From an uncultured virus (IMG/VR IMGVR_UViG_3300044701_002172) (lineage: Duplodnaviria; Heunggongvirae; Uroviricota; Caudoviricetes), in IMG/VR virus record IMGVR_UViG_3300044701_002172, positions 1 through 64,000 of that record: a DNA stretch of 64,000 nt; one strand, given 5' to 3'. Shown in pieces: positions 1-64,000 of this stretch. The translations under genes and the position numbers were made by a program. The stretch's first letter is position 1, and each line of letters opens with the position of its first letter. Under the pieces are notes generated by a model, which did not search any database, was not told the origin of the DNA, and saw only the letters and a program-made list of their open reading frames with translations.

Positions 1-571
1 TGTGTTCTGCCTGGAAAACAAGCATGTAGTTGAAAGTTCCCGAAATCCCAAGAGGCATTGCGTCACTGAAGGATCCTTGACCAAAGGGATAGACCAGGAA
101 CACTGCAGAAGCAGCAGCAACGGGTGCTGAGTAGGCAACACAAATCCAAGGACGCATGCCCAATCGGTAAGACAGTTCCCATTCACGACCCATGTAGGCA
201 TAGATACCAATCAGAAAGTGGAAGACGACCAGTTGAAATGGTCCACCATTATATAGCCATTCATCAAGTGAATTGGCTTCCCAGATAGGATAGAAGTGAA
301 GTCCGATAGCATTGGAACTAGGAACAACAGCACCAGAGATGATGTTGTTGCCATACATGAGTGAACCAGCAACTGGTTCACGGATACCGTCGATGTCAAC
401 GGGGGGAGCAGCGATAAAAGCAACGATGAAACAAATAGTAGCGGCGAGAAGGGTAGGGATCATCAGGGTTCCAAACCAACCTACGTAGAGGCGGTTATCG
501 GTAGATGTTACCCACTCACAGAATTGTTCCCAAGTATTGCTTTGTCGCTGTTGGGCGATAGTAGCAGTCAT
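1..571 (-). CDS. psbA: Photosystem II D1 protein (5' part, runs off window)
   Basis: Manual translation from ATG at 571: [39 protein letters not shown]...[14 protein letters not shown]...[16 protein letters not shown]; not in ORF track. Confidence 0.99.
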
Positions 572-633
572 AATTTTATTAGTCCGTAAGGTTTGTGAAA
601 GTATGTGAAGAAATGTTTCCATTCCTTAACACT

Positions 634-667
634 TATTTATAATACAACCTTTTATTTAGGATGTCAA
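634..667 (-). promoter_or_regulatory. psbA sigma70-type promoter overlapping a T4 late promoter
   Basis: TTGACA(667-662)-17 nt-TATTAT(644-639); TATAAATA at 641-634. Confidence 0.8.
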
Positions 668-782
668 TAGGTGTTAGTACCTACTTATGTCATGAGGTGC
701 TAACATTAAAATCCTTTATGGGTCGAGTCTTCACAGGCATAAATAACTTTAAGAATAAATATGCCCTTCTGTAGTTAGTGTA

Positions 783-3700
783 ATGGCAAATCGCTTTCCT
801 TTAATTGTAAACCCAGATACAAAAAAAATCGAAGAATTAGCTTCGGGTGATAATATTGATTTAACAAGCAATAGTATATACGCTGGGGGTAGTATTGGAA
901 CGTTTGGGCAATACTTAAAGTCAACTGGCACTGGATTGGTATGGGATACTCCAGGAGATGTATTTTTATCTGCTTCTCAGACACTGATAAACAAAACATT
1001 TGCTAATGCTGTCATTTCTGGATTGAATAATAACATTTATGATATTCCAAATTCTTCTTTAGTAAATTCTTCCATTACACTTAACGGTCAAGAAGTAGAA
1101 TTAGGTGGTTCATTTACATTTCCAATTGACACTAACACAACTTACAGCATTTCATTAACTGATGGCGCTGATGCCACCAGAAAAATTTTAAGATTAACTG
1201 GAACTAATCCATCTTCTACAGATGATATTACATTTAAAGCAGGGCAAAATGTAACCATTTCAAGAACTAACGACGAAATTACTTTCAATAGTTCATACGT
1301 AGATACTATTACTAGAGTACAAGGTGAAGCGGGAGGCACACCTGTTTCTGGTGATGTAGTTATTGTTGGTACTGGGTCAACTGATGTATCACAAGCTGGA
1401 CAAACAATTACAATCAATTCGTTTTACATCGATACAATTACAAGATTAAAAGGAGAAGCAGCAGGAACATTTAGAAGTGGTGACGTTACTATACTTCAAG
1501 GTGGAGCAACTACAGTTACACAGGCTGATAATAATATCACAATTTCTTCTCAAGATACTATCACCAGATTAAAAGGTGGTGCTGGTGGTGTATTCCTTTT
1601 TGGTGATATTACTTTTACTGGATCTAACGCCACTAGTGTTACCCAAACAGGAGATGTAATTACAATCGATTCTACCAATACTGTTACCAGAGTATCAGGT
1701 GGGTTGTCTGGTACTCCAGTAACTGGAGATGTTAGAATTTTAACGGGTGGAGCTTCTAGCGTTACTCAATCTGGAAACGACGTTACTATTTCTTCTGTAG
1801 ATACTATTACTAGATTAAGAGGTGGTACAGGAGAACAGCTTGCTTCTGGTGACTTTACAATCATCGGAGCTGGTGCCGCTGCTGTAACTCAATCTGGCAA
1901 TACGATTACTGTTACTGGAACAGATACAAATACAGTTACTAGAGTACAAGGATCTCCTGCTAATGGAGGCAATTTACTTTCAGGTGACATCACAATTACT
2001 GGTGCTGGAGCCGCTACCGTATCACAATCTGGTTCAACAATCACAGTAACAGCAACTGATACAGACACAACATATTCTGCTGGCATTGGATTAGCATTAA
2101 ACGGCACTATTTTTAGTTTAAAGAACCAAGATTCATTAACTAATAATAGATTAGTAAAATGGAATGCTTCTAATGGTCAATTAGTTAACTCCAACATTGC
2201 CGACGATGGTTCTACAGTAACTATTACTGGAAACCTAAACGTTGCTGGTACTACAACTACTGTTAACACGGCAACTCTTGTTGTTAATGATGCCGAAATT
2301 GAATTAAGAACAGGAGCTAACATAACTCCTTCCAATGGCGGCATTCAAATCAACAGAACTACAGATGGTACTGGAGCAGTAACAGCATATCAATCACTTC
2401 AATGGTTTGAATCTGGTGGATTCTGGAGATCATTTAACGGTACAGTATCAAACAGATTTGTAACCGAAAACGAAACTCAAACCTTAACTAACAAAACTTT
2501 AACTTCACCAATTCTAACTTCACCTCAGTTAGGTATTGCCACTGTAACTACCATCAATAAAGTTTCAGTTACTCAACCAGCAACAGGTGCTACGTTAACA
2601 ATCAACGAAGGCAAAGCATTAACTGTAAGCAATAGTGTATCATTCTCTGGCACAGATAACTCCACAGTAAACTTTGGTGGTGGTGGTTCTGTTGCCTACG
2701 TATCAAACAAATTAAGTTTATTTGCTGCCACAACTTCAGATGAATTTAGAGGTGTTATTTCTGATGAAACTGGAACTGGTAGACTTGTATTTGCTACCAG
2801 TCCAGAATTTGTCACCTCTATAACAACAGCAAGCACTACATTTAGCGTATTTAATACTAACGTTTCAGCAATTAATGCTTTTGGTTCTGCTACTTCTATC
2901 ACAATCGGTGCTACAAGTGGCGAAACAACAATTAGAAATAGCTTAACAGTCAATGGTAATATTACATTAGGAAATGATATTGCTGACACAGCAACCATCA
3001 ATGCTACAACCACATTTAACAACGAAGATGTAACAGTTCGTGGTATTCGTGTTGGTAGAGGTGCTTCTGGTGTTGATACAAACACTGCTTTTGGTAAAGA
3101 AGCACTAAGACTTGTTGTTGGTATTGGAGCAGGTAATCAAAACACTGCTCTTGGTTACGAAACTCTATTCTCAAACAACACTGGTAGCAGAAACGTTGTT
3201 GTTGGATTTAGAGCAGGTAGAACAATTACCAATGGTGCCGATAACGTGGCAATGGGTAATGATGCCCTTTACACAACTACAGTTGGTACTAAAAATATTG
3301 CTATTGGTACAGAAACTTTATTCAGTAACGTAGCAGGCGAGCATAACGTTGTTATTGGTTATAAAGCGGGATGGGGCATTAGTGGTAGCGGTAACGTTGT
3401 CATTGGTCCTGCTCAAAATGGTAACACAAGCGATGTCACATATCAACTACCTAACCCAACAGGAAGCAATCAATTAGTTATTGGTTCTGGTGCTGGTGCT
3501 TGGATTAGAGGAGATAATAATTTTGATATTACAGTTCCAAATAACTTAGGTGTCTCTGGAAATCTTACCATTGCTGGTTCTACAACTAATTTAAACAGCA
3601 GAATTCTAACAGTAAGAGCATCTAATGTAACCTTTGTTGATAAAGAATTAACTCTTGGTAATGTAACTACAACTACATTCAGTGCTATCGTTCAGCAAGG

Positions 3701-5411
3701 GCAAACATCAATTACTTTAACTTCATTTGGTACTGGTATTATTCCAGGAATGATTGTTGTATCTCAGACTGATGGTATCACAGTTCCTGCCAACACAACT
3801 ATTGTTTCGATTGATGAAGTTAATTCCCTTGCTGTTCTTTCGGCAGCACCAAACCTTGGAACTGGTAGTGTAACATTCCAGGCAACAGGTCCATCAAATA
3901 CTTCTGCTGACGGTGGTGGTATCCGTGTTAAAGGAACCACAGATAAGACTTTCGTTTGGGATAACACAAACACTTCATGGACAAGCAACCAAAACCTAAA
4001 CCTTGTTGCTGGTCTAAGTTATAGAATTAATGGTACTTCAGTTCTAAACGCTACCACACTAGGAGCAAACGTAGTTAATTCTTCGCTGACTTCAGTTGGA
4101 ACTTTAAATGCTCTCTCCATTGCTAATAGTGGCACTGCTGTTGGATTAACAATTACCAACACTGGTACTGGAGATTGCTTAGTTGTTAACGATGAAGCAA
4201 GTGATACCACACCCTTTAAGATTGGTAATGACGGCACAGTTTATATCACTGGAAACATTTCTGATTTCACTGCTAGCACTGGAACAACTAACCAAGTTCT
4301 TGCTAGAAAAGCAGGTGGTGGTATTGAATGGAAAGGTCTCAATACACTTGCCGATCCTAACACAGTAACCAACGCTGGCACTTCTACCGATAATGCTATT
4401 GCTAGATTTGATTTAGCAACTGGTAAAATTGTTCAAAACTCTGGTGTTACTATTGATGATAATGGTGTTGTTGATATTGGAACTGCTGGCAATCTTACAG
4501 GAAATGGATCTCCAGCAAAACTTAAAATCAATTCTTCTGCTCAATACGATGGTATTGCTTTAGGAAACGGTGCTTCTTATAGCACAATATCCCGTGGAGC
4601 AACAAATCCTGGTCTAGTGTTTACGGCCAACGCTGCTCCAGCAAACTTAGGGGGATCAGAAACTACTGTATTTGAATGGCATTCTGGCAGTGCTGGTGGA
4701 GGAGGACCAAGTAGATTAGCAGATCTTTCTACATCACAGAATTTTAGATTAGGAAATGTTGATTCAAATCCAAATATAATTTTACATTCAGTAAATAATG
4801 GAACGGCAAGAATTAGATTTAGAGAAGGTGGATCACTAACTACTGGATTTAATGAATACTCTTTAGGAATGGCGGGTAATGCCAATAGAATGACATTTGA
4901 AATGCAGGGTCAGGGTGAAGTAGCTTATGTAACTGAAACTGGTATTGCCTTCCCATCTGGCAAAGGTATTGACTTCTCTGCTGCTGACAACGCCGCTGGA
5001 ATGACTAGTGAGTTATTGAATGATTATGAAGAGGGAACATGGACACCAGCAGTAGCAGGAAGCACTTTAGCGGGAACAGCATCATACGTAGTACAACAAG
5101 GAAGATACACAAAAGTAGGAAGACAAGTGTTTGTGGAAATGTATATAAGCTGGTCATCTGGAACTGGAACAGGAAATCTATTAGTTAGTGGATTGCCATT
5201 TACATCAGCAAATGTAGCAATATATCCTTCTCTAGCGATTGGTTTTGTAAATGAAGTGTCAATGGGTTCAAATGCTTATCTGACAGCATATGTAGGTATT
5301 AATTCCACAACTATAAATATTGATTCTGCTCAAGTTGGTGGTACAACAAGAGCTGCTACGGCATATAGTGCTAGTGGGGGAATACAAATTTCTGGTTGCT
5401 ACACCGTTTGA
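783..5411 (+). CDS. Large tail fibre / virion structural protein (1542 aa)
   Basis: T/G/S/N-rich; six ~42-aa repeats; YadA-head-like N(T/V)AxG repeats; TLTNKTLTSP motif; C-terminal LNDYEEGTWTP domain; ATAAATA upstream (~739-745). Confidence 0.8.
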   Translation: MANRFPLIVNPDTKKIEELASGDNIDLTSNSIYAGGSIGTFGQYLKSTGTGLVWDTPGDVFLSASQTLINKTFANAVISGLNNNIYDIPNSSLVNSSITLNGQEVELGGSFTFPIDTNTTYSISLTDGADATRKILRLTGTNPSSTDDITFKAGQNVTISRTNDEITFNSSYVDTITRVQGEAGGTPVSGDVVIVGTGSTDVSQAGQTITINSFYIDTITRLKGEAAGTFRSGDVTILQGGATTVTQADNNITISSQDTITRLKGGAGGVFLFGDITFTGSNATSVTQTGDVITIDSTNTVTRVSGGLSGTPVTGDVRILTGGASSVTQSGNDVTISSVDTITRLRGGTGEQLASGDFTIIGAGAAAVTQSGNTITVTGTDTNTVTRVQGSPANGGNLLSGDITITGAGAATVSQSGSTITVTATDTDTTYSAGIGLALNGTIFSLKNQDSLTNNRLVKWNASNGQLVNSNIADDGSTVTITGNLNVAGTTTTVNTATLVVNDAEIELRTGANITPSNGGIQINRTTDGTGAVTAYQSLQWFESGGFWRSFNGTVSNRFVTENETQTLTNKTLTSPILTSPQLGIATVTTINKVSVTQPATGATLTINEGKALTVSNSVSFSGTDNSTVNFGGGGSVAYVSNKLSLFAATTSDEFRGVISDETGTGRLVFATSPEFVTSITTASTTFSVFNTNVSAINAFGSATSITIGATSGETTIRNSLTVNGNITLGNDIADTATINATTTFNNEDVTVRGIRVGRGASGVDTNTAFGKEALRLVVGIGAGNQNTALGYETLFSNNTGSRNVVVGFRAGRTITNGADNVAMGNDALYTTTVGTKNIAIGTETLFSNVAGEHNVVIGYKAGWGISGSGNVVIGPAQNGNTSDVTYQLPNPTGSNQLVIGSGAGAWIRGDNNFDITVPNNLGVSGNLTIAGSTTNLNSRILTVRASNVTFVDKELTLGNVTTTTFSAIVQQGQTSITLTSFGTGIIPGMIVVSQTDGITVPANTTIVSIDEVNSLAVLSAAPNLGTGSVTFQATGPSNTSADGGGIRVKGTTDKTFVWDNTNTSWTSNQNLNLVAGLSYRINGTSVLNATTLGANVVNSSLTSVGTLNALSIANSGTAVGLTITNTGTGDCLVVNDEASDTTPFKIGNDGTVYITGNISDFTASTGTTNQVLARKAGGGIEWKGLNTLADPNTVTNAGTSTDNAIARFDLATGKIVQNSGVTIDDNGVVDIGTAGNLTGNGSPAKLKINSSAQYDGIALGNGASYSTISRGATNPGLVFTANAAPANLGGSETTVFEWHSGSAGGGGPSRLADLSTSQNFRLGNVDSNPNIILHSVNNGTARIRFREGGSLTTGFNEYSLGMAGNANRMTFEMQGQGEVAYVTETGIAFPSGKGIDFSAADNAAGMTSELLNDYEEGTWTPAVAGSTLAGTASYVVQQGRYTKVGRQVFVEMYISWSSGTGTGNLLVSGLPFTSANVAIYPSLAIGFVNEVSMGSNAYLTAYVGINSTTINIDSAQVGGTTRAATAYSASGGIQISGCYTV

Positions 5412-5455
5412 TAAATAACTCTGCCTAACCCTGTTTTATTCGGAGAATAACCCTA

Positions 5456-5710
5456 ATGGCATTAGAAGAAGTATCAGTAGTAGATAAGATTGAAGTTCTA
5501 CTCAACGGATCTATTCAAGTAAGAAGAAGAGATCAAATCCTCAAAGATGGTGTAGAAGTTGCTGCTACCTATCATCGTCACGTTATCAATCCTGGTGACG
5601 ACCCAGCAAACGAAGATCCTAGAGTTGCTGCTATCGCTGCTGCTACGTGGACTGAAGAAGTAATTGCTGCTTACCAAGCATCTCTACCACAACCAGAAGT
5701 AACTGAATAA
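5456..5710 (+). CDS. Small fibre-associated hypothetical protein
   Basis: GGAG RBS; ATAAATA just after the fibre stop; follows the fibre gene. Confidence 0.7.
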   Translation: MALEEVSVVDKIEVLLNGSIQVRRRDQILKDGVEVAATYHRHVINPGDDPANEDPRVAAIAAATWTEEVIAAYQASLPQPEVTE

Positions 5711-5711
5711 T

Positions 5712-5740
5712 AAAAAAAGGGGGTCGAAAGACCCCCTTTA
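5712..5740. terminator. Bidirectional intrinsic terminator
   Basis: AAAAAAAGGGGGTC-GAAA-GACCCCCTTT between convergent genes. Confidence 0.85.
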
Positions 5741-5743
5741 ATT

Positions 5744-6034
5744 TTATTCGTTTGCTTTTATAATTTCATTAAGATTAATTTCTTCACATGTTAAATGCTC
5801 AGCAAATCCAGGCATATTATTGTATTTGGGATTGCCATGAGAAGTGAAAACATCTCGTTCGACGTAATTGTTTGTTAAAGGATCTTTATCAAACATTTCA
5901 ATCTGAATGACATTTGTTCCTCCCATTCTATAAACAATAATTTTCATATCTGTGTCATCTATTTCACAGATATTACACCATCCACCACTGTTTCTATATT
6001 TAATTTTACAAAAAAGATTTTGAAAAAATTTCAT
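5744..6034 (-). CDS. Hypothetical protein
   Basis: 96-aa ORF, AAAGGA RBS, directly downstream of hli. Confidence 0.6.
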   Translation of the reverse strand: MKFFQNLFCKIKYRNSGGWCNICEIDDTDMKIIVYRMGGTNVIQIEMFDKDPLTNNYVERDVFTSHGNPKYNNMPGFAEHLTCEEINLNEIIKANE

Positions 6035-6043
6035 AATCCTTTA

Positions 6044-6163
6044 TCACCACACGCCAGGGATGATCTGCCCAGTGGTCATATAAGTGCCAACAGCAATGAC
6101 GAAACCGAGCATAGCTAGACGAGCGTTGAGGATCTCTGCCTCAGGTGTAAATCCGAATTTCAT
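6044..6163 (-). CDS. hli: High-light inducible protein (39 aa)
   Basis: [39 protein letters not shown]; AExxNxRxAMxG chlorophyll-binding motif; below ORF-track cutoff. Confidence 0.95.
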   Translation of the reverse strand: MKFGFTPEAEILNARLAMLGFVIAVGTYMTTGQIIPGVW

Positions 6164-6357
6164 TTTGTTTCTCCTTTATAAATGTGTTGTTGTTTGAGAT
6201 CAGGGTTTGGTTCAGAACAAACCACTTGTTTGACAGGTTTAATAACAATAAATTTGTCATTTTTTAGAGTGCCTGCCACTTTCACTTCAAGTTCTAGATT
6301 ATTCCAATCTAGACTTTGGAGAGCAACTCCAAGTTGCCCAAGCATTCCAGCACTCAC
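6160..6357 (-). CDS. Hypothetical protein
   Basis: 65-aa ORF with 4-nt overlaps to petF and hli. Confidence 0.65.
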
Positions 6358-6647
6358 AGGTTCTCTTCCTGCTCAGTGAGAATCACACAATCGCTGGTAG
6401 GGTATGCTACACAAGTCAACACCCAACCATCTTCAAGTTGATCATCATCAAGGAATGATTGCTCTTCATTATCTACGGTGCCGCTAATCAGTTTGCCAGC
6501 ACAAGCAGAACAAGCACCAGCACGGCAAGAGGAAGGAAGATCTACGCCTGCCTCTTCAGCAGCTTCAAGAATGTATTGATCATCAGGACACTGAATAGTT
6601 TGCTCGGTTCCATCAGGGGATTGGAGAGTAACAGAATAGGTAGCCAT
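6354..6647 (-). CDS. petF: Plant-type [2Fe-2S] ferredoxin
   Basis: [16 protein letters not shown]...[11 protein letters not shown]. Confidence 0.97.
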
Positions 6648-6733
6648 TAGTAAGTTTCAGATAGTTGATTAATGGAATGTGCCAACAAAACGAGGAAGGC
6701 AACTGAGGTCATTGTAAACAAAAGTTCAGTCAT
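6647..6733 (-). CDS. 28-aa single-TM peptide
   Basis: [28 protein letters not shown]; fills the gap between hli and petF with TAATG coupling. Confidence 0.65.
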
Positions 6734-6746
6734 TGTCAATCAATTG

Positions 6747-6956
6747 TCAGAGAATGCCAAAAAAGAGTTTGCCAGTGGCAACGTAAGACACGATGCCTGC
6801 TACGAATCCTAGCATAGCCCAACGTCCGTTGGCAAGCTCAGCACGTTCGTTATGGGTCATCATGCCATACTTAATGGCATCCTCATCCGAGATATACATC
6901 ACGGGTTCTTTGGCAAACATGTTTTGCTGCCCACGGTCATTAGTCGTTACGGTCAT
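6747..6956 (-). CDS. hli: High-light inducible protein
   Basis: NMFAKEP N-terminus; AELANGRWAMLGFVAG motif. Confidence 0.95.
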   Translation of the reverse strand: MTVTTNDRGQQNMFAKEPVMYISDEDAIKYGMMTHNERAELANGRWAMLGFVAGIVSYVATGKLFFGIL

Positions 6957-6964
6957 TTCAATTT

Positions 6965-7018
6965 GTTACGATTTGTTACGATATTATATAGGAAAAAAGG
7001 AGGGGTGTCAACCCCTCC
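6965..7018 (-). promoter_or_regulatory. Porin terminator fused with a consensus sigma70 promoter and an HLR1-like repeat
   Basis: GGAGGGG-TTGACA-CCCCTCC-TTTTTT; TTGACA(7011-7006)-17-TATAAT(6988-6983); GTTACGAT-TT-GTTACGAT on + at 6965-6982. Confidence 0.8.
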
Positions 7019-7028
7019 TGTCAGAAAA

Positions 7029-8510
7029 TCAGAACGTAAACTTGGTTTGGATTACGCCACCCCAGTTAGAGGAAGCACCTTGGAATGCTTGATTGTTAGC
7101 AACATAGATTACAGCAGGAGTAATGCTGATGTTGTCACTCACACGATACTTGTAGAAGATCTCAAGCAAACCAGCCTTATCACTAAGACCAGAAGCATTG
7201 CCAGGTTGTCCATAAGCAATACCAGCACCATTGCCCCTACCAAATACATCGCTCCACTGAAGACCAGCAAACCATGTAGAAGTGTTGGTAGCACCGTTAG
7301 GAGTAGAAGGACCACTTACAGTGTTCCAACCATAACCACCACTCACAGAAGGAACGATACCAGAAGTCTTGGGTTGCCAGTAAGCGTTGATGGCATAACC
7401 ATTAGATGCTTGATTGGCAGCAAGAGCACCAGAAGCACCCAGAACACCGTTGTAAGTACGAACACGAGTGCCTTGAGTACCATAACGATAACCAAAGGCA
7501 GCACCCCACTGAGGAGCACGATAACCGATCTGAGCAAGAGTGTTCAGAGCACCTGCTGAGTTGAATACGCCAGTATCACTATTGTCACCTTGTTGAGCAA
7601 CATAGTTCAGACCAGCAACAAATCCACCTTTCTTGCCAGGTTGAACATACTGAACACCAAAACCAGAACCAGTTGCCTTGTTATATACACCAGGAACGCC
7701 AGCAGTGGTAAAGAAGTCAAGGATTTCAGAACGATATGCCGTAGGAACCCATGCCATCTCAGTGTTACGAACCAGAGCACCAGCGGTAAGAGTCATACCT
7801 TTGGTGAGAGCAGGGAAACTATAATAGAGACGATCAATCTGAACCGAGTTCTCATAAGTTTCCGCTTTATCCAGCTTCAGAACAGACGAGGAAGAACCAA
7901 AAGGTTGTGCTGAGAAGTTGCCCGAACGAAGACGGGTACGAAGCAGATCCTTACCAGTGAACGATGTATCAAAGTTCAGACGAAGATCGTAGTTGAAAGT
8001 AGTGTTTCCAACATTAGCACCAGCAGTAGTTTTGGCACCAGGAACACCACCAAGAATGAAGTTTACTTCACCCTTCAGTTTGGTTGTGGTTGAGAACTGA
8101 GTTGCTTCAAGTTCACCAACCTTTGCTTCAAGACCATCTACACGACCACGAAGAACAGCAAGTTCCTGAGCAAATTCTGCTTGGAGTTTACGAAGTTCAT
8201 CGGTAACTTCAGTTACACGATCCAGGCAAGCATTCAACAATGCTGCTGCTTCATAACGGGTCATTGCCTTGCCGCCACCATAGGTGCCGTTAGGATAACC
8301 AGCAACACAACCATAACGCTCAACTAGATTGTTGAGTGCCTGATATGCCCAGTCAGTAGGTTGAACATCAGAAAATTGAGTGATAGAAGTGACCTGTTCT
8401 GCCGAAGCATACTTATTAACCTCACTCATATTTACTTCAAAAGCTGATACAGGAGAAACCACCGAAGTAGTAACTACAGCACCAGCAGCAATAAATGAAC
8501 GAATCATCAT
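7029..8510 (-). CDS. Cyanobacterial outer-membrane porin (Som/OprB family, SLH domain)
   Basis: Signal peptide; FSDVQPTDWAYQAL..LVERYGCVAGYPNG SLH; coiled coil; QFSTTTKL.G; C-terminal Phe. Confidence 0.95.
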   Translation of the reverse strand: MMIRSFIAAGAVVTTSVVSPVSAFEVNMSEVNKYASAEQVTSITQFSDVQPTDWAYQALNNLVERYGCVAGYPNGTYGGGKAMTRYEAAALLNACLDRVTEVTDELRKLQAEFAQELAVLRGRVDGLEAKVGELEATQFSTTTKLKGEVNFILGGVPGAKTTAGANVGNTTFNYDLRLNFDTSFTGKDLLRTRLRSGNFSAQPFGSSSSVLKLDKAETYENSVQIDRLYYSFPALTKGMTLTAGALVRNTEMAWVPTAYRSEILDFFTTAGVPGVYNKATGSGFGVQYVQPGKKGGFVAGLNYVAQQGDNSDTGVFNSAGALNTLAQIGYRAPQWGAAFGYRYGTQGTRVRTYNGVLGASGALAANQASNGYAINAYWQPKTSGIVPSVSGGYGWNTVSGPSTPNGATNTSTWFAGLQWSDVFGRGNGAGIAYGQPGNASGLSDKAGLLEIFYKYRVSDNISITPAVIYVANNQAFQGASSNWGGVIQTKFTF

Positions 8511-8579
8511 AGTATTATTTAAATTAACTACAAGGTTTATTTATTCCCTATTTGTAAAGTTTTACAACTTTAAAGGGAA

Positions 8580-8651
8580 AGCGGGGTATCGGAATCGAAC
8601 CGACGACATCTAACTTGGAAGGATAGCGTTCTACCGCTGAACTAACCCCGC
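8580..8651 (-). tRNA. tRNA-Gly(TCC)
   Basis: GCGGGGT acceptor stem; CT-TCC-AA anticodon loop; GTTCGATTC T-loop. Confidence 0.95.
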
Positions 8652-8665
8652 AAAAAAGTGGGTAA

Positions 8666-9109
8666 TTAAATTACCCGATCAAATTCAAATAATCCAGAAT
8701 CTTTTCCCCAAACAAGTTTGCCACTTTCATCATAGCCAGCGTCTCTAGAAAAACATTTTTCTCGGTTGAATTTAAATTCACTTTCGATTCTAATATCTTT
8801 TACGATACACTCACCACAGGTTTTAGCAACCCAGAAAGCACCATTCCAATAAATGTTATGGTCACAAGTTGGGTTCCAGTCCATATCGAAACTCCGAAGA
8901 AGAACTTCTTCATCTGTAATCATTTCATAAGTATGATATGATTGTCGATATGGATCTGTTTTAGGATAATCGTATTCATAAAAGCTTTGAGATTGTAATT
9001 TGTTTTCACCCAAATCTTTCCAAACTAAACGTATCATAGCATAATTGCATGGATACATAAAAGCTTGGTTTTTATTAGAATACTCGCCTACAATTTCTTT
9101 AAACTCCAT
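8666..9109 (-). CDS. cpeT: CpeT/CpcT-type phycobiliprotein lyase
   Basis: GEYSNKNQAF, PYRQ, SRDAGYD..GKLVWG...FEFDR motifs; likely start MEFKE at 9109. Confidence 0.85.
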   Translation of the reverse strand: MEFKEIVGEYSNKNQAFMYPCNYAMIRLVWKDLGENKLQSQSFYEYDYPKTDPYRQSYHTYEMITDEEVLLRSFDMDWNPTCDHNIYWNGAFWVAKTCGECIVKDIRIESEFKFNREKCFSRDAGYDESGKLVWGKDSGLFEFDRVI

Positions 9110-9114
9110 AAACA

Positions 9115-9262
9115 CATTACCTCCAGGCTCGCCACCTGCCCTTTGACCAGAGGCAGGAAACTGGGCGGGAGAGAGTCCCATCCGCACCACCAATTTTTTA
9201 GAGAAATTGGAAACTCATCGAGGGGGTTCCCGACCAGTGCTGTTATAGTCCATCCGTGACTG
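9115..9262 (-). ncRNA. Structured RNA with two tandem pseudoknots (manA-like motif)
   Basis: GC-rich intergenic segment; two homologous units with compensatory stems; manA assignment is from memory only. Confidence 0.7.
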
Positions 9263-9467
9263 TTTGAAGAATTAGATCTTCATACGCTGCTTCCACAGCA
9301 TCGTCAAAGTCCTCGTAAGGACCGTGATTGACATCATTATACACGTAGTAGAATTTTTTGTCAATCATTTTTACGCTGTAATACGTGATCACTTTGTCAT
9401 CATTGTCGAGTTCTTCGACAAATCTCATGTTAGTTTCAAGCATAGCATTTAGGGTAATTGGCTCCAC
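9243..9467 (-). CDS. Hypothetical protein
   Basis: 74-aa acidic ORF in the gene array. Confidence 0.6.
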   Translation of the reverse strand: MEPITLNAMLETNMRFVEELDNDDKVITYYSVKMIDKKFYYVYNDVNHGPYEDFDDAVEAAYEDLILQTVTDGL

Positions 9468-9483
9468 CAGAGTAAGTTAAGGT

Positions 9484-9723
9484 CTAACCCAGACCATTAA
9501 ACGAAATAACATCATCACTCATAGAACCACCATAATAACTAGTGGGGATATTATTCCCGATACAAAATACATTTTTATTTGTTTCAGTAATTTGTATACT
9601 TACAAGTTTATTATAAGAATCAAACAAATCACTGATAGCAGTTTCATTTTTATCTTGAAGTGCTGTAATAAGTGCTTTGCTTACAGCATCTTTTGCTGTT
9701 TCAATCTGTGATTTCAGGGACAT
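9484..9723 (-). CDS. Hypothetical protein
   Basis: Likely start MSLKSQ with GAGGA RBS. Confidence 0.6.
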   Translation of the reverse strand: MSLKSQIETAKDAVSKALITALQDKNETAISDLFDSYNKLVSIQITETNKNVFCIGNNIPTSYYGGSMSDDVISFNGLG

Positions 9724-9895
9724 AATTTTCCTCAATAACATTATCGAAAAGATCTTTAAGATCATCACCAACTGGTGTCATTACAACACCTTTACCATCA
9801 GGTAGTCGGATCAAAAATAATTCTTGGTTTTTTTCAACCCGATCCATATAAGCATCGAAGTTGTCTTCAAACTCTTGTTGGGTGATTTCAATCAT
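9701..9895 (-). CDS. Phd/YefM-like antitoxin-domain protein
   Basis: MIEITQQEFEDNFDAYMDRVEKNQELFLIRLPDGKGVVM fits the Phd N-terminal pattern. Confidence 0.6.
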   Translation of the reverse strand: MIEITQQEFEDNFDAYMDRVEKNQELFLIRLPDGKGVVMTPVGDDLKDLFDNVIEENYVPEITD

Positions 9896-9913
9896 AGTTT
9901 GTCATGTAGACAA

Positions 9914-9988
9914 TCGGGGTGATAGGACTCGAACCTACGACTTCCGCTTCCCAAAAGCGGCGCTCTAGCCAAACTGAGCTACACCCCG
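9914..9988 (-). tRNA. tRNA-Pro(TGG)
   Basis: CGGGGTG acceptor; TT-TGG-GA loop; GTTCGAGTC; upstream TTGATT-17-TATCAT. Confidence 0.95.
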
Positions 9989-10101
9989 TTGGTTTTCCGA
10001 TGTATGATCATGATACCACAGATCGGAGGAATAATCAAGAGAGAACCCATTAGAGAAACTAATAATGGATTCTCCATAATCGAAACAATTAAATGTCTCA
10101 T
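9979..10101 (-). CDS. 40-aa membrane peptide
   Basis: MRHLIVSIMENPLLVSLMGSLLIIPPICGIMIIHRKTNGV; ATGA-coupled to upstream ORF; last codons overlap tRNA-Pro. Confidence 0.45.
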   Translation of the reverse strand: MRHLIVSIMENPLLVSLMGSLLIIPPICGIMIIHRKTNGV

Positions 10102-10352
10102 CTTACTTCATAATCTAATTTACGAACTTTACGCTGCTTCCTTTGCTCCTGAAACTCCAGATCCTGTCTCGTCAAGATCGATTGATCCTGACGCTTGGAC
10201 TTGGCCCCCGAGATTATTTCTACAAGGGTAAGATCCAAGGCGCTGATATTCCCACCACGGATGCTGGTAAGGTTGGGACACTGACAGCATCTGAGTTGTG
10301 ACGGGTGCTCCTCTAATACTTTCCCGCAATTTTTGCATCTGATTATTAACAT
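10098..10352 (-). CDS. Zn-ribbon hypothetical protein
   Basis: CKNC...CCQCPN...IRGG. Confidence 0.7.
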   Translation of the reverse strand: MLIIRCKNCGKVLEEHPSQLRCCQCPNLTSIRGGNISALDLTLVEIISGAKSKRQDQSILTRQDLEFQEQRKQRKVRKLDYEVR

Positions 10353-10452
10353 CTCTAAGCATTCCTTTTATCGCTTCAAGTTCTTCATGAATATCTTGAT
10401 GATGAAACCTAAGTGGTTTCTGAATCAACTCATTAAACTTTTTCTTTTTCAT
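10129..10452 (-). CDS. Hypothetical protein (N-terminal ~45 aa plausible; tail overlaps next gene)
   Basis: MKKKKFNELIQKPLRFHHQDIHEEL fills the gap after tRNA-Val. Confidence 0.5.
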   Translation of the reverse strand: MKKKKFNELIQKPLRFHHQDIHEELEAIKGMLRDVNNQMQKLRESIRGAPVTTQMLSVSQPYQHPWWEYQRLGSYPCRNNLGGQVQASGSIDLDETGSGVSGAKEAA

Positions 10453-10470
10453 GATTATTTATGAGTGTAA

Positions 10471-10542
10471 TGGGCGATACTGGATTCGAACCAGTGACCA
10501 TCTCCGTGTAAAGGAGGCACTCTACCGCTGAGTTAATCGCCC
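10471..10542 (-). tRNA. tRNA-Val(TAC)
   Basis: GGGCGAT acceptor; TT-TAC-AC loop; GTTCGAATC. Confidence 0.95.
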
Positions 10543-10546
10543 TAGG

Positions 10547-10620
10547 CGCTTCAGGTTGGATTCGAACCAACGACTCACGCTTTAGAAGAGCGTTACTCTA
10601 TTCCACTGAGTTACTGAAGC
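10547..10620 (-). tRNA. tRNA-Arg(TCT)
   Basis: GCTTCAG acceptor; CT-TCT-AA loop; GTTCGAATC. Confidence 0.95.
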
Positions 10621-10626
10621 ATGTTT

Positions 10627-11028
10627 TTATTTTACCACACTTGATGGGCAGTTGTCAACCCATGGGGAACACAACCTCATTTCTCCACCCAGTGCTTGAC
10701 ACTCATCAGTATAGCACACAGAGGTGTCAACTGGTTTTTCTGAGTATCTTGGTGACGGCATCCTAACAGTTCCGTCGTCTCCTGTCAAGCGTTCATACTC
10801 GGCAATTGCTTTATCAACATCACGCTTAACTCTATTATCTAAAAGTTTAGGATCTTTGATAATGTATTCATTCAATTCTGTATTCGGAAAATACTTTCTT
10901 TGAATTTCATCAATCAGGTCATAAAGATGTTTCTCATCAATACCTGTACATTCTGAAAAAGATGCTACGATTGTTGTTAACGTAATGCCTATAATGGCAA
11001 ACCTAATTGTTTTTTGTTTGAGGTTCAT
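10627..11028 (-). CDS. Hypothetical membrane-anchored protein
   Basis: N-terminal hydrophobic helix; Cys-rich C-terminus. Confidence 0.7.
   Translation of the reverse strand: MNLKQKTIRFAIIGITLTTIVASFSECTGIDEKHLYDLIDEIQRKYFPNTELNEYIIKDPKLLDNRVKRDVDKAIAEYERLTGDDGTVRMPSPRYSEKPVDTSVCYTDECQALGGEMRLCSPWVDNCPSSVVK
10629..10658 (-). promoter_or_regulatory. Sigma70-type promoter for the tRNA cluster, inside the 3' end of the upstream ORF
   Basis: TTGACA-18-TAAAAT with extended TG, 8 nt before tRNA-Arg. Confidence 0.6.
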
Positions 11029-11053
11029 AAAAAAGGGGAGTGTGGCACTCCCC
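11028..11053 (-). terminator. Intrinsic terminator after rlpA
   Basis: GGGGAGTG-CCA-CACTCCCC followed by T-tract. Confidence 0.75.
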
Positions 11054-11065
11054 AGTATTTATCTA

Positions 11066-11428
11066 TTACATACGAGAGTAACAGACACGAACAACCCCTG
11101 ATCCTGGAGAAGCGATTTTAGTAAACGCTCCATAAGATAGATCAAGAGATCGTCCACCCACAAATGGTCCACGATCATTCACACGAACAATGACAGATTT
11201 GCCATTCGATTGGTTAGTCACCCGCAACCTAGTTCCGAAAGGAAGGCTTCTGTGTGCTGTTGAATGACCGTAAGCATTATATCTTTCTCCGTTAGCGGTG
11301 GTTAAACCGTGATATCCATCACCGACTCCATAATGTGAGGCGAGGGAACATCCGCTCGCTGCCTTTGCTTGAAGGGGTGCCAGTCCTACAGTGGCAATGG
11401 CTAGAATTGAAAGTGTTTTAAAAAGCAT
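11066..11428 (-). CDS. rlpA: RlpA-like (DPBB) lytic transglycosylase
   Basis: Signal peptide; TANGERYN, TAHRSLPFGT.LRVTN, VRVNDRGPF, LDLSYGAF. Confidence 0.92.
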   Translation of the reverse strand: MLFKTLSILAIATVGLAPLQAKAASGCSLASHYGVGDGYHGLTTANGERYNAYGHSTAHRSLPFGTRLRVTNQSNGKSVIVRVNDRGPFVGGRSLDLSYGAFTKIASPGSGVVRVCYSRM

Positions 11429-11635
11429 TTAGTTAAATAGAATTCTACATCCGTATAGAAAGGGGGTACACCCAACCTCTCGGAGGGCACTTTCCACGGC
11501 TCTAATTGTCACTCACGTTGTCATGATATGAGCTTTACAATTATTACAAACTGTAAAGCACTCATACTATAGCACCTATTTAGTTGTCTTGTCAACCCCC
11601 CGTGGATAAATATATTTGGTGGGGAACCCGAACGT

Positions 11636-11827
11636 ATGCCGAGAGAGTGGAACACTCCGATTAGAGAGCCATGGAATGCTCCTATTCATAACACATTAAA
11701 AGCAATAGATAACCACACTCAAGAATACTTTAAGAGTGGCGATAAATGGCATCTACAAAAAGCAGATCAACTTAGGCAATATTTACACGAGTTAAAAACC
11801 TGGATACATCATCAAGAAGGAAGATGA
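11636..11827 (+). CDS. Hypothetical protein
   Basis: 63-aa ORF behind ATAAATA (~11606-11612). Confidence 0.7.
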   Translation: MPREWNTPIREPWNAPIHNTLKAIDNHTQEYFKSGDKWHLQKADQLRQYLHELKTWIHHQEGR

Positions 11828-12063
11828 AATTTAATTTAACCAAACTTATTTTTATAGTTTGTTTTTCTACTGTTGGATTTGTTGGGTTAAATTTCATTGC
11901 CTGTAATTTCATGTTACCAGGATCAATCATTAGTGCTAATGTTCTTGGGGGATTAAAAAACCCCCCTCCTTTAGATTGTAAGGAATCTGAAAGAAGAGGG
12001 TATGAAACTTTATTAACTATTCTCACTACAGTAATTGCTCTACGAGCTAAGGTAGAAGATTAA
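11824..12063 (+). CDS. Small two-TM membrane protein
   Basis: ATGA coupling; two hydrophobic segments; stop overlaps the lysozyme stop (TTAA). Confidence 0.65.
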   Translation: MKFNLTKLIFIVCFSTVGFVGLNFIACNFMLPGSIISANVLGGLKNPPPLDCKESERRGYETLLTILTTVIALRAKVED

Positions 12064-12530
12064 GAAACCCAGAGTTTACCCTCTGCCTTTCTTCTTCTAA
12101 GTAGTCCTGCCTCTACATTACTACCAGGATTACGATACATCTCTAGAACTTTAGGAACGTCGTTCCATTTTTGATCTTTTAAGATACGAGTGATAGTATT
12201 AAAATTCCCAGAACCATAGAAATTAGCGCCGAGATTATAAGCAAAAGATAATAATGCTCCACGTTGATTGTCATTCATCTCACTCCAATAAGGAATTTTT
12301 TGTAGGGCAGGTAAGAATCTATGCTCAACATCATACATCAGATATTCATCTGCTTGCTGTTGAGTAATAAACTGACCTAACATAAAGGTAGATCCATCTG
12401 GTCTACGAGTGCTTCCCCATCCTATTGTAATAGGAGCAGCACCTGTTTTGGGATCTGGGTATGCTTTTAAATGACAACCTTCAAACTCTTTGATTAGTTC
12501 TAGCCCTCGATGAGGAATAGAACTTACTAC
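12060..12530 (-). CDS. GH24 phage lysozyme domain, likely reached by -1 frameshift from the upstream gene
   Basis: Open frame VVSSIPHRGLELIKEFEGCHLKAYPDPKTGAAPITIGWGST...ALLSFAYNLG...GLLRRRKAEGKLW; no ATG/GTG/TTG before the catalytic motif. Confidence 0.9.
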   Translation of the reverse strand, partial: VVSSIPHRGLELIKEFEGCHLKAYPDPKTGAAPITIGWGSTRRPDGSTFMLGQFITQQQADEYLMYDVEHRFLPALQKIPYWSEMNDNQRGALLSFAYNLGANFYGSGNFNTITRILKDQKWNDVPKVLEMYRNPGSNVEAGLLRRRKAEGKLWVS

Positions 12531-13231
12531 TTTTTTACGGCGTCAAAAACTCTACCCCAACCATCATTGCCTTTTGGGCACCATCTACGTGCCAACTCAG
12601 ATCGTTTGTATACCGCTCCTCTACCATTGGTAACAGGACCCGTATAGCCATCGTTAAGGCTTCCATACGGGTCATGAACGATGTAGTCTCCAGCGGGGGT
12701 CTTCCCAATCACAACACACATGTGGCCTCCTGTAGGAGCACTGAGAGGTCCCCTGTGAAGGATGCCAATTACCATTGGACGATTTGCTGCTAATTCTTTA
12801 TCGAGATCAGCAAATGACAAATCATATTTGAATGCAGATTTAATACCATACCCCATCAAGACACGAGTTTGTACAGTATGATCGGTTGTATCCCCAGCAG
12901 CAAATACTTTCTGAACATAAGCATCGTCACCTTTAGGACCTTTCAGTGTGCCTGGTTTAAAATATTCAAGACACATAGCACAAGCAGAACTATTACAAGT
13001 TCGTTGAGCATCACGATAATTATCTGTTTGAGGGAACCAAGGGAAGTTTTCAAGAATATTAGTTGCTTGTTTTTGAACTGATGTTCTGTATGTTTTAACC
13101 CAACCAGAAGTATCTTCTAATTCTTCTGGGGCTGATTTTTCCAAAGCATGAAAAAACATTTCAACTGCTTTTACGTGATTGGGATTCTTCTCATCAAAAT
13201 GTTTAAAGAAGTTATGTAAATTAATTTTCAT
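12527..13231 (-). CDS. C39-like cysteine peptidase (putative endolysin module)
   Basis: WFPQTDN..RTCNSSACAM (Q/C), GGHMCVV (H), VHDPYG (D). Confidence 0.85.
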   Translation of the reverse strand: MKINLHNFFKHFDEKNPNHVKAVEMFFHALEKSAPEELEDTSGWVKTYRTSVQKQATNILENFPWFPQTDNYRDAQRTCNSSACAMCLEYFKPGTLKGPKGDDAYVQKVFAAGDTTDHTVQTRVLMGYGIKSAFKYDLSFADLDKELAANRPMVIGILHRGPLSAPTGGHMCVVIGKTPAGDYIVHDPYGSLNDGYTGPVTNGRGAVYKRSELARRWCPKGNDGWGRVFDAVKK

Positions 13232-13566
13232 TGTTTTTCTCTGTGAAGTTGAATGTAATACTCGGCATCTACTACGACTAATGGTTTCTTGCCATTCTTT
13301 TTCATGACAAGGACTGGTTCATAATCACCTGAGTTTGCTTGAGCTTGTTCGTAAGCATCCCAAACATTTAACTTTTCTACATTCTTACATTCAATGCTGT
13401 GGGGAAACTTTTGTCTGGCAGCTCGTGCCATGATTAAATCTTCTCCACCAGCGCCCATCGATCTAGATTCAATATCTTCAGGATGAACGTCAAGCATTTC
13501 AATAAGTTTGTCACGTACCCATTGCTGAAGACGACGACCTTTCGCTTTCGCTGACTGAACTTTCAT
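13228..13566 (-). CDS. PD-(D/E)XK nuclease / Holliday junction resolvase-like
   Basis: SAKAKGRRLQ, GEDL, SIECKNVE. Confidence 0.75.
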   Translation of the reverse strand: MKVQSAKAKGRRLQQWVRDKLIEMLDVHPEDIESRSMGAGGEDLIMARAARQKFPHSIECKNVEKLNVWDAYEQAQANSGDYEPVLVMKKNGKKPLVVVDAEYYIQLHREKQ

Positions 13567-13605
13567 AATAAAAAACCCCCATATAGGAGGTATTTATCTA
13601 TTCAA

Positions 13606-14790
13606 TTAAAGTTGGAACCCAACAAATGTATCTTTAGTTACGTCTTGTTTGAGACCACCAATAACATAACTTTCAACTTCTGTTTCTTGTGGTGCTACTT
13701 GCATAGACTTAGAATTTAACCAGTGCTCAGTCCAAGGAAGTGGATTGTTATTAAGAGGAGCATCAAAGATTGGATTAAATCCAATTGCTTTTAGACGACG
13801 ATTAGCAGTCCACTCAACATACTTCTGAAGTAGTTTAGCATTCAAACCAATCATAGAACCATCTTTAAACAGATAGTCAGCCCAAAGTTTTTCTTCTTCT
13901 ACACATTGTTTGAACATGTTATAAACAGTCTGCTCTTCTTCTTTAGCAATTTTAATCATATCAGAATCATCACCCTGATTCCATTTATTAATAATGTTCT
14001 GGGTAATAACAAGATGCTGTGACTCATCACGGGCGATTAAACCAATGATCTTAGCATTACCTTCCATGAGTTTGAGTTCACCGAAAGCAAACGAGCAAGC
14101 AAAAGAAACGTAGAAACGAATACCCTCAAGAATATTTACGTTCATGACAGCAAGATACAATTTACGTTTCAGATCATAAAGAGTTTCTTTGGCAGCAGGA
14201 ACACCTTCAAGTTGATGCTGCCATTGATTACCAGAAGAATAATCTTGAGCAGCCTGAATAAAATCATCGTATGCTTTAGTTACACTTTGAGCACGTTGTA
14301 AAATTTGCTCATCGTGAATGATTGTATTAAACACCTCAGTTGGATCTGGATAGACATTCTTAATAATGTAAGTATAAGAACGACTATGTACCATTTCCAT
14401 AAACTCCCACACTTTCATACATGCTTCCAGTTCAGGAAGAGAACAGTGGGGAGCGAACGCCATACTAGGACCACGACCCTGAACAGAATCTAGAAGAATC
14501 TGATACTTAAGATTAGCAGTGAAGATATGCTTTTGCTCTGGACGAAGTGATTGAAAATCAGCACGATCCTTTTGAAGGGAGACCTCCTCAGGTCTCCAAA
14601 AGTATCCAAGTTGAGTTTGAGTAAGTTTATCAAACACAGGATATTTAAACTGATCGTATCTTTGGACCCCCAAGGGGGCACCAAAGAACATCGGTTGTTT
14701 TAAAGTATTGACATCTGCTGTGTTGAATACAGTCATGCCGTCGATCTTGCTCATGGGTTCTTCGGTAAGTTTAAATTTTACAACTGTCAC
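13606..14790 (-). CDS. nrdB: Ribonucleotide reductase class Ia beta subunit
   Basis: FWRPEEV, EMVHSRSY, LEGIRFYVSF, RDESQH, VAPQETE. Confidence 0.97.
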   Translation of the reverse strand: MTVVKFKLTEEPMSKIDGMTVFNTADVNTLKQPMFFGAPLGVQRYDQFKYPVFDKLTQTQLGYFWRPEEVSLQKDRADFQSLRPEQKHIFTANLKYQILLDSVQGRGPSMAFAPHCSLPELEACMKVWEFMEMVHSRSYTYIIKNVYPDPTEVFNTIIHDEQILQRAQSVTKAYDDFIQAAQDYSSGNQWQHQLEGVPAAKETLYDLKRKLYLAVMNVNILEGIRFYVSFACSFAFGELKLMEGNAKIIGLIARDESQHLVITQNIINKWNQGDDSDMIKIAKEEEQTVYNMFKQCVEEEKLWADYLFKDGSMIGLNAKLLQKYVEWTANRRLKAIGFNPIFDAPLNNNPLPWTEHWLNSKSMQVAPQETEVESYVIGGLKQDVTKDTFVGFQL

Positions 14791-17080
14791 AATCTTCTTC
14801 CTCCAAAGTCAATAGGTCATGAATGAAATTATCTGTTTCTTGAGGCTTTTCAATAATTACCTCATCTTTCTTAGCATCGTATGTGTTTTGATAGTAAGAA
14901 GTTTTCCAACCGTATTTGTAAGTGTTCAAGAAATCTTGAGCCATTACACTTACTGGTACTTCATTGTCGGAATAGTTTTCTGGATTGTATGACCAGTTCC
15001 CCGAAATCGCTTGGTCAAAGAACTTTTGCATAACAGCAACAATATTGATATACCCAGTATTGTTAGGCATATCCCAGAGAAGCGTATAATTGTTCTTAAG
15101 AGATTGATAACTGGGGACAATCTGCTTGAGAGGTCCCTTCTTCGATTTCTTAACGGACAAGTAATCTCTAGGTGGCTCGATTCCATTTGTGGCATTTGAC
15201 ACAACGGAACTGCTCTCCGAAGGCATCTGTGCGGACAGTGTTGAGTGCCTGAGACCGTGAGCCAAGATGGATGCTCTAAGTTCTTCCCAATCATAATTGA
15301 GGTTGTTTGGTACGATTTCGTCTACGTCTTTTTTGTAAGTGTCGATTGGGAGAATACCGTCAGAGTATTTTGTTCTATTAAAATATCCACAGGCTCCTTT
15401 TTCCTTGGCGATTTCGTTGGAAGATTTGAGCAGATAGAACTGGAAAGCTTCAGTAAGGTCGTGGACGAGTTGCCATGATCTTGAATCGTCATAATGTTCT
15501 CCATGTTTAGCTAGATAGTGAGCAAGACCAATATAACCAATACCAAGAGAACGACGGTTGATCGTAGAAACCTCAGCAGCCTTGACTGGATAATTCTGGT
15601 AATCAATTAACTCTTCAAGACCACGAACAGAAAGATCACAAAGTTCTTCCAGTTCATCTAGATTTTTTAATTTCCCTACGTTAATAGCAGAGAGAATACA
15701 AAGGGCAATTTCTCCTTCTCCATCAATGTGCTCAATGGGATCAGTTGGAAGTGTAATCTCCTGACAGAGATTAGACATATAAACTTTATCTTTAAAGGAA
15801 GAATGAGTATTACAATGATCGATATTCATAATGTAAATACGACCAGTTTCTGCTCTTTCTTTTAGAAGATCAAGAATCAATTCTTGAGCGCCAACTGTTT
15901 TCTTTTTGATGTTTGGATCCTTTTCGTACTTTACGTAGAGTTCATCAAACTCAGGATAACCAAATGCTTTATAAAGACCAGGAACGTCATGTGGCGAGAA
16001 CAATGTAATGTCTTCGTTCTTGATAAACCTTTCATAGAAAAGTTTACTAGTTTGAATTGAGTAATCAAGTTTACGAACTCGATTATCTTCAGTTCCTTTA
16101 TTGTTTTTGAGAACTAGAATATCTTCTATTTCTTGGTGCCAGATTGGAAAGTGGACAGTAGCACTTCCACCACGAATCCCGTTTTGTGTACAGCATCTGA
16201 CAGTCGATTCAAACTTTTTGAGGAATGGGATAACCCCTGTATGAGCAACTTCTCCGCCTCGGATCTTACTGTTGACTCCACGGATTCTGCCAGCGTTGAT
16301 GCCAATACCCGCCCTTTGAGCAACATACTTCCCGATAGCCATATCAGAACTAAAGATGCTATTGAGGGTGTCATCAGAATCAATAAGAACACAACTAGCA
16401 AATTGTCTAAGTGGTGTTCTGACTCCCGCCATGATTGGTGTTGGGATGTTGATCTTGTGCTTGGAGATGGCATTGTAGTAACGGCGAACGTAATCCAATC
16501 GTACTGAAAGTGGATACTCAGCAAACAATGTCAGAGCAATCATCATATACATGTATTGGGGAGTTTCATATACCTCACCACTACTTCTATCCTGGACAAG
16601 ATACTTGTCAACTACTTGACGTAGACCAGCATAAGAAAATAGATAGTCACGTTGATGATCAACCCAACCATTAATTTTTGCCCAATCCTCATCAGAATAC
16701 TTGTCTAGGATTTCTTCATCATATACTTTCAGAACTGTTGAATTATATAGGGCAACATCATAGATGCTAGGCATACCCTCTTTCCAAATATTCTTGTGGA
16801 ACACTTGTTTACGAAGAGCAAACAAAAGGAGGCGAGCTGCTACAAATTGATAGTTAGGATTCTCTAAAGAAATTAAATCACTGGCAGAACGAATAAGAAT
16901 TTCTTGAATATTTTCAGTCGTAATACCGTCATAGAATTGAAGACCAGAATTCATTTCTACTTGAGAGGCTGAAACCCCAGCAAGACCATCACAAGCTTCA
17001 TCGACCATACGATGAATCTTATCCAAATTTAAAGCTTCAATGGTGCCATCACGTTTTTGAACTTTAATGCCGTTGCTCAT
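14771..17080 (-). CDS. nrdA: Ribonucleotide reductase class Ia alpha subunit
   Basis: ATP cone; PTPIMAG; QFASCV; SNLCQEI; C-terminal CDSCKI. Confidence 0.98.
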   Translation of the reverse strand: MSNGIKVQKRDGTIEALNLDKIHRMVDEACDGLAGVSASQVEMNSGLQFYDGITTENIQEILIRSASDLISLENPNYQFVAARLLLFALRKQVFHKNIWKEGMPSIYDVALYNSTVLKVYDEEILDKYSDEDWAKINGWVDHQRDYLFSYAGLRQVVDKYLVQDRSSGEVYETPQYMYMMIALTLFAEYPLSVRLDYVRRYYNAISKHKINIPTPIMAGVRTPLRQFASCVLIDSDDTLNSIFSSDMAIGKYVAQRAGIGINAGRIRGVNSKIRGGEVAHTGVIPFLKKFESTVRCCTQNGIRGGSATVHFPIWHQEIEDILVLKNNKGTEDNRVRKLDYSIQTSKLFYERFIKNEDITLFSPHDVPGLYKAFGYPEFDELYVKYEKDPNIKKKTVGAQELILDLLKERAETGRIYIMNIDHCNTHSSFKDKVYMSNLCQEITLPTDPIEHIDGEGEIALCILSAINVGKLKNLDELEELCDLSVRGLEELIDYQNYPVKAAEVSTINRRSLGIGYIGLAHYLAKHGEHYDDSRSWQLVHDLTEAFQFYLLKSSNEIAKEKGACGYFNRTKYSDGILPIDTYKKDVDEIVPNNLNYDWEELRASILAHGLRHSTLSAQMPSESSSVVSNATNGIEPPRDYLSVKKSKKGPLKQIVPSYQSLKNNYTLLWDMPNNTGYINIVAVMQKFFDQAISGNWSYNPENYSDNEVPVSVMAQDFLNTYKYGWKTSYYQNTYDAKKDEVIIEKPQETDNFIHDLLTLEEEDCDSCKI

Positions 17081-18069
17081 ACTTTCTTCCATTCGGTTAA
17101 CTTAAGTTTTGCTTCTAAACCTTGATAGGTGTTTGATTCTACCACACTTTGAACGTTGTGTCCAGTCATCACCATATCATTGATATCTTTTTCAATAATA
17201 GTGGATGGCCAAATAACTACACGTTCTCCATTATCAATTGCTTTTGTGTATTTGGAAACGATTTCTTTATTTCTAGGTTCGTTATCAAAAACATAAACTA
17301 GTTTGTATTCGCTACCATTGAGATTAACATCGCTGCCACACATGGCAATACTATTGGAAAGGAACATGCTGTCAAACGGTCCTTCGGTAACGTAGATTGT
17401 TTCATTTTCATCTACTCTATCCATCCCAAATATCTTGGTCTTTGAATCATCTAACATGATTGTAATGTATCTGATCTTGGCTTTAGGAGCCATTGAACGA
17501 CCCTGATATCCAAACATGTTACCTTCTTTATCCCTGAGTGGTATGATAATTCTGGGACCATCTTGCTTCAAGTTTGGGAAAACTTTTTGCTGAGAGTTCG
17601 TCCATTCTTTAAATTTGGGACAGTAGTAAAAGTAATCTAAATCTTTAATTTTTCTTTCTTCTAGGTACACCCGAGCTGGGTGTGTAATATTTAGTTCTGA
17701 AATCTTCTCAAGATCAATTCCTGTTTTCCTTTTCTGAAACTCAGGTTTTGTAAAATTGAAGTCTGGATTTTTGGTCTGTGTATTTTTTCCTGTAAGACCC
17801 TCTCGATAACGCTCCATCACATACTGATTGTGTAGATGAGCACAGTTATCTTTTAGGAAATTCGTGAACGTTCTTCCCACGCCACAGTTGTGGCACTTAA
17901 ACACAAAGTCATTTTTTATCTTAAAAAGATACCCTCTAGTCTTGTTCTGATGTTTCTTACTATCACCACAGTAAGGGCATCGGAAGTTGTAGAGGGAATC
18001 TTTTTTCTTGGCGAATTTTTGAAGCTGAGGGGAAACTAGACCAATGTACTTGACATCAATGTAACTCAT
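17077..18069 (-). CDS. g61: DNA primase gp61
   Basis: CPYCGDS...CHNC zinc finger; TEGPFDS; FDNEPRN; KDINDM. Confidence 0.96.
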   Translation of the reverse strand: MSYIDVKYIGLVSPQLQKFAKKKDSLYNFRCPYCGDSKKHQNKTRGYLFKIKNDFVFKCHNCGVGRTFTNFLKDNCAHLHNQYVMERYREGLTGKNTQTKNPDFNFTKPEFQKRKTGIDLEKISELNITHPARVYLEERKIKDLDYFYYCPKFKEWTNSQQKVFPNLKQDGPRIIIPLRDKEGNMFGYQGRSMAPKAKIRYITIMLDDSKTKIFGMDRVDENETIYVTEGPFDSMFLSNSIAMCGSDVNLNGSEYKLVYVFDNEPRNKEIVSKYTKAIDNGERVVIWPSTIIEKDINDMVMTGHNVQSVVESNTYQGLEAKLKLTEWKKV

Positions 18070-18497
18070 CGTGTAGTGGTTTGTTCAGTCCTCCCATCAT
18101 AGCGCAACGGAAGCATGTTGTCAACAAATGGGACTACGAATCCGACCAGCAAAATGGCGGCACCCACGAGAGCCGCCGCCTGCCATTTGAATTTTGATAA
18201 TTCGTTTACGTTTGCTTCTACTGTTTCTAATCTTTTGATGACAGCTTTATGCTCTTCAGAATTTGAATGCTTGACATCTTCAATCATTCTAATCATAAGC
18301 TCATCTGTTTTGAGACTTTGCTCAATTCGTTCATCATGCTTAGCTAAAATTGTAGCAATACGTGAATTGCCTTCTGAAATTTTATCTACAGCATTCTCCA
18401 ACTTGTCTAGCATCTCTCTTGATAGGGACTCATAGATGTTTAATTTAGATTCCAATACATCCAATTTAGCGAGGTCTTTTGAAAAATTGTTAAACAT
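18066..18497 (-). CDS. Coiled-coil protein with C-terminal TM helix
   Basis: Heptad-rich body, then WQAAALVGAAILLVGFVV. Confidence 0.75.
   Translation of the reverse strand: MFNNFSKDLAKLDVLESKLNIYESLSREMLDKLENAVDKISEGNSRIATILAKHDERIEQSLKTDELMIRMIEDVKHSNSEEHKAVIKRLETVEANVNELSKFKWQAAALVGAAILLVGFVVPFVDNMLPLRYDGRTEQTTTR
18096..18124 (-). promoter_or_regulatory. Sigma70-type promoter for g61-nrdAB, embedded in upstream CDS
   Basis: TTGACA(18124-18119)-17-TATGAT(18101-18096). Confidence 0.7.
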
Positions 18498-18508
18498 CTA
18501 CTTATCCC

Positions 18509-19234
18509 TCAGATATTTCTTACGGCGAAATCAAGGGCACTTTGGTATGTCGAAGCATCTTTATTAAGCATGTATCTAAATTGCTGTTGATTCTCTGGGG
18601 AGAGGGAAGCATAAGTAGCAGCAATTTTCTTAGCAGAAAAATTATCTAAGTTTTGAACACTACCATCATCAAATTGAATTTTGGCGAATTGTGTTTCACC
18701 GTGAGTTAGTTCTGAAGTAGCTACTTCTAAAGCTACTTCCACAGCATCAAGTTGTCTTGTAGATTCCATAATTAAACCTCCATCATGTTCATAAGAATTT
18801 TTTAACGAAACTTTTTTTTGTTGTTCAGAAGCTCTTTTTTTAAAGTCTGAAAGACGAGCTTTCATTAATGTATCCATTTCTTTAGTTTTAGTCATCATTT
18901 TAGCTTTCGCTTCATCACGTTTCTTTTGTAAATCTTTTTGACGATTTAATTTTTTTTGCTGACCAATCTGTTTCTGGGCTCTCTCGGTTTCGGAGGGCAC
19001 CGCTTCAGAAATTAATTGTTGTAATTCTTCTTTCATTTGCTTTCTTCTTGAAATACGAGAGAGTAGATTTTTAGCACCCTTTGTTCTGCCATCAATTTTA
19101 TCGGCATTATTTTTTTTATATTTTCTATGCTGTTTTGGATTGACTAAAACAAACGCTGGTGGTAGTTGAAGACCACTACCATCTCCAGCAGAATTAATCA
19201 TTTCGTTTATATTAGGTTCAATTGTTTTAGACAT
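18509..19234 (-). CDS. Hypothetical protein (possible virion component)
   Basis: 241-aa ORF, Lys-rich coiled coil, IDGRTK motif. Confidence 0.75.
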   Translation of the reverse strand: MSKTIEPNINEMINSAGDGSGLQLPPAFVLVNPKQHRKYKKNNADKIDGRTKGAKNLLSRISRRKQMKEELQQLISEAVPSETERAQKQIGQQKKLNRQKDLQKKRDEAKAKMMTKTKEMDTLMKARLSDFKKRASEQQKKVSLKNSYEHDGGLIMESTRQLDAVEVALEVATSELTHGETQFAKIQFDDGSVQNLDNFSAKKIAATYASLSPENQQQFRYMLNKDASTYQSALDFAVRNI

Positions 19235-19563
19235 TCTTCGTCAACGTCTTTATTAAGGGTCTCTGGTAATCTATTTAGGAATAACAAAAATGCCTTAAGT
19301 ATTGGCCAATATATTGTTTCAATTTTAAAAAATAATAAAGGGGTAGCAGCATCATCAAATACATTATACATTAATATAATATGGTTTAGAATAAGGTGAG
19401 TTTTCAATTCGCCTGTCATTTCATAACGTTTAAGCAATCTTTTGATGTACTTAAAACGATTCAAATCTTCTTCAAAGTCTTCGTATGTAACTGAAGAAGG
19501 ATTGTCATAATGTTTAATAGCAAAGATAACCCAGTTATCTTTTGTCAACTCACCAAAGTTCAT
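19207..19563 (-). CDS. Conserved T4-like phage hypothetical protein
   Basis: FAIKHYDNP...EDLNRFKYIKRLL...HLILNH. Confidence 0.8.
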   Translation of the reverse strand: MNFGELTKDNWVIFAIKHYDNPSSVTYEDFEEDLNRFKYIKRLLKRYEMTGELKTHLILNHIILMYNVFDDAATPLLFFKIETIYWPILKAFLLFLNRLPETLNKDVDEECLKQLNLI

Positions 19564-19569
19564 GTATTA

Positions 19570-20508
19570 TCAAGCAAAAATATTATTGTCAACTGTTAGG
19601 GTTGCTGTATTAGAAATGACTTCTTCAGCACCAGCAGATGATGTGAGCTTGACACGATACTGATAACCGTTAGAAGCAGTGGTAAGTGCTGTAAGAGCTA
19701 GCGAAGAGCTAGTAGCACCAGAAACATTGGTCCACTTAGCAGTAGAACTAGTTCTACGCTGCCACTGATAAACAAGTGATCCAGTAGAAGCAGCGGCAGT
19801 TACCGAGAAGGTAGCAGCAGCAGTTCCAACTGTATCAACAGTGATTACGAGGTCATCAGTTGTATCTACACCACCAATAGTTGAACCAAGAATAGTAATT
19901 GTTTCGGCAGCAGCGAATCCAGTGCCAACAGCAGTGATAGCAACCGAAGCAATCGCTCCACCAGCACCTCTGGTTACAGTAAACGCTGCTCCAGTTCCAG
20001 CAGCAGATCCAGCAAGACCAGTTAGAGTATAAACTTCATCTGCTTCTCCAGCTAGAGTTGTTCCAGCACCAGCAGTATAAGCGGTGATTGAACCAGCAGG
20101 TGTGTAAGCAGTAGCGTTAGCAGGTTGACCAGAAATAGTGATAGCAGATGCTACGTCAGCAGCAACGTTGTCATCGAGGTCAGCAGTGTTAGCAGGGGCA
20201 TCTTTGAATGCTACGAGATGCTGAGCCTTATGGCGAGTAGCACCAGAAGCATCAGTGTATGTGAAATATTCCCACCAACCAGGAGCAGTCAATCCACGCT
20301 CTCTGTTTTCTGGGAGTGTTGCTTCGACATCATCAATATAAACTGTTCTACGAGCAGCAGTAGCATAACCTTGGGCACCAGGAACAGTGCTTGGACCATT
20401 AACGATTAGAGTATTATCCCAATCATACTTGTCTACAGAGTTCTTCTCTGTGGTATTCAATACTTTTAAACTTTGTGCGTTATTTTCAGAACGACTGTAG
20501 AGAGCCAT
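19570..20508 (-). CDS. Virion structural protein with split Ig-like domain
   Basis: GLTAPGWW N-domain; ITISGQP...YQWQ...NGYQYRV...SNTATLTV; TATAAATA late promoter upstream. Confidence 0.8.
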   Translation of the reverse strand: MALYSRSENNAQSLKVLNTTEKNSVDKYDWDNTLIVNGPSTVPGAQGYATAARRTVYIDDVEATLPENRERGLTAPGWWEYFTYTDASGATRHKAQHLVAFKDAPANTADLDDNVAADVASAITISGQPANATAYTPAGSITAYTAGAGTTLAGEADEVYTLTGLAGSAAGTGAAFTVTRGAGGAIASVAITAVGTGFAAAETITILGSTIGGVDTTDDLVITVDTVGTAAATFSVTAAASTGSLVYQWQRRTSSTAKWTNVSGATSSSLALTALTTASNGYQYRVKLTSSAGAEEVISNTATLTVDNNIFA

Positions 20509-20550
20509 TTATTTTCCCCAACGTGAACTTTATATCTACAGATATTTATA

Positions 20551-20573
20551 AAAAAAGGGGAGTTACCCTCCCC
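20551..20573 (-). terminator. Intrinsic terminator
   Basis: GGGGAG...CTCCCC followed by T-tract. Confidence 0.7.
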
Positions 20574-20715
20574 TAGTAATGTTTTTTAATTTGTTATGTA
20601 TCCAATCATATACACTATTTTCTTTAATTTTTTTGTTATGTCCCATCCACTCTGAGATGGCAAATAATAAAAGAAAAAATATATCAGCTAAAATGTTTCC
20701 TAAAAAACATTCCAT
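20563..20715 (-). CDS. 50-aa membrane peptide
   Basis: MECFLGNILADIFFLLLFAISEWMGHNKKIKENSVYDWI; TGATG coupling. Confidence 0.6.
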   Translation of the reverse strand: MECFLGNILADIFFLLLFAISEWMGHNKKIKENSVYDWIHNKLKNITRGG

Positions 20716-20882
20716 CACTCACGAAGGAGTGCTTTTCTTACCATAACAACAATCATGTCATCGATATCATTGTCTGTCGATTTAGCATAACGCTCAAGAA
20801 GATGAATAACAAATTCTTTTACTTCACGACTATTCATGAAGTGCTCAACAACCTTCTCGGCTACTCCTAGAAATACTTTCAT
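20715..20882 (-). CDS. 55-aa hypothetical protein
   Basis: MKVFLGVAEKVVEHFMNSREVKEFVIHLLERYAKSTDNDIDD; GGAG RBS. Confidence 0.7.
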   Translation of the reverse strand: MKVFLGVAEKVVEHFMNSREVKEFVIHLLERYAKSTDNDIDDMIVVMVRKALLRE

Positions 20883-20916
20883 GGTTTCAGCTCCGTAGAA
20901 TATTTGGGTTCCCTTT

Positions 20917-21066
20917 TTATTTAGCGTCGTTTGGCTTTGGATCGCTTGATTGACTTTTCAAAGCACGATTAACATATTTGTTATGTTTTTTCTTTTGCTG
21001 TTTATACTCAGGGGAATTTTCATCTGGCAAGTTAGGCATTACCTCTACAGTGGGCAGTGCCTTCAC
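20917..21066 (-). CDS. 49-aa ORF, or -1 frameshift extension of the upstream gene
   Basis: GTG start overlaps upstream TGA; VKALPTVEVMPNLPDENSPEYKQQKKKHNKY. Confidence 0.55.
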   Translation of the reverse strand: MKALPTVEVMPNLPDENSPEYKQQKKKHNKYVNRALKSQSSDPKPNDAK

Positions 21067-22136
21067 TGCTTTTTTTCGTTAATCATCTCCTGACGAATAG
21101 CAATCATTTCATCAACTTTTTTCTTAGCAGCAAGAATTTTGCCAACTTTTTTACGACGATTTAGTAGATACTTATCTGACTTATCATGATCACCATCATT
21201 GTCAATATCTTTATCTTCTTTACCAACAGCATCAAGTTTTTTCTCGGTTAGTTCAAACTCTTCTTTCTGAGCTTTCTTCTCAGGAAGACCTTTGTGCTTA
21301 GTAGAAGCAAACTTTTCAGCTTCTTTGCTAGTTAAAGAAGCAGCAGCCTTGTCAACTTTTTCAGAACCATCGGTCATTTCACCTTTCTTCTTAGCATGAA
21401 CCATGCCCATGAATTTTTGCTGAGACTTACTAACAGCTTTCTCAACAATATCTTGAAGAGAAACTTCTTCTTTCATTTTCTTTTCATCTGGGCTCTTGCC
21501 AAATGTCTTATGAACAAGTTTATCTAATTTGGTGTGGAATTTAGTTTCAGACTTTTTATCTGCCCCTTCCTTCTCTTCTTTCATTTCAGCTTTTTTTTCT
21601 GCTTTATCTTCTGCCTTCTCATGCTTTTCTTTAGCAGACTTGCTCATCTTCTTTTCTTTTTCTTCTTCCGCTTTGCTCTCATCTTCTTCTTTTACACAGT
21701 TGTCAACTGTCTTACCACCTTTCTTTTTGGTTCCTGCTAGCTTATAACCTTTCCAGCAAGCTTTACCATCAAGTCCTTTTTCTTTTTCAAGAATAATGGT
21801 TTCGCCAGTTTCTAATACTGCTTCGTAAGTTGTGCCAACCAATTCTCCTGGCATCAACTCAGCTTCTTCACGCTGAACGTTTTTAGATCTCACTGTTGTA
21901 TACTCAATCTCAGCGCCGTGAGACTGTTTTGTTCCAGTTCCACCAGCAATATTGATAGCTGGATCAGCTGGAGCAGCTTTTGCTTTAGGATCTTTCTTTG
22001 AGAAATCATCCTCATTACCTTTCTTTTGTAATGAAGGGATTCCTTCTTCACCAAGATGTCTCACTGCCGACTCAATCAATGCTTTCGAAAAGTCGTCATA
22101 ATGTGCTACTTGGGTCGTTGCTCGTTGTCTTTCCAT
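21063..22136 (-). CDS. Lys/Glu-rich putative internal head protein
   Basis: Short modules (CWKGYK..NCVK; AVSKSQQKFMGMV; DIDNDGDHD) separated by x(K/R)EE; ATAAATA upstream. Confidence 0.75.
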   Translation of the reverse strand: MERQRATTQVAHYDDFSKALIESAVRHLGEEGIPSLQKKGNEDDFSKKDPKAKAAPADPAINIAGGTGTKQSHGAEIEYTTVRSKNVQREEAELMPGELVGTTYEAVLETGETIILEKEKGLDGKACWKGYKLAGTKKKGGKTVDNCVKEEDESKAEEEKEKKMSKSAKEKHEKAEDKAEKKAEMKEEKEGADKKSETKFHTKLDKLVHKTFGKSPDEKKMKEEVSLQDIVEKAVSKSQQKFMGMVHAKKKGEMTDGSEKVDKAAASLTSKEAEKFASTKHKGLPEKKAQKEEFELTEKKLDAVGKEDKDIDNDGDHDKSDKYLLNRRKKVGKILAAKKKVDEMIAIRQEMINEKKQ

Positions 22137-22172
22137 CTGTAAAGCGTTATAATTTCCTTGTATTATTTATGT

Positions 22173-22385
22173 TTAGGAAATATTTACTTCACGAATATCT
22201 TTAACCCAAGCACGGAACATTTGATTATCTTCCGTAACAGCAATCACATAGTTAACACCTGGACGAATTATTTTGCCTTTCTGTCCAGTGTTAACATTCA
22301 TAATATAATCACCTTCCTGAAAAATTTCTTTTTGAAGATAAAACTCTTGAGTTACTTCTTGTTTTAGTTGTTTGAAACTTTTCAT
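22173..22385 (-). CDS. SH3-like hypothetical protein
   Basis: MKSFKQL...IFQEGD...GKIIRPGVNYVI...RAWVKDI. Confidence 0.7.
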   Translation of the reverse strand: MKSFKQLKQEVTQEFYLQKEIFQEGDYIMNVNTGQKGKIIRPGVNYVIAVTEDNQMFRAWVKDIREVNIS

Positions 22386-22402
22386 TTTTGGGTTGTTTTA
22401 AA

Positions 22403-22489
22403 CGGAGGGTGGGCGAGTCGAACGCCCAAGGGCTTTAACACCTCAACTGTTTTCAAGACAGGTTCCGTCGCCAATCGGATTGACCCTCC
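22403..22489 (-). tRNA. tRNA-Ser(TGA)
   Basis: GGAGGGT/ACCCTCC acceptor; CT-TGA-AA loop; long variable arm. Confidence 0.93.
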
Positions 22490-22520
22490 AGTATTAATGG
22501 GGCATTTGCCCCAATATTAT

Positions 22521-22931
22521 TTATCGATCATCTTCTGCTCGGTGTTCCGAATAGTAGATATCGAAGTTACCACCAGGATAACGCTTCTCAAGCTTTTTCA
22601 CATTACGCTCAATTACTTCATTAAAAGAAACTCCTAGAGCTTGAGTTGCTTGAGCAACATACCACATAATATCGCCCAACTCAATAATAAGATGTTCTCT
22701 ATTATCGTCGTTCCAAGGTTTACCCTGGAACACCATCTTCTTAACAATCTCAAGAAACTCACCGCCTTCAGCATTAATACCAACGCCAGCAGTAAGCAGT
22801 CGTTCAATATTGGCACCTTTAGAATCAAGTTCAACAAGGCGATCAGCCAATGAACAAAAATCTTTAGAAGCATCACTGGTAACGGCATCAACGAATTCCT
22901 CGTAACGCTTAAACACAATAGTATCAGTCAT
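22521..22931 (-). CDS. mazG: MazG-like NTP pyrophosphohydrolase
   Basis: EGGEFLEIVKK...ELGDIMWY...KLEKRYP. Confidence 0.93.
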   Translation of the reverse strand: MTDTIVFKRYEEFVDAVTSDASKDFCSLADRLVELDSKGANIERLLTAGVGINAEGGEFLEIVKKMVFQGKPWNDDNREHLIIELGDIMWYVAQATQALGVSFNEVIERNVKKLEKRYPGGNFDIYYSEHRAEDDR

Positions 22932-22934
22932 AAA

Positions 22935-24323
22935 TTAAATTACAAATTGAGAAAATTTATTAGTACGTTTTTGTTTAAAAGATGTATCTTCTAAAGGCTC
23001 AAAGGATTCTTCTTCCGCTTCAGAAACAAGATCTCCGTCTGAGTCCTCTACATTATACAACTTCATCTTCGCTCTGTCAATACCCACGGTAAACTTACGA
23101 TAGTAGGTGGGGTCGTTGTATCGGTTCTTGAGTTGCTTAACCATGAGCCTACCAGATTGTTCAAGCTCTTCAGTGCTAATAAGAGCAAACATAAAATCAG
23201 CTGTGGCAGGAAGACCAAAGGATTCAGAAGTGTCGGTGAGATCAATGTCACTATTCCCAAAACCAGAACGAGTGGTCTGAGTTGCTGTGACAAGTGGTAC
23301 GTCATTTTCAACAGCCAAACCCCTAAGCTCCTCAGCAATAGCTTTAACATATGTGTAAGAGTTTACGATATGTCCTTTATATCTAGCAGAGGCACAGATA
23401 TTAAGGTAATCAATAAAGATAATGTCTGGACGAAAATCTTTCTTGAGTGACAAATCGCTAAGCAATGCTTTGAAATGTCCAGCGTGAGCAGATGCTGTAG
23501 GGTATTCTTTAATAATAAGTTTGCCTTGTGTCTTTCTACCGATCTCCTGAACTCTAGAAGTAAAGATAGATTCGGGAAGTGCTCCAATATCTTTAATGTT
23601 TACATTTAAGAGATTAGCGTCAATCCTTTCAGCAATCTTTTCCTCTGCCATTTCAAGAGTGATGTATAGCACATTCTTCCCCTGGGAAAGGCAAGCAGCA
23701 GCAACATGACACATAAACAAAGATTTACCAACACCAGTTCCAGCAAGAGCAACGTTAAGTGTTTTATTTGGTAGACCACCTTTGGTGATAAGATTAAACT
23801 TCTCCAAATCGAAAGCAATTTTAGCTTCGTCTTTGTGGTAGTAATCATATCTTTGTTCGGCATTGTCTACGTAATCGTGTCCGATGTATTCATCAAACGA
23901 TACTGCCAAGGCTTCTTGAAGGATGGACGGGATAGCATCTCTTGATAACTTTTGATCTCCCCCGTCAGCAATTTTGATTGAAGCGAGTAGGGCGTTGTAT
24001 ATGGCCCTATCTTTACACCACTTTTCCGTGGAGTTGATGAGCCAATCTTTGTCAACCCACTCTTCACTGTATCCGTTGATCTTCGTAACGCTTTCTTTAT
24101 AAGTGTCTTCAGTGAGATCATTTCTATTCTGTAAGTTAATAATTACAACTTCCTTGGTAGGAATTTTATCATACTTAGTAGAGAAATCTTGAATCTCTTC
24201 AAAGATAACTCTTTCATCAATTTCCTGAAAATAATCTGCCTTGAGGAAGGGCACTACCTTTCGGTAATACTCTTCATTACAAAGCAGATTACGTAATATA
24301 GATTGTTCAATCTTCTCCGTCAT
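22935..24323 (-). CDS. g41: Replicative helicase gp41
   Basis: [37 protein letters not shown]. Confidence 0.97.
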
Positions 24324-25338
24324 CGCTTACCCCATAAAGAAATTCTACTGATGCCTGTTCCTCAAGCTTAGCCATTACTTCCTCAGTAAAATACAGCTCA
24401 GGATTTCGTAAAATTTCTTTACCGTAAACTTTTTTTCCATTGACTTCATAACGACCAGCTGAGTTCTTCCATATACTAGCACGTTCTCCGAGTTCTAGCA
24501 ACCCGTAATGACGCTCCAAGCCACGCTCATCAAAGAACAGGCGAGTCTCGACCTTTGATCCTTCACGGGTCAGACGGGACTTCTTCGCCTCACATTTAAT
24601 AATGTTTCCGATGAGATCGGTTCCGTCTTTTTCTTTTTTCTTTGAGAGATAAATGATTGTGCTAGCAGAATACTTAAGACCACTACCACCGCCCATTTCT
24701 TTCGTAGGAACGTAAGCGCCAACAACGTCATAGGTATGATTAGTAACGAGCATAGGGATGTTTGCTTTGCCAAGTTTCAGTGTAAGAATTCTAAACACTG
24801 ATTTGGTAAGCTGTGCCTTGGTCATGTCACGAACATTTTTGTCGTTGGAAGCATCCTCGACTTCTTTGTTGGTGGCAAGCATTCCAAGGGAATCAAGAAC
24901 AAACATGAGGGGCTTACGCTCCTCTTTAGGTTGCTCCATGTATTTATCAATGATCCTAACGGCCTGGGTTCTAAACTCTTCGATTGTATCCACTGGGAAA
25001 ATAACCATTCGCTTAGAATCGATCCCTCTGCTTTCGATCATCTGCTTACTAATGGCAGACTCAGTTTCAAAGTAAATAACACCAGCATCAGGATTAATAT
25101 CGAGGAAATTACGAACGACACTAAGACAAAAGAAAGTCTTGCCTGTGCCTGATTCTCCAGCGATAGCTGTGATTTTATTTGAGGGAATGCCCCCAAACAA
25201 AGATCCAGAAACCAAGGCATTAAACACGTAGCTACCAGTGTCAACAAAAGATTCAACGTCGCCAGCAGCAATGCCATCAGAAACAAGAGCGGCGTATTCA
25301 TTTTTACTATCTTTAATTACCTGTTGTAAAAAATCCAT
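24307..25338 (-). CDS. uvsX: RecA-like recombinase
   Basis: [25 protein letters not shown]. Confidence 0.96.
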
Positions 25339-25345
25339 AAAACTC

Positions 25346-27841
25346 CTAATTAAAAAAACTCATGAGCGAAATTTTTCGCTCGGCATTCCATCCGATACAT
25401 TCTAGCACATTTTTAAGAGGATCGTAAAATGACTTCTCAAATTGTGTTCTATAGTCCACATACTTATCCAAATTAAATTCTTCGGGCAATTTGCCAAAAA
25501 ATGAAATCACATTTTCTTGGATGGGGTTTGGCATCTTGAGGTAGAGAAACTTGATCTTCTCTCCTTCCTGGATAAGAGGGTACTTGTGAGTAAGATCATT
25601 ACTTCGTACATAGTGATTATACAGTAATGCACCTCTGACCTGAATAGGCGTCCTCTCTCTATAAATCGATCCTTTAGATCCATATTTTTGTAATCCATTA
25701 CAACCTCGTGGAAAAGCAATATCGAGATAATTTTGTTTTCGAGTATCCTCTTTTATCTGCTCAATGAAATCAATAAGATCTTCATTAGTTTGATTAATAA
25801 TAATTGTGTAAGCTTTGTACAACTTGTCTCGAAAGTATGCTGGGGTAGATGATCTAGCAGTTTCCATACCACAGATTTTCATCTTTGGTTCTTTGTATCG
25901 AACACCTTCACTATCCCATACGTTAAGAACATAACGTTTCTTGGCAGTCCAGAATCCACGATTAGCAATATTTTCTCGTTTCATTACCATTTTTTGATCG
26001 TATGCTCTCACATAGTCCGCCAGTTCTTGGTAAGAATTTTCAATATACTTTTCAAGTTCCATCGAACAGATCTTATCAAGGAACGAGACAATGCCTTCAT
26101 TAGTTTTCTCTCTTCCTTGGTATACACGATCAACCAAAGGACCCAGATTAAGGTACATAGAATCAGTATCACAAGCAATGACATAATCAACATTCTTAGT
26201 TTTTAGAACTTTATTAAGATACTGATTCATTTTTTGCTCAATCCATCGGATAGAAAGTTGACCCGACATTGTAATAGCTTCAGCAATCTCAAGTTTGTAA
26301 TAACGAAAATGCTCGTTACCGATAGCACCATAAGCAGAGTTAAGTTGAATCTTACGTGCCATCTGAATATTATTACAGCGGGCAATCTCTTTCTTCAATT
26401 CAACCGTTGGATTGTTTTCATACTCTTGCTTGGCAGCCAGCATTTTCTTTTTGTAAATAGTACGTTCCTCATAGATTTTTTCCATGAGTTTTGGCAGGAA
26501 TCCTTGATACTCAGTTGTATAAAAAGTGCCATTAGCACAGAGAGTTTTTCCTGACAAGTCACTCAGATCAATCTCCTGGTTCAAAAGTCTATCTACGTTG
26601 GCATGGGGATGTCTTTCACTCAGAAGTGTTTCGGGCGAAAGATTATATTGCATAATTAAATGAGGATACAGACTGTTAAGGTCAAAGTTTACAACCCAGT
26701 CATACATTCCAGGTATGGGTTCTTTCACAAAAGCGCCAGCATACTTATTATCTTTACTGCTTTCTTTTTTGGGAGGAATAGTAATTTTTTGTTTAGCCAA
26801 GTATACGTATATGATGTTATCCCACATCCGAACCTGAGAATATACATCCTCAAAATTTACCTTGGCATCATATGCCATAGTAAAAGCAAGTTCAAGTAGT
26901 TTCATTTTATCGTCTAGTTTATCAACGAGTCGAACGTCAATGATGTTATACTTGACAAACTTATCCCAATCTTTAGTATAGAACTCTTTAAAAGTATCAA
27001 ACTCAGAGTGGTCAAGTTTTTTCTGATCAAGTTCCACAAAAGCAATATGATCGAGACGGTATGATTCCTGGTTAGTATAAGTAAATTTCTTATAGAGTTC
27101 CAAGTAATCAAGAGTAGCAATCCCCATGAGATCGTAAGCAAAATTCTTACGACCTTTAATAAAGATCTCTCGTGACATAGTATTCTTCCATGGAGAAAGA
27201 AGACGAGCTTCTGCTTCTCCAATCATTCGTTCAATACGACGATAAATGTATGGGATATCAAACAGTTGAACGTTCCATCCAGTAATTACATCTGGATAGT
27301 TTTCCATCCACCAATGAAGAAATCCCTTTAGCAATCCAACTTCAGAATCAAAGTGAAGATAATTAACTTCCTTATCTTCATTTACATATGGGCGGGATCC
27401 AAATACAGTAATCCTGCCCATGTCACTATCTTTAATACTGATCAAAAGAATCTCTTGGTCAGCAGATTCGATATCAGGAAATCCATTCTCGGCACCAGTT
27501 TCAATGTCCAAAGTAAAGACACGAATTTTACTGGTGTCGTATTTCATTTCATCTTCAGGATACTCCTCAAAGATGTATTGGTTTAGAAAACGTGTTTGAC
27601 CATAGATTTTAAAATCATCAATATCTTTATGATCCTCAATAAATTGTTTGGCATCACGAATGCTACCCTGTTTAACAGGACGAACATTTTTACCATCTAG
27701 TGTTTTCCATTCTTCCTGTTTAGCGGAAGGCAAATATAGTGTTGGATTAAATTGTACTTTGTCTTGAAATTTTTTACCATTTTCATAACCACGAACGAGA
27801 ATAGAATTTCCCGATTGTTCAACACTGGTGTAAAATTTCAT
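25346..27841 (-). CDS. g43: Family B DNA polymerase gp43
   Basis: DIET exonuclease motif; [25 protein letters not shown]. Confidence 0.98.
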
Positions 27842-28125
27842 TCTTCAGATTCTTCAACAGTAGGTACAGGTTTTTCAATGTCAACCGAAGCACGGTATTG
27901 ATTGTATAGAAAATCTGATGGATCAGCAATCAAACTGATTTCAGATGATCTCACAATAAACTCACGGTCTCTGGCGTGGAGAGGGAAGGCACCCAAACAG
28001 GTGCCGTCAACTTCATACGGGTATCTTAGCACACAATCAGGATCTCCGAACTCCACATCAGGAATTTCTTCAACTTCCGAAACAATCCAGACACCAGCAA
28101 ATCTAATCAATTTAATATCATTCAT
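27838..28125 (-). CDS. Hypothetical protein (Sm-like fold suspected)
   Basis: 95 aa; similar to its two upstream neighbours. Confidence 0.7.
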   Translation of the reverse strand: MNDIKLIRFAGVWIVSEVEEIPDVEFGDPDCVLRYPYEVDGTCLGAFPLHARDREFIVRSSEISLIADPSDFLYNQYRASVDIEKPVPTVEESEE

Positions 28126-28516
28126 TTGGCATCACTTCTGGATTAATAACTTTTTCAATTTCTTCTTGCTGAAGTTTAGCATTTTCAGTTTGTTCAAGTA
28201 TTTTTTCTACTTGTTCAACTTTTGCTTGATATGCCATAGCTAGTCCAGGATCTGGTTGACCAATAGCAAGAATTCCGTCATAAGGAATTCTAAATTGAAC
28301 ATCGGTAGAATAAGGACACCACTTACTAAATTTAACTTGTAAATCTTGTTCAGGATTTTCTATGTTACCTACTTCAATAAGTTTTAATTCATAAGGATGA
28401 TTCATTACTAAGCAAATTCCTTTTCGATTTTCGCCTTCACCTTCAAAAACTTCTTGAAGAAAAGTAATTAATTTTTCTCCTGTTTTTAAAATTGCAATAG
28501 ATGGAGTATTATTCAT
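28118..28516 (-). CDS. Hypothetical protein (Sm-like fold suspected)
   Basis: ILKTGEKLI...HPY...KWCPYS. Confidence 0.75.
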   Translation of the reverse strand: MNNTPSIAILKTGEKLITFLQEVFEGEGENRKGICLVMNHPYELKLIEVGNIENPEQDLQVKFSKWCPYSTDVQFRIPYDGILAIGQPDPGLAMAYQAKVEQVEKILEQTENAKLQQEEIEKVINPEVMPNE

Positions 28517-28517
28517 T

Positions 28518-28871
28518 TTAAGATTCCTCATTAAACATTTCAGGGTTGTTAATTATACTGTAATATGGTTCTACAGTTTCAATATATTTTTCCAGTATTT
28601 GATCTTTTGGTTCTCCTATAGTCACAACGTAATCAAAGGGAACTCTAAATTGTAAATTTTTAGAAAACGGGGACCATTGTTGAAAAATAATTTTTACTTC
28701 GTTATCGTCTACAGTATCTTTTGGGTATGTGTAAGAGATTACCATAGGAACTTCAAATAAGAAACACAATGGTTCATCCGTTTCTTCGACCATTAATTCT
28801 GTCAATTTACAAATGATATGCTGCTTATTTTTCAGCATAACAATTTTAATGTTTTCCATAAGCACAGCCAT
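28518..28871 (-). CDS. Hypothetical protein (Sm-like fold suspected)
   Basis: IVMLKNKQHII...VPM...QWSPFS. Confidence 0.7.
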   Translation of the reverse strand: MAVLMENIKIVMLKNKQHIICKLTELMVEETDEPLCFLFEVPMVISYTYPKDTVDDNEVKIIFQQWSPFSKNLQFRVPFDYVVTIGEPKDQILEKYIETVEPYYSIINNPEMFNEES

Positions 28872-28880
28872 GATTTTTCA

Positions 28881-28934
28881 ATTATACCATAAAAAGAAAT
28901 GGGGGTCAAGGTTGGATTTTGCCAACCAGACCCC
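28881..28934 (-). promoter_or_regulatory. hsp20 terminator hairpin fused with a sigma70 promoter for the g43 operon
   Basis: GGGGTC-T-GGTTGG-CAAAAT-CCAACC-TT-GACCCC followed by U-rich tail; TTGACC-17-TATAAT. Confidence 0.7.
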
Positions 28935-28954
28935 AGCGCCGACGATATTCGATA

Positions 28955-29449
28955 CTATTTATTAATCATATTTTCGCCAGGAAAATTAGAATTTCTATCT
29001 TCTGTTAAAAATTGTGGGGTAGGAATATTTTTAATTCCTTCGATTGTATAAACTGTTTTCTTTTGATGCTCTGGCACAATTTTTTCTAATGAAATTGTTA
29101 ACAGACCATCTTGAAATTCTACAGAGGATACTCGTACATCATCCGAGAGTTGCCAGGAATTATTGAAGGAACGTTTGGAGAGACCTTTGTGTAGGTAGAT
29201 TCGTTCAGTATCTCGTTTTTCAACTTTTGAGGTAACTCGGAGAATGTTCTGTTCTGTAGAGACCTCGATCTCATCTGCTTTAAATCCAGCAAGAGCGATT
29301 TCAATTTCGTAGTTATGGGCATCGTGTTTGATTAAATTGTAGGGTGGATAACTGGTGTTATGTCCAGACATTGCCTCTAGACGATTGAATACGTCGTCTA
29401 GACCTACTGAAAATGGGGAATAGATATCCCAAGTATATTTAGTTGCCAT
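28955..29449 (-). CDS. hsp20: Small heat-shock protein
   Basis: YPPYN; IEIALAGF; YLHKGLSKRSF; DGLLTI.L; AAGGAG RBS before MATKY. Confidence 0.95.
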   Translation of the reverse strand: MATKYTWDIYSPFSVGLDDVFNRLEAMSGHNTSYPPYNLIKHDAHNYEIEIALAGFKADEIEVSTEQNILRVTSKVEKRDTERIYLHKGLSKRSFNNSWQLSDDVRVSSVEFQDGLLTISLEKIVPEHQKKTVYTIEGIKNIPTPQFLTEDRNSNFPGENMINK

Positions 29450-29520
29450 GTGTTTCTCCTTAAGTAAGCGAGTTTTATTTGAACCCCATGTGGGCATTCA
29501 TTATTAATTATAACACGAGA

Positions 29521-29552
29521 CAAAAAAAGTGGGGTGTCGAAAACCCCACTTT
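29521..29552 (-). terminator. Intrinsic terminator
   Basis: AAAGTGGGGT...ACCCCACTTTTTTT. Confidence 0.75.
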
Positions 29553-29553
29553 A

Positions 29554-29679
29554 TTATACGGTCATTAGGATAATATATCCTTGTTTTCTATACCAATCAA
29601 GATGACTTTTCCCCCATGGTACGGTTAACCACTTAACTTGTTTGTCAGGTGTCATCACCATAAGGGTCATCATCCTCAT
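29554..29679 (-). CDS. 41-aa hypothetical protein
   Basis: MRMMTLMVMTPDKQVKWLTVPWGKSHLDWYRKQGYIILMTV; ATGA coupling to regA. Confidence 0.55.
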   Translation of the reverse strand: MRMMTLMVMTPDKQVKWLTVPWGKSHLDWYRKQGYIILMTV

Positions 29680-30098
29680 GATTCAGTTTTCTTTCTTCCA
29701 ATATTGTACTTGCTTTCAAGAGTCCACTCATCCTTTTCTTTAAATGAAAGAACTTTGATTTGATTGAGAGGAGCAACATCTTCAATCTTTCCAGGTTCAA
29801 CTACAGTGATGAGTCCCCAGTCAGATAAAAGTTGAATAATACGATTACGACGTTGAACATCATTCAACGAAAGGTTCGTATGCTTCCCATCAAGAGCAAA
29901 TAGTTCTTTGAAATGTACAATATAATATCTACCTTGCTTGTGTAGAATATGGCAAGATTGGTAGATCTTTTTTTCTTTACGTGAAGCAACACCGATTCTC
30001 GTAAGGGTTTCACGAACTTTCAAAAAGTCGTCTGGCTCTGCCAGAGAAACCTCTACCATATCAGATTGTTGCCACTGGATTTCAATATCAGTTGTCAT
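29676..30098 (-). CDS. regA: Translational repressor RegA
   Basis: DDFLKVRETLTRIG; YQSCHILHKQG; HFKELFALDG. Confidence 0.97.
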   Translation of the reverse strand: MTTDIEIQWQQSDMVEVSLAEPDDFLKVRETLTRIGVASRKEKKIYQSCHILHKQGRYYIVHFKELFALDGKHTNLSLNDVQRRNRIIQLLSDWGLITVVEPGKIEDVAPLNQIKVLSFKEKDEWTLESKYNIGRKKTES

Positions 30099-30481
30099 TT
30101 TGTTCCACCCTTATACAATGCTTTTTTTATAGCTTCAAGTTGATCTGTCGTAAGAATCTGTAATGCTTCGAGAGCTTTATTATGACTGTAACCATAATAC
30201 TCTTTCACCAATTCAAGATGCTCTAGAGTTTGTTTTTTAACCCAGGGACTAAATCGTTTCCTTGGTTTCAAAGTATTTATATAAAAGTCAAACTGAAGCT
30301 TCTTGTCTAGATGAGCATTCTTATTCATCTCATTAGCATACAGAATAGTATCTGTAAATGAAGACAAGCATTTGTTCACAATAAAAGGAGGATAACCTTT
30401 TACTGCTTCAGGGTCATCGTCAAGTATTTTCTTTTTTGTCTGATTGATTGAATTAAGATAATCTTTTAATTCGTACTTCAT
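30095..30481 (-). CDS. g62: Clamp loader small subunit gp62
   Basis: YPPFIVNKCLS; ANEMN; KRFSPW; synteny. Confidence 0.93.
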   Translation of the reverse strand: MKYELKDYLNSINQTKKKILDDDPEAVKGYPPFIVNKCLSSFTDTILYANEMNKNAHLDKKLQFDFYINTLKPRKRFSPWVKKQTLEHLELVKEYYGYSHNKALEALQILTTDQLEAIKKALYKGGTK

Positions 30482-30621
30482 TGAAATACAGCAGTTACAC
30501 CCATTACTTTAGCATTAGGATTACGAGCAAGAGCTACCTCACGAGCTTCTTGGTAATCTCTAGCTTCCACTTCCTCGTTAAAAACTTTACCAGCGACATA
30601 GAGTTGAACACGGCAGCGCAT
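30478..30621 (-). CDS. 47-aa hypothetical protein
   Basis: MRCRVQLYVAGKVFNEEVEARDYQEAREVALARNPNAKVMGVTAVFQ. Confidence 0.7.
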   Translation of the reverse strand: MRCRVQLYVAGKVFNEEVEARDYQEAREVALARNPNAKVMGVTAVFQ

Positions 30622-30623
30622 AA

Positions 30624-30869
30624 TTAAAATCCTCCTTGGGTTTCATCAATAATAGCAAGCAGAGAGATGTCGTCAAAGACCACGGGGACAGATTTGGAAG
30701 TGTCCCAATCTGGATGATGGTATTTCAAAAATTCACGAAAAGTCATTTTCATTTCTTTCTGAGTCATACCACAGTGAGCTGCCGCTGCTGGCAGATTCAT
30801 TGTGGAACGAAACAATCCCCAGTTTGCTTCAGCAACATTTTCTGGTGTGGTTTTCACTTTCAAATTCAT
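30624..30869 (-). CDS. Hypothetical protein (HTH-like)
   Basis: MNLPAAAAHCGMTQKEMK. Confidence 0.65.
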   Translation of the reverse strand: MNLKVKTTPENVAEANWGLFRSTMNLPAAAAHCGMTQKEMKMTFREFLKYHHPDWDTSKSVPVVFDDISLLAIIDETQGGF

Positions 30870-31813
30870 TTGAATTCACATCCCATCATAATTTCAGTAA
30901 GACATGCCAGAAGATTAATCTCTTGATCAGCAACCACAGTAATGTCTTTCATGTATTTGGCGATAATCAATACAGCTTCGGGAATATAAGGACCTTTGAG
31001 AGTGTCGTAAAGACAGTCATAAAGTTTCCTCATTACAATAGCTGGATCATTATCAACATTATCCACCACCCATTTTTTTACAGTAGTGAACTCTTTATTT
31101 TTCAACGATTTGATAAGATCATCCAGATTAATGTCGGCAATGTCAACAAGAATAGAAGAATCAATCCGTCCGTTGGCACTGTGTCTCTGTGTTTCATTAA
31201 TGAGTCTCCTCCAATCTGGATAATACCTCTTAATCAGTTTGATTAGAACTTTATCTTGATACTCAATTTGATTATCATCAAGAATATTTTTTAGTCGAAC
31301 ATAGAACTTTGCTTGTAACTTATCTTCTTCTGATTTCTTGATCTTGAAATCAACTACAGTACAACGAGAGTGTAGAGGTTCAATGATCTTGTTGGGAAAG
31401 TTACAAGTAAAGATGAATCGACAGTTGGTGTGGAACTCTTCCACGGCGGTCCTAAGCGAGAGCTGAACGTCCTGTGTGGTGTTGTCTGCCTCGTCAATAA
31501 TGACGACCTTGTGGGCGGCACCAGAGGTCAATGAGACAGTTGTGGCGAATTGCCTGACCTTGTTTCGAACCGTATCCAGGAAGCGTCCTTCGTCAGAACC
31601 ATTGATCACAATATAAGAAGCATCAATCTCATCACAGATTGCTTTAGCAACAGTGGTTTTGCCAATGCCAGCAGAACCACAAAAAAGGAGATTTGGGATC
31701 TCCTTCTGTTCGATAAAGCCTTTCAGTGAATCTTTAATGTTTACTGGAAGAATACAATCCTCAATAGTATGAGGACGATATTCTTCGACCCACAAAAATT
31801 TTTTATTCATCAA
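30866..31813 (-). CDS. g44: Clamp loader large subunit gp44
   Basis: WVEEYRP; GSAGIGKT; IIDEAD; SRC. Confidence 0.97.
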   Translation of the reverse strand: MMNKKFLWVEEYRPHTIEDCILPVNIKDSLKGFIEQKEIPNLLFCGSAGIGKTTVAKAICDEIDASYIVINGSDEGRFLDTVRNKVRQFATTVSLTSGAAHKVVIIDEADNTTQDVQLSLRTAVEEFHTNCRFIFTCNFPNKIIEPLHSRCTVVDFKIKKSEEDKLQAKFYVRLKNILDDNQIEYQDKVLIKLIKRYYPDWRRLINETQRHSANGRIDSSILVDIADINLDDLIKSLKNKEFTTVKKWVVDNVDNDPAIVMRKLYDCLYDTLKGPYIPEAVLIIAKYMKDITVVADQEINLLACLTEIMMGCEFK

Positions 31814-32478
31814 GGTTCAAGAGCAATGTAATACACAAGGGGAAGCGAACTATGTTTCCATTCAGTAATCAACTTACTGGAGATTTTTACATCATAGTTG
31901 CCAGGAACAAGATTAACATGCTCCATTTTCATTGTCAACTCATACTCGCCAGTGTTGTCTCCCAGGATTTCTTGAGCATACACGTTACTGGTTTCGTTTT
32001 CCCGATCACATAGGTTCAGTGATACCGTACCACCAGCAGATGATTTAAACACTAGATCAGGAATGCCGTAAACATTAGCTGCTTTACGGAGTGCTTCAAG
32101 TTCACTACTAGTAATAGAAAACTCGATGTCGGCACCAGGGAAGTTTACCTTACGATCGGGGGCAGTTTTGAGAGTGATCTCAGGATCGGAGAAGTAATAC
32201 TTGGCACTACGACCATCACCTCGAATTGTCAGATACTCAGCATTATTGAATTCAAGAACTGGATTCTGGAACAAAGACAGACCAGCAAGGAATTGATTCA
32301 AGTCATAGATAGCAAAGGTCTGAGGGAAAACTTCAGAACAATCATATTGAGAAATCAGATTCTCTCCAACATTAATTGTTTTGAGTTGAGATCCTTCACG
32401 AATTAGAATAGATCCATTGATAGTTGAATAGTTTTTCAGAACTTCTTTAGTTTGATTAGAAAGTGTTACTTTATTCAT
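31810..32478 (-). CDS. g45: Sliding clamp gp45
   Basis: LKNYSTINGSI; FAIYDLNQFL; YYIALE. Confidence 0.95.
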   Translation of the reverse strand: MNKVTLSNQTKEVLKNYSTINGSILIREGSQLKTINVGENLISQYDCSEVFPQTFAIYDLNQFLAGLSLFQNPVLEFNNAEYLTIRGDGRSAKYYFSDPEITLKTAPDRKVNFPGADIEFSITSSELEALRKAANVYGIPDLVFKSSAGGTVSLNLCDRENETSNVYAQEILGDNTGEYELTMKMEHVNLVPGNYDVKISSKLITEWKHSSLPLVYYIALEP

Positions 32479-32783
32479 TTAAACTCCTGGAGACCGTTTT
32501 CAGTGCGAGAATAGTGCCGATCAAAGTGAAGCAGCAGCATGGCATAATGAATAACTTTAAGAAGGTCTCGTTTGTTAAGCCCATCCTTGTCGCCATATCG
32601 GCTGCCATACTTAAGGATGTTTGCTTGACAAAAGGAGGCAGCAAGACCTTTAGCTGCCATCAAGTCAATCGTTTGTATATCAGCATATCCTTGTTCGTCA
32701 CCACAGTAGTGACCGTGATATGTACTCAACACATAATCTTCAATGTCTTTGAGGATTCTCTCCTCGTTGTATTTCCACTGCAT
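32475..32783 (-). CDS. DUF3310-like protein
   Basis: TYHGHY; FCQANILKY.SRYGDKDG; DLLKVIHYA. Confidence 0.75.
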   Translation of the reverse strand: MQWKYNEERILKDIEDYVLSTYHGHYCGDEQGYADIQTIDLMAAKGLAASFCQANILKYGSRYGDKDGLNKRDLLKVIHYAMLLLHFDRHYSRTENGLQEFK

Positions 32784-32784
32784 T

Positions 32785-32952
32785 TCATTCCTCCATAACA
32801 TACTGTAGATCTTCATGATAGCATTCTTTAAGTGTTCCGTCAAGTGTCTTCACAAATAGTTTGAATTCATGACCACCCAAAATCTTGACGGAATTGCCGT
32901 CCCGAAGAACGGCAATGTTGCCAATGTAACCGTGAAACTCAGACTTCTTCAT
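32785..32952 (-). CDS. Hypothetical protein
   Basis: Likely start MKKSEFHG; fills intergenic gap. Confidence 0.6.
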   Translation of the reverse strand: MKKSEFHGYIGNIAVLRDGNSVKILGGHEFKLFVKTLDGTLKECYHEDLQYVMEE

Positions 32953-34075
32953 TCTCAGTTTCTTGTTGAATTTGAGAATCCTGTTCGGCACCAACACTGG
33001 CATCAATTTTGTCATACAGTTCCATGAAACTAGTCTTGGTTTCATCATCAAAGCGATTCACACAAACTTGAATTGCTTTCATACGCTTACCAAAAATACT
33101 GTAAGCACGAACGATGTGAGTCAGGCGACGAGTAGAGATTACTTCATCTACACCACCATCCTTAAAAGTTTTACGGATGATATCTGCCCAAGCAGCAAGC
33201 TTCCCACAGAACTCTTCATCAAGACAACCAAGCTTAGCAGAAAGCTTTTCAAGAATCTTCTGCTCAGTCTTGGGAGCAGGATAATCCTGCTCAAAGGTGA
33301 GAGCAAATCGCTCAAGGAATGCTTCGTTCAGAACGTTAGTGCCGATAAAGCGACCATCATCAGAACCCTTTCCCTTTGTGTTGGCAGTGGCAACGATAGT
33401 GAAACCAGCAGCAGGCTTCACGTAACGACCAGTTTTTTTCAGGAACACACCCTTGCCTTCGAGGATGGATTGGAGACACAAGATCTTGTTGGAAGCAAGA
33501 TCAACTTCATCAAGAAGAAGAACAGCTCCACGCTCAAGTGCTTCAATCACAGGACCATTGTGCCACACAGTTTCTCCGTTGATCAGGCGGAAACCACCAA
33601 TCAAATCGTCTTCATCAGTTTCAATAGTGATGTTGACACGAATCAATTCACGCTTCAGCTGAGCACAAGCTTGCTCTACGCCGAAAGTTTTGCCGTTGCC
33701 AGACATACCAGTGATAAAGATAGGGTAAAACAACCCAGAAGAAATAATTTTCTTAACATCACTAAAATTACCAAAGCTGACGAAGTTAGCATCTTTATCA
33801 GGAATCAGGTTTTCACGGTGAATCACAACATGCTCTACCGCCTGCTCAGCAGGTTCAGCAGCAGGAGCATGATAAGTATTTTCAATATCTTGAGCAGTCA
33901 GGTTCCAACGACCATGACCAGTTTTAAAAGTTTCTAGACGCTTGGCAATAGTGGGATAAGAACTACCAAATTCAGCAGCAGCAGCAATTACAGCGTTGCT
34001 ACCAAAGTCTTCCCCAAAATGAGTAGAAATATAAGCGATAAGAGCTTCTTGTTCAATGTTTGCTTTACGAGCCAT
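32939..34075 (-). CDS. cobS: CobS-like / MoxR-type AAA+ ATPase
   Basis: GMSGNGKT; LLLDEVD; TANTKGKG; NEAFLERF; STRRL. Confidence 0.9.
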   Translation of the reverse strand: MARKANIEQEALIAYISTHFGEDFGSNAVIAAAAEFGSSYPTIAKRLETFKTGHGRWNLTAQDIENTYHAPAAEPAEQAVEHVVIHRENLIPDKDANFVSFGNFSDVKKIISSGLFYPIFITGMSGNGKTFGVEQACAQLKRELIRVNITIETDEDDLIGGFRLINGETVWHNGPVIEALERGAVLLLDEVDLASNKILCLQSILEGKGVFLKKTGRYVKPAAGFTIVATANTKGKGSDDGRFIGTNVLNEAFLERFALTFEQDYPAPKTEQKILEKLSAKLGCLDEEFCGKLAAWADIIRKTFKDGGVDEVISTRRLTHIVRAYSIFGKRMKAIQVCVNRFDDETKTSFMELYDKIDASVGAEQDSQIQQETENEEV

Positions 34076-34158
34076 GATAAGTAATCTCCGTTGTGGATGA
34101 AGTAATTATAGCAGAGGTGGGGCACTGGGGTGTGCCCCATGGACGGTTTGGGAACTGG

Positions 34159-36390
34159 TTAGGAAACCAGAGTGGTGAAAGAAGACAGAAGCTTTTTGTT
34201 TGTCGTCTTCTTCTTAAGCATAGTACGGAATGCTCGTCCGATGTCAGCTGTAGTGGCCTCCTCCTCAACTGTCATAGCGACAGTGCCAGCAGATAGGTTG
34301 TTAGAAGCTACCACGTAAAGAGCATCATATCCAATACCATTAATTTCACATGAACGCTCTTTCTTCCAAATTTTCATGAGATCGGAAGAATCTTGTCCGT
34401 GCTCATCTTTGTTAAAGTTTTTAGTCAATTGATAAAAACTACCACCACCCATGATTCGAAAACCAATCAAATTAACTTCAGGAAAATTATCTTTAAGGTT
34501 TTCCAAAAGAATGGCAGTCATATCGCTACTCGAATTACCAAAATCAAAGTTACGATAAACGTGACCAATCTTACGATCACGAAGAGCATTAATGCTACTC
34601 ACGTAATTGTGACCAAGATAGTTGTAGTTAGAACCATGACGATTTTTTAGATTGACATTGTAGTTCAGGTTGTTACCTTCGCCATCAGTCAAAATAACAA
34701 CATTAACTTTCTGAAGTTTGTTGTTTGTTTTAAACTGAGGAATGATCTGATGAAGAGCAATGATAGATTCATTAAGCGGAGTGCCACTAAGATCCATACC
34801 CGCTGGAATGCTAAAAGAATTATTCATGTGGTAATGAGAATCCTCCCGACAAGCAAGACGCCACAGGTTAAGGATACACTGATCCAGAACTTTGGTATTG
34901 GCACGAGAGCTGAGGAAGTTCATCAAACGGAATCGGTTATGAACATCAATAATACCATCATCCTGTTTATGGAGTTTTTTAGGAGCGGCGTAGCTACTAT
35001 CAACATAAGCATTAGACCACTCGTAAGTAAATCCATATACTTCAAAAGGAATTTGAACTTTTTTACAGAACCACACAAGGTTCAACAGTTGCTTGACAGT
35101 ATCCAGCAGATAGTCGGACATAGAACCAGACCAATCAAGAATAAAAACCAGACCATGATTCTTTCCATCAGCAACCACAGAAATCTTACGGAAGATATCT
35201 TCGTTATACTTGTAAGTATGAAGCTTACTGGTGTCAAGAGTTCCAGTACGAGCCGTGGACATACGCTGATAAGCGTCTGCTGACTTCTTCATTTCAAACT
35301 CTTTAACCAGATAGTTCACTTCTTTCTGAGATTCAGTTTTATATTTACGATAATCAGCATCCACTTTAGTGAAAATACTTTTATCAGGACCATAGGTAAA
35401 AGAGTATTTTCGATCAGATTCTTCAAAGCAATCGTTCATATAGGCCATGAGCATTTTGTAATCAGCAATTACGTGATTCAAATTAAGTTCTGGACGTTCA
35501 ACATAATAAGTTTCTTGACCAGAATACCCAGACAGGTTTTGAGCTTTTTCATCAAAAGCTTGTTGAGTTTTAGAAATTTGCTCGTCAGTAGATTCAGTAG
35601 GACCACCGCCTTCATTACTGTCAGCAGTGTTGTCGTTAGGACCACTGCCTTTGCTACCAGAATTGTTATCGTTTTTTTCTTGATTTTCGGATTCGTTAGA
35701 ACCACTGCCACCTTGTCCACCTTCGATCTGAGTGCCTTCACCACTAACCTGAACCTGTTGATCAGATTCACCTTGATTAGATTGACTATCGCCAGCTACA
35801 ATCTCGCTGTTAGCAGGAAGATTTGCAGAATCCTGAGCTTCTTGTTTAATGTAACGCTGAAGCTCTTCACAAATGTAAAGAACCTGATCAAAAGTTTCTG
35901 CCTGCTCAATCATTTCAATGAAAGCAGATTCACGCTCATTGAAAGGCATCCGAGCATAAGCACCAACCTTAAAATGAAGATTGATTCGATCAATCAAAGA
36001 TAGATCATTAAGATCTTCATCAGCAATGCTGAAGAAATCATCATCGTTCAGTTCTTTATACCCGTTGTAGAAAGTACGAGCAAGACCAGGAAACTTACGC
36101 TTCATGAGTTTCTCGATACGAGCATCTTCCACAACGTTCACAAAATCTTTAGGAACATCATCGGGAACTTTAGTAGTCCAATCTTCATTTGGAGTATAGA
36201 TAGCATGTCCCACTTCATGACCCACCAGAAGGTCGTAGACGACGCTAGAAGCCCTGTTCCAGATCGGAAGGGTCAGTACACGCCGAAGCACATCAAAGGA
36301 CGCTGTAGGGACCCTCTTGTGCTCAATGATGAGGTTTTCGGTAGCCAGCAGTTTGGCAAGAGTGCCTTTGACTTCGTGGTTAACGGACAT
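34159..36390 (-). CDS. CobT-like metallopeptidase-VWA protein
   Basis: HEVGH; NVVEDARIE; MIDAS DWSGSM, GTPL, LTDGE. Confidence 0.85.
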   Translation of the reverse strand: MSVNHEVKGTLAKLLATENLIIEHKRVPTASFDVLRRVLTLPIWNRASSVVYDLLVGHEVGHAIYTPNEDWTTKVPDDVPKDFVNVVEDARIEKLMKRKFPGLARTFYNGYKELNDDDFFSIADEDLNDLSLIDRINLHFKVGAYARMPFNERESAFIEMIEQAETFDQVLYICEELQRYIKQEAQDSANLPANSEIVAGDSQSNQGESDQQVQVSGEGTQIEGGQGGSGSNESENQEKNDNNSGSKGSGPNDNTADSNEGGGPTESTDEQISKTQQAFDEKAQNLSGYSGQETYYVERPELNLNHVIADYKMLMAYMNDCFEESDRKYSFTYGPDKSIFTKVDADYRKYKTESQKEVNYLVKEFEMKKSADAYQRMSTARTGTLDTSKLHTYKYNEDIFRKISVVADGKNHGLVFILDWSGSMSDYLLDTVKQLLNLVWFCKKVQIPFEVYGFTYEWSNAYVDSSYAAPKKLHKQDDGIIDVHNRFRLMNFLSSRANTKVLDQCILNLWRLACREDSHYHMNNSFSIPAGMDLSGTPLNESIIALHQIIPQFKTNNKLQKVNVVILTDGEGNNLNYNVNLKNRHGSNYNYLGHNYVSSINALRDRKIGHVYRNFDFGNSSSDMTAILLENLKDNFPEVNLIGFRIMGGGSFYQLTKNFNKDEHGQDSSDLMKIWKKERSCEINGIGYDALYVVASNNLSAGTVAMTVEEEATTADIGRAFRTMLKKKTTNKKLLSSFTTLVS

Positions 36391-36437
36391 TGGTTTCGTT
36401 TGAACTGACGTTATTGTAGTACAAAAAAAGGAGGGTG

Positions 36438-38177
36438 TTACCCCTCCTGTGCCACTTCATTAACTGTCTCTCGGACAGTGCTAAAGTTTTTAATTTTTTC
36501 ACACTTCCAAGTTTTATCAAACTTCTCTTCCATGCCTTCCTTGTGAGAGATTACAAACACGTTCGTGTTCTCATCAAAGTTTTTCAGAATCCATCCTAGC
36601 TCACTAGTGCCTGATTGGTCAAGCGATCCATCAAAGATTTCATCTAGGATCAAGAGGTTAGTATCCACGCTACTCTTAAGCTTAGCAATAGCTCTCCAAG
36701 TAAGCAGAAGAGCGATATCAATACGAGCTTTTTCTCCTTCAGAAAATGATTCATACGAAAATGAGTCCCTATAACGTGATTTAATTGTCTCTTCAAAACT
36801 CTCGTTCAATGTAAAATTTACATAAAAATCCATGTTCTGAAGATACTCATTAATGAGTTTATTCATTACAGGAAGATAACGTTTGATGATTCTGGTTTTG
36901 ATGCCGTTGTCTTTAAGTAGTTGACTAGCAGCCAGAAGACAATCACGTTCTTCCTTAACAGCAATCATTTGATTTTTGGATTCATGTAAAGCTTTTTCTA
37001 AACCCTGAAGTTTAGAATCTTCTTCATTTCGATTGGAGTTGTTGTTCTGTAGATCAGAAATTTCTCGCTGAAGATCTTGAATCTGTGACTGGTATGAACT
37101 GATTTGAAACTGATGGATTTGAATGTCGTTAAAAAGACTCGTCCACTTTTTACTCAATTCGGTGAAATTAGATTCTCGTTCTTCCTCAAGTTTGATAGCT
37201 AGTTCCATTTCTTCCATACCCTGCTTGAGTTCTTTAATAGAATTCATAATCTCAGCTACTTTAGTATCACGAAGTTCTTCGTGAATATGCTGAGTACATG
37301 TGGGGCAAGTAGTGTTCTCTGTAAAGAACTGATGTTCTTTTTTATGAGACGTGAACTTCTGCTGAATTTTACCACGAAGGTTTCCGAGCTTTTTTAGTTT
37401 AGTAGTAGCGTTAGAAAACTCTTCCATTTCTTGCTTGATAGATCCAGATTCTTGATTAAGTTGATCAAGTTTAACGGATACATCTTTCTCAAGTTTAGTA
37501 AAATGAAATACTTTATTGTTCTTTTCTTGAATATCGTTTTGATTTTGAAGATCAAGATTAGCAATAAAGTTCTTCTGCATCGTAACCTTTTCTTGAAGAA
37601 GATCTATCTGATAGTCACGATCTTTAATATCATCATTGGCAAACTTAAGCTTCTCTTTCAAGTTAACATTCATCACCGAAAAAATTTGAATGTCGAGAAT
37701 GTCTTCGATAATTTCCCTTCGTGATGCCAGTGGCAATCTCATAAATGGAACAAAAGTAGAAGAACCAAGAACGACAATCTGAGTGAATGATTTGTAGTTC
37801 ATCTTAAGAATGTTCTTCTCAAGATAGTTTTGATAATCTGCCGTAGAAGATGATTGATCAAGCAACACACCGTTCTGCCAAACTTCGAAAATGGCTGGCT
37901 TAATCCCACGTACAATTTTGAATTGATTTTTTCCCGACTCAAACTCAATCTCTGTAACAAGATCAGAACCATTGACACTGTTCAGAAGCATCGGCTTGTT
38001 GATCTTTCGGAATGGTTTCCCGAATAGAGAAAACGTTAGAGCATCTAGGATGGTGCTTTTACCAGCTCCATTGGTTCCTACAATCAGATTAGTTTTTGCT
38101 CCATTCAAATTAAATTCTGTAAAGGTGTTACCCGTAGAAAGAAAATTCTTCCATTTCAATTTTTTAAAAACAATCAT
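36438..38177 (-). CDS. g46: Recombination endonuclease ATPase gp46
   Basis: GTNGAGKS; CPTC zinc hook; FSEGEK; LILDEIFD. Confidence 0.96.
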   Translation of the reverse strand: MIVFKKLKWKNFLSTGNTFTEFNLNGAKTNLIVGTNGAGKSTILDALTFSLFGKPFRKINKPMLLNSVNGSDLVTEIEFESGKNQFKIVRGIKPAIFEVWQNGVLLDQSSSTADYQNYLEKNILKMNYKSFTQIVVLGSSTFVPFMRLPLASRREIIEDILDIQIFSVMNVNLKEKLKFANDDIKDRDYQIDLLQEKVTMQKNFIANLDLQNQNDIQEKNNKVFHFTKLEKDVSVKLDQLNQESGSIKQEMEEFSNATTKLKKLGNLRGKIQQKFTSHKKEHQFFTENTTCPTCTQHIHEELRDTKVAEIMNSIKELKQGMEEMELAIKLEEERESNFTELSKKWTSLFNDIQIHQFQISSYQSQIQDLQREISDLQNNNSNRNEEDSKLQGLEKALHESKNQMIAVKEERDCLLAASQLLKDNGIKTRIIKRYLPVMNKLINEYLQNMDFYVNFTLNESFEETIKSRYRDSFSYESFSEGEKARIDIALLLTWRAIAKLKSSVDTNLLILDEIFDGSLDQSGTSELGWILKNFDENTNVFVISHKEGMEEKFDKTWKCEKIKNFSTVRETVNEVAQEG

Positions 38178-38443
38178 ACTAACTCAGTAGGAGGAACAAT
38201 AAAATCATCTTCGGTGATTATAGCATATTTTTGATCTCGCTCACGGCAAGCATTTACAATTACGTCTTCTGGAATTTCTACAACTTGTAATTTATATTTT
38301 TCTGTTTGTATTTCAAGTTGCTCTTGATATCGTTCAGCGTCATCTTCACACTCAAAAATAGGAATAATTTGTTCTCCGTTAGTGTCGTCAATAACAGAAA
38401 ATACTCCCTCTGGTTTATTTTTAAGTGTGAGAATAAACATCAT
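38174..38443 (-). CDS. Hypothetical protein
   Basis: 89 aa between g46 and g47 with coupled overlaps. Confidence 0.75.
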   Translation of the reverse strand: MMFILTLKNKPEGVFSVIDDTNGEQIIPIFECEDDAERYQEQLEIQTEKYKLQVVEIPEDVIVNACRERDQKYAIITEDDFIVPPTELV

Positions 38444-39489
38444 ACTACTTCACAGCTTTCAATATATAGTGACTTCATAATATTTTTAAGTTGATTTTTA
38501 TTCACAGAAATTTCTACATCATCAATATATTCATTGAGAAGAGAAAGCGTATCCTTGGCTTCGAGATCAGCATCAACGTGTTTGACCGAATCCTTTTCGA
38601 CTAATGTTTCAACTACTTTTAAATCATGAACACCAACATCAAATAATGCTTCAATTGTTTTTTCAAATCTAAAATAATCAGTTTTGTTTTCTACGATAAC
38701 TTTAACAAAAGTGTTTGAATACTCACTGGGATTGATGCTGAAATTAGGATCAGCATCATCATAATAAATTTTTTGGAAAATTTCGTATGGGTTCTTGACG
38801 AAAGATAACTTGTTGGATGTCGGTTCATACAGGTGAAAGCCTCGTGGATCTTTGTAATCATTCCAGAACATCTGGTATGGATTGCCAAGATAAGTGACAT
38901 TACCCTTTCTTGACTTATGGTGAAAGTGTCCAGAAAACACTTGCTTAAATTTGATAAACACATCTGGGTCCATACCACCTTCGTGAACAAGACCAGGAGA
39001 AACTTCAAACCCGTTTAGTTCAAGATGCCCCATTACAACTTTAGCAGTTGTTTGCTTTAGATGTTGATGAACTTCAGCTTCATTCTCAGAATTGATCCAA
39101 GGGAGCATACAGATAGGAACACCTTCAATAACTGTGGTGGTGGGCTTTGAGTAGACGATGATGTTGTCATAGTCAGAAAGAAGTAGATCTGGAGAATTTA
39201 TATCATTTGTGTTCTTATAATAAACATCATGATTTCCCGTAATCATATGAAGGGTGATACCAAGGTCACGGATACGATCAAAATAATAGCGGCGAATACG
39301 ATTCCAAACATTAAAATCAATGCCCTTACGATTATCAAACGTATCTCCGAGATCGATAATGGTAGATATTCCCTGTTGTTGAAGAGTCGGAAAAAATACT
39401 TCATTATAAAATTCCAAAAAGTATTCCCAAAAAATCACACTACCTTTACGACCGTCGAGATGCTGGTCAGTAATAAGAGCTACTGTCAT
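38440..39489 (-). CDS. g47: Recombination endonuclease gp47
   Basis: TDQH; LGDTFD; GNHD; SGHFH phosphoesterase motifs. Confidence 0.96.
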   Translation of the reverse strand: MTVALITDQHLDGRKGSVIFWEYFLEFYNEVFFPTLQQQGISTIIDLGDTFDNRKGIDFNVWNRIRRYYFDRIRDLGITLHMITGNHDVYYKNTNDINSPDLLLSDYDNIIVYSKPTTTVIEGVPICMLPWINSENEAEVHQHLKQTTAKVVMGHLELNGFEVSPGLVHEGGMDPDVFIKFKQVFSGHFHHKSRKGNVTYLGNPYQMFWNDYKDPRGFHLYEPTSNKLSFVKNPYEIFQKIYYDDADPNFSINPSEYSNTFVKVIVENKTDYFRFEKTIEALFDVGVHDLKVVETLVEKDSVKHVDADLEAKDTLSLLNEYIDDVEISVNKNQLKNIMKSLYIESCEVV

Positions 39490-39977
39490 CGTTTGTTTTT
39501 AATCTCAAGGTTTTCTTTAATCCCAGACATATCAGAATAATTTTGATTAAGTCCTGCCATATCTCCTTCAAAACTTTCTGTATACATTACATGCTCGTAT
39601 CCACTACGCTCAAGTATCTTTGTTTTAATTTCAAGTTGTTTTTTCTCTTTAGCAATTCTACGAAGAAAGGCAAAGTAAATTACCTGAGTAAAATAGGCAA
39701 AAGGATTACTTGATTTTTCTGGATCAAAGTTATGAATGTATTGTAAACAGTTTTCTATGCCATCCGAGATCATTTCATCACGGAACATATAGTTTACAAA
39801 GTTAGGTTTGTATGACAAGTGTGTGGCAATCTTCAGAAAACAGTCACCAATGTAGTTAGGAACACGAGGCTTCGGCAGACCTTTCTCTTTAGCATCAAGA
39901 ACTTTTTTTCTGTAAACGCTTATTGCCTCTAAGAAATCCTTGTTATTGACGTAGTTCTCTGTTTTCTTTTTTGCCAT
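39486..39977 (-). CDS. g55: Late sigma factor gp55
   Basis: YVNNKDF; NFVNYMFRDEMISDGIENC; NPFAYFTQ. Confidence 0.96.
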   Translation of the reverse strand: MAKKKTENYVNNKDFLEAISVYRKKVLDAKEKGLPKPRVPNYIGDCFLKIATHLSYKPNFVNYMFRDEMISDGIENCLQYIHNFDPEKSSNPFAYFTQVIYFAFLRRIAKEKKQLEIKTKILERSGYEHVMYTESFEGDMAGLNQNYSDMSGIKENLEIKNKR

Positions 39978-40010
39978 GATACATGTCTCTATCCAAATTG
40001 TTATGGTATC

Positions 40011-40073
40011 AGTATAGACCATATTGGGTTGTTTGTCAAGGGGGTTGACAAAACCTCAGAAACCCAGTAGAAT
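40011..40073. promoter_or_regulatory. Back-to-back divergent sigma70 promoters
   Basis: Minus: TTGACA(40039-34)-17-TATACT(40016-11); plus: TTGACA(40045-50)-17-TAGAAT(40068-73). Confidence 0.75.
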
Positions 40074-40123
40074 CACTCTGTTAGGGGTTCAGATAAATAA
40101 TATCTTTAAATACTTTAAATTAC

Positions 40124-40546
40124 TTAGGACTTCTTATAGATCTCTTCAAGAAACCTTTTAGTTTCCTTTACAGATCCTAAGTAACCCATTTGTTTACTGA
40201 ATTTATTTGGTTTAACATTTATAGAATTATTTGATTCAGATAATAATTCTTTATTAGAATCATCGTTAAGATTGTTTAGGTAAAATGATTCAATTCTTTT
40301 ATCTAACTCTGTCATAGTGATCACTTGTTCCATTTTAATCACAAACAAAGAATCATAAGTTGAATGTATCCAATCTTTTAGAATAAATCCTTCAACAGGT
40401 TTACCATTCTTTTTTTGTGATAGTTTCTCTACCAATAAAGGATTCTCTACTAATAAAGAATTCTCATCTGGTAAATAACATACTTTAGCTATAATTTCTT
40501 CACCAGATGATAACTTTATGGTAGAGAAGAATTCTTCTTCCATCAT
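40124..40546 (-). CDS. Hypothetical protein (Sm-like fold suspected)
   Basis: IKLSSGEEII...ENP...KDWI; C-terminal MGYLGSV. Confidence 0.75.
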   Translation of the reverse strand: MMEEEFFSTIKLSSGEEIIAKVCYLPDENSLLVENPLLVEKLSQKKNGKPVEGFILKDWIHSTYDSLFVIKMEQVITMTELDKRIESFYLNNLNDDSNKELLSESNNSINVKPNKFSKQMGYLGSVKETKRFLEEIYKKS

Positions 40547-42006
40547 TTTAGGTTTACCTTGATAACTTCATATTTAAAATTTTCTTCTTGATAAATTTTA
40601 ATTCTTTCTTGAAGGTGTCTTAAAGTATAATTTTGTCTTGTTTTAGTAGAGATATCATCAGCGATATCATAGAGTGTAGCTATTTCTTTGCCTTCTCCTT
40701 TTCTAAGAACTCTACCAATTGATTGTAGATTTCTAATACGAGATTTAGACGGAGAAGCAAATATAATGTTATGAAGACGTTTAATGTTAATACCAGTGCT
40801 AAACGTTCCATAGGAAGCAATAATAACGGCATTATCTTCTTTTTCGGCAATACTTCTTACTGCTTCTCGATCTTCAGTGTCGATAGAACCATGAACAAAA
40901 AATACTTTACGATTTTCACCAACTGTATTATTTATGAGTTCGTATAAAGGTTCACCATGCTTTTCCACATAGTTAAACAAAACTAATGTGTTGCCATCAA
41001 TGTCGTTTACGAGATTTTTAATAAGATTATTTCTTTTTTTATTAGTAACAATGTAATCCATCTCTTCATGATAGTCCTCAAAATATTGATACTCATGCTT
41101 ACACAAAAGAATTTTAATACGAAGATTAGATAGATGTCCTTTTTTAATTAGATCATCTGTCTTAGTTACTCTTTCACAATGACCAAACAATCCTTCTAGA
41201 ACCCACTTGTGAGTTTTGGTTCCGTCAAGTGTACCAGTAAATCCAAATCTGTACTTAGCATTATGAAGCTTTTCCATAATACCAGTAAGTGATTTAGATT
41301 TAAACAGGTGTGCTTCGTCACCGATTACACAATCAATGTCATCAAAATATCTTTTAGGGAATTTGTAAATGGATTGCCATGTAGAAATGATAATAGGTTT
41401 GTCAGAATTCTTTTCTTGTCCCGAATAAATTTTGTGAATATGTTCATCGGCATTCCATCCATAATCAATGAAGTCCTTGACCATCTGTTCTACGAGAGAA
41501 GTAGTAGGAACGATGATTAAGATTTTCTTATCTGTGGCGTGATAATATCTCACCAAAGAATAGATCATCAAAGATTTACCTGATCCAGTAGGAGACAAGA
41601 ATAAGCCACGATTATATTTGAGAGCAAGATAGACAGTGTAATACTGATAATCTCTGGCTTGAATGTTAGAAATTTTATCAACAAAAGTTTTTACTCCAGC
41701 AGGAGAAACCATCTCGTTGGTATCTGTTACTTCACCATACCAATCGTTCTTAACTGATTCTATAGAGTATCCTCTTTCCTTAGCCCACAGAAGAAACTGC
41801 TGGTACAAACCAACATACATTTCCCCTGTGCCAGGAGAGTATAGACGAATAGTTCCATCCCAGTATCTAAATTTGGGATTTCTTTTTAGAAATTTTGCTT
41901 CTGGAACTTCAAAGGTAAAGTAGTCAGATAATTCTTGATGTACGTAAGGCTCTGCTTGAATTTGATAAAATACTTCGTTCTTTTTCTTAACAATAATTCT
42001 TGTCAT
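40543..42006 (-). CDS. uvsW: SF2 helicase UvsW
   Basis: SPTGSGKS; DEAH; TGT; QSIGRVLR. Confidence 0.96.
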   Translation of the reverse strand: MTRIIVKKKNEVFYQIQAEPYVHQELSDYFTFEVPEAKFLKRNPKFRYWDGTIRLYSPGTGEMYVGLYQQFLLWAKERGYSIESVKNDWYGEVTDTNEMVSPAGVKTFVDKISNIQARDYQYYTVYLALKYNRGLFLSPTGSGKSLMIYSLVRYYHATDKKILIIVPTTSLVEQMVKDFIDYGWNADEHIHKIYSGQEKNSDKPIIISTWQSIYKFPKRYFDDIDCVIGDEAHLFKSKSLTGIMEKLHNAKYRFGFTGTLDGTKTHKWVLEGLFGHCERVTKTDDLIKKGHLSNLRIKILLCKHEYQYFEDYHEEMDYIVTNKKRNNLIKNLVNDIDGNTLVLFNYVEKHGEPLYELINNTVGENRKVFFVHGSIDTEDREAVRSIAEKEDNAVIIASYGTFSTGINIKRLHNIIFASPSKSRIRNLQSIGRVLRKGEGKEIATLYDIADDISTKTRQNYTLRHLQERIKIYQEENFKYEVIKVNLK

Positions 42007-42482
42007 TAAGTAGTACCATTAATAAACTTTTCCCAGTCAATAGCCGATTTGATTTGAAATCCACGATTGGAAATCATTTTCATTACACTGTCCAGGAAAT
42101 AAAGAGCCTGTTCAACGTATTTAATTTTTGCTTCTATGTTGATGATGTCCTCATCTGATTCCAGATAAGTCTTCATCTTCTCTGCTGTTTTAATACTTGA
42201 GCCGAAAGGTTTCTCGGCATACACTTTGGCGTCTGCTTCGCCAGAATAATATTCTCTTTTTTCTCTTACTACACGCCTAAGTTCAAACTCTAAAGACGTT
42301 TTAACTTGGCTAAGATCTGTGTAGTAGTTTAAGTATTTATTGTGTTGAAAAGGGATCTCTAATGCTAACTTACCGAGATCTTCTGTATACTGTTTGTTTT
42401 TAAATTGGAAGTCAACTAAACTGTCTTCATTCCATTCTTCTTTAATACGATCAAATAATTTAACGATGTTCTCAAATTTCAT
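42006..42482 (-). CDS. uvsY: Recombination mediator UvsY
   Basis: HNKYL; EYYSGEA; RGFQIKSAIDW; synteny. Confidence 0.88.
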   Translation of the reverse strand: MKFENIVKLFDRIKEEWNEDSLVDFQFKNKQYTEDLGKLALEIPFQHNKYLNYYTDLSQVKTSLEFELRRVVREKREYYSGEADAKVYAEKPFGSSIKTAEKMKTYLESDEDIINIEAKIKYVEQALYFLDSVMKMISNRGFQIKSAIDWEKFINGTT

Positions 42483-42991
42483 AGTAATTTAAAGTTTTTA
42501 TCACGAAGAGTAAAATTAGTATACTTAAATGTTACCTGTGCTGTAAAATATTCAATGTCATCTACTGTGGCATCAAAGTCAATTGGCGTTAAACTAATTG
42601 GAAATAGATTTTCAAAGTCAACAAAAAATGCCGAATTAAAGTTGGAAGTTACTACCATTAGTTGACCTTTGGAGTATTCAACTTGATCTGCCGAATGTTG
42701 ATCAGCTCCTCCGTTTTTACGAATCCATTGTAATATTGAATTGTAATTAATTAAATTTTCATCAATAATAAAGCTAAGTGAAAAATCATCATACGAAATT
42801 CCTCCACCTGGAGCGATAGGAAAATTCCTAAATCGTGTCGGAACTTCTGTAAACGGCATGTTTACCCCAGGTAGATTTGCTCTTTGGCAGAAAAAATCAA
42901 CCCCTTCAAATAATTCTAATTTCATTTTAAAACCAATAGGAGCAAGAAAGTTCCTATTCCTAGGTTGCTCCTTATACCATTCAGCAGTCAT
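42479..42991 (-). CDS. g3: Tail completion / tube terminator gp3
   Basis: NRNFLAPIGF; FFCQRANLPG; FPISL; synteny. Confidence 0.88.
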   Translation of the reverse strand: MTAEWYKEQPRNRNFLAPIGFKMKLELFEGVDFFCQRANLPGVNMPFTEVPTRFRNFPIAPGGGISYDDFSLSFIIDENLINYNSILQWIRKNGGADQHSADQVEYSKGQLMVVTSNFNSAFFVDFENLFPISLTPIDFDATVDDIEYFTAQVTFKYTNFTLRDKNFKLL

Positions 42992-43026
42992 GTCAACTTC
43001 CCAAGCTAGTAACTATTTATTTCCAT

Positions 43027-43054
43027 AAAAAAAAGAGCCCCCGAAGGGACTCTT
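43027..43054 (-). terminator. Terminator after g23
   Basis: AAGAGTCCC-TTCG-GGGGCTCTTTTTTT. Confidence 0.85.
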
Positions 43055-43072
43055 GAGATCTTGGAGTATGAC

Positions 43073-44512
43073 TCACATGAGGTTCTTGATACGAACTCTT
43101 CTGTAGTACATGTTCTTGGAAGCGGTGAGAGCTTCAGCATCGGGAACAGGTACACCATCGCCATCAACACCGTTGAATACGAATGGGTTAGCAACCATAC
43201 CGTAACGGGTCTTGAAGCCGATCTTAGGCTGGAAGGTGTTAGGATCAATCGAACGTAGCATCTGGAGAGGTACGTATGGGCAATAGAAGAGACCAGCATC
43301 GTAAGGATTGGTGCCCTTATAACCCATGACGTAGTAGTGATCGTTTGAAAGGTTAGCTGAATAAGGATCAACGAAGACCTTGATACGACCGTTGATGGTG
43401 CCAACCATGAGGTTGCCAGTGTCATCAACCTGACCGATGGAAGGACCACCAGCACCGTTTAGACCAGAAGTGTAATCAAGTACACCAGCCATTGCTAGAG
43501 CCGAAGCTACGTCAGCAGAGCAGATGACGAAGTTACCCTTGCCTCTACGAGTTTCCTGAGCGATAGCATTAGCATCACGCTCAACTTGGAATAGAAGACC
43601 CTTGAACTTCTCAACAGACCAACGACCATTTGAATCAACGTCGAGGTCAAATACACCAGCGGTAGCAACGTTGTTCTGAGCACCAGGCTTAGCGATGGTG
43701 TATACAGTACGAACAACTTCACGGTTGATTTCAGCAAGGATCTCCGAGCTGAGGATGTTGGCAAGTTCTTGCTCAGCGTCAAGACCGTGAACAGCCTTAA
43801 GATCCTGAGCTAGCTCTAGAGTGTACTCCGAACGTAGGGCTCTGGTTCTGGCGGTTACAGCAGTCTTCTCGATGCTGAAGCTCATTTCGTTGAATAGGGT
43901 CGAACCTGATCCAAGAACTTCAGCAGTCTCACGAGCAATAGGACGTACACCACGCTCATAAGTGCCAGCACCCGAACCGTCATCGTTAAGAAGACCAGGG
44001 TTGGCTTCGGTGTATGAAGGATCGTTAGCAACGCCAAGGGGAACAGCTGGATCGTTGTAAGCAGCAGGACCCTGAGTGTTGGCTGAGAAGTTTACATCAG
44101 GCTCGTTGAAGAGAGCTTCACGACCCTTACGTAGACCAGCAGCACCGTTGTGCTGATAGTGAGCCTTCATAGCGAAGATAAGTCCAGTAGGACCGCTCAT
44201 TGGCTGAACGCCACAGATGTCATATGCCATTAGGTTAGGCATGGCACGACGGACTAGGCTGATCATGATAGGATCGAAACCAGCTAGACCACCAGTTTTG
44301 GTGTCAAGACCTGAACCTGAAAGGGCGTTACCACCAATAGCACCAACAGTGTTAGGACCTTCGGTGAGCATTCTGTCCTCACGGAGAGCACGCTCTTGGT
44401 TTTCTAGGATTACAGCGGTTACAGCCTGCTTGTGACGATCTGTGATGGATGGAGCATCAGGAGCGTTGAGAACAGGTGCCCACTTTTCTGTAAGATGGGA
44501 AGCGTTGAACAT
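43073..44512 (-). CDS. g23: Major capsid protein gp23
   Basis: KWAPVL; LVRRAMPNL; GVQPMSGPTGLIFA; ELAQDLKAVHGLDAE; FYCPYVPL. Confidence 0.99.
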   Translation of the reverse strand: MFNASHLTEKWAPVLNAPDAPSITDRHKQAVTAVILENQERALREDRMLTEGPNTVGAIGGNALSGSGLDTKTGGLAGFDPIMISLVRRAMPNLMAYDICGVQPMSGPTGLIFAMKAHYQHNGAAGLRKGREALFNEPDVNFSANTQGPAAYNDPAVPLGVANDPSYTEANPGLLNDDGSGAGTYERGVRPIARETAEVLGSGSTLFNEMSFSIEKTAVTARTRALRSEYTLELAQDLKAVHGLDAEQELANILSSEILAEINREVVRTVYTIAKPGAQNNVATAGVFDLDVDSNGRWSVEKFKGLLFQVERDANAIAQETRRGKGNFVICSADVASALAMAGVLDYTSGLNGAGGPSIGQVDDTGNLMVGTINGRIKVFVDPYSANLSNDHYYVMGYKGTNPYDAGLFYCPYVPLQMLRSIDPNTFQPKIGFKTRYGMVANPFVFNGVDGDGVPVPDAEALTASKNMYYRRVRIKNLM

Positions 44513-44563
44513 TTTTACCTCTTAAAACGTATTGTTGTCGTTTGATAATATTTATGATTTAAA

Positions 44564-45718
44564 TTATTTCCAGCGTGAGAGAGCATGAACGTAAGCAGCC
44601 ATTGCTGGCGATACATCCTCGCTTAGTGCTACTGGGGTGTCATCACTTACTTCAGCTTTAGAAACTGATTCTGGGAAGTATGATTTACGGAGAGTTTTTA
44701 CAGATTCTGTAAATTGCTCTACACTTTCATATCTAACACCTTCAGATAATGAAGCAAGTTTTTCTTTTTGAGTATCGGCAAGTCCTTCCGAAACTTGGTT
44801 TAAGATTACGACTTTGCTTGACTCAGCAAGACGATTATTAAGATCCACATTACGCTCAATTTGTTCGTTGAGGCGCTCTTCCATCTCACGAAGTTCGTCA
44901 GCCATTTCGTCAACAACACTGGTCTTATCCTCGGGGATAGAAATCCAATGTTCTTTACAAAGATTCATGAAACCAGCAATGAAATCTTCAGTGATTTCAT
45001 TACGGATGCCACGATCAATAGCGACTTGATTTTCTTCAATCCATTGACCGATACCATACTTGACAGTACCGAGAACTTCTTCAGAGAGTTCTTCTTTGAT
45101 AGCTTCTACTTGCTCAACAAGCTTGGCTTCAAACTGTTCTTCAAGTTTGGTATACTCTTCTTGAAGCTTAGCCTTAACAGCAGCTTCAAAAATTGTTTTT
45201 GCTTTTGTTTTGTAATCTTCTGTTAACTCTTCGCCTTCGGTCAAAGCGGCGACATCAGAAGAAAGGTCAAGCTCTTCAAAAGAAGGCTTGATTGGATAAG
45301 TTACGTTAGGACCAGTTGTAGTTCCATAGGCAACTTGTGTGCCCACTGTAGGAGTAGCAGCCATATCACCAGGACTCTTTTGATGAGCCTGCTGAGCGTC
45401 ACCCGAAATTTGAGAAATAGGAGCCGCTGCTTTAGCACCAGGATTCTCTTCGCCATCATCATCGTGTGGATGTGGAAGAGTGGCAGTACCACCAAGATCA
45501 GTAGCAGGCTTTTGACCAATAGCTACTGATGGTGGAACTGAAGGCTGTGGATCTTTTCCACCAGCTCCTGATGTTTGAGCATCTGAAATTTGAGTGGGCT
45601 CTTTACCTGTAGCAGGAATTACCGAAGCAGAAACTGTAGGCATTGGATCACCAGCTTCGAGAACAAGATTCTGTCCTTTTACAAGCTCCTCAAACTTTTC
45701 GTTTAACATATCTGACAT
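44564..45718 (-). CDS. g22: Prohead core scaffold gp22
   Basis: KAKTIFEAAV; acidic coiled coil; synteny. Confidence 0.93.
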   Translation of the reverse strand: MSDMLNEKFEELVKGQNLVLEAGDPMPTVSASVIPATGKEPTQISDAQTSGAGGKDPQPSVPPSVAIGQKPATDLGGTATLPHPHDDDGEENPGAKAAAPISQISGDAQQAHQKSPGDMAATPTVGTQVAYGTTTGPNVTYPIKPSFEELDLSSDVAALTEGEELTEDYKTKAKTIFEAAVKAKLQEEYTKLEEQFEAKLVEQVEAIKEELSEEVLGTVKYGIGQWIEENQVAIDRGIRNEITEDFIAGFMNLCKEHWISIPEDKTSVVDEMADELREMEERLNEQIERNVDLNNRLAESSKVVILNQVSEGLADTQKEKLASLSEGVRYESVEQFTESVKTLRKSYFPESVSKAEVSDDTPVALSEDVSPAMAAYVHALSRWK

Positions 45719-45766
45719 TTGAGTTTCCTCGTACTTCTAACAATTATTCTAAGATTATTTATGAAA

Positions 45767-46411
45767 TTACAGATTTGAAAGGAAATTCTCAAATGCTTTG
45801 AGCTTCCTTTCTTCCAGATTTTTCCTAGTTGATTCGGAAATATATCTGTGATATTTAGCAATTTGCTGTTCACGGAGAATTCCGTTTTCCCAAATCCACT
45901 CTTTACCTTCCATGATTCCGTTAACAAAAGCATCGGGAGCTGATGGATCTGCTACGATATCGGCAGCGGTTGCCAACATAAAATCATCACGAACATAATT
46001 GGCACCATTACGCTCTTCAAGTGAACCCATACCTCTAGAAGATACGCCGAGTTTTACACCTTCATCTAAAAGTGACTTAGCAATTTTACCCATAGGAGTA
46101 TCAAGAATTCTAGCCTTTCCGTAGAAGTTAGCACCTTCCGCACGAAGTTCAACAATTCTGTGAGACACCCTATCAAGGTTTACAGTAGGACCATCGGGAT
46201 GACCAAGTTCGCCTAGAGCACGACCAGATTGTACATACTGTTCGTTGTATCTTTGAACTTCTCTGTTCAAAACATTGAAAGGATATACTCTACCATTTCT
46301 ATTTTTGATTTCGGATTGTAAAAAAATACCTTCAATGTAAAGGTTTTTTTTGCCTTCTGTTTCTTCTATGAGGACGCTAATCTCCTCAATATTTTCTGTG
46401 ATGAGTTTCAT
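45767..46411 (-). CDS. g21: Prohead protease gp21
   Basis: NRNGRVYP; ALGELGHP; GVSSRGMGS; DIVADPSAP. Confidence 0.97.
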   Translation of the reverse strand: MKLITENIEEISVLIEETEGKKNLYIEGIFLQSEIKNRNGRVYPFNVLNREVQRYNEQYVQSGRALGELGHPDGPTVNLDRVSHRIVELRAEGANFYGKARILDTPMGKIAKSLLDEGVKLGVSSRGMGSLEERNGANYVRDDFMLATAADIVADPSAPDAFVNGIMEGKEWIWENGILREQQIAKYHRYISESTRKNLEERKLKAFENFLSNL

Positions 46412-46584
46412 TCTTCTGTTTCTAGTGGTTCTACTGGTTCATCAAAATATGTGGAAGCAACAGATTTTTTGTACATACCAAGAGCTTCCCCAGCGGTTGA
46501 TTTCATGACATCTTTAATCATGTCAAGAGCATCTGCTTTTTGCTTTCCAGCAATAGCATTGACAATATCCAAAGTGTTAGACAT
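46408..46584 (-). CDS. Small prohead core protein (gp67/68 position), 58 aa
   Basis: MSNTLDIVNAIAGKQKADALDMIKD...; lies between g20 and g21. Confidence 0.7.
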   Translation of the reverse strand: MSNTLDIVNAIAGKQKADALDMIKDVMKSTAGEALGMYKKSVASTYFDEPVEPLETEE

Positions 46585-46609
46585 AGTAATATAATTTTAA
46601 CTTATAATT

Positions 46610-48298
46610 TTATTTAGCAGAACCTTTATTTGATGAAGCTTTTGGAGCTGGTTTTGGTTTTGCTTTTTCTAAATCAATCTTTCGTTGGGTTTCAGCATCC
46701 GCTTCAGCATTAGAAATTTCTGGGGCATAAGCGTCATTTTCTAATGATTTTTGAGTAAGAATATTTGTATCAACTGGATTTAAAGCAAGACCAGAATCAA
46801 TATCTTTTTTCATCTGCTTATCCATTTCCTTGTATTCTTTCTCTGTCTGCATCAGAACTTGCTTACGAATAAACTCAGAAGAAATGTACTTACCAACAAA
46901 TGGATCCATCTGTGTGACAAGACCAATACGTTCCTTCATTAATTCCATTTGCTTGAGTTCATTGAAATGATTATCAAACAGGAAGTCATACTGAATATGC
47001 TCTTCCATATCATCCCAATCTTCTGGAGCAATAATGCCCTTGAGAATGAGTTGAGTCTTAAGCATATCACTGAAGATTTCACTAAATCTTTTACGAAGAC
47101 GACCAATAAACTTAGCAAACTTAAGTTCGTCTCTAAGAATTTCAGTTGTTTTTCCGAGATTAAATGCCTTGTTATCGTCTGTTAAACGAGACGGTGGCAG
47201 GTTAAGCGAGTTGTATAGTTTCTTTTTAAAATATTCAACGTCCTTAAGTTCACCAAGATTCTGACCACCAGGAAGTGTAGTGATCTCAGTTCCTCTACCA
47301 CCTTCACGGCGAGGGAGCCAGAAATCTTCCAGCATAGACATATGCTTTTTATCATCACGAATTTCGCCAGTGGCTGAATCGTATACAAGTTTGTTACGAT
47401 AGCGAGCCATAACATCACGAAGATATTGCTCGGCTTTTACTTTAGGAAGATTGCCTACATCAATGTAGAAAATTCTACGCTCTGGAGCACGAGACAATCT
47501 GTAGATAACCAACGAATCCTCAATCATTCTAAGCTGATTAAGAGCTTTGATTGATTTGTGGAGGAAACTAATTGTCATCTTTTTGTTTGGATCTTTCAAT
47601 CCAGAATCACATGAAGCTACTGAATCAACTGAAATTCTAATACCCTGATTGTTTGAGTAATCAAAAGCTCCCGCTGTATTAGGAACACCAGCTGGAGTAA
47701 ATCCTCTTGGGTTATAAATGTAATACTCGATATATTCACCCCAGTCAAACTCTAAAGCAGAACCTTTCTCCTTCATCTTTTCTGCTTCAGTTCGCTGAAT
47801 CTTGTGACGAACTTTTTTAATCTTCAGTGGGTCAATATATCTAAGTTCTAAAATACCTTTTTTGGGGTTGTCAAGATCTACTACTTTATGATAGTATAGT
47901 CTACCGTCAATATACCAATTACGAATAATCTGATGGCAATGCTTATCAAATTGTAGTAATCTTAAAATATGGTTAAACTCGTTTCTGATTTTATTTTTGA
48001 TGTTTGTTCCTATGTCTAGGTTAGACAATTCAATTTCTACTGGAGCATCATCAGCATCAGAAACTACAAACTCGTTAATAATTTCGTCGATAGCTGAGTC
48101 ACATTCTGGGTGAAGTGACATACTACGATATCTTTGAATCAATTCATATTCATTTCGGGAGGCACCTTCTACATCTACATACGTGCCAAAATAGCCACCT
48201 GCTACGGTGGCTACGTTATCATCTTGGTTGGGCGGAATTGGGGATTGCCCCTGAAGTTCCGCCCTCTTGTTGATTTTAAATCCAAACAGTTGACTCAT
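46610..48298 (-). CDS. g20: Portal protein gp20
   Basis: WYIDGRLYY; RAPERRIFYIDVGNLP; EDFWLPRREGGRGTEI. Confidence 0.99.
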   Translation of the reverse strand: MSQLFGFKINKRAELQGQSPIPPNQDDNVATVAGGYFGTYVDVEGASRNEYELIQRYRSMSLHPECDSAIDEIINEFVVSDADDAPVEIELSNLDIGTNIKNKIRNEFNHILRLLQFDKHCHQIIRNWYIDGRLYYHKVVDLDNPKKGILELRYIDPLKIKKVRHKIQRTEAEKMKEKGSALEFDWGEYIEYYIYNPRGFTPAGVPNTAGAFDYSNNQGIRISVDSVASCDSGLKDPNKKMTISFLHKSIKALNQLRMIEDSLVIYRLSRAPERRIFYIDVGNLPKVKAEQYLRDVMARYRNKLVYDSATGEIRDDKKHMSMLEDFWLPRREGGRGTEITTLPGGQNLGELKDVEYFKKKLYNSLNLPPSRLTDDNKAFNLGKTTEILRDELKFAKFIGRLRKRFSEIFSDMLKTQLILKGIIAPEDWDDMEEHIQYDFLFDNHFNELKQMELMKERIGLVTQMDPFVGKYISSEFIRKQVLMQTEKEYKEMDKQMKKDIDSGLALNPVDTNILTQKSLENDAYAPEISNAEADAETQRKIDLEKAKPKPAPKASSNKGSAK

Positions 48299-48335
48299 AT
48301 TAAATTAAATAGATTCGATGATCTATTTATTTAAT

Positions 48336-48971
48336 TCACTTATTGACAAGTTTGGTTACGCCAGCAATGCCAGTAGCAGCAGCATCAGTAATAGATGTAG
48401 CTGTTGGAGTTTCAACAGTCCAGTATGAATATTGGAACTCTACGGAGAACTCAGAAATCTGATCATTGCTATCATAACCAAGATCAATTTGAGATACGTT
48501 GGTTGGGAAAGCGTGATGTAAAGTATACTCTCTAAGGATAGTACCTTTTTCGGTAGAATTCTTTTCAAGTTGCTTCACTCTAACTGCTGCTGCCATATAA
48601 CCGTCAGAATTATTTGGTCTGAACTTAGGAGCATTATTGCCATTATGTGTGTTCATTGATTCCAACCATTGCTCAAAATAAGCACGGATTGCCATGTCCT
48701 TATCATTGAAGAATGTTGGGGACCAAGTATCAAATGTTCTGTCGCCAGCAATTTTAACTGTTCTTCCTCTAAAAGGAACTTCAATAACACCTAAGTTAGA
48801 AGCAGGAAGTGCTGCTGATTTACAGAGAAGATCTACCAAATTTTTATCTTCTCCAGTAGCACCTGGATTACCTGTTCCTAAATCACTTGGCCATACGATA
48901 TCGATGGCGAACATGTTAGGCTTAGTGCCTTGTCCAATTCTTTGAATAAAATCGTTAATTTTTGTTGCCAT
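48336..48971 (-). CDS. g19: Tail tube protein gp19
   Basis: LPASNLG; FRGRTVKIAGDRTF; FPTNVSQIDL. Confidence 0.96.
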   Translation of the reverse strand: MATKINDFIQRIGQGTKPNMFAIDIVWPSDLGTGNPGATGEDKNLVDLLCKSAALPASNLGVIEVPFRGRTVKIAGDRTFDTWSPTFFNDKDMAIRAYFEQWLESMNTHNGNNAPKFRPNNSDGYMAAAVRVKQLEKNSTEKGTILREYTLHHAFPTNVSQIDLGYDSNDQISEFSVEFQYSYWTVETPTATSITDAAATGIAGVTKLVNK

Positions 48972-49004
48972 TGTTTTTTACCTCGTTGTTTTGTTTGTGA
49001 TTAA

Positions 49005-51182
49005 TCAGCGACCAACTACTTCAGCAAACGAAACACCAGTCTTAGTAGCCGTTAAGGTTACGGTAATGTAGTTGATAGAACGGGTTGGCTTGATATAAAT
49101 TTCAGCAACAAATTCGTTTCTATCAATAACATCTGGAGTATTGTTTGAGTCATCACAAACAACCAGGAAGTCGGTTACACCTCTTCTTGCTTGAACTTCA
49201 CTCATATAGGAGTTTAGAGCACTAGCAAAAGATGCTCTTGTTGTCTCATCATTCTGTTCGAATAAAACTTGCTTGGCAAGTCCTTCGGCTCTCTTTTGTA
49301 CATTTAGGAATAAACGACGAACGTTAATTCTGTCAAAAGCAGATGGAGAAGCGAGAGCAGTCTTGTCTCCAAATAGAGTTACGCCAGCACCAGGGAAAGA
49401 AACAATAGGATTGACTCTTGCCTGATATAGCTCATCTCTATCAGCTTTATTTGGGTTGTAAGCAAGTTTAACAGCGTTTCTTAGTGAACCTCTGTTAACA
49501 CCAGCAGGTGAATACCAATCATCGAGAGTAGATGAAGTAGCTACACATAGACCAGCAATATCTCCATTACATGGAATGTAGCGATACTTGTCGTTGAAAC
49601 GATCATAGAAATACTTATAACCGCTATCAAATACACCATATGATGTAGAAGCTAAACCATTAAAGAAATTAATCGTGTTGGTTTTTTGTTGTGATGTTGA
49701 AAGAGCACCACCTGTGCCAACTTGATTTCCTTTGTGTGGAGATACAAATGCTACACAATCTTTTCTTGAAGAAGCAATAGAAAGAACTTTAGCAGCTTTA
49801 GCTTTAGTTTCTGACTCAAGCCCCATTGATCCTCCCATGAGAACGAAATCAATTACGGATTCTTCGGTATCTAAGAATAAATCGTAGGCGTTTCCGATTT
49901 CTCCATTATCATAAACGTAATCATCAGTACCACCAGAAAGATCGACTGTTGAAAGACCATCACGGGTAAAAGCAGTATTTGCCATTTCAATTGAATCATC
50001 ACCCCAATCAATGCCTACGGCAATTCCAGTGTAAGCATAAGATGATTGTTCGTTTAGAACTTCTTTGTAATATGTTTTTGCTCCTTCTGTGCTTCTACCA
50101 TCGGAAAGTTTTGAAAGATATGTAAATCTTTCTACGATAGTATTAGCAGCACCCGAAATAGCCCCAGTAGTATCAATAATAACTACGTGAAGTTCGTCGT
50201 TAGAAATACCTCTGTCGGAAGCAAATTGTGAAGTACCTGGACGAGGACCAATTGCTCCTAAAGTTAATCCAGTAGCTCCAATTTCAGCTGTAGAATACCA
50301 ATCTTTAACAGCACTTACTCCTGTTTCATCATCTAAAATTGTAGCAACCGTTACAATAATATCAGAACCACCGCCAGTAGCAGCACCAGCAAGAGTAATT
50401 GTATCTCCAATTTCGTATCCATTTCCAGCAGTTAACAGAGTTACTGTTACAGCGCCACCTACGCCAGCACCAGCATCAGCAACAACAACCTGGAAAGAAG
50501 CACCGCCAGCATGAGCAGCAGGAGTATAAGTTCCAGGAGTTCTACCAGCTTCGGTTACTCCATCATGAGTAAATGTAGCAATTGGATCTTCTGTTTCAGT
50601 GATGCTATCACCAGCATTGATCAAACCACCCAATACGTTGTTAACTGTTACTTCTCTAGTTACCGAATTGTATAAACCTACTAAAGCGGTTTTTCCAGAA
50701 GCAAAAGTTAAAGTAGATCCTAAAACAGGAGTAACATCAGGAGCTTTATCAAAAGTAAGAACTTGATCGTAACCTCTATCGACTAAAACTACTTTAACCG
50801 AATTGCCCCATGTACCAGCTGTCTTAGCAACAAAAGTTTCTGATGAACCTGTGCCAGCTTCCCAATCAAGATCGTTTCTTACTAGAACTCCAGTACCACT
50901 AGCAGAAGCATTTTTAACATTGGTAGCAGCACGAGCTACAGCTAGTCTGCCGCCATAACCAAGAAACTCAGAAGCTACGTACCAATCTTCAGCATTGGCA
51001 TCAGCAGGCTTTCCGAAAACATCAATTAGTTGTTTTTGGCTGCTGACATTTACAATTTGATTAATAGGTCCTTTTTGGAATGTCGAAGCAAATGCGGCGG
51101 TAATCTGCTGAGCACCAGTGATTACAGCATTTGATAAATCACGCTCCTTAATTACAATACCAGGCGAGACTTGACTTGCCAT
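49005..51182 (-). CDS. g18: Tail sheath protein gp18
   Basis: SPGIVIKERD; WYSPAG..RG; FDRINVRRLF; IKPTRSINYI. Confidence 0.98.
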   Translation of the reverse strand: MASQVSPGIVIKERDLSNAVITGAQQITAAFASTFQKGPINQIVNVSSQKQLIDVFGKPADANAEDWYVASEFLGYGGRLAVARAATNVKNASASGTGVLVRNDLDWEAGTGSSETFVAKTAGTWGNSVKVVLVDRGYDQVLTFDKAPDVTPVLGSTLTFASGKTALVGLYNSVTREVTVNNVLGGLINAGDSITETEDPIATFTHDGVTEAGRTPGTYTPAAHAGGASFQVVVADAGAGVGGAVTVTLLTAGNGYEIGDTITLAGAATGGGSDIIVTVATILDDETGVSAVKDWYSTAEIGATGLTLGAIGPRPGTSQFASDRGISNDELHVVIIDTTGAISGAANTIVERFTYLSKLSDGRSTEGAKTYYKEVLNEQSSYAYTGIAVGIDWGDDSIEMANTAFTRDGLSTVDLSGGTDDYVYDNGEIGNAYDLFLDTEESVIDFVLMGGSMGLESETKAKAAKVLSIASSRKDCVAFVSPHKGNQVGTGGALSTSQQKTNTINFFNGLASTSYGVFDSGYKYFYDRFNDKYRYIPCNGDIAGLCVATSSTLDDWYSPAGVNRGSLRNAVKLAYNPNKADRDELYQARVNPIVSFPGAGVTLFGDKTALASPSAFDRINVRRLFLNVQKRAEGLAKQVLFEQNDETTRASFASALNSYMSEVQARRGVTDFLVVCDDSNNTPDVIDRNEFVAEIYIKPTRSINYITVTLTATKTGVSFAEVVGR

Positions 51183-51233
51183 TTTATTCTCCTCTCGGTG
51201 TTAACCATTTAAATCTAAAATTATTTATAGAAA

Positions 51234-52880
51234 TCAATAGTTCCACATGTATGAAACATCTTCTTGAGTTTCTCCATACCACACACTACCATCCTCTACA
51301 AAACCTTCATCCCCTTCCAAACCAGTTGTGATAAATCCAAATGGTGCCATATCTTGTTCAATCTGATTTTTTTGCTCCTCGTAGATTCTTTTACGAACAT
51401 CATTGTCCGTCATCTCTTTAAAATAATCTTGAACAGCCAACCAAGAAAAGATAACTAAACACATTACGAGGTCATCATGAAATCCATCGTCAGCTTCAAA
51501 CGATTGCTTTTTCTGAATAAATGTGGTAAGCTCAGATATGATTTCGTAATCTCTAAACAAGAGTTTATCATCTTCGATCATCTGCTTCAGGTTTTGACAA
51601 CCAACTTTTTTCACAGTGATTGACATCTTAATACCAAGTTGAGTTTTGTTGCCAGAAAAACCTTGACCAACAATCTGTCCAGCACGACCTCTCATTGAAC
51701 ACATTAATACGTTAGGATATTCTAGATCGTAATTAAGAATAGAAGCAACCTGATCACCAACGTCATTTACTTCACACAACACATAGGCATTATTATATGC
51801 TCGGGCAACGTCGTTAATAACGTTGGGAAATAGCATAGGCTTGATTTCGTTGTTTCTATATTTTCCTACGATTTTGTATGGGACTGTTGTAATATCAAAT
51901 ATAATAAAAGCAGAATAATCGCCTCCAATACCTCGGCTAACGTCTGCTGTAATAATGTATTCAGATTTTGAATTTGGAGTTTCATAAATGTCAAGACCTT
52001 TATTAGAACTAATTGGTGTGTCAAATACAAGTGTTCTTAATTTAGAAGCAGCAATAAGAGTATCAACCGATCCTAAAAATTCACACTCAAATTCCTGAGT
52101 GAACTGTCGTTGAGAAGTATTTTTAATTGTTTCTTCTTTCCACTTAGCATCACGACCAGGAACTTCAGACCAATGAACCTCAGTCCAGATATAATTATTC
52201 CTTTGGTTTTGAGCGTCTACCCACAACTTATAGAAGTGGTTCATACCATATGGGGTAGAAATAATAATAACTTTAGTTTTTTGTCCCGATGAAATGGTAG
52301 GATATACAGACGAGAAGAAATCTTCGGCAATGTGATTTGGAACGAAAGCAAATTCGTCCAAGAAAATAATGTTAAATGACATTCCTCGTACAGCAGATGC
52401 TGACGTTGAGGCAGCCATAATCTTAGAACCATTCTCTAGTTCCATAGAACCTTTGTTCCACGAGAGAACACCCTGTTGTAACCACTTAGGAAGATTCTCG
52501 TATGCTGTCTGTAATCTTCCTAGTAGGTCACGAGCAGTGGATGCTTTGTTTGCTAGAATACCAATGTTGGAACTATCATTAAACAAAGCATAGTGAAGCA
52601 GATAGGAAACCACAACAGTAGATTTCCCTGTCTGTCTTGGAAGTTTAGCAATGTTGAATCTGTTTTCGTGAAACTTTTTGACTAATTCTTTCTGGAAGTC
52701 ATACATCCTAAAAGGAATCAAACCCTCGTCAACCTGAACAATTTTGACATAATTCAGGGCAAAGTATACGGGATCTTCTTTACATTTTAAATATTCTTTA
52801 ATTTCTTCTTTAGTCCACTGGTGGGCAACGTTCGCTTTCTTTAAAAGCGGATTGCCCAAATAAATCTGATCACTACTCAT
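51234..52880 (-). CDS. g17: Terminase large subunit gp17
   Basis: PRQTGKS; FLDEFAF; ISTPYG; DVSRG; HDDLVM. Confidence 0.98.
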   Translation of the reverse strand: MSSDQIYLGNPLLKKANVAHQWTKEEIKEYLKCKEDPVYFALNYVKIVQVDEGLIPFRMYDFQKELVKKFHENRFNIAKLPRQTGKSTVVVSYLLHYALFNDSSNIGILANKASTARDLLGRLQTAYENLPKWLQQGVLSWNKGSMELENGSKIMAASTSASAVRGMSFNIIFLDEFAFVPNHIAEDFFSSVYPTISSGQKTKVIIISTPYGMNHFYKLWVDAQNQRNNYIWTEVHWSEVPGRDAKWKEETIKNTSQRQFTQEFECEFLGSVDTLIAASKLRTLVFDTPISSNKGLDIYETPNSKSEYIITADVSRGIGGDYSAFIIFDITTVPYKIVGKYRNNEIKPMLFPNVINDVARAYNNAYVLCEVNDVGDQVASILNYDLEYPNVLMCSMRGRAGQIVGQGFSGNKTQLGIKMSITVKKVGCQNLKQMIEDDKLLFRDYEIISELTTFIQKKQSFEADDGFHDDLVMCLVIFSWLAVQDYFKEMTDNDVRKRIYEEQKNQIEQDMAPFGFITTGLEGDEGFVEDGSVWYGETQEDVSYMWNY

Positions 52881-53109
52881 TCAAACCCCTTTGTATATCT
52901 TTATCAATAGCATCCATATTATTTAACCTGTTCTCCCATCCTTTACCATCAGTGGTTCCTTTACGAGGATTGATACAAGTATCATCGCCAAACTTGTCAC
53001 AAACAAGAGATGCTAATTCTGATTCATCGCCTTTTTTGTTTGTGCCAGTCCAGAAATGTTGCCCGCCGATCCACTGAGCCCCACACTTGGGACATGCTTT
53101 GGTATCCAT
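52873..53109 (-). CDS. Small four-Cys protein
   Basis: CPKC...LVC...CINP; overlaps the g17 start. Confidence 0.75.
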   Translation of the reverse strand: MDTKACPKCGAQWIGGQHFWTGTNKKGDESELASLVCDKFGDDTCINPRKGTTDGKGWENRLNNMDAIDKDIQRGLNE

Positions 53110-53133
53110 GAGTATCACCTTAAGACGGTTAAT

Positions 53134-53176
53134 ATTATATTTAGAATACAGTGTTCACGCTGTAACAATAGTTACT
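53134..53176 (-). promoter_or_regulatory. NtcA class II-type promoter
   Basis: GTA-N8-TAC (53175-53162), 22 nt, TATAAT (53139-53134). Confidence 0.7.
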
Positions 53177-53196
53177 GAAGTTATGTTAAGAAATCC

Positions 53197-53451
53197 TCAC
53201 CCTTCGTGCTTGTTATCCATGTAGGAAGCAACAGAATCCATGTAGTCAGCTGCTAAAGTTACCTTTGATTGAACCCAACCAGGAACCTGCATGGTTGGTG
53301 ATTGAATAGATGCTTTGAGACGATCACAGCAATGCTTGATCTCTTCAATTTGATTCATGATCATTGCTCCTTCATCATCAAGCTCTTTTCCCATTGCCAC
53401 ATCAATGTGGTTTTCTGTTAATGATTCTTTGAGTTGTTTAAAAGTTTTCAT
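53197..53451 (-). CDS. Hypothetical protein (possible head-associated)
   Basis: MKTFKQLKE...DDEGAM...WVQSKVTLAADY. Confidence 0.75.
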   Translation of the reverse strand: MKTFKQLKESLTENHIDVAMGKELDDEGAMIMNQIEEIKHCCDRLKASIQSPTMQVPGWVQSKVTLAADYMDSVASYMDNKHEG

Positions 53452-53452
53452 T

Positions 53453-54172
53453 TTAATCCTCCAGTAAAAGTAAATCGAATGCTGCTGTGTAACGACCATT
53501 ATTTGATCTAGTAGTTATACGAACATCAATATCAGATTTTTCGGGAATACGAATTGGGAATGAAAATTCATAATCATATTCTCCTCCAGTGGATACTTCA
53601 AACGAGTGACCTATCCTAAATGATGCTTGACCGAAATAACGAACAAACATATGACCGCTGCCATCAGCAGATGCTTGTGCTGTAGCAACTCCTTTATATA
53701 AGTAAGCGGTCTTGCCAGCAGGCACGGTGTAGATTGCCATAAGAGTTTGTGCTTTTGTAGCAGTAATTCTCAATACATCTGTACCATTCTTTGTAAAGTT
53801 TATGTCGCCCACATTATTTGTGGAACCATTTACGAGATACGCTCTAAACACACGCTTGAATGAAACCGTTCCAGCAACAGTAGCGGTGCTTGATAGCGTA
53901 AATGTTTCCGATATTTCGTTGTAGTTAGCATCTAGTCCAAGTACAGTAACTTGCTTTCCATTATCGGAAGCGTTGGCAATAGAAGCAGTAATAATTCCAG
54001 CAGTATCAAAAGCACTCCATGGATAAATGGTGTCGTTTTTATCCCACACAGTTCCTGTAGTGCTTTGAGATAGTGCGGGGACAGCGCCAAACTTATGAAT
54101 GGTTGATGCTCCACGGACTTTGCCCCTTGATACATTTAATCTAAAATTTTCGTCCCAATTAAAATTAGCCAT
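53453..54172 (-). CDS. Virion structural protein
   Basis: HKFG; QTLMAIYTVPAGKTAY; IPEKSDI; located in late cluster. Confidence 0.7.
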   Translation of the reverse strand: MANFNWDENFRLNVSRGKVRGASTIHKFGAVPALSQSTTGTVWDKNDTIYPWSAFDTAGIITASIANASDNGKQVTVLGLDANYNEISETFTLSSTATVAGTVSFKRVFRAYLVNGSTNNVGDINFTKNGTDVLRITATKAQTLMAIYTVPAGKTAYLYKGVATAQASADGSGHMFVRYFGQASFRIGHSFEVSTGGEYDYEFSFPIRIPEKSDIDVRITTRSNNGRYTAAFDLLLLED

Positions 54173-54423
54173 TAGTTTTTATAAGCGACTTTAACAGCTT
54201 TAATACCAGAGCCACCCTCAATAGTGTCTGTGGGATCTTTTTCTACATAGGCAACTTCGCCACCAGCCAAAGTAAAAGTTCCTAAAGTAACAGGAGTATC
54301 ATCAGCATTTTTTAAAGTAACTAAAGCGGCAGAGCCAGTGTTATAAAGCCTTACAACAGTTGCTTTGCCAACATCAGTAGCAGCTGCAAGAGTAGTTTCC
54401 GATCCCAATAATTTGACTAACAT
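54172..54423 (-). CDS. Small structural/hypothetical protein
   Basis: 83 aa, beta-rich; ATAAATA upstream. Confidence 0.7.
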   Translation of the reverse strand: MLVKLLGSETTLAAATDVGKATVVRLYNTGSAALVTLKNADDTPVTLGTFTLAGGEVAYVEKDPTDTIEGGSGIKAVKVAYKN

Positions 54424-54445
54424 TGCTTTATCTTTTATTGACTAT

Positions 54446-54868
54446 TTATCCTTCGGGTAAATTTTTGCCCATTTCTTTAATCATCTTTTGAAGATCAGCA
54501 GTGCTACCAACAAACATTGTATTGTTAACTGTAGTTGGTCCAGCACCTTTCATTGGAGCATCGAGGTCTTTCATTTTCTTCTGAAGATCAATTAATTTAT
54601 CAGTCATGTCTGAGACCTGCTTCATAGCGTTCACAGCGACTTCAAACGCTCGGGGGTGCCCAGACTCCTGAGCAACCTCTAAAGCCCCTTGTACAGCCTC
54701 CTGGCCCTTCTCTATGAGGTCGTAGAGTTGACCACGAGTATATTCGTAATCTTTTTCTGGATCATCTTTTTTGGCAGGAGGTATTTTTTCTGATTTAACA
54801 ATTTCTGTTGTTTCAGTTTCAACTTCAATATCAAATATTTGTTCCATATTTTTTTCAAATTCGTTCAT
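54446..54868 (-). CDS. g16: Terminase small subunit gp16
   Basis: DYEYTR; HPRAFEV; FVGSTADLQK. Confidence 0.93.
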   Translation of the reverse strand: MNEFEKNMEQIFDIEVETETTEIVKSEKIPPAKKDDPEKDYEYTRGQLYDLIEKGQEAVQGALEVAQESGHPRAFEVAVNAMKQVSDMTDKLIDLQKKMKDLDAPMKGAGPTTVNNTMFVGSTADLQKMIKEMGKNLPEG

Positions 54869-55677
54869 AGTAGATCAATAGTTCCATTAAATCCAAAGTC
54901 ATCGTCTGGCATCACAAAAGCATCATCTGCTGAAGTAATTACTCCATCTTCATTATAATCTTCTAATGCTTTTGGACTATACGAGAATCTAGCATTACGC
55001 TTACTTTCTTGTAGATCGCCAACAGTTTCGTAAATAATAGCCTTACGGATGATGTCAGCCTGATTGAAAGGACCATAGATATATGACTTGGCAGTAAATT
55101 GAAAAGTCCAAGTAATTGATCTACGGTTAGCGTACTCACCATCCCATGAATCATCAAGATCAATATTGTTTAATACTATAGCAACGTCTTTCTTTTCATC
55201 CATGTCTGGAATGAAATTAATTGTGACATTGAAATTTGGTTGGAAGTATGGTAGAATCTGTTCGACAATCTGTAGTCCATCATCCTGTGACTTCACTAGA
55301 ACTCCTAGTTCAAAATCAATATTGTAAGGAACAGGAACATACTGAACTCTTACTTCATTGCCATTATCAGCAACAACAGTTCTGTATTTTTGAATAGGAC
55401 TTACTTTTCTGGCACTATCATAATTAATATTAGTCATCTCGAAATACATACGAGGTAATCTCATATACTCGTATGGTGCTCCTGGAGTAGGATCTGGGTT
55501 CTGCTCGATACGAGCCAAGAACTTATCCTTTGGACCATAAGCAAGAGGAACTTTCTGGACCTCAAGAACTTCTTTGGTTTGAGGATCTTTTCTTTGAACC
55601 TCGATATTGTTGAATAGTGTTCCGAAGCCAACTACAGTTTTTCGTATTGCTTCGTTATAAAAATGAGTTCCTAACAT
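54865..55677 (-). CDS. g15: Tail sheath stabiliser gp15
   Basis: FGTLFNNI; VPLAYGPK; EQILPYFQP. Confidence 0.95.
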   Translation of the reverse strand: MLGTHFYNEAIRKTVVGFGTLFNNIEVQRKDPQTKEVLEVQKVPLAYGPKDKFLARIEQNPDPTPGAPYEYMRLPRMYFEMTNINYDSARKVSPIQKYRTVVADNGNEVRVQYVPVPYNIDFELGVLVKSQDDGLQIVEQILPYFQPNFNVTINFIPDMDEKKDVAIVLNNIDLDDSWDGEYANRRSITWTFQFTAKSYIYGPFNQADIIRKAIIYETVGDLQESKRNARFSYSPKALEDYNEDGVITSADDAFVMPDDDFGFNGTIDLL

Positions 55678-56555
55678 TAAAAGCTATCCATAAAATTGCC
55701 ATACTCTCCAAATGGATTCTTTTCACTAAAATCAAGAATGCCATCTGACTCGTCTTGAATATATTTATTTTGATCGTAATCAGTATTAGGATCTTCTTGA
55801 GTTCTGAACGATTCTACAACCCAATCAGCTTCAGATTCTGAGCCAACTAACATTTCATCTTCAACAAATGTTCCATCTCTAGTAATAACACGAAGAGTAT
55901 TTGTTTCGGAATTCCAACTAGAAACTTTAGCAGTAACACCAGATACACTTCCAGTTACAATTTCGCCAACTTCATAAGGAACAATACCACTACCAGAAAC
56001 CATCACAATATCAATAGCAGGAGTAAGAATATTTTCAATGAGATCAATATCAGCAATTCCAGTATCAATAGATTCATTGCCCATCTCATAGATCTCGGCA
56101 GTGATCTGATAAAACTGTAGTTTACCAAATTGATGGAATACAGCTTCTACTTCCACGAATTTAATTTCGTAAAGATCTTTGGTGAGAGGGAAGAATAATA
56201 AGTCACCTTCCAGTGGTCTTATAATACTCTTATAATCGTTAGCTGTTGCTTCTTGAATCCATCTTCTCTGGGATACAATAAATTTAATCTCATCAGTTAC
56301 CTTGAGACCAAATTTACTAATAAATTCTGATTGTCCAAATCCTTCTACATTTTGAAGATACATTTCAATCTTGAATTGCTCTTCAAATTTTGAGTAGATA
56401 ATATCGTCTAGTGTATTTTCATTCAGTAACGTTCTTGGTAGATAATAGATATCCGTTCCAAACAGTTTAATCTGTTCGTCAACAAGATCTTGAACGAGAC
56501 TTTGCTCGCCCGAATATCCACTATAGTATTCTGGAAAGTAAGGACTAGTAGGCAT
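55677..56555 (-). CDS. g14: Neck protein gp14
   Basis: EQIKLFG.DIYYLPR; SKFGL; PLEGDL; FSEKNPFG. Confidence 0.95.
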   Translation of the reverse strand: MPTSPYFPEYYSGYSGEQSLVQDLVDEQIKLFGTDIYYLPRTLLNENTLDDIIYSKFEEQFKIEMYLQNVEGFGQSEFISKFGLKVTDEIKFIVSQRRWIQEATANDYKSIIRPLEGDLLFFPLTKDLYEIKFVEVEAVFHQFGKLQFYQITAEIYEMGNESIDTGIADIDLIENILTPAIDIVMVSGSGIVPYEVGEIVTGSVSGVTAKVSSWNSETNTLRVITRDGTFVEDEMLVGSESEADWVVESFRTQEDPNTDYDQNKYIQDESDGILDFSEKNPFGEYGNFMDSF

Positions 56556-56556
56556 C

Positions 56557-57387
56557 TTATCCGATCATATCCATTGGAGGTAGGGAGTAATCTGTGAGCA
56601 TTCTTGCTTCTAGATCTTTAACTTCATTGTCGCCATCCTCCCAGATCTGACGACCATTTAATGTAATGCCACCAGGCAATTGAACGTTATTATATTTGAT
56701 GAGGTTCTGACCCCACTGACGCTTCATTAAGGCAGTGGCGTAACGCTTAACAAAACTATCATTCCATACCTGACCCCATTCTGCTGGATCTAAAGCACGA
56801 TAGCAATCAATAACCAGATAGTTGCCCTCAGTAATTCTATCAACATCAATGTCAAGATATAATCTATCTTGTCTCTTGTTGAAACGAAACTCAACGAGAG
56901 CACCAGTGTTAATGACCATATCGATATCTTCAAAATATCTTTTGATCATGTAGTAGTTTGCTAGGTCAAAGTGACCAAAAGTATAACCAGCAGAAAATGA
57001 AAAGATATCCATGAGGAAATACTGATTACTAAATCCCCACATGTCATTACGAGCAAAGTTAGAGGTAACACCAAATACCTTTTGTATACCAATTACATGA
57101 TCTGGTACTTCAATGAAATTTTTTCTATTAATCCATTCTGATCCATCTGGATCTGCTGTGTTAGTAAGTTCGTCTGTTTCTTTAAATCTTGTTACATCAT
57201 CGGCAGTAATTTGATGCTTGAGATACATTCTCTCGATGCCATCAAAGTGATACTCTTGGTAATATTGGATAGCAGTATCAATAATATCATCAACTTGATC
57301 ATCATCAATATTAATTTGTAGCACAGGAGCACCTAACTGTCTCTTACAGTAATTAACTAGTTCCTGTCTTGATGATGGCTTTGCCAT
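56557..57387 (-). CDS. g13: Neck protein gp13
   Basis: RQLGAPVLQIN; KRQWGQNLIKY; LPGGITLNG. Confidence 0.96.
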   Translation of the reverse strand: MAKPSSRQELVNYCKRQLGAPVLQINIDDDQVDDIIDTAIQYYQEYHFDGIERMYLKHQITADDVTRFKETDELTNTADPDGSEWINRKNFIEVPDHVIGIQKVFGVTSNFARNDMWGFSNQYFLMDIFSFSAGYTFGHFDLANYYMIKRYFEDIDMVINTGALVEFRFNKRQDRLYLDIDVDRITEGNYLVIDCYRALDPAEWGQVWNDSFVKRYATALMKRQWGQNLIKYNNVQLPGGITLNGRQIWEDGDNEVKDLEARMLTDYSLPPMDMIG

Positions 57388-57397
57388 TTAATTAGAT

Positions 57398-57433
57398 ACA
57401 AAAAATCCCTACCTGTATTTAGCAGATAGGGAT
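57398..57433 (-). terminator. Terminator with a late-promoter core in its loop
   Basis: TCCCTATCTG-CTAAATA-CAGGTAGGGA-TTTTTT. Confidence 0.65.
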
Positions 57434-57453
57434 ATTGGGTTATATTTATTTAA

Positions 57454-57639
57454 TTATTCTGCTGAAGCTTCTTCTGTCTCTTCTGCTGGAGGATTGAGAA
57501 GAGCTAGGGTTTCAAGACCACCCTGAAGTTTCAGTTTATATTCTTTTGCTTTTTCGAGGTTTGCTTCGAGTTCGAAAATTTGCTTTTCTGCTGTAGCAAG
57601 TTGCTCTTCGAAGTTCTTTTTGAGTTGTTCAGTGTCCAT
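57454..57639 (-). CDS. Small coiled-coil protein
   Basis: MDTEQLKKNFEEQL...KLQGGLETL. Confidence 0.7.
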   Translation of the reverse strand: MDTEQLKKNFEEQLATAEKQIFELEANLEKAKEYKLKLQGGLETLALLNPPAEETEEASAE

Positions 57640-57667
57640 GTCGTTAATGTAAAATGATGTGACTAAT

Positions 57668-58345
57668 TTATTTATATACCTCCATAAAGTAAACCATAGT
57701 GTGCCTAACATCAGTTGCCCATCTGGGACCTATTGTTGAAGCATGATGAACATTACCATCGTATATAATTAATCTATTATATTTTGCTGGCAAAAATCCA
57801 ATTTTATTTACATCAGAATGCTCTACCCATGATTGTGATGTTTTATGTAATCCATGTTTATTAAATATTGCTGTTCCATCAGTATCGTCATATTCTTTAT
57901 TAAAATATGTAATACTTGCTATAGTATTTGGACCATCTTGATGAGGACCGTAGTAACAATTTTTGTATTTTAAATACGCTTCTGGCGTTATATTAAATAA
58001 ATTATTTGACAACAAAAATGTTTTTTCCGTTGATATATCTACAGGAATTAAATTAAAACATTTGTTTACTATATCTTCTAAAACAGATATAAACAATTCT
58101 TTTTTGTAAAAAACAAATTGTGACCTACCATCATAATACTCCGTTCCATTGGCAGGAACATCATACGCTCCCGCTAATTTTACAGTTGGTATTTTTAAAG
58201 CTAACTCATGTATTTTATCAGGATACGTCCAAAAATCATCAATAACTAAGTAATCTCCCCACGTATCACTATAAACTTTAACGTCAAAATTATTTACGGA
58301 AAAAATATCCGAAGTAATTAAATCAGGTAAATTAATATTATTCAT
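57668..58345 (-). CDS. 2OG-Fe(II) oxygenase-like protein
   Basis: VIDDF; PHQD; GTAIF; KYNRLIIYDG..HH; R. Confidence 0.8.
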   Translation of the reverse strand: MNNINLPDLITSDIFSVNNFDVKVYSDTWGDYLVIDDFWTYPDKIHELALKIPTVKLAGAYDVPANGTEYYDGRSQFVFYKKELFISVLEDIVNKCFNLIPVDISTEKTFLLSNNLFNITPEAYLKYKNCYYGPHQDGPNTIASITYFNKEYDDTDGTAIFNKHGLHKTSQSWVEHSDVNKIGFLPAKYNRLIIYDGNVHHASTIGPRWATDVRHTMVYFMEVYK

Positions 58346-58932
58346 ACAAATCTAGGACCTAATATCCATCCAACCAAAGATTTTCTATTACCTTTTTTTA
58401 CTTTTAAAACTCTATGTTTTAATGAGCTATCAAATACAGCAATAACTCCTCGTTCTTTTGGCACAGTAAATAATTCATTAGTAGATGAAGACATTATTTG
58501 AACATCACCACCTTCATATTCAGATGGATCCGATAATTGTAATGTAAAAGATAATTTTCTTACATCTCCATTTTGATATGGATTGATAGAATCTGTGTGC
58601 CAATTATAAAATTCTCCTTCGGAATATGTAGTATATTGAATTTGATTTTGATCGAAAGAATGAATATTATAATTAAAATTTTCTTTATTTGCTATTTTTA
58701 TAAAATAATCACACATAGCCCCAACCCACGTAGAAGAATTAATAAATTGAATTTTACTTTTTCTTATATTTAAATTTACTCCCTCTCCCGTCATTCCGTA
58801 ATCTAATTCATCTTCATTCACATTAAAATTATTTTTTAATTCCTTTTCAATAATATCAACTATATCTTTGGGCAATCCAGTGCTAACCCAATACATATCA
58901 AATTTTTCTGACGGCGAATTAAATTTAAGCAT
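58342..58932 (-). CDS. 2OG-Fe(II) oxygenase (prolyl-hydroxylase-like)
   Basis: WHTD; RKLSF; YEGG; HRV..V..G.RKSLVGW. Confidence 0.9.
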   Translation of the reverse strand: MLKFNSPSEKFDMYWVSTGLPKDIVDIIEKELKNNFNVNEDELDYGMTGEGVNLNIRKSKIQFINSSTWVGAMCDYFIKIANKENFNYNIHSFDQNQIQYTTYSEGEFYNWHTDSINPYQNGDVRKLSFTLQLSDPSEYEGGDVQIMSSSTNELFTVPKERGVIAVFDSSLKHRVLKVKKGNRKSLVGWILGPRFV

Positions 58933-59509
58933 TACTGTCCTCCATAAAAGATTTTAATATATCCTGAATATAAATATTACCCTCACCGCCATCATATTGA
59001 AATACCATAGTCAATCTTCCGTTAGATTCAGATAAACATGTAGATGGTCTAGATCCGTGATGTAAAGATGTTGGAGCAATAACAACTCTACCTGGCTTGG
59101 GTAAAACCGAAATTGTAAAATCTGGGTTTTCTGATTTCGAAAAATATGTATCACCTCCCCAATGTTGCTCCCATTTAGTGTTTAGATATACTATAAAACT
59201 AATTCCGTATGGGGTATCATAGCAATCTCGATGAGTGTCACAAAAATCTAATTGTTTAAATAAATTAATCAATACTCTATTAAAATTTGGGATATCAAAA
59301 GAAAAATTTTGTTTTAATTTTTCCAAAACCAAATTTACTACAAAATCATCTTTTTCTGGAAAGGCAGTAAAACTAGAAATTCTGTTTGTTATATCGTTAG
59401 TTAATCTATAAATTTGTAATCCATACGCCCACTTTTCTAAATCTTCAATTTCTTCTGGTAAAAAAATGTCATCAACAATAATGACATCTTCAATGTAATT
59501 AATTTTCAC
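58925..59509 (-). CDS. 2OG-Fe(II) oxygenase
   Basis: THRD; YLN..W...WGGDT; HHGS; RLT. Confidence 0.88.
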   Translation of the reverse strand: MKINYIEDVIIVDDIFLPEEIEDLEKWAYGLQIYRLTNDITNRISSFTAFPEKDDFVVNLVLEKLKQNFSFDIPNFNRVLINLFKQLDFCDTHRDCYDTPYGISFIVYLNTKWEQHWGGDTYFSKSENPDFTISVLPKPGRVVIAPTSLHHGSRPSTCLSESNGRLTMVFQYDGGEGNIYIQDILKSFMEDSNA

Positions 59510-60125
59510 GACTATAAATGCTCCGAAACCATCCAGTTAAAATATATTTGTTTTTTGTAAATACTGTATTGCCTCTATGTAAATGAGTATAAGCAGCGGG
59601 CCAAATGAGAGTAGTACCAGCGGTAGGTTTAACTCTTAATTTTTGATGAAAAAATTCTGTTTCAGCTTCTCCATCAGGCATATCATTTAAATAAATCATC
59701 CATGCTACATGCCTACTATTAAAAAATTGAGATGATCCCACACGTTCAGTGTGCCAAACATGATAACCTCCCCCAGGCGGGGTTCGCTGCATTTTAATTT
59801 CCGTACAGGCTAAAGCAGTTGTATTTAAATCTGGATATTCTTTAGAATATTTGTCGTATGCTATTTGTAAATATTCGTAACAAGTATCAGATAATCCATT
59901 ATCTAAAATATTTAAAAATATTGAAATATCATTTCTTCCAGTTATACCCAAATTAAATTGTTTATCACCTGAAGATATTACGGTGTCATCTTCTGTAGTG
60001 TAATTTACATCTCCAAAATTCATTAATTTTTTGTTTGTTGTAAATTCAAACCATTCAATATATTCTTCACATAATTGTTTAGGCAAAAGATTTTCAAAAA
60101 TTCCAATATGATCAATTATTTTCAT
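59499..60125 (-). CDS. 2OG-Fe(II) oxygenase
   Basis: GGYHVWHTE; WMIYLND; ETEF; WPAAYTHLHRGN; KYILTGW. Confidence 0.9.
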   Translation of the reverse strand: MKIIDHIGIFENLLPKQLCEEYIEWFEFTTNKKLMNFGDVNYTTEDDTVISSGDKQFNLGITGRNDISIFLNILDNGLSDTCYEYLQIAYDKYSKEYPDLNTTALACTEIKMQRTPPGGGYHVWHTERVGSSQFFNSRHVAWMIYLNDMPDGEAETEFFHQKLRVKPTAGTTLIWPAAYTHLHRGNTVFTKNKYILTGWFRSIYSREN

Positions 60126-60148
60126 AGTTAATTTTTATCTACTAGTAT

Positions 60149-61729
60149 TTAGGTTGTCCCAGAAACAGTTCCTGTGTATGAATATGTATATGCTTGATTT
60201 GCTCTGACTGCTCTTCCAGCAGCTCCCCCTGTTCCTCCACCTGCTGCACCCCAATCACCTCCAGACGCTCCTGGATTTCCAGCACCACCAGTATTTCCTG
60301 TTGCTCCAGTATTTCCTCGTGCTCCAGAATTTCCTGAAGCACCTCTACTTCCTGCATTTCCTGCCGCTCCAGCAGCACCATTGTTTCCAGGATTACCGTT
60401 ATTCCCTCTTCCTCCAGCATTACCAGTGGCTCTTACCGTTTCTGAACTATTCGAACAGTTAGTGTTCCTCCGACTAGTTACTTGTCTTGTCCAAGAACCA
60501 GGAGCTGTATTTGTTCTTCCAGCGTTACCAGGCGCACCAGCACCACCAGCACCAGCACCAGATCCAGCAGTTCCAGCAATACCTGCGCTTCTTGTCCATG
60601 TTGTTGGTGAGGCAAGACCAGCGTTTCCTGGAGTGCCAGCAGTGCCAGCAGAACCAGTGCTGCCAGATAACCCAGCATTACCTGTTATTGGTCCTGTTAA
60701 ATTATTATATCCTCTTCCAGCGCCTCCAGTTCCACCAGCACCGCCTGCTCCACCAGCACCGCCTGCTCCACCAGCGCCACCAGTTCCACCAGCGCCACCT
60801 GGACCACCTAATCCATTTTGACCAGGATTTCCTGAATTACCTGGATTACCTCTAGCACCACCAGCACCACCAGTACCAGCTCCACCTGTTGTAGATCTAG
60901 AACCAGAATTAACAGGTCCACCAAGACGCCTGTTACACTGGGTGGGGAAACTAAAGGGAGACCATCTTTGTGTTGTTCTGTCTGGTCTTGTTACTGTAAC
61001 ATTATTTCCATTTGCTCCAGTATTTCCAGGATTTCCAAATGCTCCAGCCGTTCCAGCAGTTGCTCCATTACCAGCAGCTCCAGTATTTCCAGTATTTCCA
61101 TTGGCTCCAGTATTTCCTGCTGCTCCAGTATTGCCAGGAGTGCCACTATTACCCCCTGTACCACCACCACCACCGCCTCTAATGGAACCAGTAGAACCAC
61201 TTACTGTGTAACCAACTACCGAAATCAGAACAGCATCTCCTCCAGGATTTCCTGCTACTCCAGCAGCACCTCCTGTACCTCCCCCACCATAAATGTTTCC
61301 GCCAGAAACTTGAATATTTACATTTCCAGCAACAGTTCCCGTACCAGATGATAGTGCTGTATTTCCAGCTGAAGTAGCTCCAACTGTACCTGTAATTACC
61401 ACACGTTTAGGAATTACTTTATTGTAGTTACTATTCCATTGAGTTAATGTAGAAATAGTAACATTTGTATCAGTTCCAGATTGTGTTACTACAGATTCTT
61501 TTATTGTATTTCTGTATTTACTAGCAGATATTAGAGCATTGGTTGTAGGAACGGCAGCATTTTCAGTAGCATCATAAATGTATGGTGCTACTGTAGTATT
61601 AGTTGTTTTTCTTTTTAATTCACTATATGAAATTGAACCTGATGTTGTTCCTTTGTAAGTGTTTCTTAAAGCACTTAAGGAAATAGCACCAGATCCAAAA
61701 TTAGTTGTGGTACTGGACGTAATAGCCAT
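60149..61729 (-). CDS. Gly-X-X-rich fibre-tip adhesin (gp38-like / collagen-like)
   Basis: GAISLSAL N-terminus; IYGGGGTGG, SIRGGGGGG, GGDWGAAGG..GGAAGRAV; long GNP/GNT/GAA/GAG runs. Confidence 0.75.
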   Translation of the reverse strand: MAITSSTTTNFGSGAISLSALRNTYKGTTSGSISYSELKRKTTNTTVAPYIYDATENAAVPTTNALISASKYRNTIKESVVTQSGTDTNVTISTLTQWNSNYNKVIPKRVVITGTVGATSAGNTALSSGTGTVAGNVNIQVSGGNIYGGGGTGGAAGVAGNPGGDAVLISVVGYTVSGSTGSIRGGGGGGTGGNSGTPGNTGAAGNTGANGNTGNTGAAGNGATAGTAGAFGNPGNTGANGNNVTVTRPDRTTQRWSPFSFPTQCNRRLGGPVNSGSRSTTGGAGTGGAGGARGNPGNSGNPGQNGLGGPGGAGGTGGAGGAGGAGGAGGAGGTGGAGRGYNNLTGPITGNAGLSGSTGSAGTAGTPGNAGLASPTTWTRSAGIAGTAGSGAGAGGAGAPGNAGRTNTAPGSWTRQVTSRRNTNCSNSSETVRATGNAGGRGNNGNPGNNGAAGAAGNAGSRGASGNSGARGNTGATGNTGGAGNPGASGGDWGAAGGGTGGAAGRAVRANQAYTYSYTGTVSGTT

Positions 61730-61730
61730 A

Positions 61731-64000
61731 TTACTTATTCTTTAATGACTGTACTTCTTCTTTGAGTTCTTTAATAGCTTCAATTAGTAGTGGAACTAAT
61801 CTTTCATACTGAACGGCAAGATAACCATTATCTCTTTCAATTACTGCTTCTGGGAGAACTTCTTTGATCTCTTGAGCAATAACACCAGCTTCACGCTTAG
61901 TTGTATCCTTGCCTTCCGCTAATTCATTCCAATTATATTTAACACCAGAAATCTGTGTTACTTTATCTAGAGCATTATCAATCGTTTCGATATTTGTCTT
62001 TAATCTTCTGTCAGATGAAGCAAACGCTGTAATATCACCTGTACAAGACAAATCACCTGTATTGCTAATCCAAGCTACGTCAGAACTACCTCTACGGAAT
62101 CTTACAACTTCAGTTGAACTTGCTCCAGCATTAATATACCATCTGTTTGAATGGTACTCAAGCTTACCTTCGCTAGCACCAGCATCGCCAGTCCAAGTAG
62201 CAACGTTATCTTGACGGAAAGAGCTAGCTCCTCCTAGACGAAGAACACTGTTAGTTCCGCTAGTAAATGTGAATTGAGCACTACCAGCAAGAGCACCATT
62301 GTTATTATATTGAACCTGAGTATTAGATCCACCAATATCAAATGTTGCCCATTCAATACCAGAAGCAGTTGATTTAATAAATTTACCAGCTCCACTATTA
62401 GCTAAGAAAATAGTTGCTCCGTCTCCAGATTGATAAGGAACACTGCCAGCAGCACCGCCAGCAAGATTAGTGGCGGTTGTTGCTGTTGTAGCGTTACCAC
62501 TCAAGGCAGCAGTAATAGTACCAGCAGAGAAGTTACCCGAAGCATCTCTGGCAACAAGATTTGTATTACCAGAGGTTGAAGCAGTAACATTAATTGTTCT
62601 TGCTGTGCCACCATTAAATGTAGTGCCAGCGTCATAAGTTAGATATGTTCCAAGTGATAAAGCAGCAGCAGTTGAAGCAGTGATTGTAATGTTAGCACTG
62701 CCATTAAAGGATACTCCGTTTATTGTTCTGGCAGTTTGTAGTGTCGTGGCAGTAGAAGCGTTACCACTTAAGGTGGCAGTGATAGTACCAGCAGCAAAGT
62801 TGCCAGAACCATCTCTCTTAACCAGCGTGTTATTCGTATTTAATGAAGAAACTGGGTTATTGCCTGTGTGTAAAATAGTGTACTTAGTTGAAGTACCAAC
62901 GGACCATCCACCCCAGAATAAATCGTTAGTAGCACCATCAAGACCAAAGTAACCAGCGTAATCTCCAGATACGTGGAACGTTAAGAAAGCATCTCTTCCA
63001 GCAGTATCATTGAAAATAGTTAATGTTTTATTACCAGAACCAGAACCTTGATCACCAGAAGTAGTGTTAATAAGTACTTGATTGCCAGCCAAGAAAGTTA
63101 AACTTCCTGACATAGTATCACCAGACTTCAATACGTTTAGAGAAGCAGCTCCAGTCAAGGAAGCGGTAATTGTCCCAGCAGCAAAGTTACCAGAACCATC
63201 TCTTTGAACAGCAGTGCTAGCATTGTTTAATGAGGAGAACGTAATATTACCAGCATTCCAAATTACGTTGCTGTTTAATGTAAGAGCATTAGCGTTTCCT
63301 GCTAAAATATTTAATGATCCACTACCATTGGCTGAGTTTCCGCCAGAAACAGCAAGACGTACATTATAAAGACCAGCAGGAGAACTACTAGATCTAAAAT
63401 CAATTACTGGAACAGAAGCAGTTCCATCAGTTCTTCCAAGTGATAATCTAGCAGTGCCAGAAACAGATTCTAGTTTAGCAACATCAAATGTTCCAGCAAA
63501 ATCACTGATATTGTAATCATTAATAATTTCATTTGTTTGTGTATTACCAATTCGGAAAGCAGCAGCAATATTACCAGATAATAATCTACCAGTTAAGATA
63601 GTATAATCTAGAGTGTCATCAATATTATTTGAAGTTGATACATTAAGAAGTTCAAAATCACCAACTTTAATACCAATCGAATCAAATAAATCAATCGTTA
63701 ATCCAGATACAAATGGTGCTTCCGAAAGAATCTTACCAGAAATATAAACATCAAAGAATGTTTGAGCAACATAAGATTTTACAGTTAATGAATTATCAAC
63801 TGATGTAGATCCCAAGAAAGAAGAAATGTGGGAAGGACCAATGATACCAGAATTAATATTATAAGCATTTTGATAGAAAGTACCTTGTCTGCCATCAAGT
63901 AGGTCGGCATCCATTCCAGTGCCAACACCATCATTAATAGAAGTCCAAACTTTAGCCCAGGTGCTGAATGAAGCAACACCAGAACCAGAACCACGAATCC
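61731..64000 (-). CDS. Tail fibre with C-terminal intramolecular chaperone (S74-type); 5' end outside window
   Basis: Frame open to the window edge; DADLLDG; three RD(G/A)SGNF(A/S)AGTITA repeats; SSDRRLKTNI...GVIAQE...LIEAIKEL. Confidence 0.92.
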   Translation of the reverse strand, partial: IRGSGSGVASFSTWAKVWTSINDGVGTGMDADLLDGRQGTFYQNAYNINSGIIGPSHISSFLGSTSVDNSLTVKSYVAQTFFDVYISGKILSEAPFVSGLTIDLFDSIGIKVGDFELLNVSTSNNIDDTLDYTILTGRLLSGNIAAAFRIGNTQTNEIINDYNISDFAGTFDVAKLESVSGTARLSLGRTDGTASVPVIDFRSSSSPAGLYNVRLAVSGGNSANGSGSLNILAGNANALTLNSNVIWNAGNITFSSLNNASTAVQRDGSGNFAAGTITASLTGAASLNVLKSGDTMSGSLTFLAGNQVLINTTSGDQGSGSGNKTLTIFNDTAGRDAFLTFHVSGDYAGYFGLDGATNDLFWGGWSVGTSTKYTILHTGNNPVSSLNTNNTLVKRDGSGNFAAGTITATLSGNASTATTLQTARTINGVSFNGSANITITASTAAALSLGTYLTYDAGTTFNGGTARTINVTASTSGNTNLVARDASGNFSAGTITAALSGNATTATTATNLAGGAAGSVPYQSGDGATIFLANSGAGKFIKSTASGIEWATFDIGGSNTQVQYNNNGALAGSAQFTFTSGTNSVLRLGGASSFRQDNVATWTGDAGASEGKLEYHSNRWYINAGASSTEVVRFRRGSSDVAWISNTGDLSCTGDITAFASSDRRLKTNIETIDNALDKVTQISGVKYNWNELAEGKDTTKREAGVIAQEIKEVLPEAVIERDNGYLAVQYERLVPLLIEAIKELKEEVQSLKNK

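Follow-up and report, generated by a model that had tools for sequence, protein, structure and literature searches.

A putative dnaX/IS3-type –1 frameshift cassette at the domain junction of a predicted two-enzyme cyanophage lysin

DNA from an uncultured virus of the Caudoviricetes (IMG/VR record IMGVR_UViG_3300044701_002172), a T4-like cyanophage, carries on its minus strand a locus that is very probably a dnaX/IS3-type cassette for programmed –1 ribosomal frameshifting, situated where the two domains of a predicted two-enzyme cell-wall lysin meet. The stretch analysed, positions 1 to 64,000 of that record, is referred to below as the window. The lysozyme part lacks a start codon and is most likely made only through a –1 slip at the end of the peptidase gene (Table 1). 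The signal is conserved, and genome annotations have overlooked it, also in the model phage S-PM2. A sequence-only reading of the locus had predicted that such a slip yields two endolysin forms, the peptidase alone or fused to the lysozyme. What it said of coordinates, heptamer, frames and stem-loop proved correct at every position given, and its frameshift interpretation is supported by the comparison of junctions, the hairpin and the selection described here.

Table 1. Features of the predicted lysin locus (positions in the window)
Feature	Position	Strand	Basis
Zero-frame ORF, predicted C39-like (C39_2-type, papain-like) cysteine peptidase, 234 aa	12527..13231	-	ORF list, Pfam, AlphaFold
N-terminal helical module of the peptidase, ~49 residues	13085..13231	-	pLDDT 81-93
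TGA closing the -1 (lysozyme) frame upstream	12543..12545	-	sequence
Putative slippery heptamer A_AAA_AAG, peptidase frame, P-site AAA, A-site AAG	12530..12536	-	sequence
Peptidase stop TAG	12529-12527	-	end of ORF reads GTA AAA AAG TAG
3' stem-loop: 7 bp, small internal loop, 4-5 bp, 3-nt loop	12496..12524	-	RNAfold, covariation
-1 frame ORF: linker and predicted complete GH24 lysozyme, 156 aa plus stop	12060..12530	-	Pfam, ORF reading
First ATG of the lysozyme frame	12381..12383	-	downstream of the catalytic Glu

The peptidase and lysozyme frames overlap over 13 nt, opened by the upstream TGA, and a shift must fall within this interval; the lysozyme frame is open from only four codons ahead of the heptamer. 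After the TGA it reads RRKK VVSSIPHRGLELIKEFEG... and stays open until the stop at 12062–12060. Between the TGA and the catalytic Glu there is no ATG, GTG or TTG, as the sequence-only reading had stated, and the first ATG, found where that reading had placed it, heads a 107-aa ORF in which ~49 residues are missing from the start of the lysozyme domain. In S-PM2 and S-CAM7, a truncated ORF of this kind is annotated as 'lysin'. A heptamer of the form X_XXY_YYZ lies inside the two-frame overlap, in the zero frame. AAAAAAG is not rare by itself (62 occurrences on both strands of the 128.8-kb record); what stands above chance is its frame, its position within the overlap and its conservation. The A6 run, which might have been an assembly error, is identical in assembled Logan contigs of four runs from four independent studies, all of which span it continuously and with no indel recorded there.

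The upstream ORF is predicted to encode a papain-like cysteine peptidase. Peptidase_C39_2 (PF13529) matches its residues 62–189 (E 1.5e-10, 42.3 bits against a cut-off of 24), and C79, C84, H118, H159, H170 and D187 are invariant among 36 sequences. The best PDB matches of its AlphaFold model (pLDDT 76.6) in Foldseek are the papain-like cysteine peptidases 2bu3, 7n87 and 3erv, with E-values of 1e-4 to 1e-3 and only moderate TM-scores (0.45–0.5); a PDB sequence search with the peptidase gave no match below E 0.18. The N-terminal module has predicted helices at residues 17–33 and 43–49, and phage DSL-LC03, which encodes its lysozyme as a separate gene, has at the N-terminus of that enzyme a stretch with 51% identity to peptidase residues 2–49 (E 1e-12).

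The –1 frame ORF is predicted to be a complete GH24 phage lysozyme. Phage_lysozyme (PF00959) is matched over profile positions 1–125 of 125 (E 2.2e-23, 83.4 bits against a cut-off of 22.3), and residues 5–154 align with whole solved GH24 lysozymes, starting from residues 4–7 of those. Catalytic residues of GH24 enzymes are spaced E-x8-D-x5-T; the motifs EFEG, YPDP and TIGWG are all present in the –1 frame. The lysozyme ORF is full-length in 45 of 47 sequences, the remaining two reaching no stop within the available DNA, and the catalytic motifs are kept in every one of the 45 complete ORFs. The median dN/dS of 0.19, only a rough value because dS (1.6) is near saturation, indicates that purifying selection acts on the –1 frame ORF.

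We compared 211 related loci, which gave 116 distinct junctions and came from the best 80 matches per scan among ~600 or more matching IMG/VR stretches. Among the loci listed, 65 of the 116 junctions, the isolate S-PM2 included, combine a lysozyme in –1 overlap with an in-frame A_AAA_AAG. In all seven –1 overlaps without the heptamer the lysozyme has a start codon of its own, ATG or GTG, at the peptidase stop, and the heptamer is absent from 29 of 30 peptidase-only junctions, the thirtieth being a mis-sorted lysozyme junction. A first set of 84 listed loci contained 57 with both the –1 overlap and the in-frame heptamer, 22 with neither a downstream lysozyme nor the heptamer, and five that were separate genes, own-start genes or an in-frame fusion. 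Peptidase-only genes terminate without KK. The earlier prediction thus passes its comparison with homologues: every lysozyme homologue without its own start keeps the heptamer, and it is missing from peptidase genes that are not followed by a lysozyme. Loss is seen in some junctions where an ATG or GTG overlaps the peptidase stop (L002, L019, L044, L054, L084, L034, L113 and L114), the heptamer having decayed in L034 and L113.

Conservation extends to single bases. The final base of the heptamer is G in 65 of 65 listed junctions and its frame is fixed. The codon ahead of it is NNA in all 57 loci (GTA 28, GCA 26, GAA 2, ACA 1); since this holds across four encoded residues, V, A, E and T, it points to a constraint at the nucleotide level. 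The arrangement is retained across sequences only ~70% identical in DNA, isolates included. An in-frame ATG, GTG or TTG at least 8 codons before the Glu is present in 17 of the 65 heptamer junctions, so those phages may additionally make free lysozyme. Own-start lysozymes without the N-terminal module exist (L034, L113), so fusion would not be obligatory for activity.

A dnaX-type cassette has a stable 3′ RNA structure about 5–9 nt downstream of the heptamer, and one is present here. The stem-loop begins 5 nt past the heptamer and folds at –13.5 kcal/mol (RNAfold; z = –3.8 against 200 dinucleotide shuffles, calculated on locus L005, which has the same junction sequence as the window). Folding with z < –2 was found in 41 of 47 distinct junctions (median –16.4 kcal/mol) versus 2/47, 3/47, 5/46 and 6/46 of same-length flanking coding controls, and pairing begins 2–7 nt past the heptamer in 42 of the 47. 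Six junctions have no significant hairpin, three of them own-start forms and three not. The stems of three clades are unrelated in sequence and occupy the same position. The junctions do not share one pairing register but use two, offset by one codon; clades B and C were split, their stems having been placed in different columns by the joint MAFFT alignment (A2).

Covariation, which the sequence-only reading had named as a check, was found in two clades, with compensatory changes in both: 90.3% and 97.9% of cells pair, versus 30–48% when the helix is slid, six and four pairs have two-sided changes, and the covariation score is equalled by 0 of 500 shuffles. The window's own helix is paired at 90.3% in 14 relatives (33–46% when slid), with six two-sided changes. 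The third stem clade (A4, 9 sequences) gave no covariation signal, being 91.5% paired with 466 of 500 shuffles reaching its score. Hairpin conservation is partly protein-level, because the 3′ arm encodes the conserved residues G-V/L-E-L; the 5′ arm, in the linker, is alone free to vary. Rfam returned no family at gathering score for 12300–12750, only three chance-level matches. An internal Shine-Dalgarno-like element stimulates dnaX frameshifting from ~10 nt upstream. The sole G-rich upstream stretch here consists of the GWGR codons; it ends ~19 nt before the heptamer and is equally conserved in peptidase-only genes.

Two stand-ins for the host, the picocyanobacteria Synechococcus RCC307 and Cyanobium N.Huapi 1H5, were picked by 96% identity to a photosystem reaction-centre fragment. 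Both have tRNA-Lys(UUU) only: no Lys-CUU occurs among the tRNA matches of ordinary length, which cover 32 of 41 places in one genome and 29 of 39 in the other, those left over being 82–89 nt long. The phage record has no tRNA-Lys. In E. coli, a host with a single tRNA-Lys, A_AAA_AAG is described as the most shift-prone heptamer by the review PMC5009743.

Based on these features, we propose the following scheme. On arriving at A_AAA_AAG, a ribosome translating the peptidase would have tRNA-Lys in both sites, paired with AAA in the P site and AAG in the A site, and the hairpin would hold it there. The majority of ribosomes would stop at the adjoining TAG and release the 234-aa peptidase. A fraction would re-pair one base back, on AAA_AAA, and continue through a short linker into the lysozyme, giving a product of ~390 aa made of N-terminal module, peptidase and GH24 muramidase; the module would thereby be common to both products. 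Slipping itself, its frequency and the role of the fusion as the lysozyme's working form are inferred.

The shifted product has natural counterparts. In-frame peptidase–lysozyme fusions of 388–410 aa are abundant among relatives, the trans-frame protein (..FDVKK/VES..) continues the alignment of these fusions (..FYAK-VED..), and PHROG 3617 covers both the peptidase and the lysozyme parts. Natural in-frame variants with A7 occur (L083/L087–L090 and L091). S-CAM7 and two contigs pass the same junction via T_TTT_TTT, with a hairpin 5 nt downstream; the nearest relatives of all three are in-frame fusions. Marine in-frame fusions outside the ACG-2014f subclade have no heptamer at the junction. A reverse topology, in which in-frame fusions keep the heptamer and a –1 shift would give the short product, was set aside, being confined to three distinct sequences of that subclade.

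Among other explanations, it is improbable that RNA polymerase, rather than the ribosome, slips, adding one A within the A6 run so that a share of the mRNA encodes the fusion in frame. A single extra A does yield the in-frame fusion, the A7 variants carry it naturally, and the T8 run of S-CAM7 has a length more prone to polymerase slippage. Yet the run is never longer where extra length would help, the heptamer ends in G in every listed junction and keeps a fixed frame, and the conserved covarying structure sits downstream of the run, where ribosomes are acted on. Moreover, six As are a short run for productive transcriptional slippage. PMC5009743 describes slippage for longer runs, for example in Thermus dnaX.

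We consider it quite unlikely that the lysozyme is started independently, either by reinitiation after termination at the peptidase stop or from a non-canonical codon (CTN, or the conserved Ile codon ATT/ATC in the 'IP' motif), with the hairpin regulating that event. In L002, L019 and other relatives the lysozyme's ATG or GTG start overlaps the stop codon of the peptidase, which suggests that translational coupling at this junction is used in nature, and the Ile codon is conserved in the linker. However, the window's overlap has no canonical start and its Ile codon lies inside the stem. An independent start also leaves unexplained the NNA constraint and the invariance of A_AAA_AAG exactly where a start codon is absent, together with its decay in L034 and L113. 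A broken gene or sequencing artefact, in which an ancestral in-frame fusion lost one base and only the peptidase survives beside a dead lysozyme, would fit with in-frame fusions being the commonest relatives and with the existence of single-base variants of the run, but is already disfavoured and very unlikely, given complete –1 ORFs with catalytic motifs in 45 of 47 sequences, a low dN/dS, persistence at ~70% DNA identity in isolates as well, and the A6 run reproduced by four studies.

Taking programmed ribosomal frameshifting as the preferred reading, we tentatively suggest, as a possibility more likely wrong than right, that one nucleotide at the junction sets the ratio of two lytic enzymes, a device that would have arisen repeatedly. 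With A6G the main product would be the peptidase, accompanied by some fusion. With A7 the fusion would predominate, and a –1 slip on A_AAA_AAA could release a truncated peptidase. Where an ATG or GTG overlaps, the lysozyme would be made free, and in S-CAM7 T_TTT_TTT would be a second invention of the split. The common N-terminal module would target or regulate both enzymes. Were this so, the frameshift would set lysis timing or the stoichiometry of wall degradation in a major group of aquatic phages. The series A6G, A7, own start, in-frame fusion and T8 offers natural material for relating product ratio to lysis by ordinary phage genetics.

Should frameshifting itself hold, a classical recoding signal would control how a cell-wall-degrading enzyme is built in widespread cyanophages, the laboratory phages S-PM2 and S-CAM7 included, and a lytic enzyme would join the short list of phage gene classes with programmed frameshifting. 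This would also correct annotations in which the lysozyme is absent or appears only as a truncated 'lysin', and would warn that gene callers undercount lysozymes in viral metagenomes.

Among the closest known systems are the in-frame fusion lysins of cyanophages, such as the 405-aa 'hypothetical protein' of ACG-2014f and the 393-aa 'lysozyme' of S-CREM1, which have the same domains and the same N-terminal module (in reversed domain order in S-CREM1) and are 57–83% identical to the natural fusion that served as query. A single frame encodes each of them, and in most of the marine ones the junction has no slippery heptamer, whereas the window's locus would need a –1 shift. In IS3-family transposases, OrfA and OrfAB arise from an A_AAA_AAG-type heptamer with a 3′ structure, and a shift near the end of the upstream ORF fuses two domains. 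The lysin locus is alike in heptamer type, 3′ structure and position of the shift site; unlike IS3, it is no mobile element, it would join two predicted hydrolases, and the upstream product is itself a complete enzyme.

The parallel with E. coli dnaX (tau/gamma), reviewed in PMC5009743, includes an identical A_AAA_AAG, a simple 3′ stem-loop a few nucleotides downstream, a single tRNA-Lys, as with the sole tRNA-Lys(UUU) of the stand-in hosts, and two nested products with a common N-terminus, here predicted. In the 'reversed' dnaX of some bacteria, covered in the same review, shifted ribosomes make the long product and the zero-frame stop directly follows the heptamer, which is also the arrangement predicted here. 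In contrast, dnaX encodes a polymerase subunit, and the window's gene a predicted cell-wall lysin with no assignable internal Shine-Dalgarno stimulator and no Rfam match. The phage tail chaperones G/GT likewise show a conserved –1 frameshift with short and C-terminally extended products; according to PMC5009743 they serve structural assembly with low-efficiency shifting, whereas the window's locus would make lytic enzymes from a dnaX-type heptamer.

Full-text searches of a mainly open-access body of papers found no description of frameshifting in any cyanophage lysin, in keeping with the earlier remark that recoding is unusual in a lysis enzyme. A related proposal concerns genes 39/40 of Alteromonas phage H4/4, where a genome note (PMC5658483) predicts in one line that ribosomes slip by –1 as an endolysin gene ends; the shifted product there is said to be an internal virion protein, as opposed to the second lytic domain of the window's locus. 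By comparison with these systems, the mechanism predicted here is the classical dnaX type, in what appears to be a new gene class, a cell-wall lysin.

The peptidase-lysozyme locus is very probably expressed by a dnaX-type -1 programmed ribosomal frameshift: ribosomes at A_AAA_AAG would make the peptidase and, less often, shift to -1 to yield a peptidase-lysozyme fusion. The sequence-only reading had proposed this, and it is best supported, by heptamer conservation, the hairpin, the intact lysozyme and fused relatives; its coordinates for heptamer, hairpin and first ATG were all correct. Pfam assigned the upstream protein to Peptidase_C39_2 (E 1.5e-10) and the product of the lysozyme frame to Phage_lysozyme (E 2.2e-23, over the full profile). 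Read from the heptamer's G, the -1 frame gives 156 residues with the N-terminal sequence VVSSIPHRGLELIKEFEG, and no ATG, GTG or TTG lies in it between the upstream TGA and the catalytic Glu. Its product aligns with complete solved GH24 lysozymes starting at their residues 4-7 and is therefore a whole domain preceded by a linker of only ~10 residues.

Features of the window and their coordinates
Feature	Position	Strand	Remark
Peptidase ORF, 234 aa	13231-12527	-	ends GTA AAA AAG TAG
TGA closing -1 frame upstream	12545-12543	-	
-1 (lysozyme) frame, open	12542 to stop 12062-12060	-	
Heptamer A_AAA_AAG	12536-12530	-	
Hairpin	12524-12496	-	
First ATG of lysozyme frame	12383	-	heads 107-aa ORF without active-site region
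120-aa ORF	11066-11428	-	signal-peptide-like start plus Cys
Two small ORFs just downstream of lysozyme	11636-11827 and 11824-12063	+	second hydrophobic
Five tRNA genes	8580-10620 and 22402-22490	-	Gly-UCC, Pro-UGG, Val-UAC, Arg-UCU, Ser-UGA
Photosystem II reaction-centre gene fragment	2-490	-	Pfam Photo_RC; cut by record end

The position-equivalent of the 120-aa ORF in phage S-PM2, S-PM2p160, is annotated as 'lipoprotein precursor', and the ORF may add another cell-envelope protein to this gene cluster. The two (+) ORFs, candidates for membrane lysis factors, are likewise matched in position by two small S-PM2 genes on the opposite strand.

Related loci were taken from four IMG/VR scans (best 80 matches per scan; the first two each had at least 599 matching stretches) and from annotated phage records. 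In the first set, 57 of 84 loci had the lysozyme in -1 overlap with an in-frame A_AAA_AAG, 22 had neither the heptamer nor a lysozyme within ~1.5 kb downstream, their peptidases ending otherwise (e.g. ..QTP, ..QP or ..S before the stop), and five were arranged differently. The codon before the heptamer in the 57 loci was GTA (28), GCA (26), GAA (2) or ACA (1); four amino acids are found there and the third base is always A, so the constraint is on RNA rather than protein.

We folded 47 distinct junction sequences, each starting at the heptamer and running up to the conserved K-E-F-E-G codons, and scored them against dinucleotide shuffles. In 41 of them z was below -2 (median energy -16.4 kcal/mol), compared with only 2/47, 3/47, 5/46 and 6/46 for same-length control segments of the peptidase and lysozyme coding regions. 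Pairing starts 2-7 nt past the heptamer in 42/47 junctions, and three of the six without a significant hairpin are own-ATG forms (L002, L044, L084). Unrelated stem sequences occupy one and the same spot in three clades. Because its 3′ arm codes for conserved residues of the lysozyme start, the stem can vary freely only in the 5′ arm, which lies in the linker. The stem covariation that was to be looked for in homologues was seen in two of these clades.

Hairpin pairing in three clades (the shuffle control ignores relatedness of sequences)
Clade	Sequences	Cells paired	Paired with 3′ partners slid	Pairs changed on both sides	Shuffles reaching covariation score
Window's clade	14	90.3%	33-46%	6	0/500
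Second clade	17	97.9%	30-48%	4	0/500
Third clade	9	91.5%	not informative	too little variation	466/500

Transcriptional slippage, in which the polymerase rather than the ribosome slips at the run, is improbable as the source of the fusion here; it becomes more plausible in Synechococcus phage S-CAM7 (host WH7803, per one of its records), where the peptidase ends GTT TTT TTT CCA CAG TAG (L354 1591-1680), a G plus eight Ts. The -1 frame from T_TTT_TTT enters the lysozyme there, with an 8-bp hairpin from 5 nt downstream. Two contigs (L355 and L356; 98% and 88% identical) have the same junction, and at 66-70% identity follow in-frame fusions that have no slip site at all, which points to a second, independent origin and apparent convergence. 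The A7 variants, found in one protein from four contigs (L083/L087-L090) and in L091 of another stem clade, read GTA/ATA AAA AAA GTA GAA as an in-frame fusion; the seventh A is the sole slip-site difference, and the hairpin is kept in both cases (L083 2181-2210). A -1 slip on their A_AAA_AAA would end after 11 codons.

Independent initiation of the lysozyme, at a non-canonical start or by reinitiation, is very improbable. The first 211 loci gave 116 distinct 150-nt junctions: 65 were -1 overlaps with the heptamer, seven -1 overlaps without A_AAA_AAG, 12 in-frame fusions, three separate genes and 29 peptidase only. Among the 65, 47 have no ATG, GTG or TTG 8 or more codons ahead of the Glu and 17 do, at least five of them with an ATG/GTG seen by eye to overlap the peptidase stop (L002, L019, L044, L054, L084); the other is L181, which an initial motif filter had placed as peptidase-only. 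In all seven heptamer-less overlaps an ATG or GTG sits where the peptidase ends, and in two own-start relatives (L034, L113) the heptamer is gone or decayed, as relaxed constraint predicts. The comparison of homologues came out as a frameshift would have it: start-less lysozymes keep the heptamer, and the peptidase-only loci of the first set lack it.

A dead gene or artefact can practically be dismissed, since 45/47 -1 ORFs are complete, at 155-169 aa (in the other two the available sequence contains no stop), median dN/dS against the window's copy is 0.19 (42 usable pairs; dS ~1.6, near saturation), and contigs of four runs from four different studies, none a likely source of this record, bridge 12530-12536 gap-free. 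These are assemblies, not reads; they show no sign of the assembly error considered earlier, the indels listed over the 1172 bases being only those at 13077 and 13081.

Catalytic motifs are kept in 45/45 complete ORFs. The 405-position profile of PHROG 3617 matches the peptidase at 1-234 and the lysozyme at 246-404. A search with the natural in-frame fusion L083 (395 aa) against 5.8 billion proteins (E <= 1e-10) gave 3490 matches; all 120 matches listed have both Pfam domains, most in the order of L083 and the rest reversed. ACG-2014f has a 405-aa in-frame fusion and S-CREM1 the reverse domain order. The predicted trans-frame ..F-D-V-K-K/V-E-S.. aligns on across the junction with in-frame ..F-Y-A-K-V-E-D... 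Judged from these sequences, the lysozyme ORF has stayed functional and probably serves as part of a fusion.

The model of the peptidase, built on a 36-sequence alignment (pLDDT 76.6), has papain-like cysteine peptidases as structural matches: phytochelatin-synthase-like Alr0975, a Bacillus C39-like protein and the C39 domain of PCAT1, at TM of only 0.45-0.5; C79, C84, H118, H159, H170 and D187 are invariant in the alignment. In the model, residues 1-49 fold confidently into a helical module, with a homologue on the separately encoded lysozyme of DSL-LC03 (L003 2102-2770; 51% identity, E 1e-12). From this it seems that both enzymes use the module, which the lysozyme would gain by being fused; it is not obligatory, as own-start lysozymes without it exist (L034, L113). 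Separate-gene lysozymes often carry their own ~45-50-residue N-terminal module akin to the peptidase N-terminus (L003, L048 2178-2792, L195, L202, L206, L092); in an own-start group other than that of DSL-LC03, the kinship of a ~45-residue extension was judged by eye.

The record (128.8 kb, 37% G+C; the window is its first half) has its nearest isolates among T4-like cyanophages of Kyanoviridae, and the entire locus has a match in S-PM2 at ~70% DNA identity. The photosystem II fragment hints at the host group: it is 96-98% identical to its counterparts in freshwater Cyanobium and Synechococcus genomes. None of the record's five tRNA genes is for Lys. In two host stand-ins picked by 96% similarity of that fragment (Synechococcus RCC307 and Cyanobium sp. 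N.Huapi 1H5), all ordinary-length Rfam tRNA matches were read (32/41 and 29/39 places; the remaining matches, 82-89 nt, are as long as tRNAs for Leu, Ser and Tyr): each has tRNA-Lys(UUU), and tRNA-Lys(CUU) was found in neither. The review PMC5009743 describes a single tRNA for both Lys codons in E. coli, as in about half of known bacteria, one that pairs more strongly with AAA, and rates A_AAA_AAG in E. coli as far more shift-prone than the other heptamers tested.

Public annotations have missed the arrangement. S-PM2, whose junction is GCA AAA AAG TAA with the lysozyme likewise in -1 and start-less, has the peptidase annotated and a 'putative lysin' only from an internal ATG (S-PM2p157, L001 2534-2752); the S-CAM7 'lysin' (gp246, L354 1845-2117) also begins at an internal ATG. 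Both truncated ORFs lack the catalytic Glu, and the gap upstream is left unannotated. We found no report of a frameshift in a cyanophage lysin in the full-text literature, most subscription journals being outside the search.

The in-frame fusions of ACG-2014f (L085 1930-1990), L174 and L177 still have GCA AAA AAG in frame; the -1 frame there closes one codon on, and a 6-bp GC hairpin stands 5 nt downstream. They would have the topology of E. coli dnaX, with an in-frame long product and an early -1 stop; this may be chance, because other marine in-frame fusions are without it. The nearest published case found, in Alteromonas phage H4/4, is a one-line prediction. The mechanism itself is textbook; new are the class of gene, how widely the cassette is conserved, the apparent convergence with a second slip site and the missed annotation in model phages.
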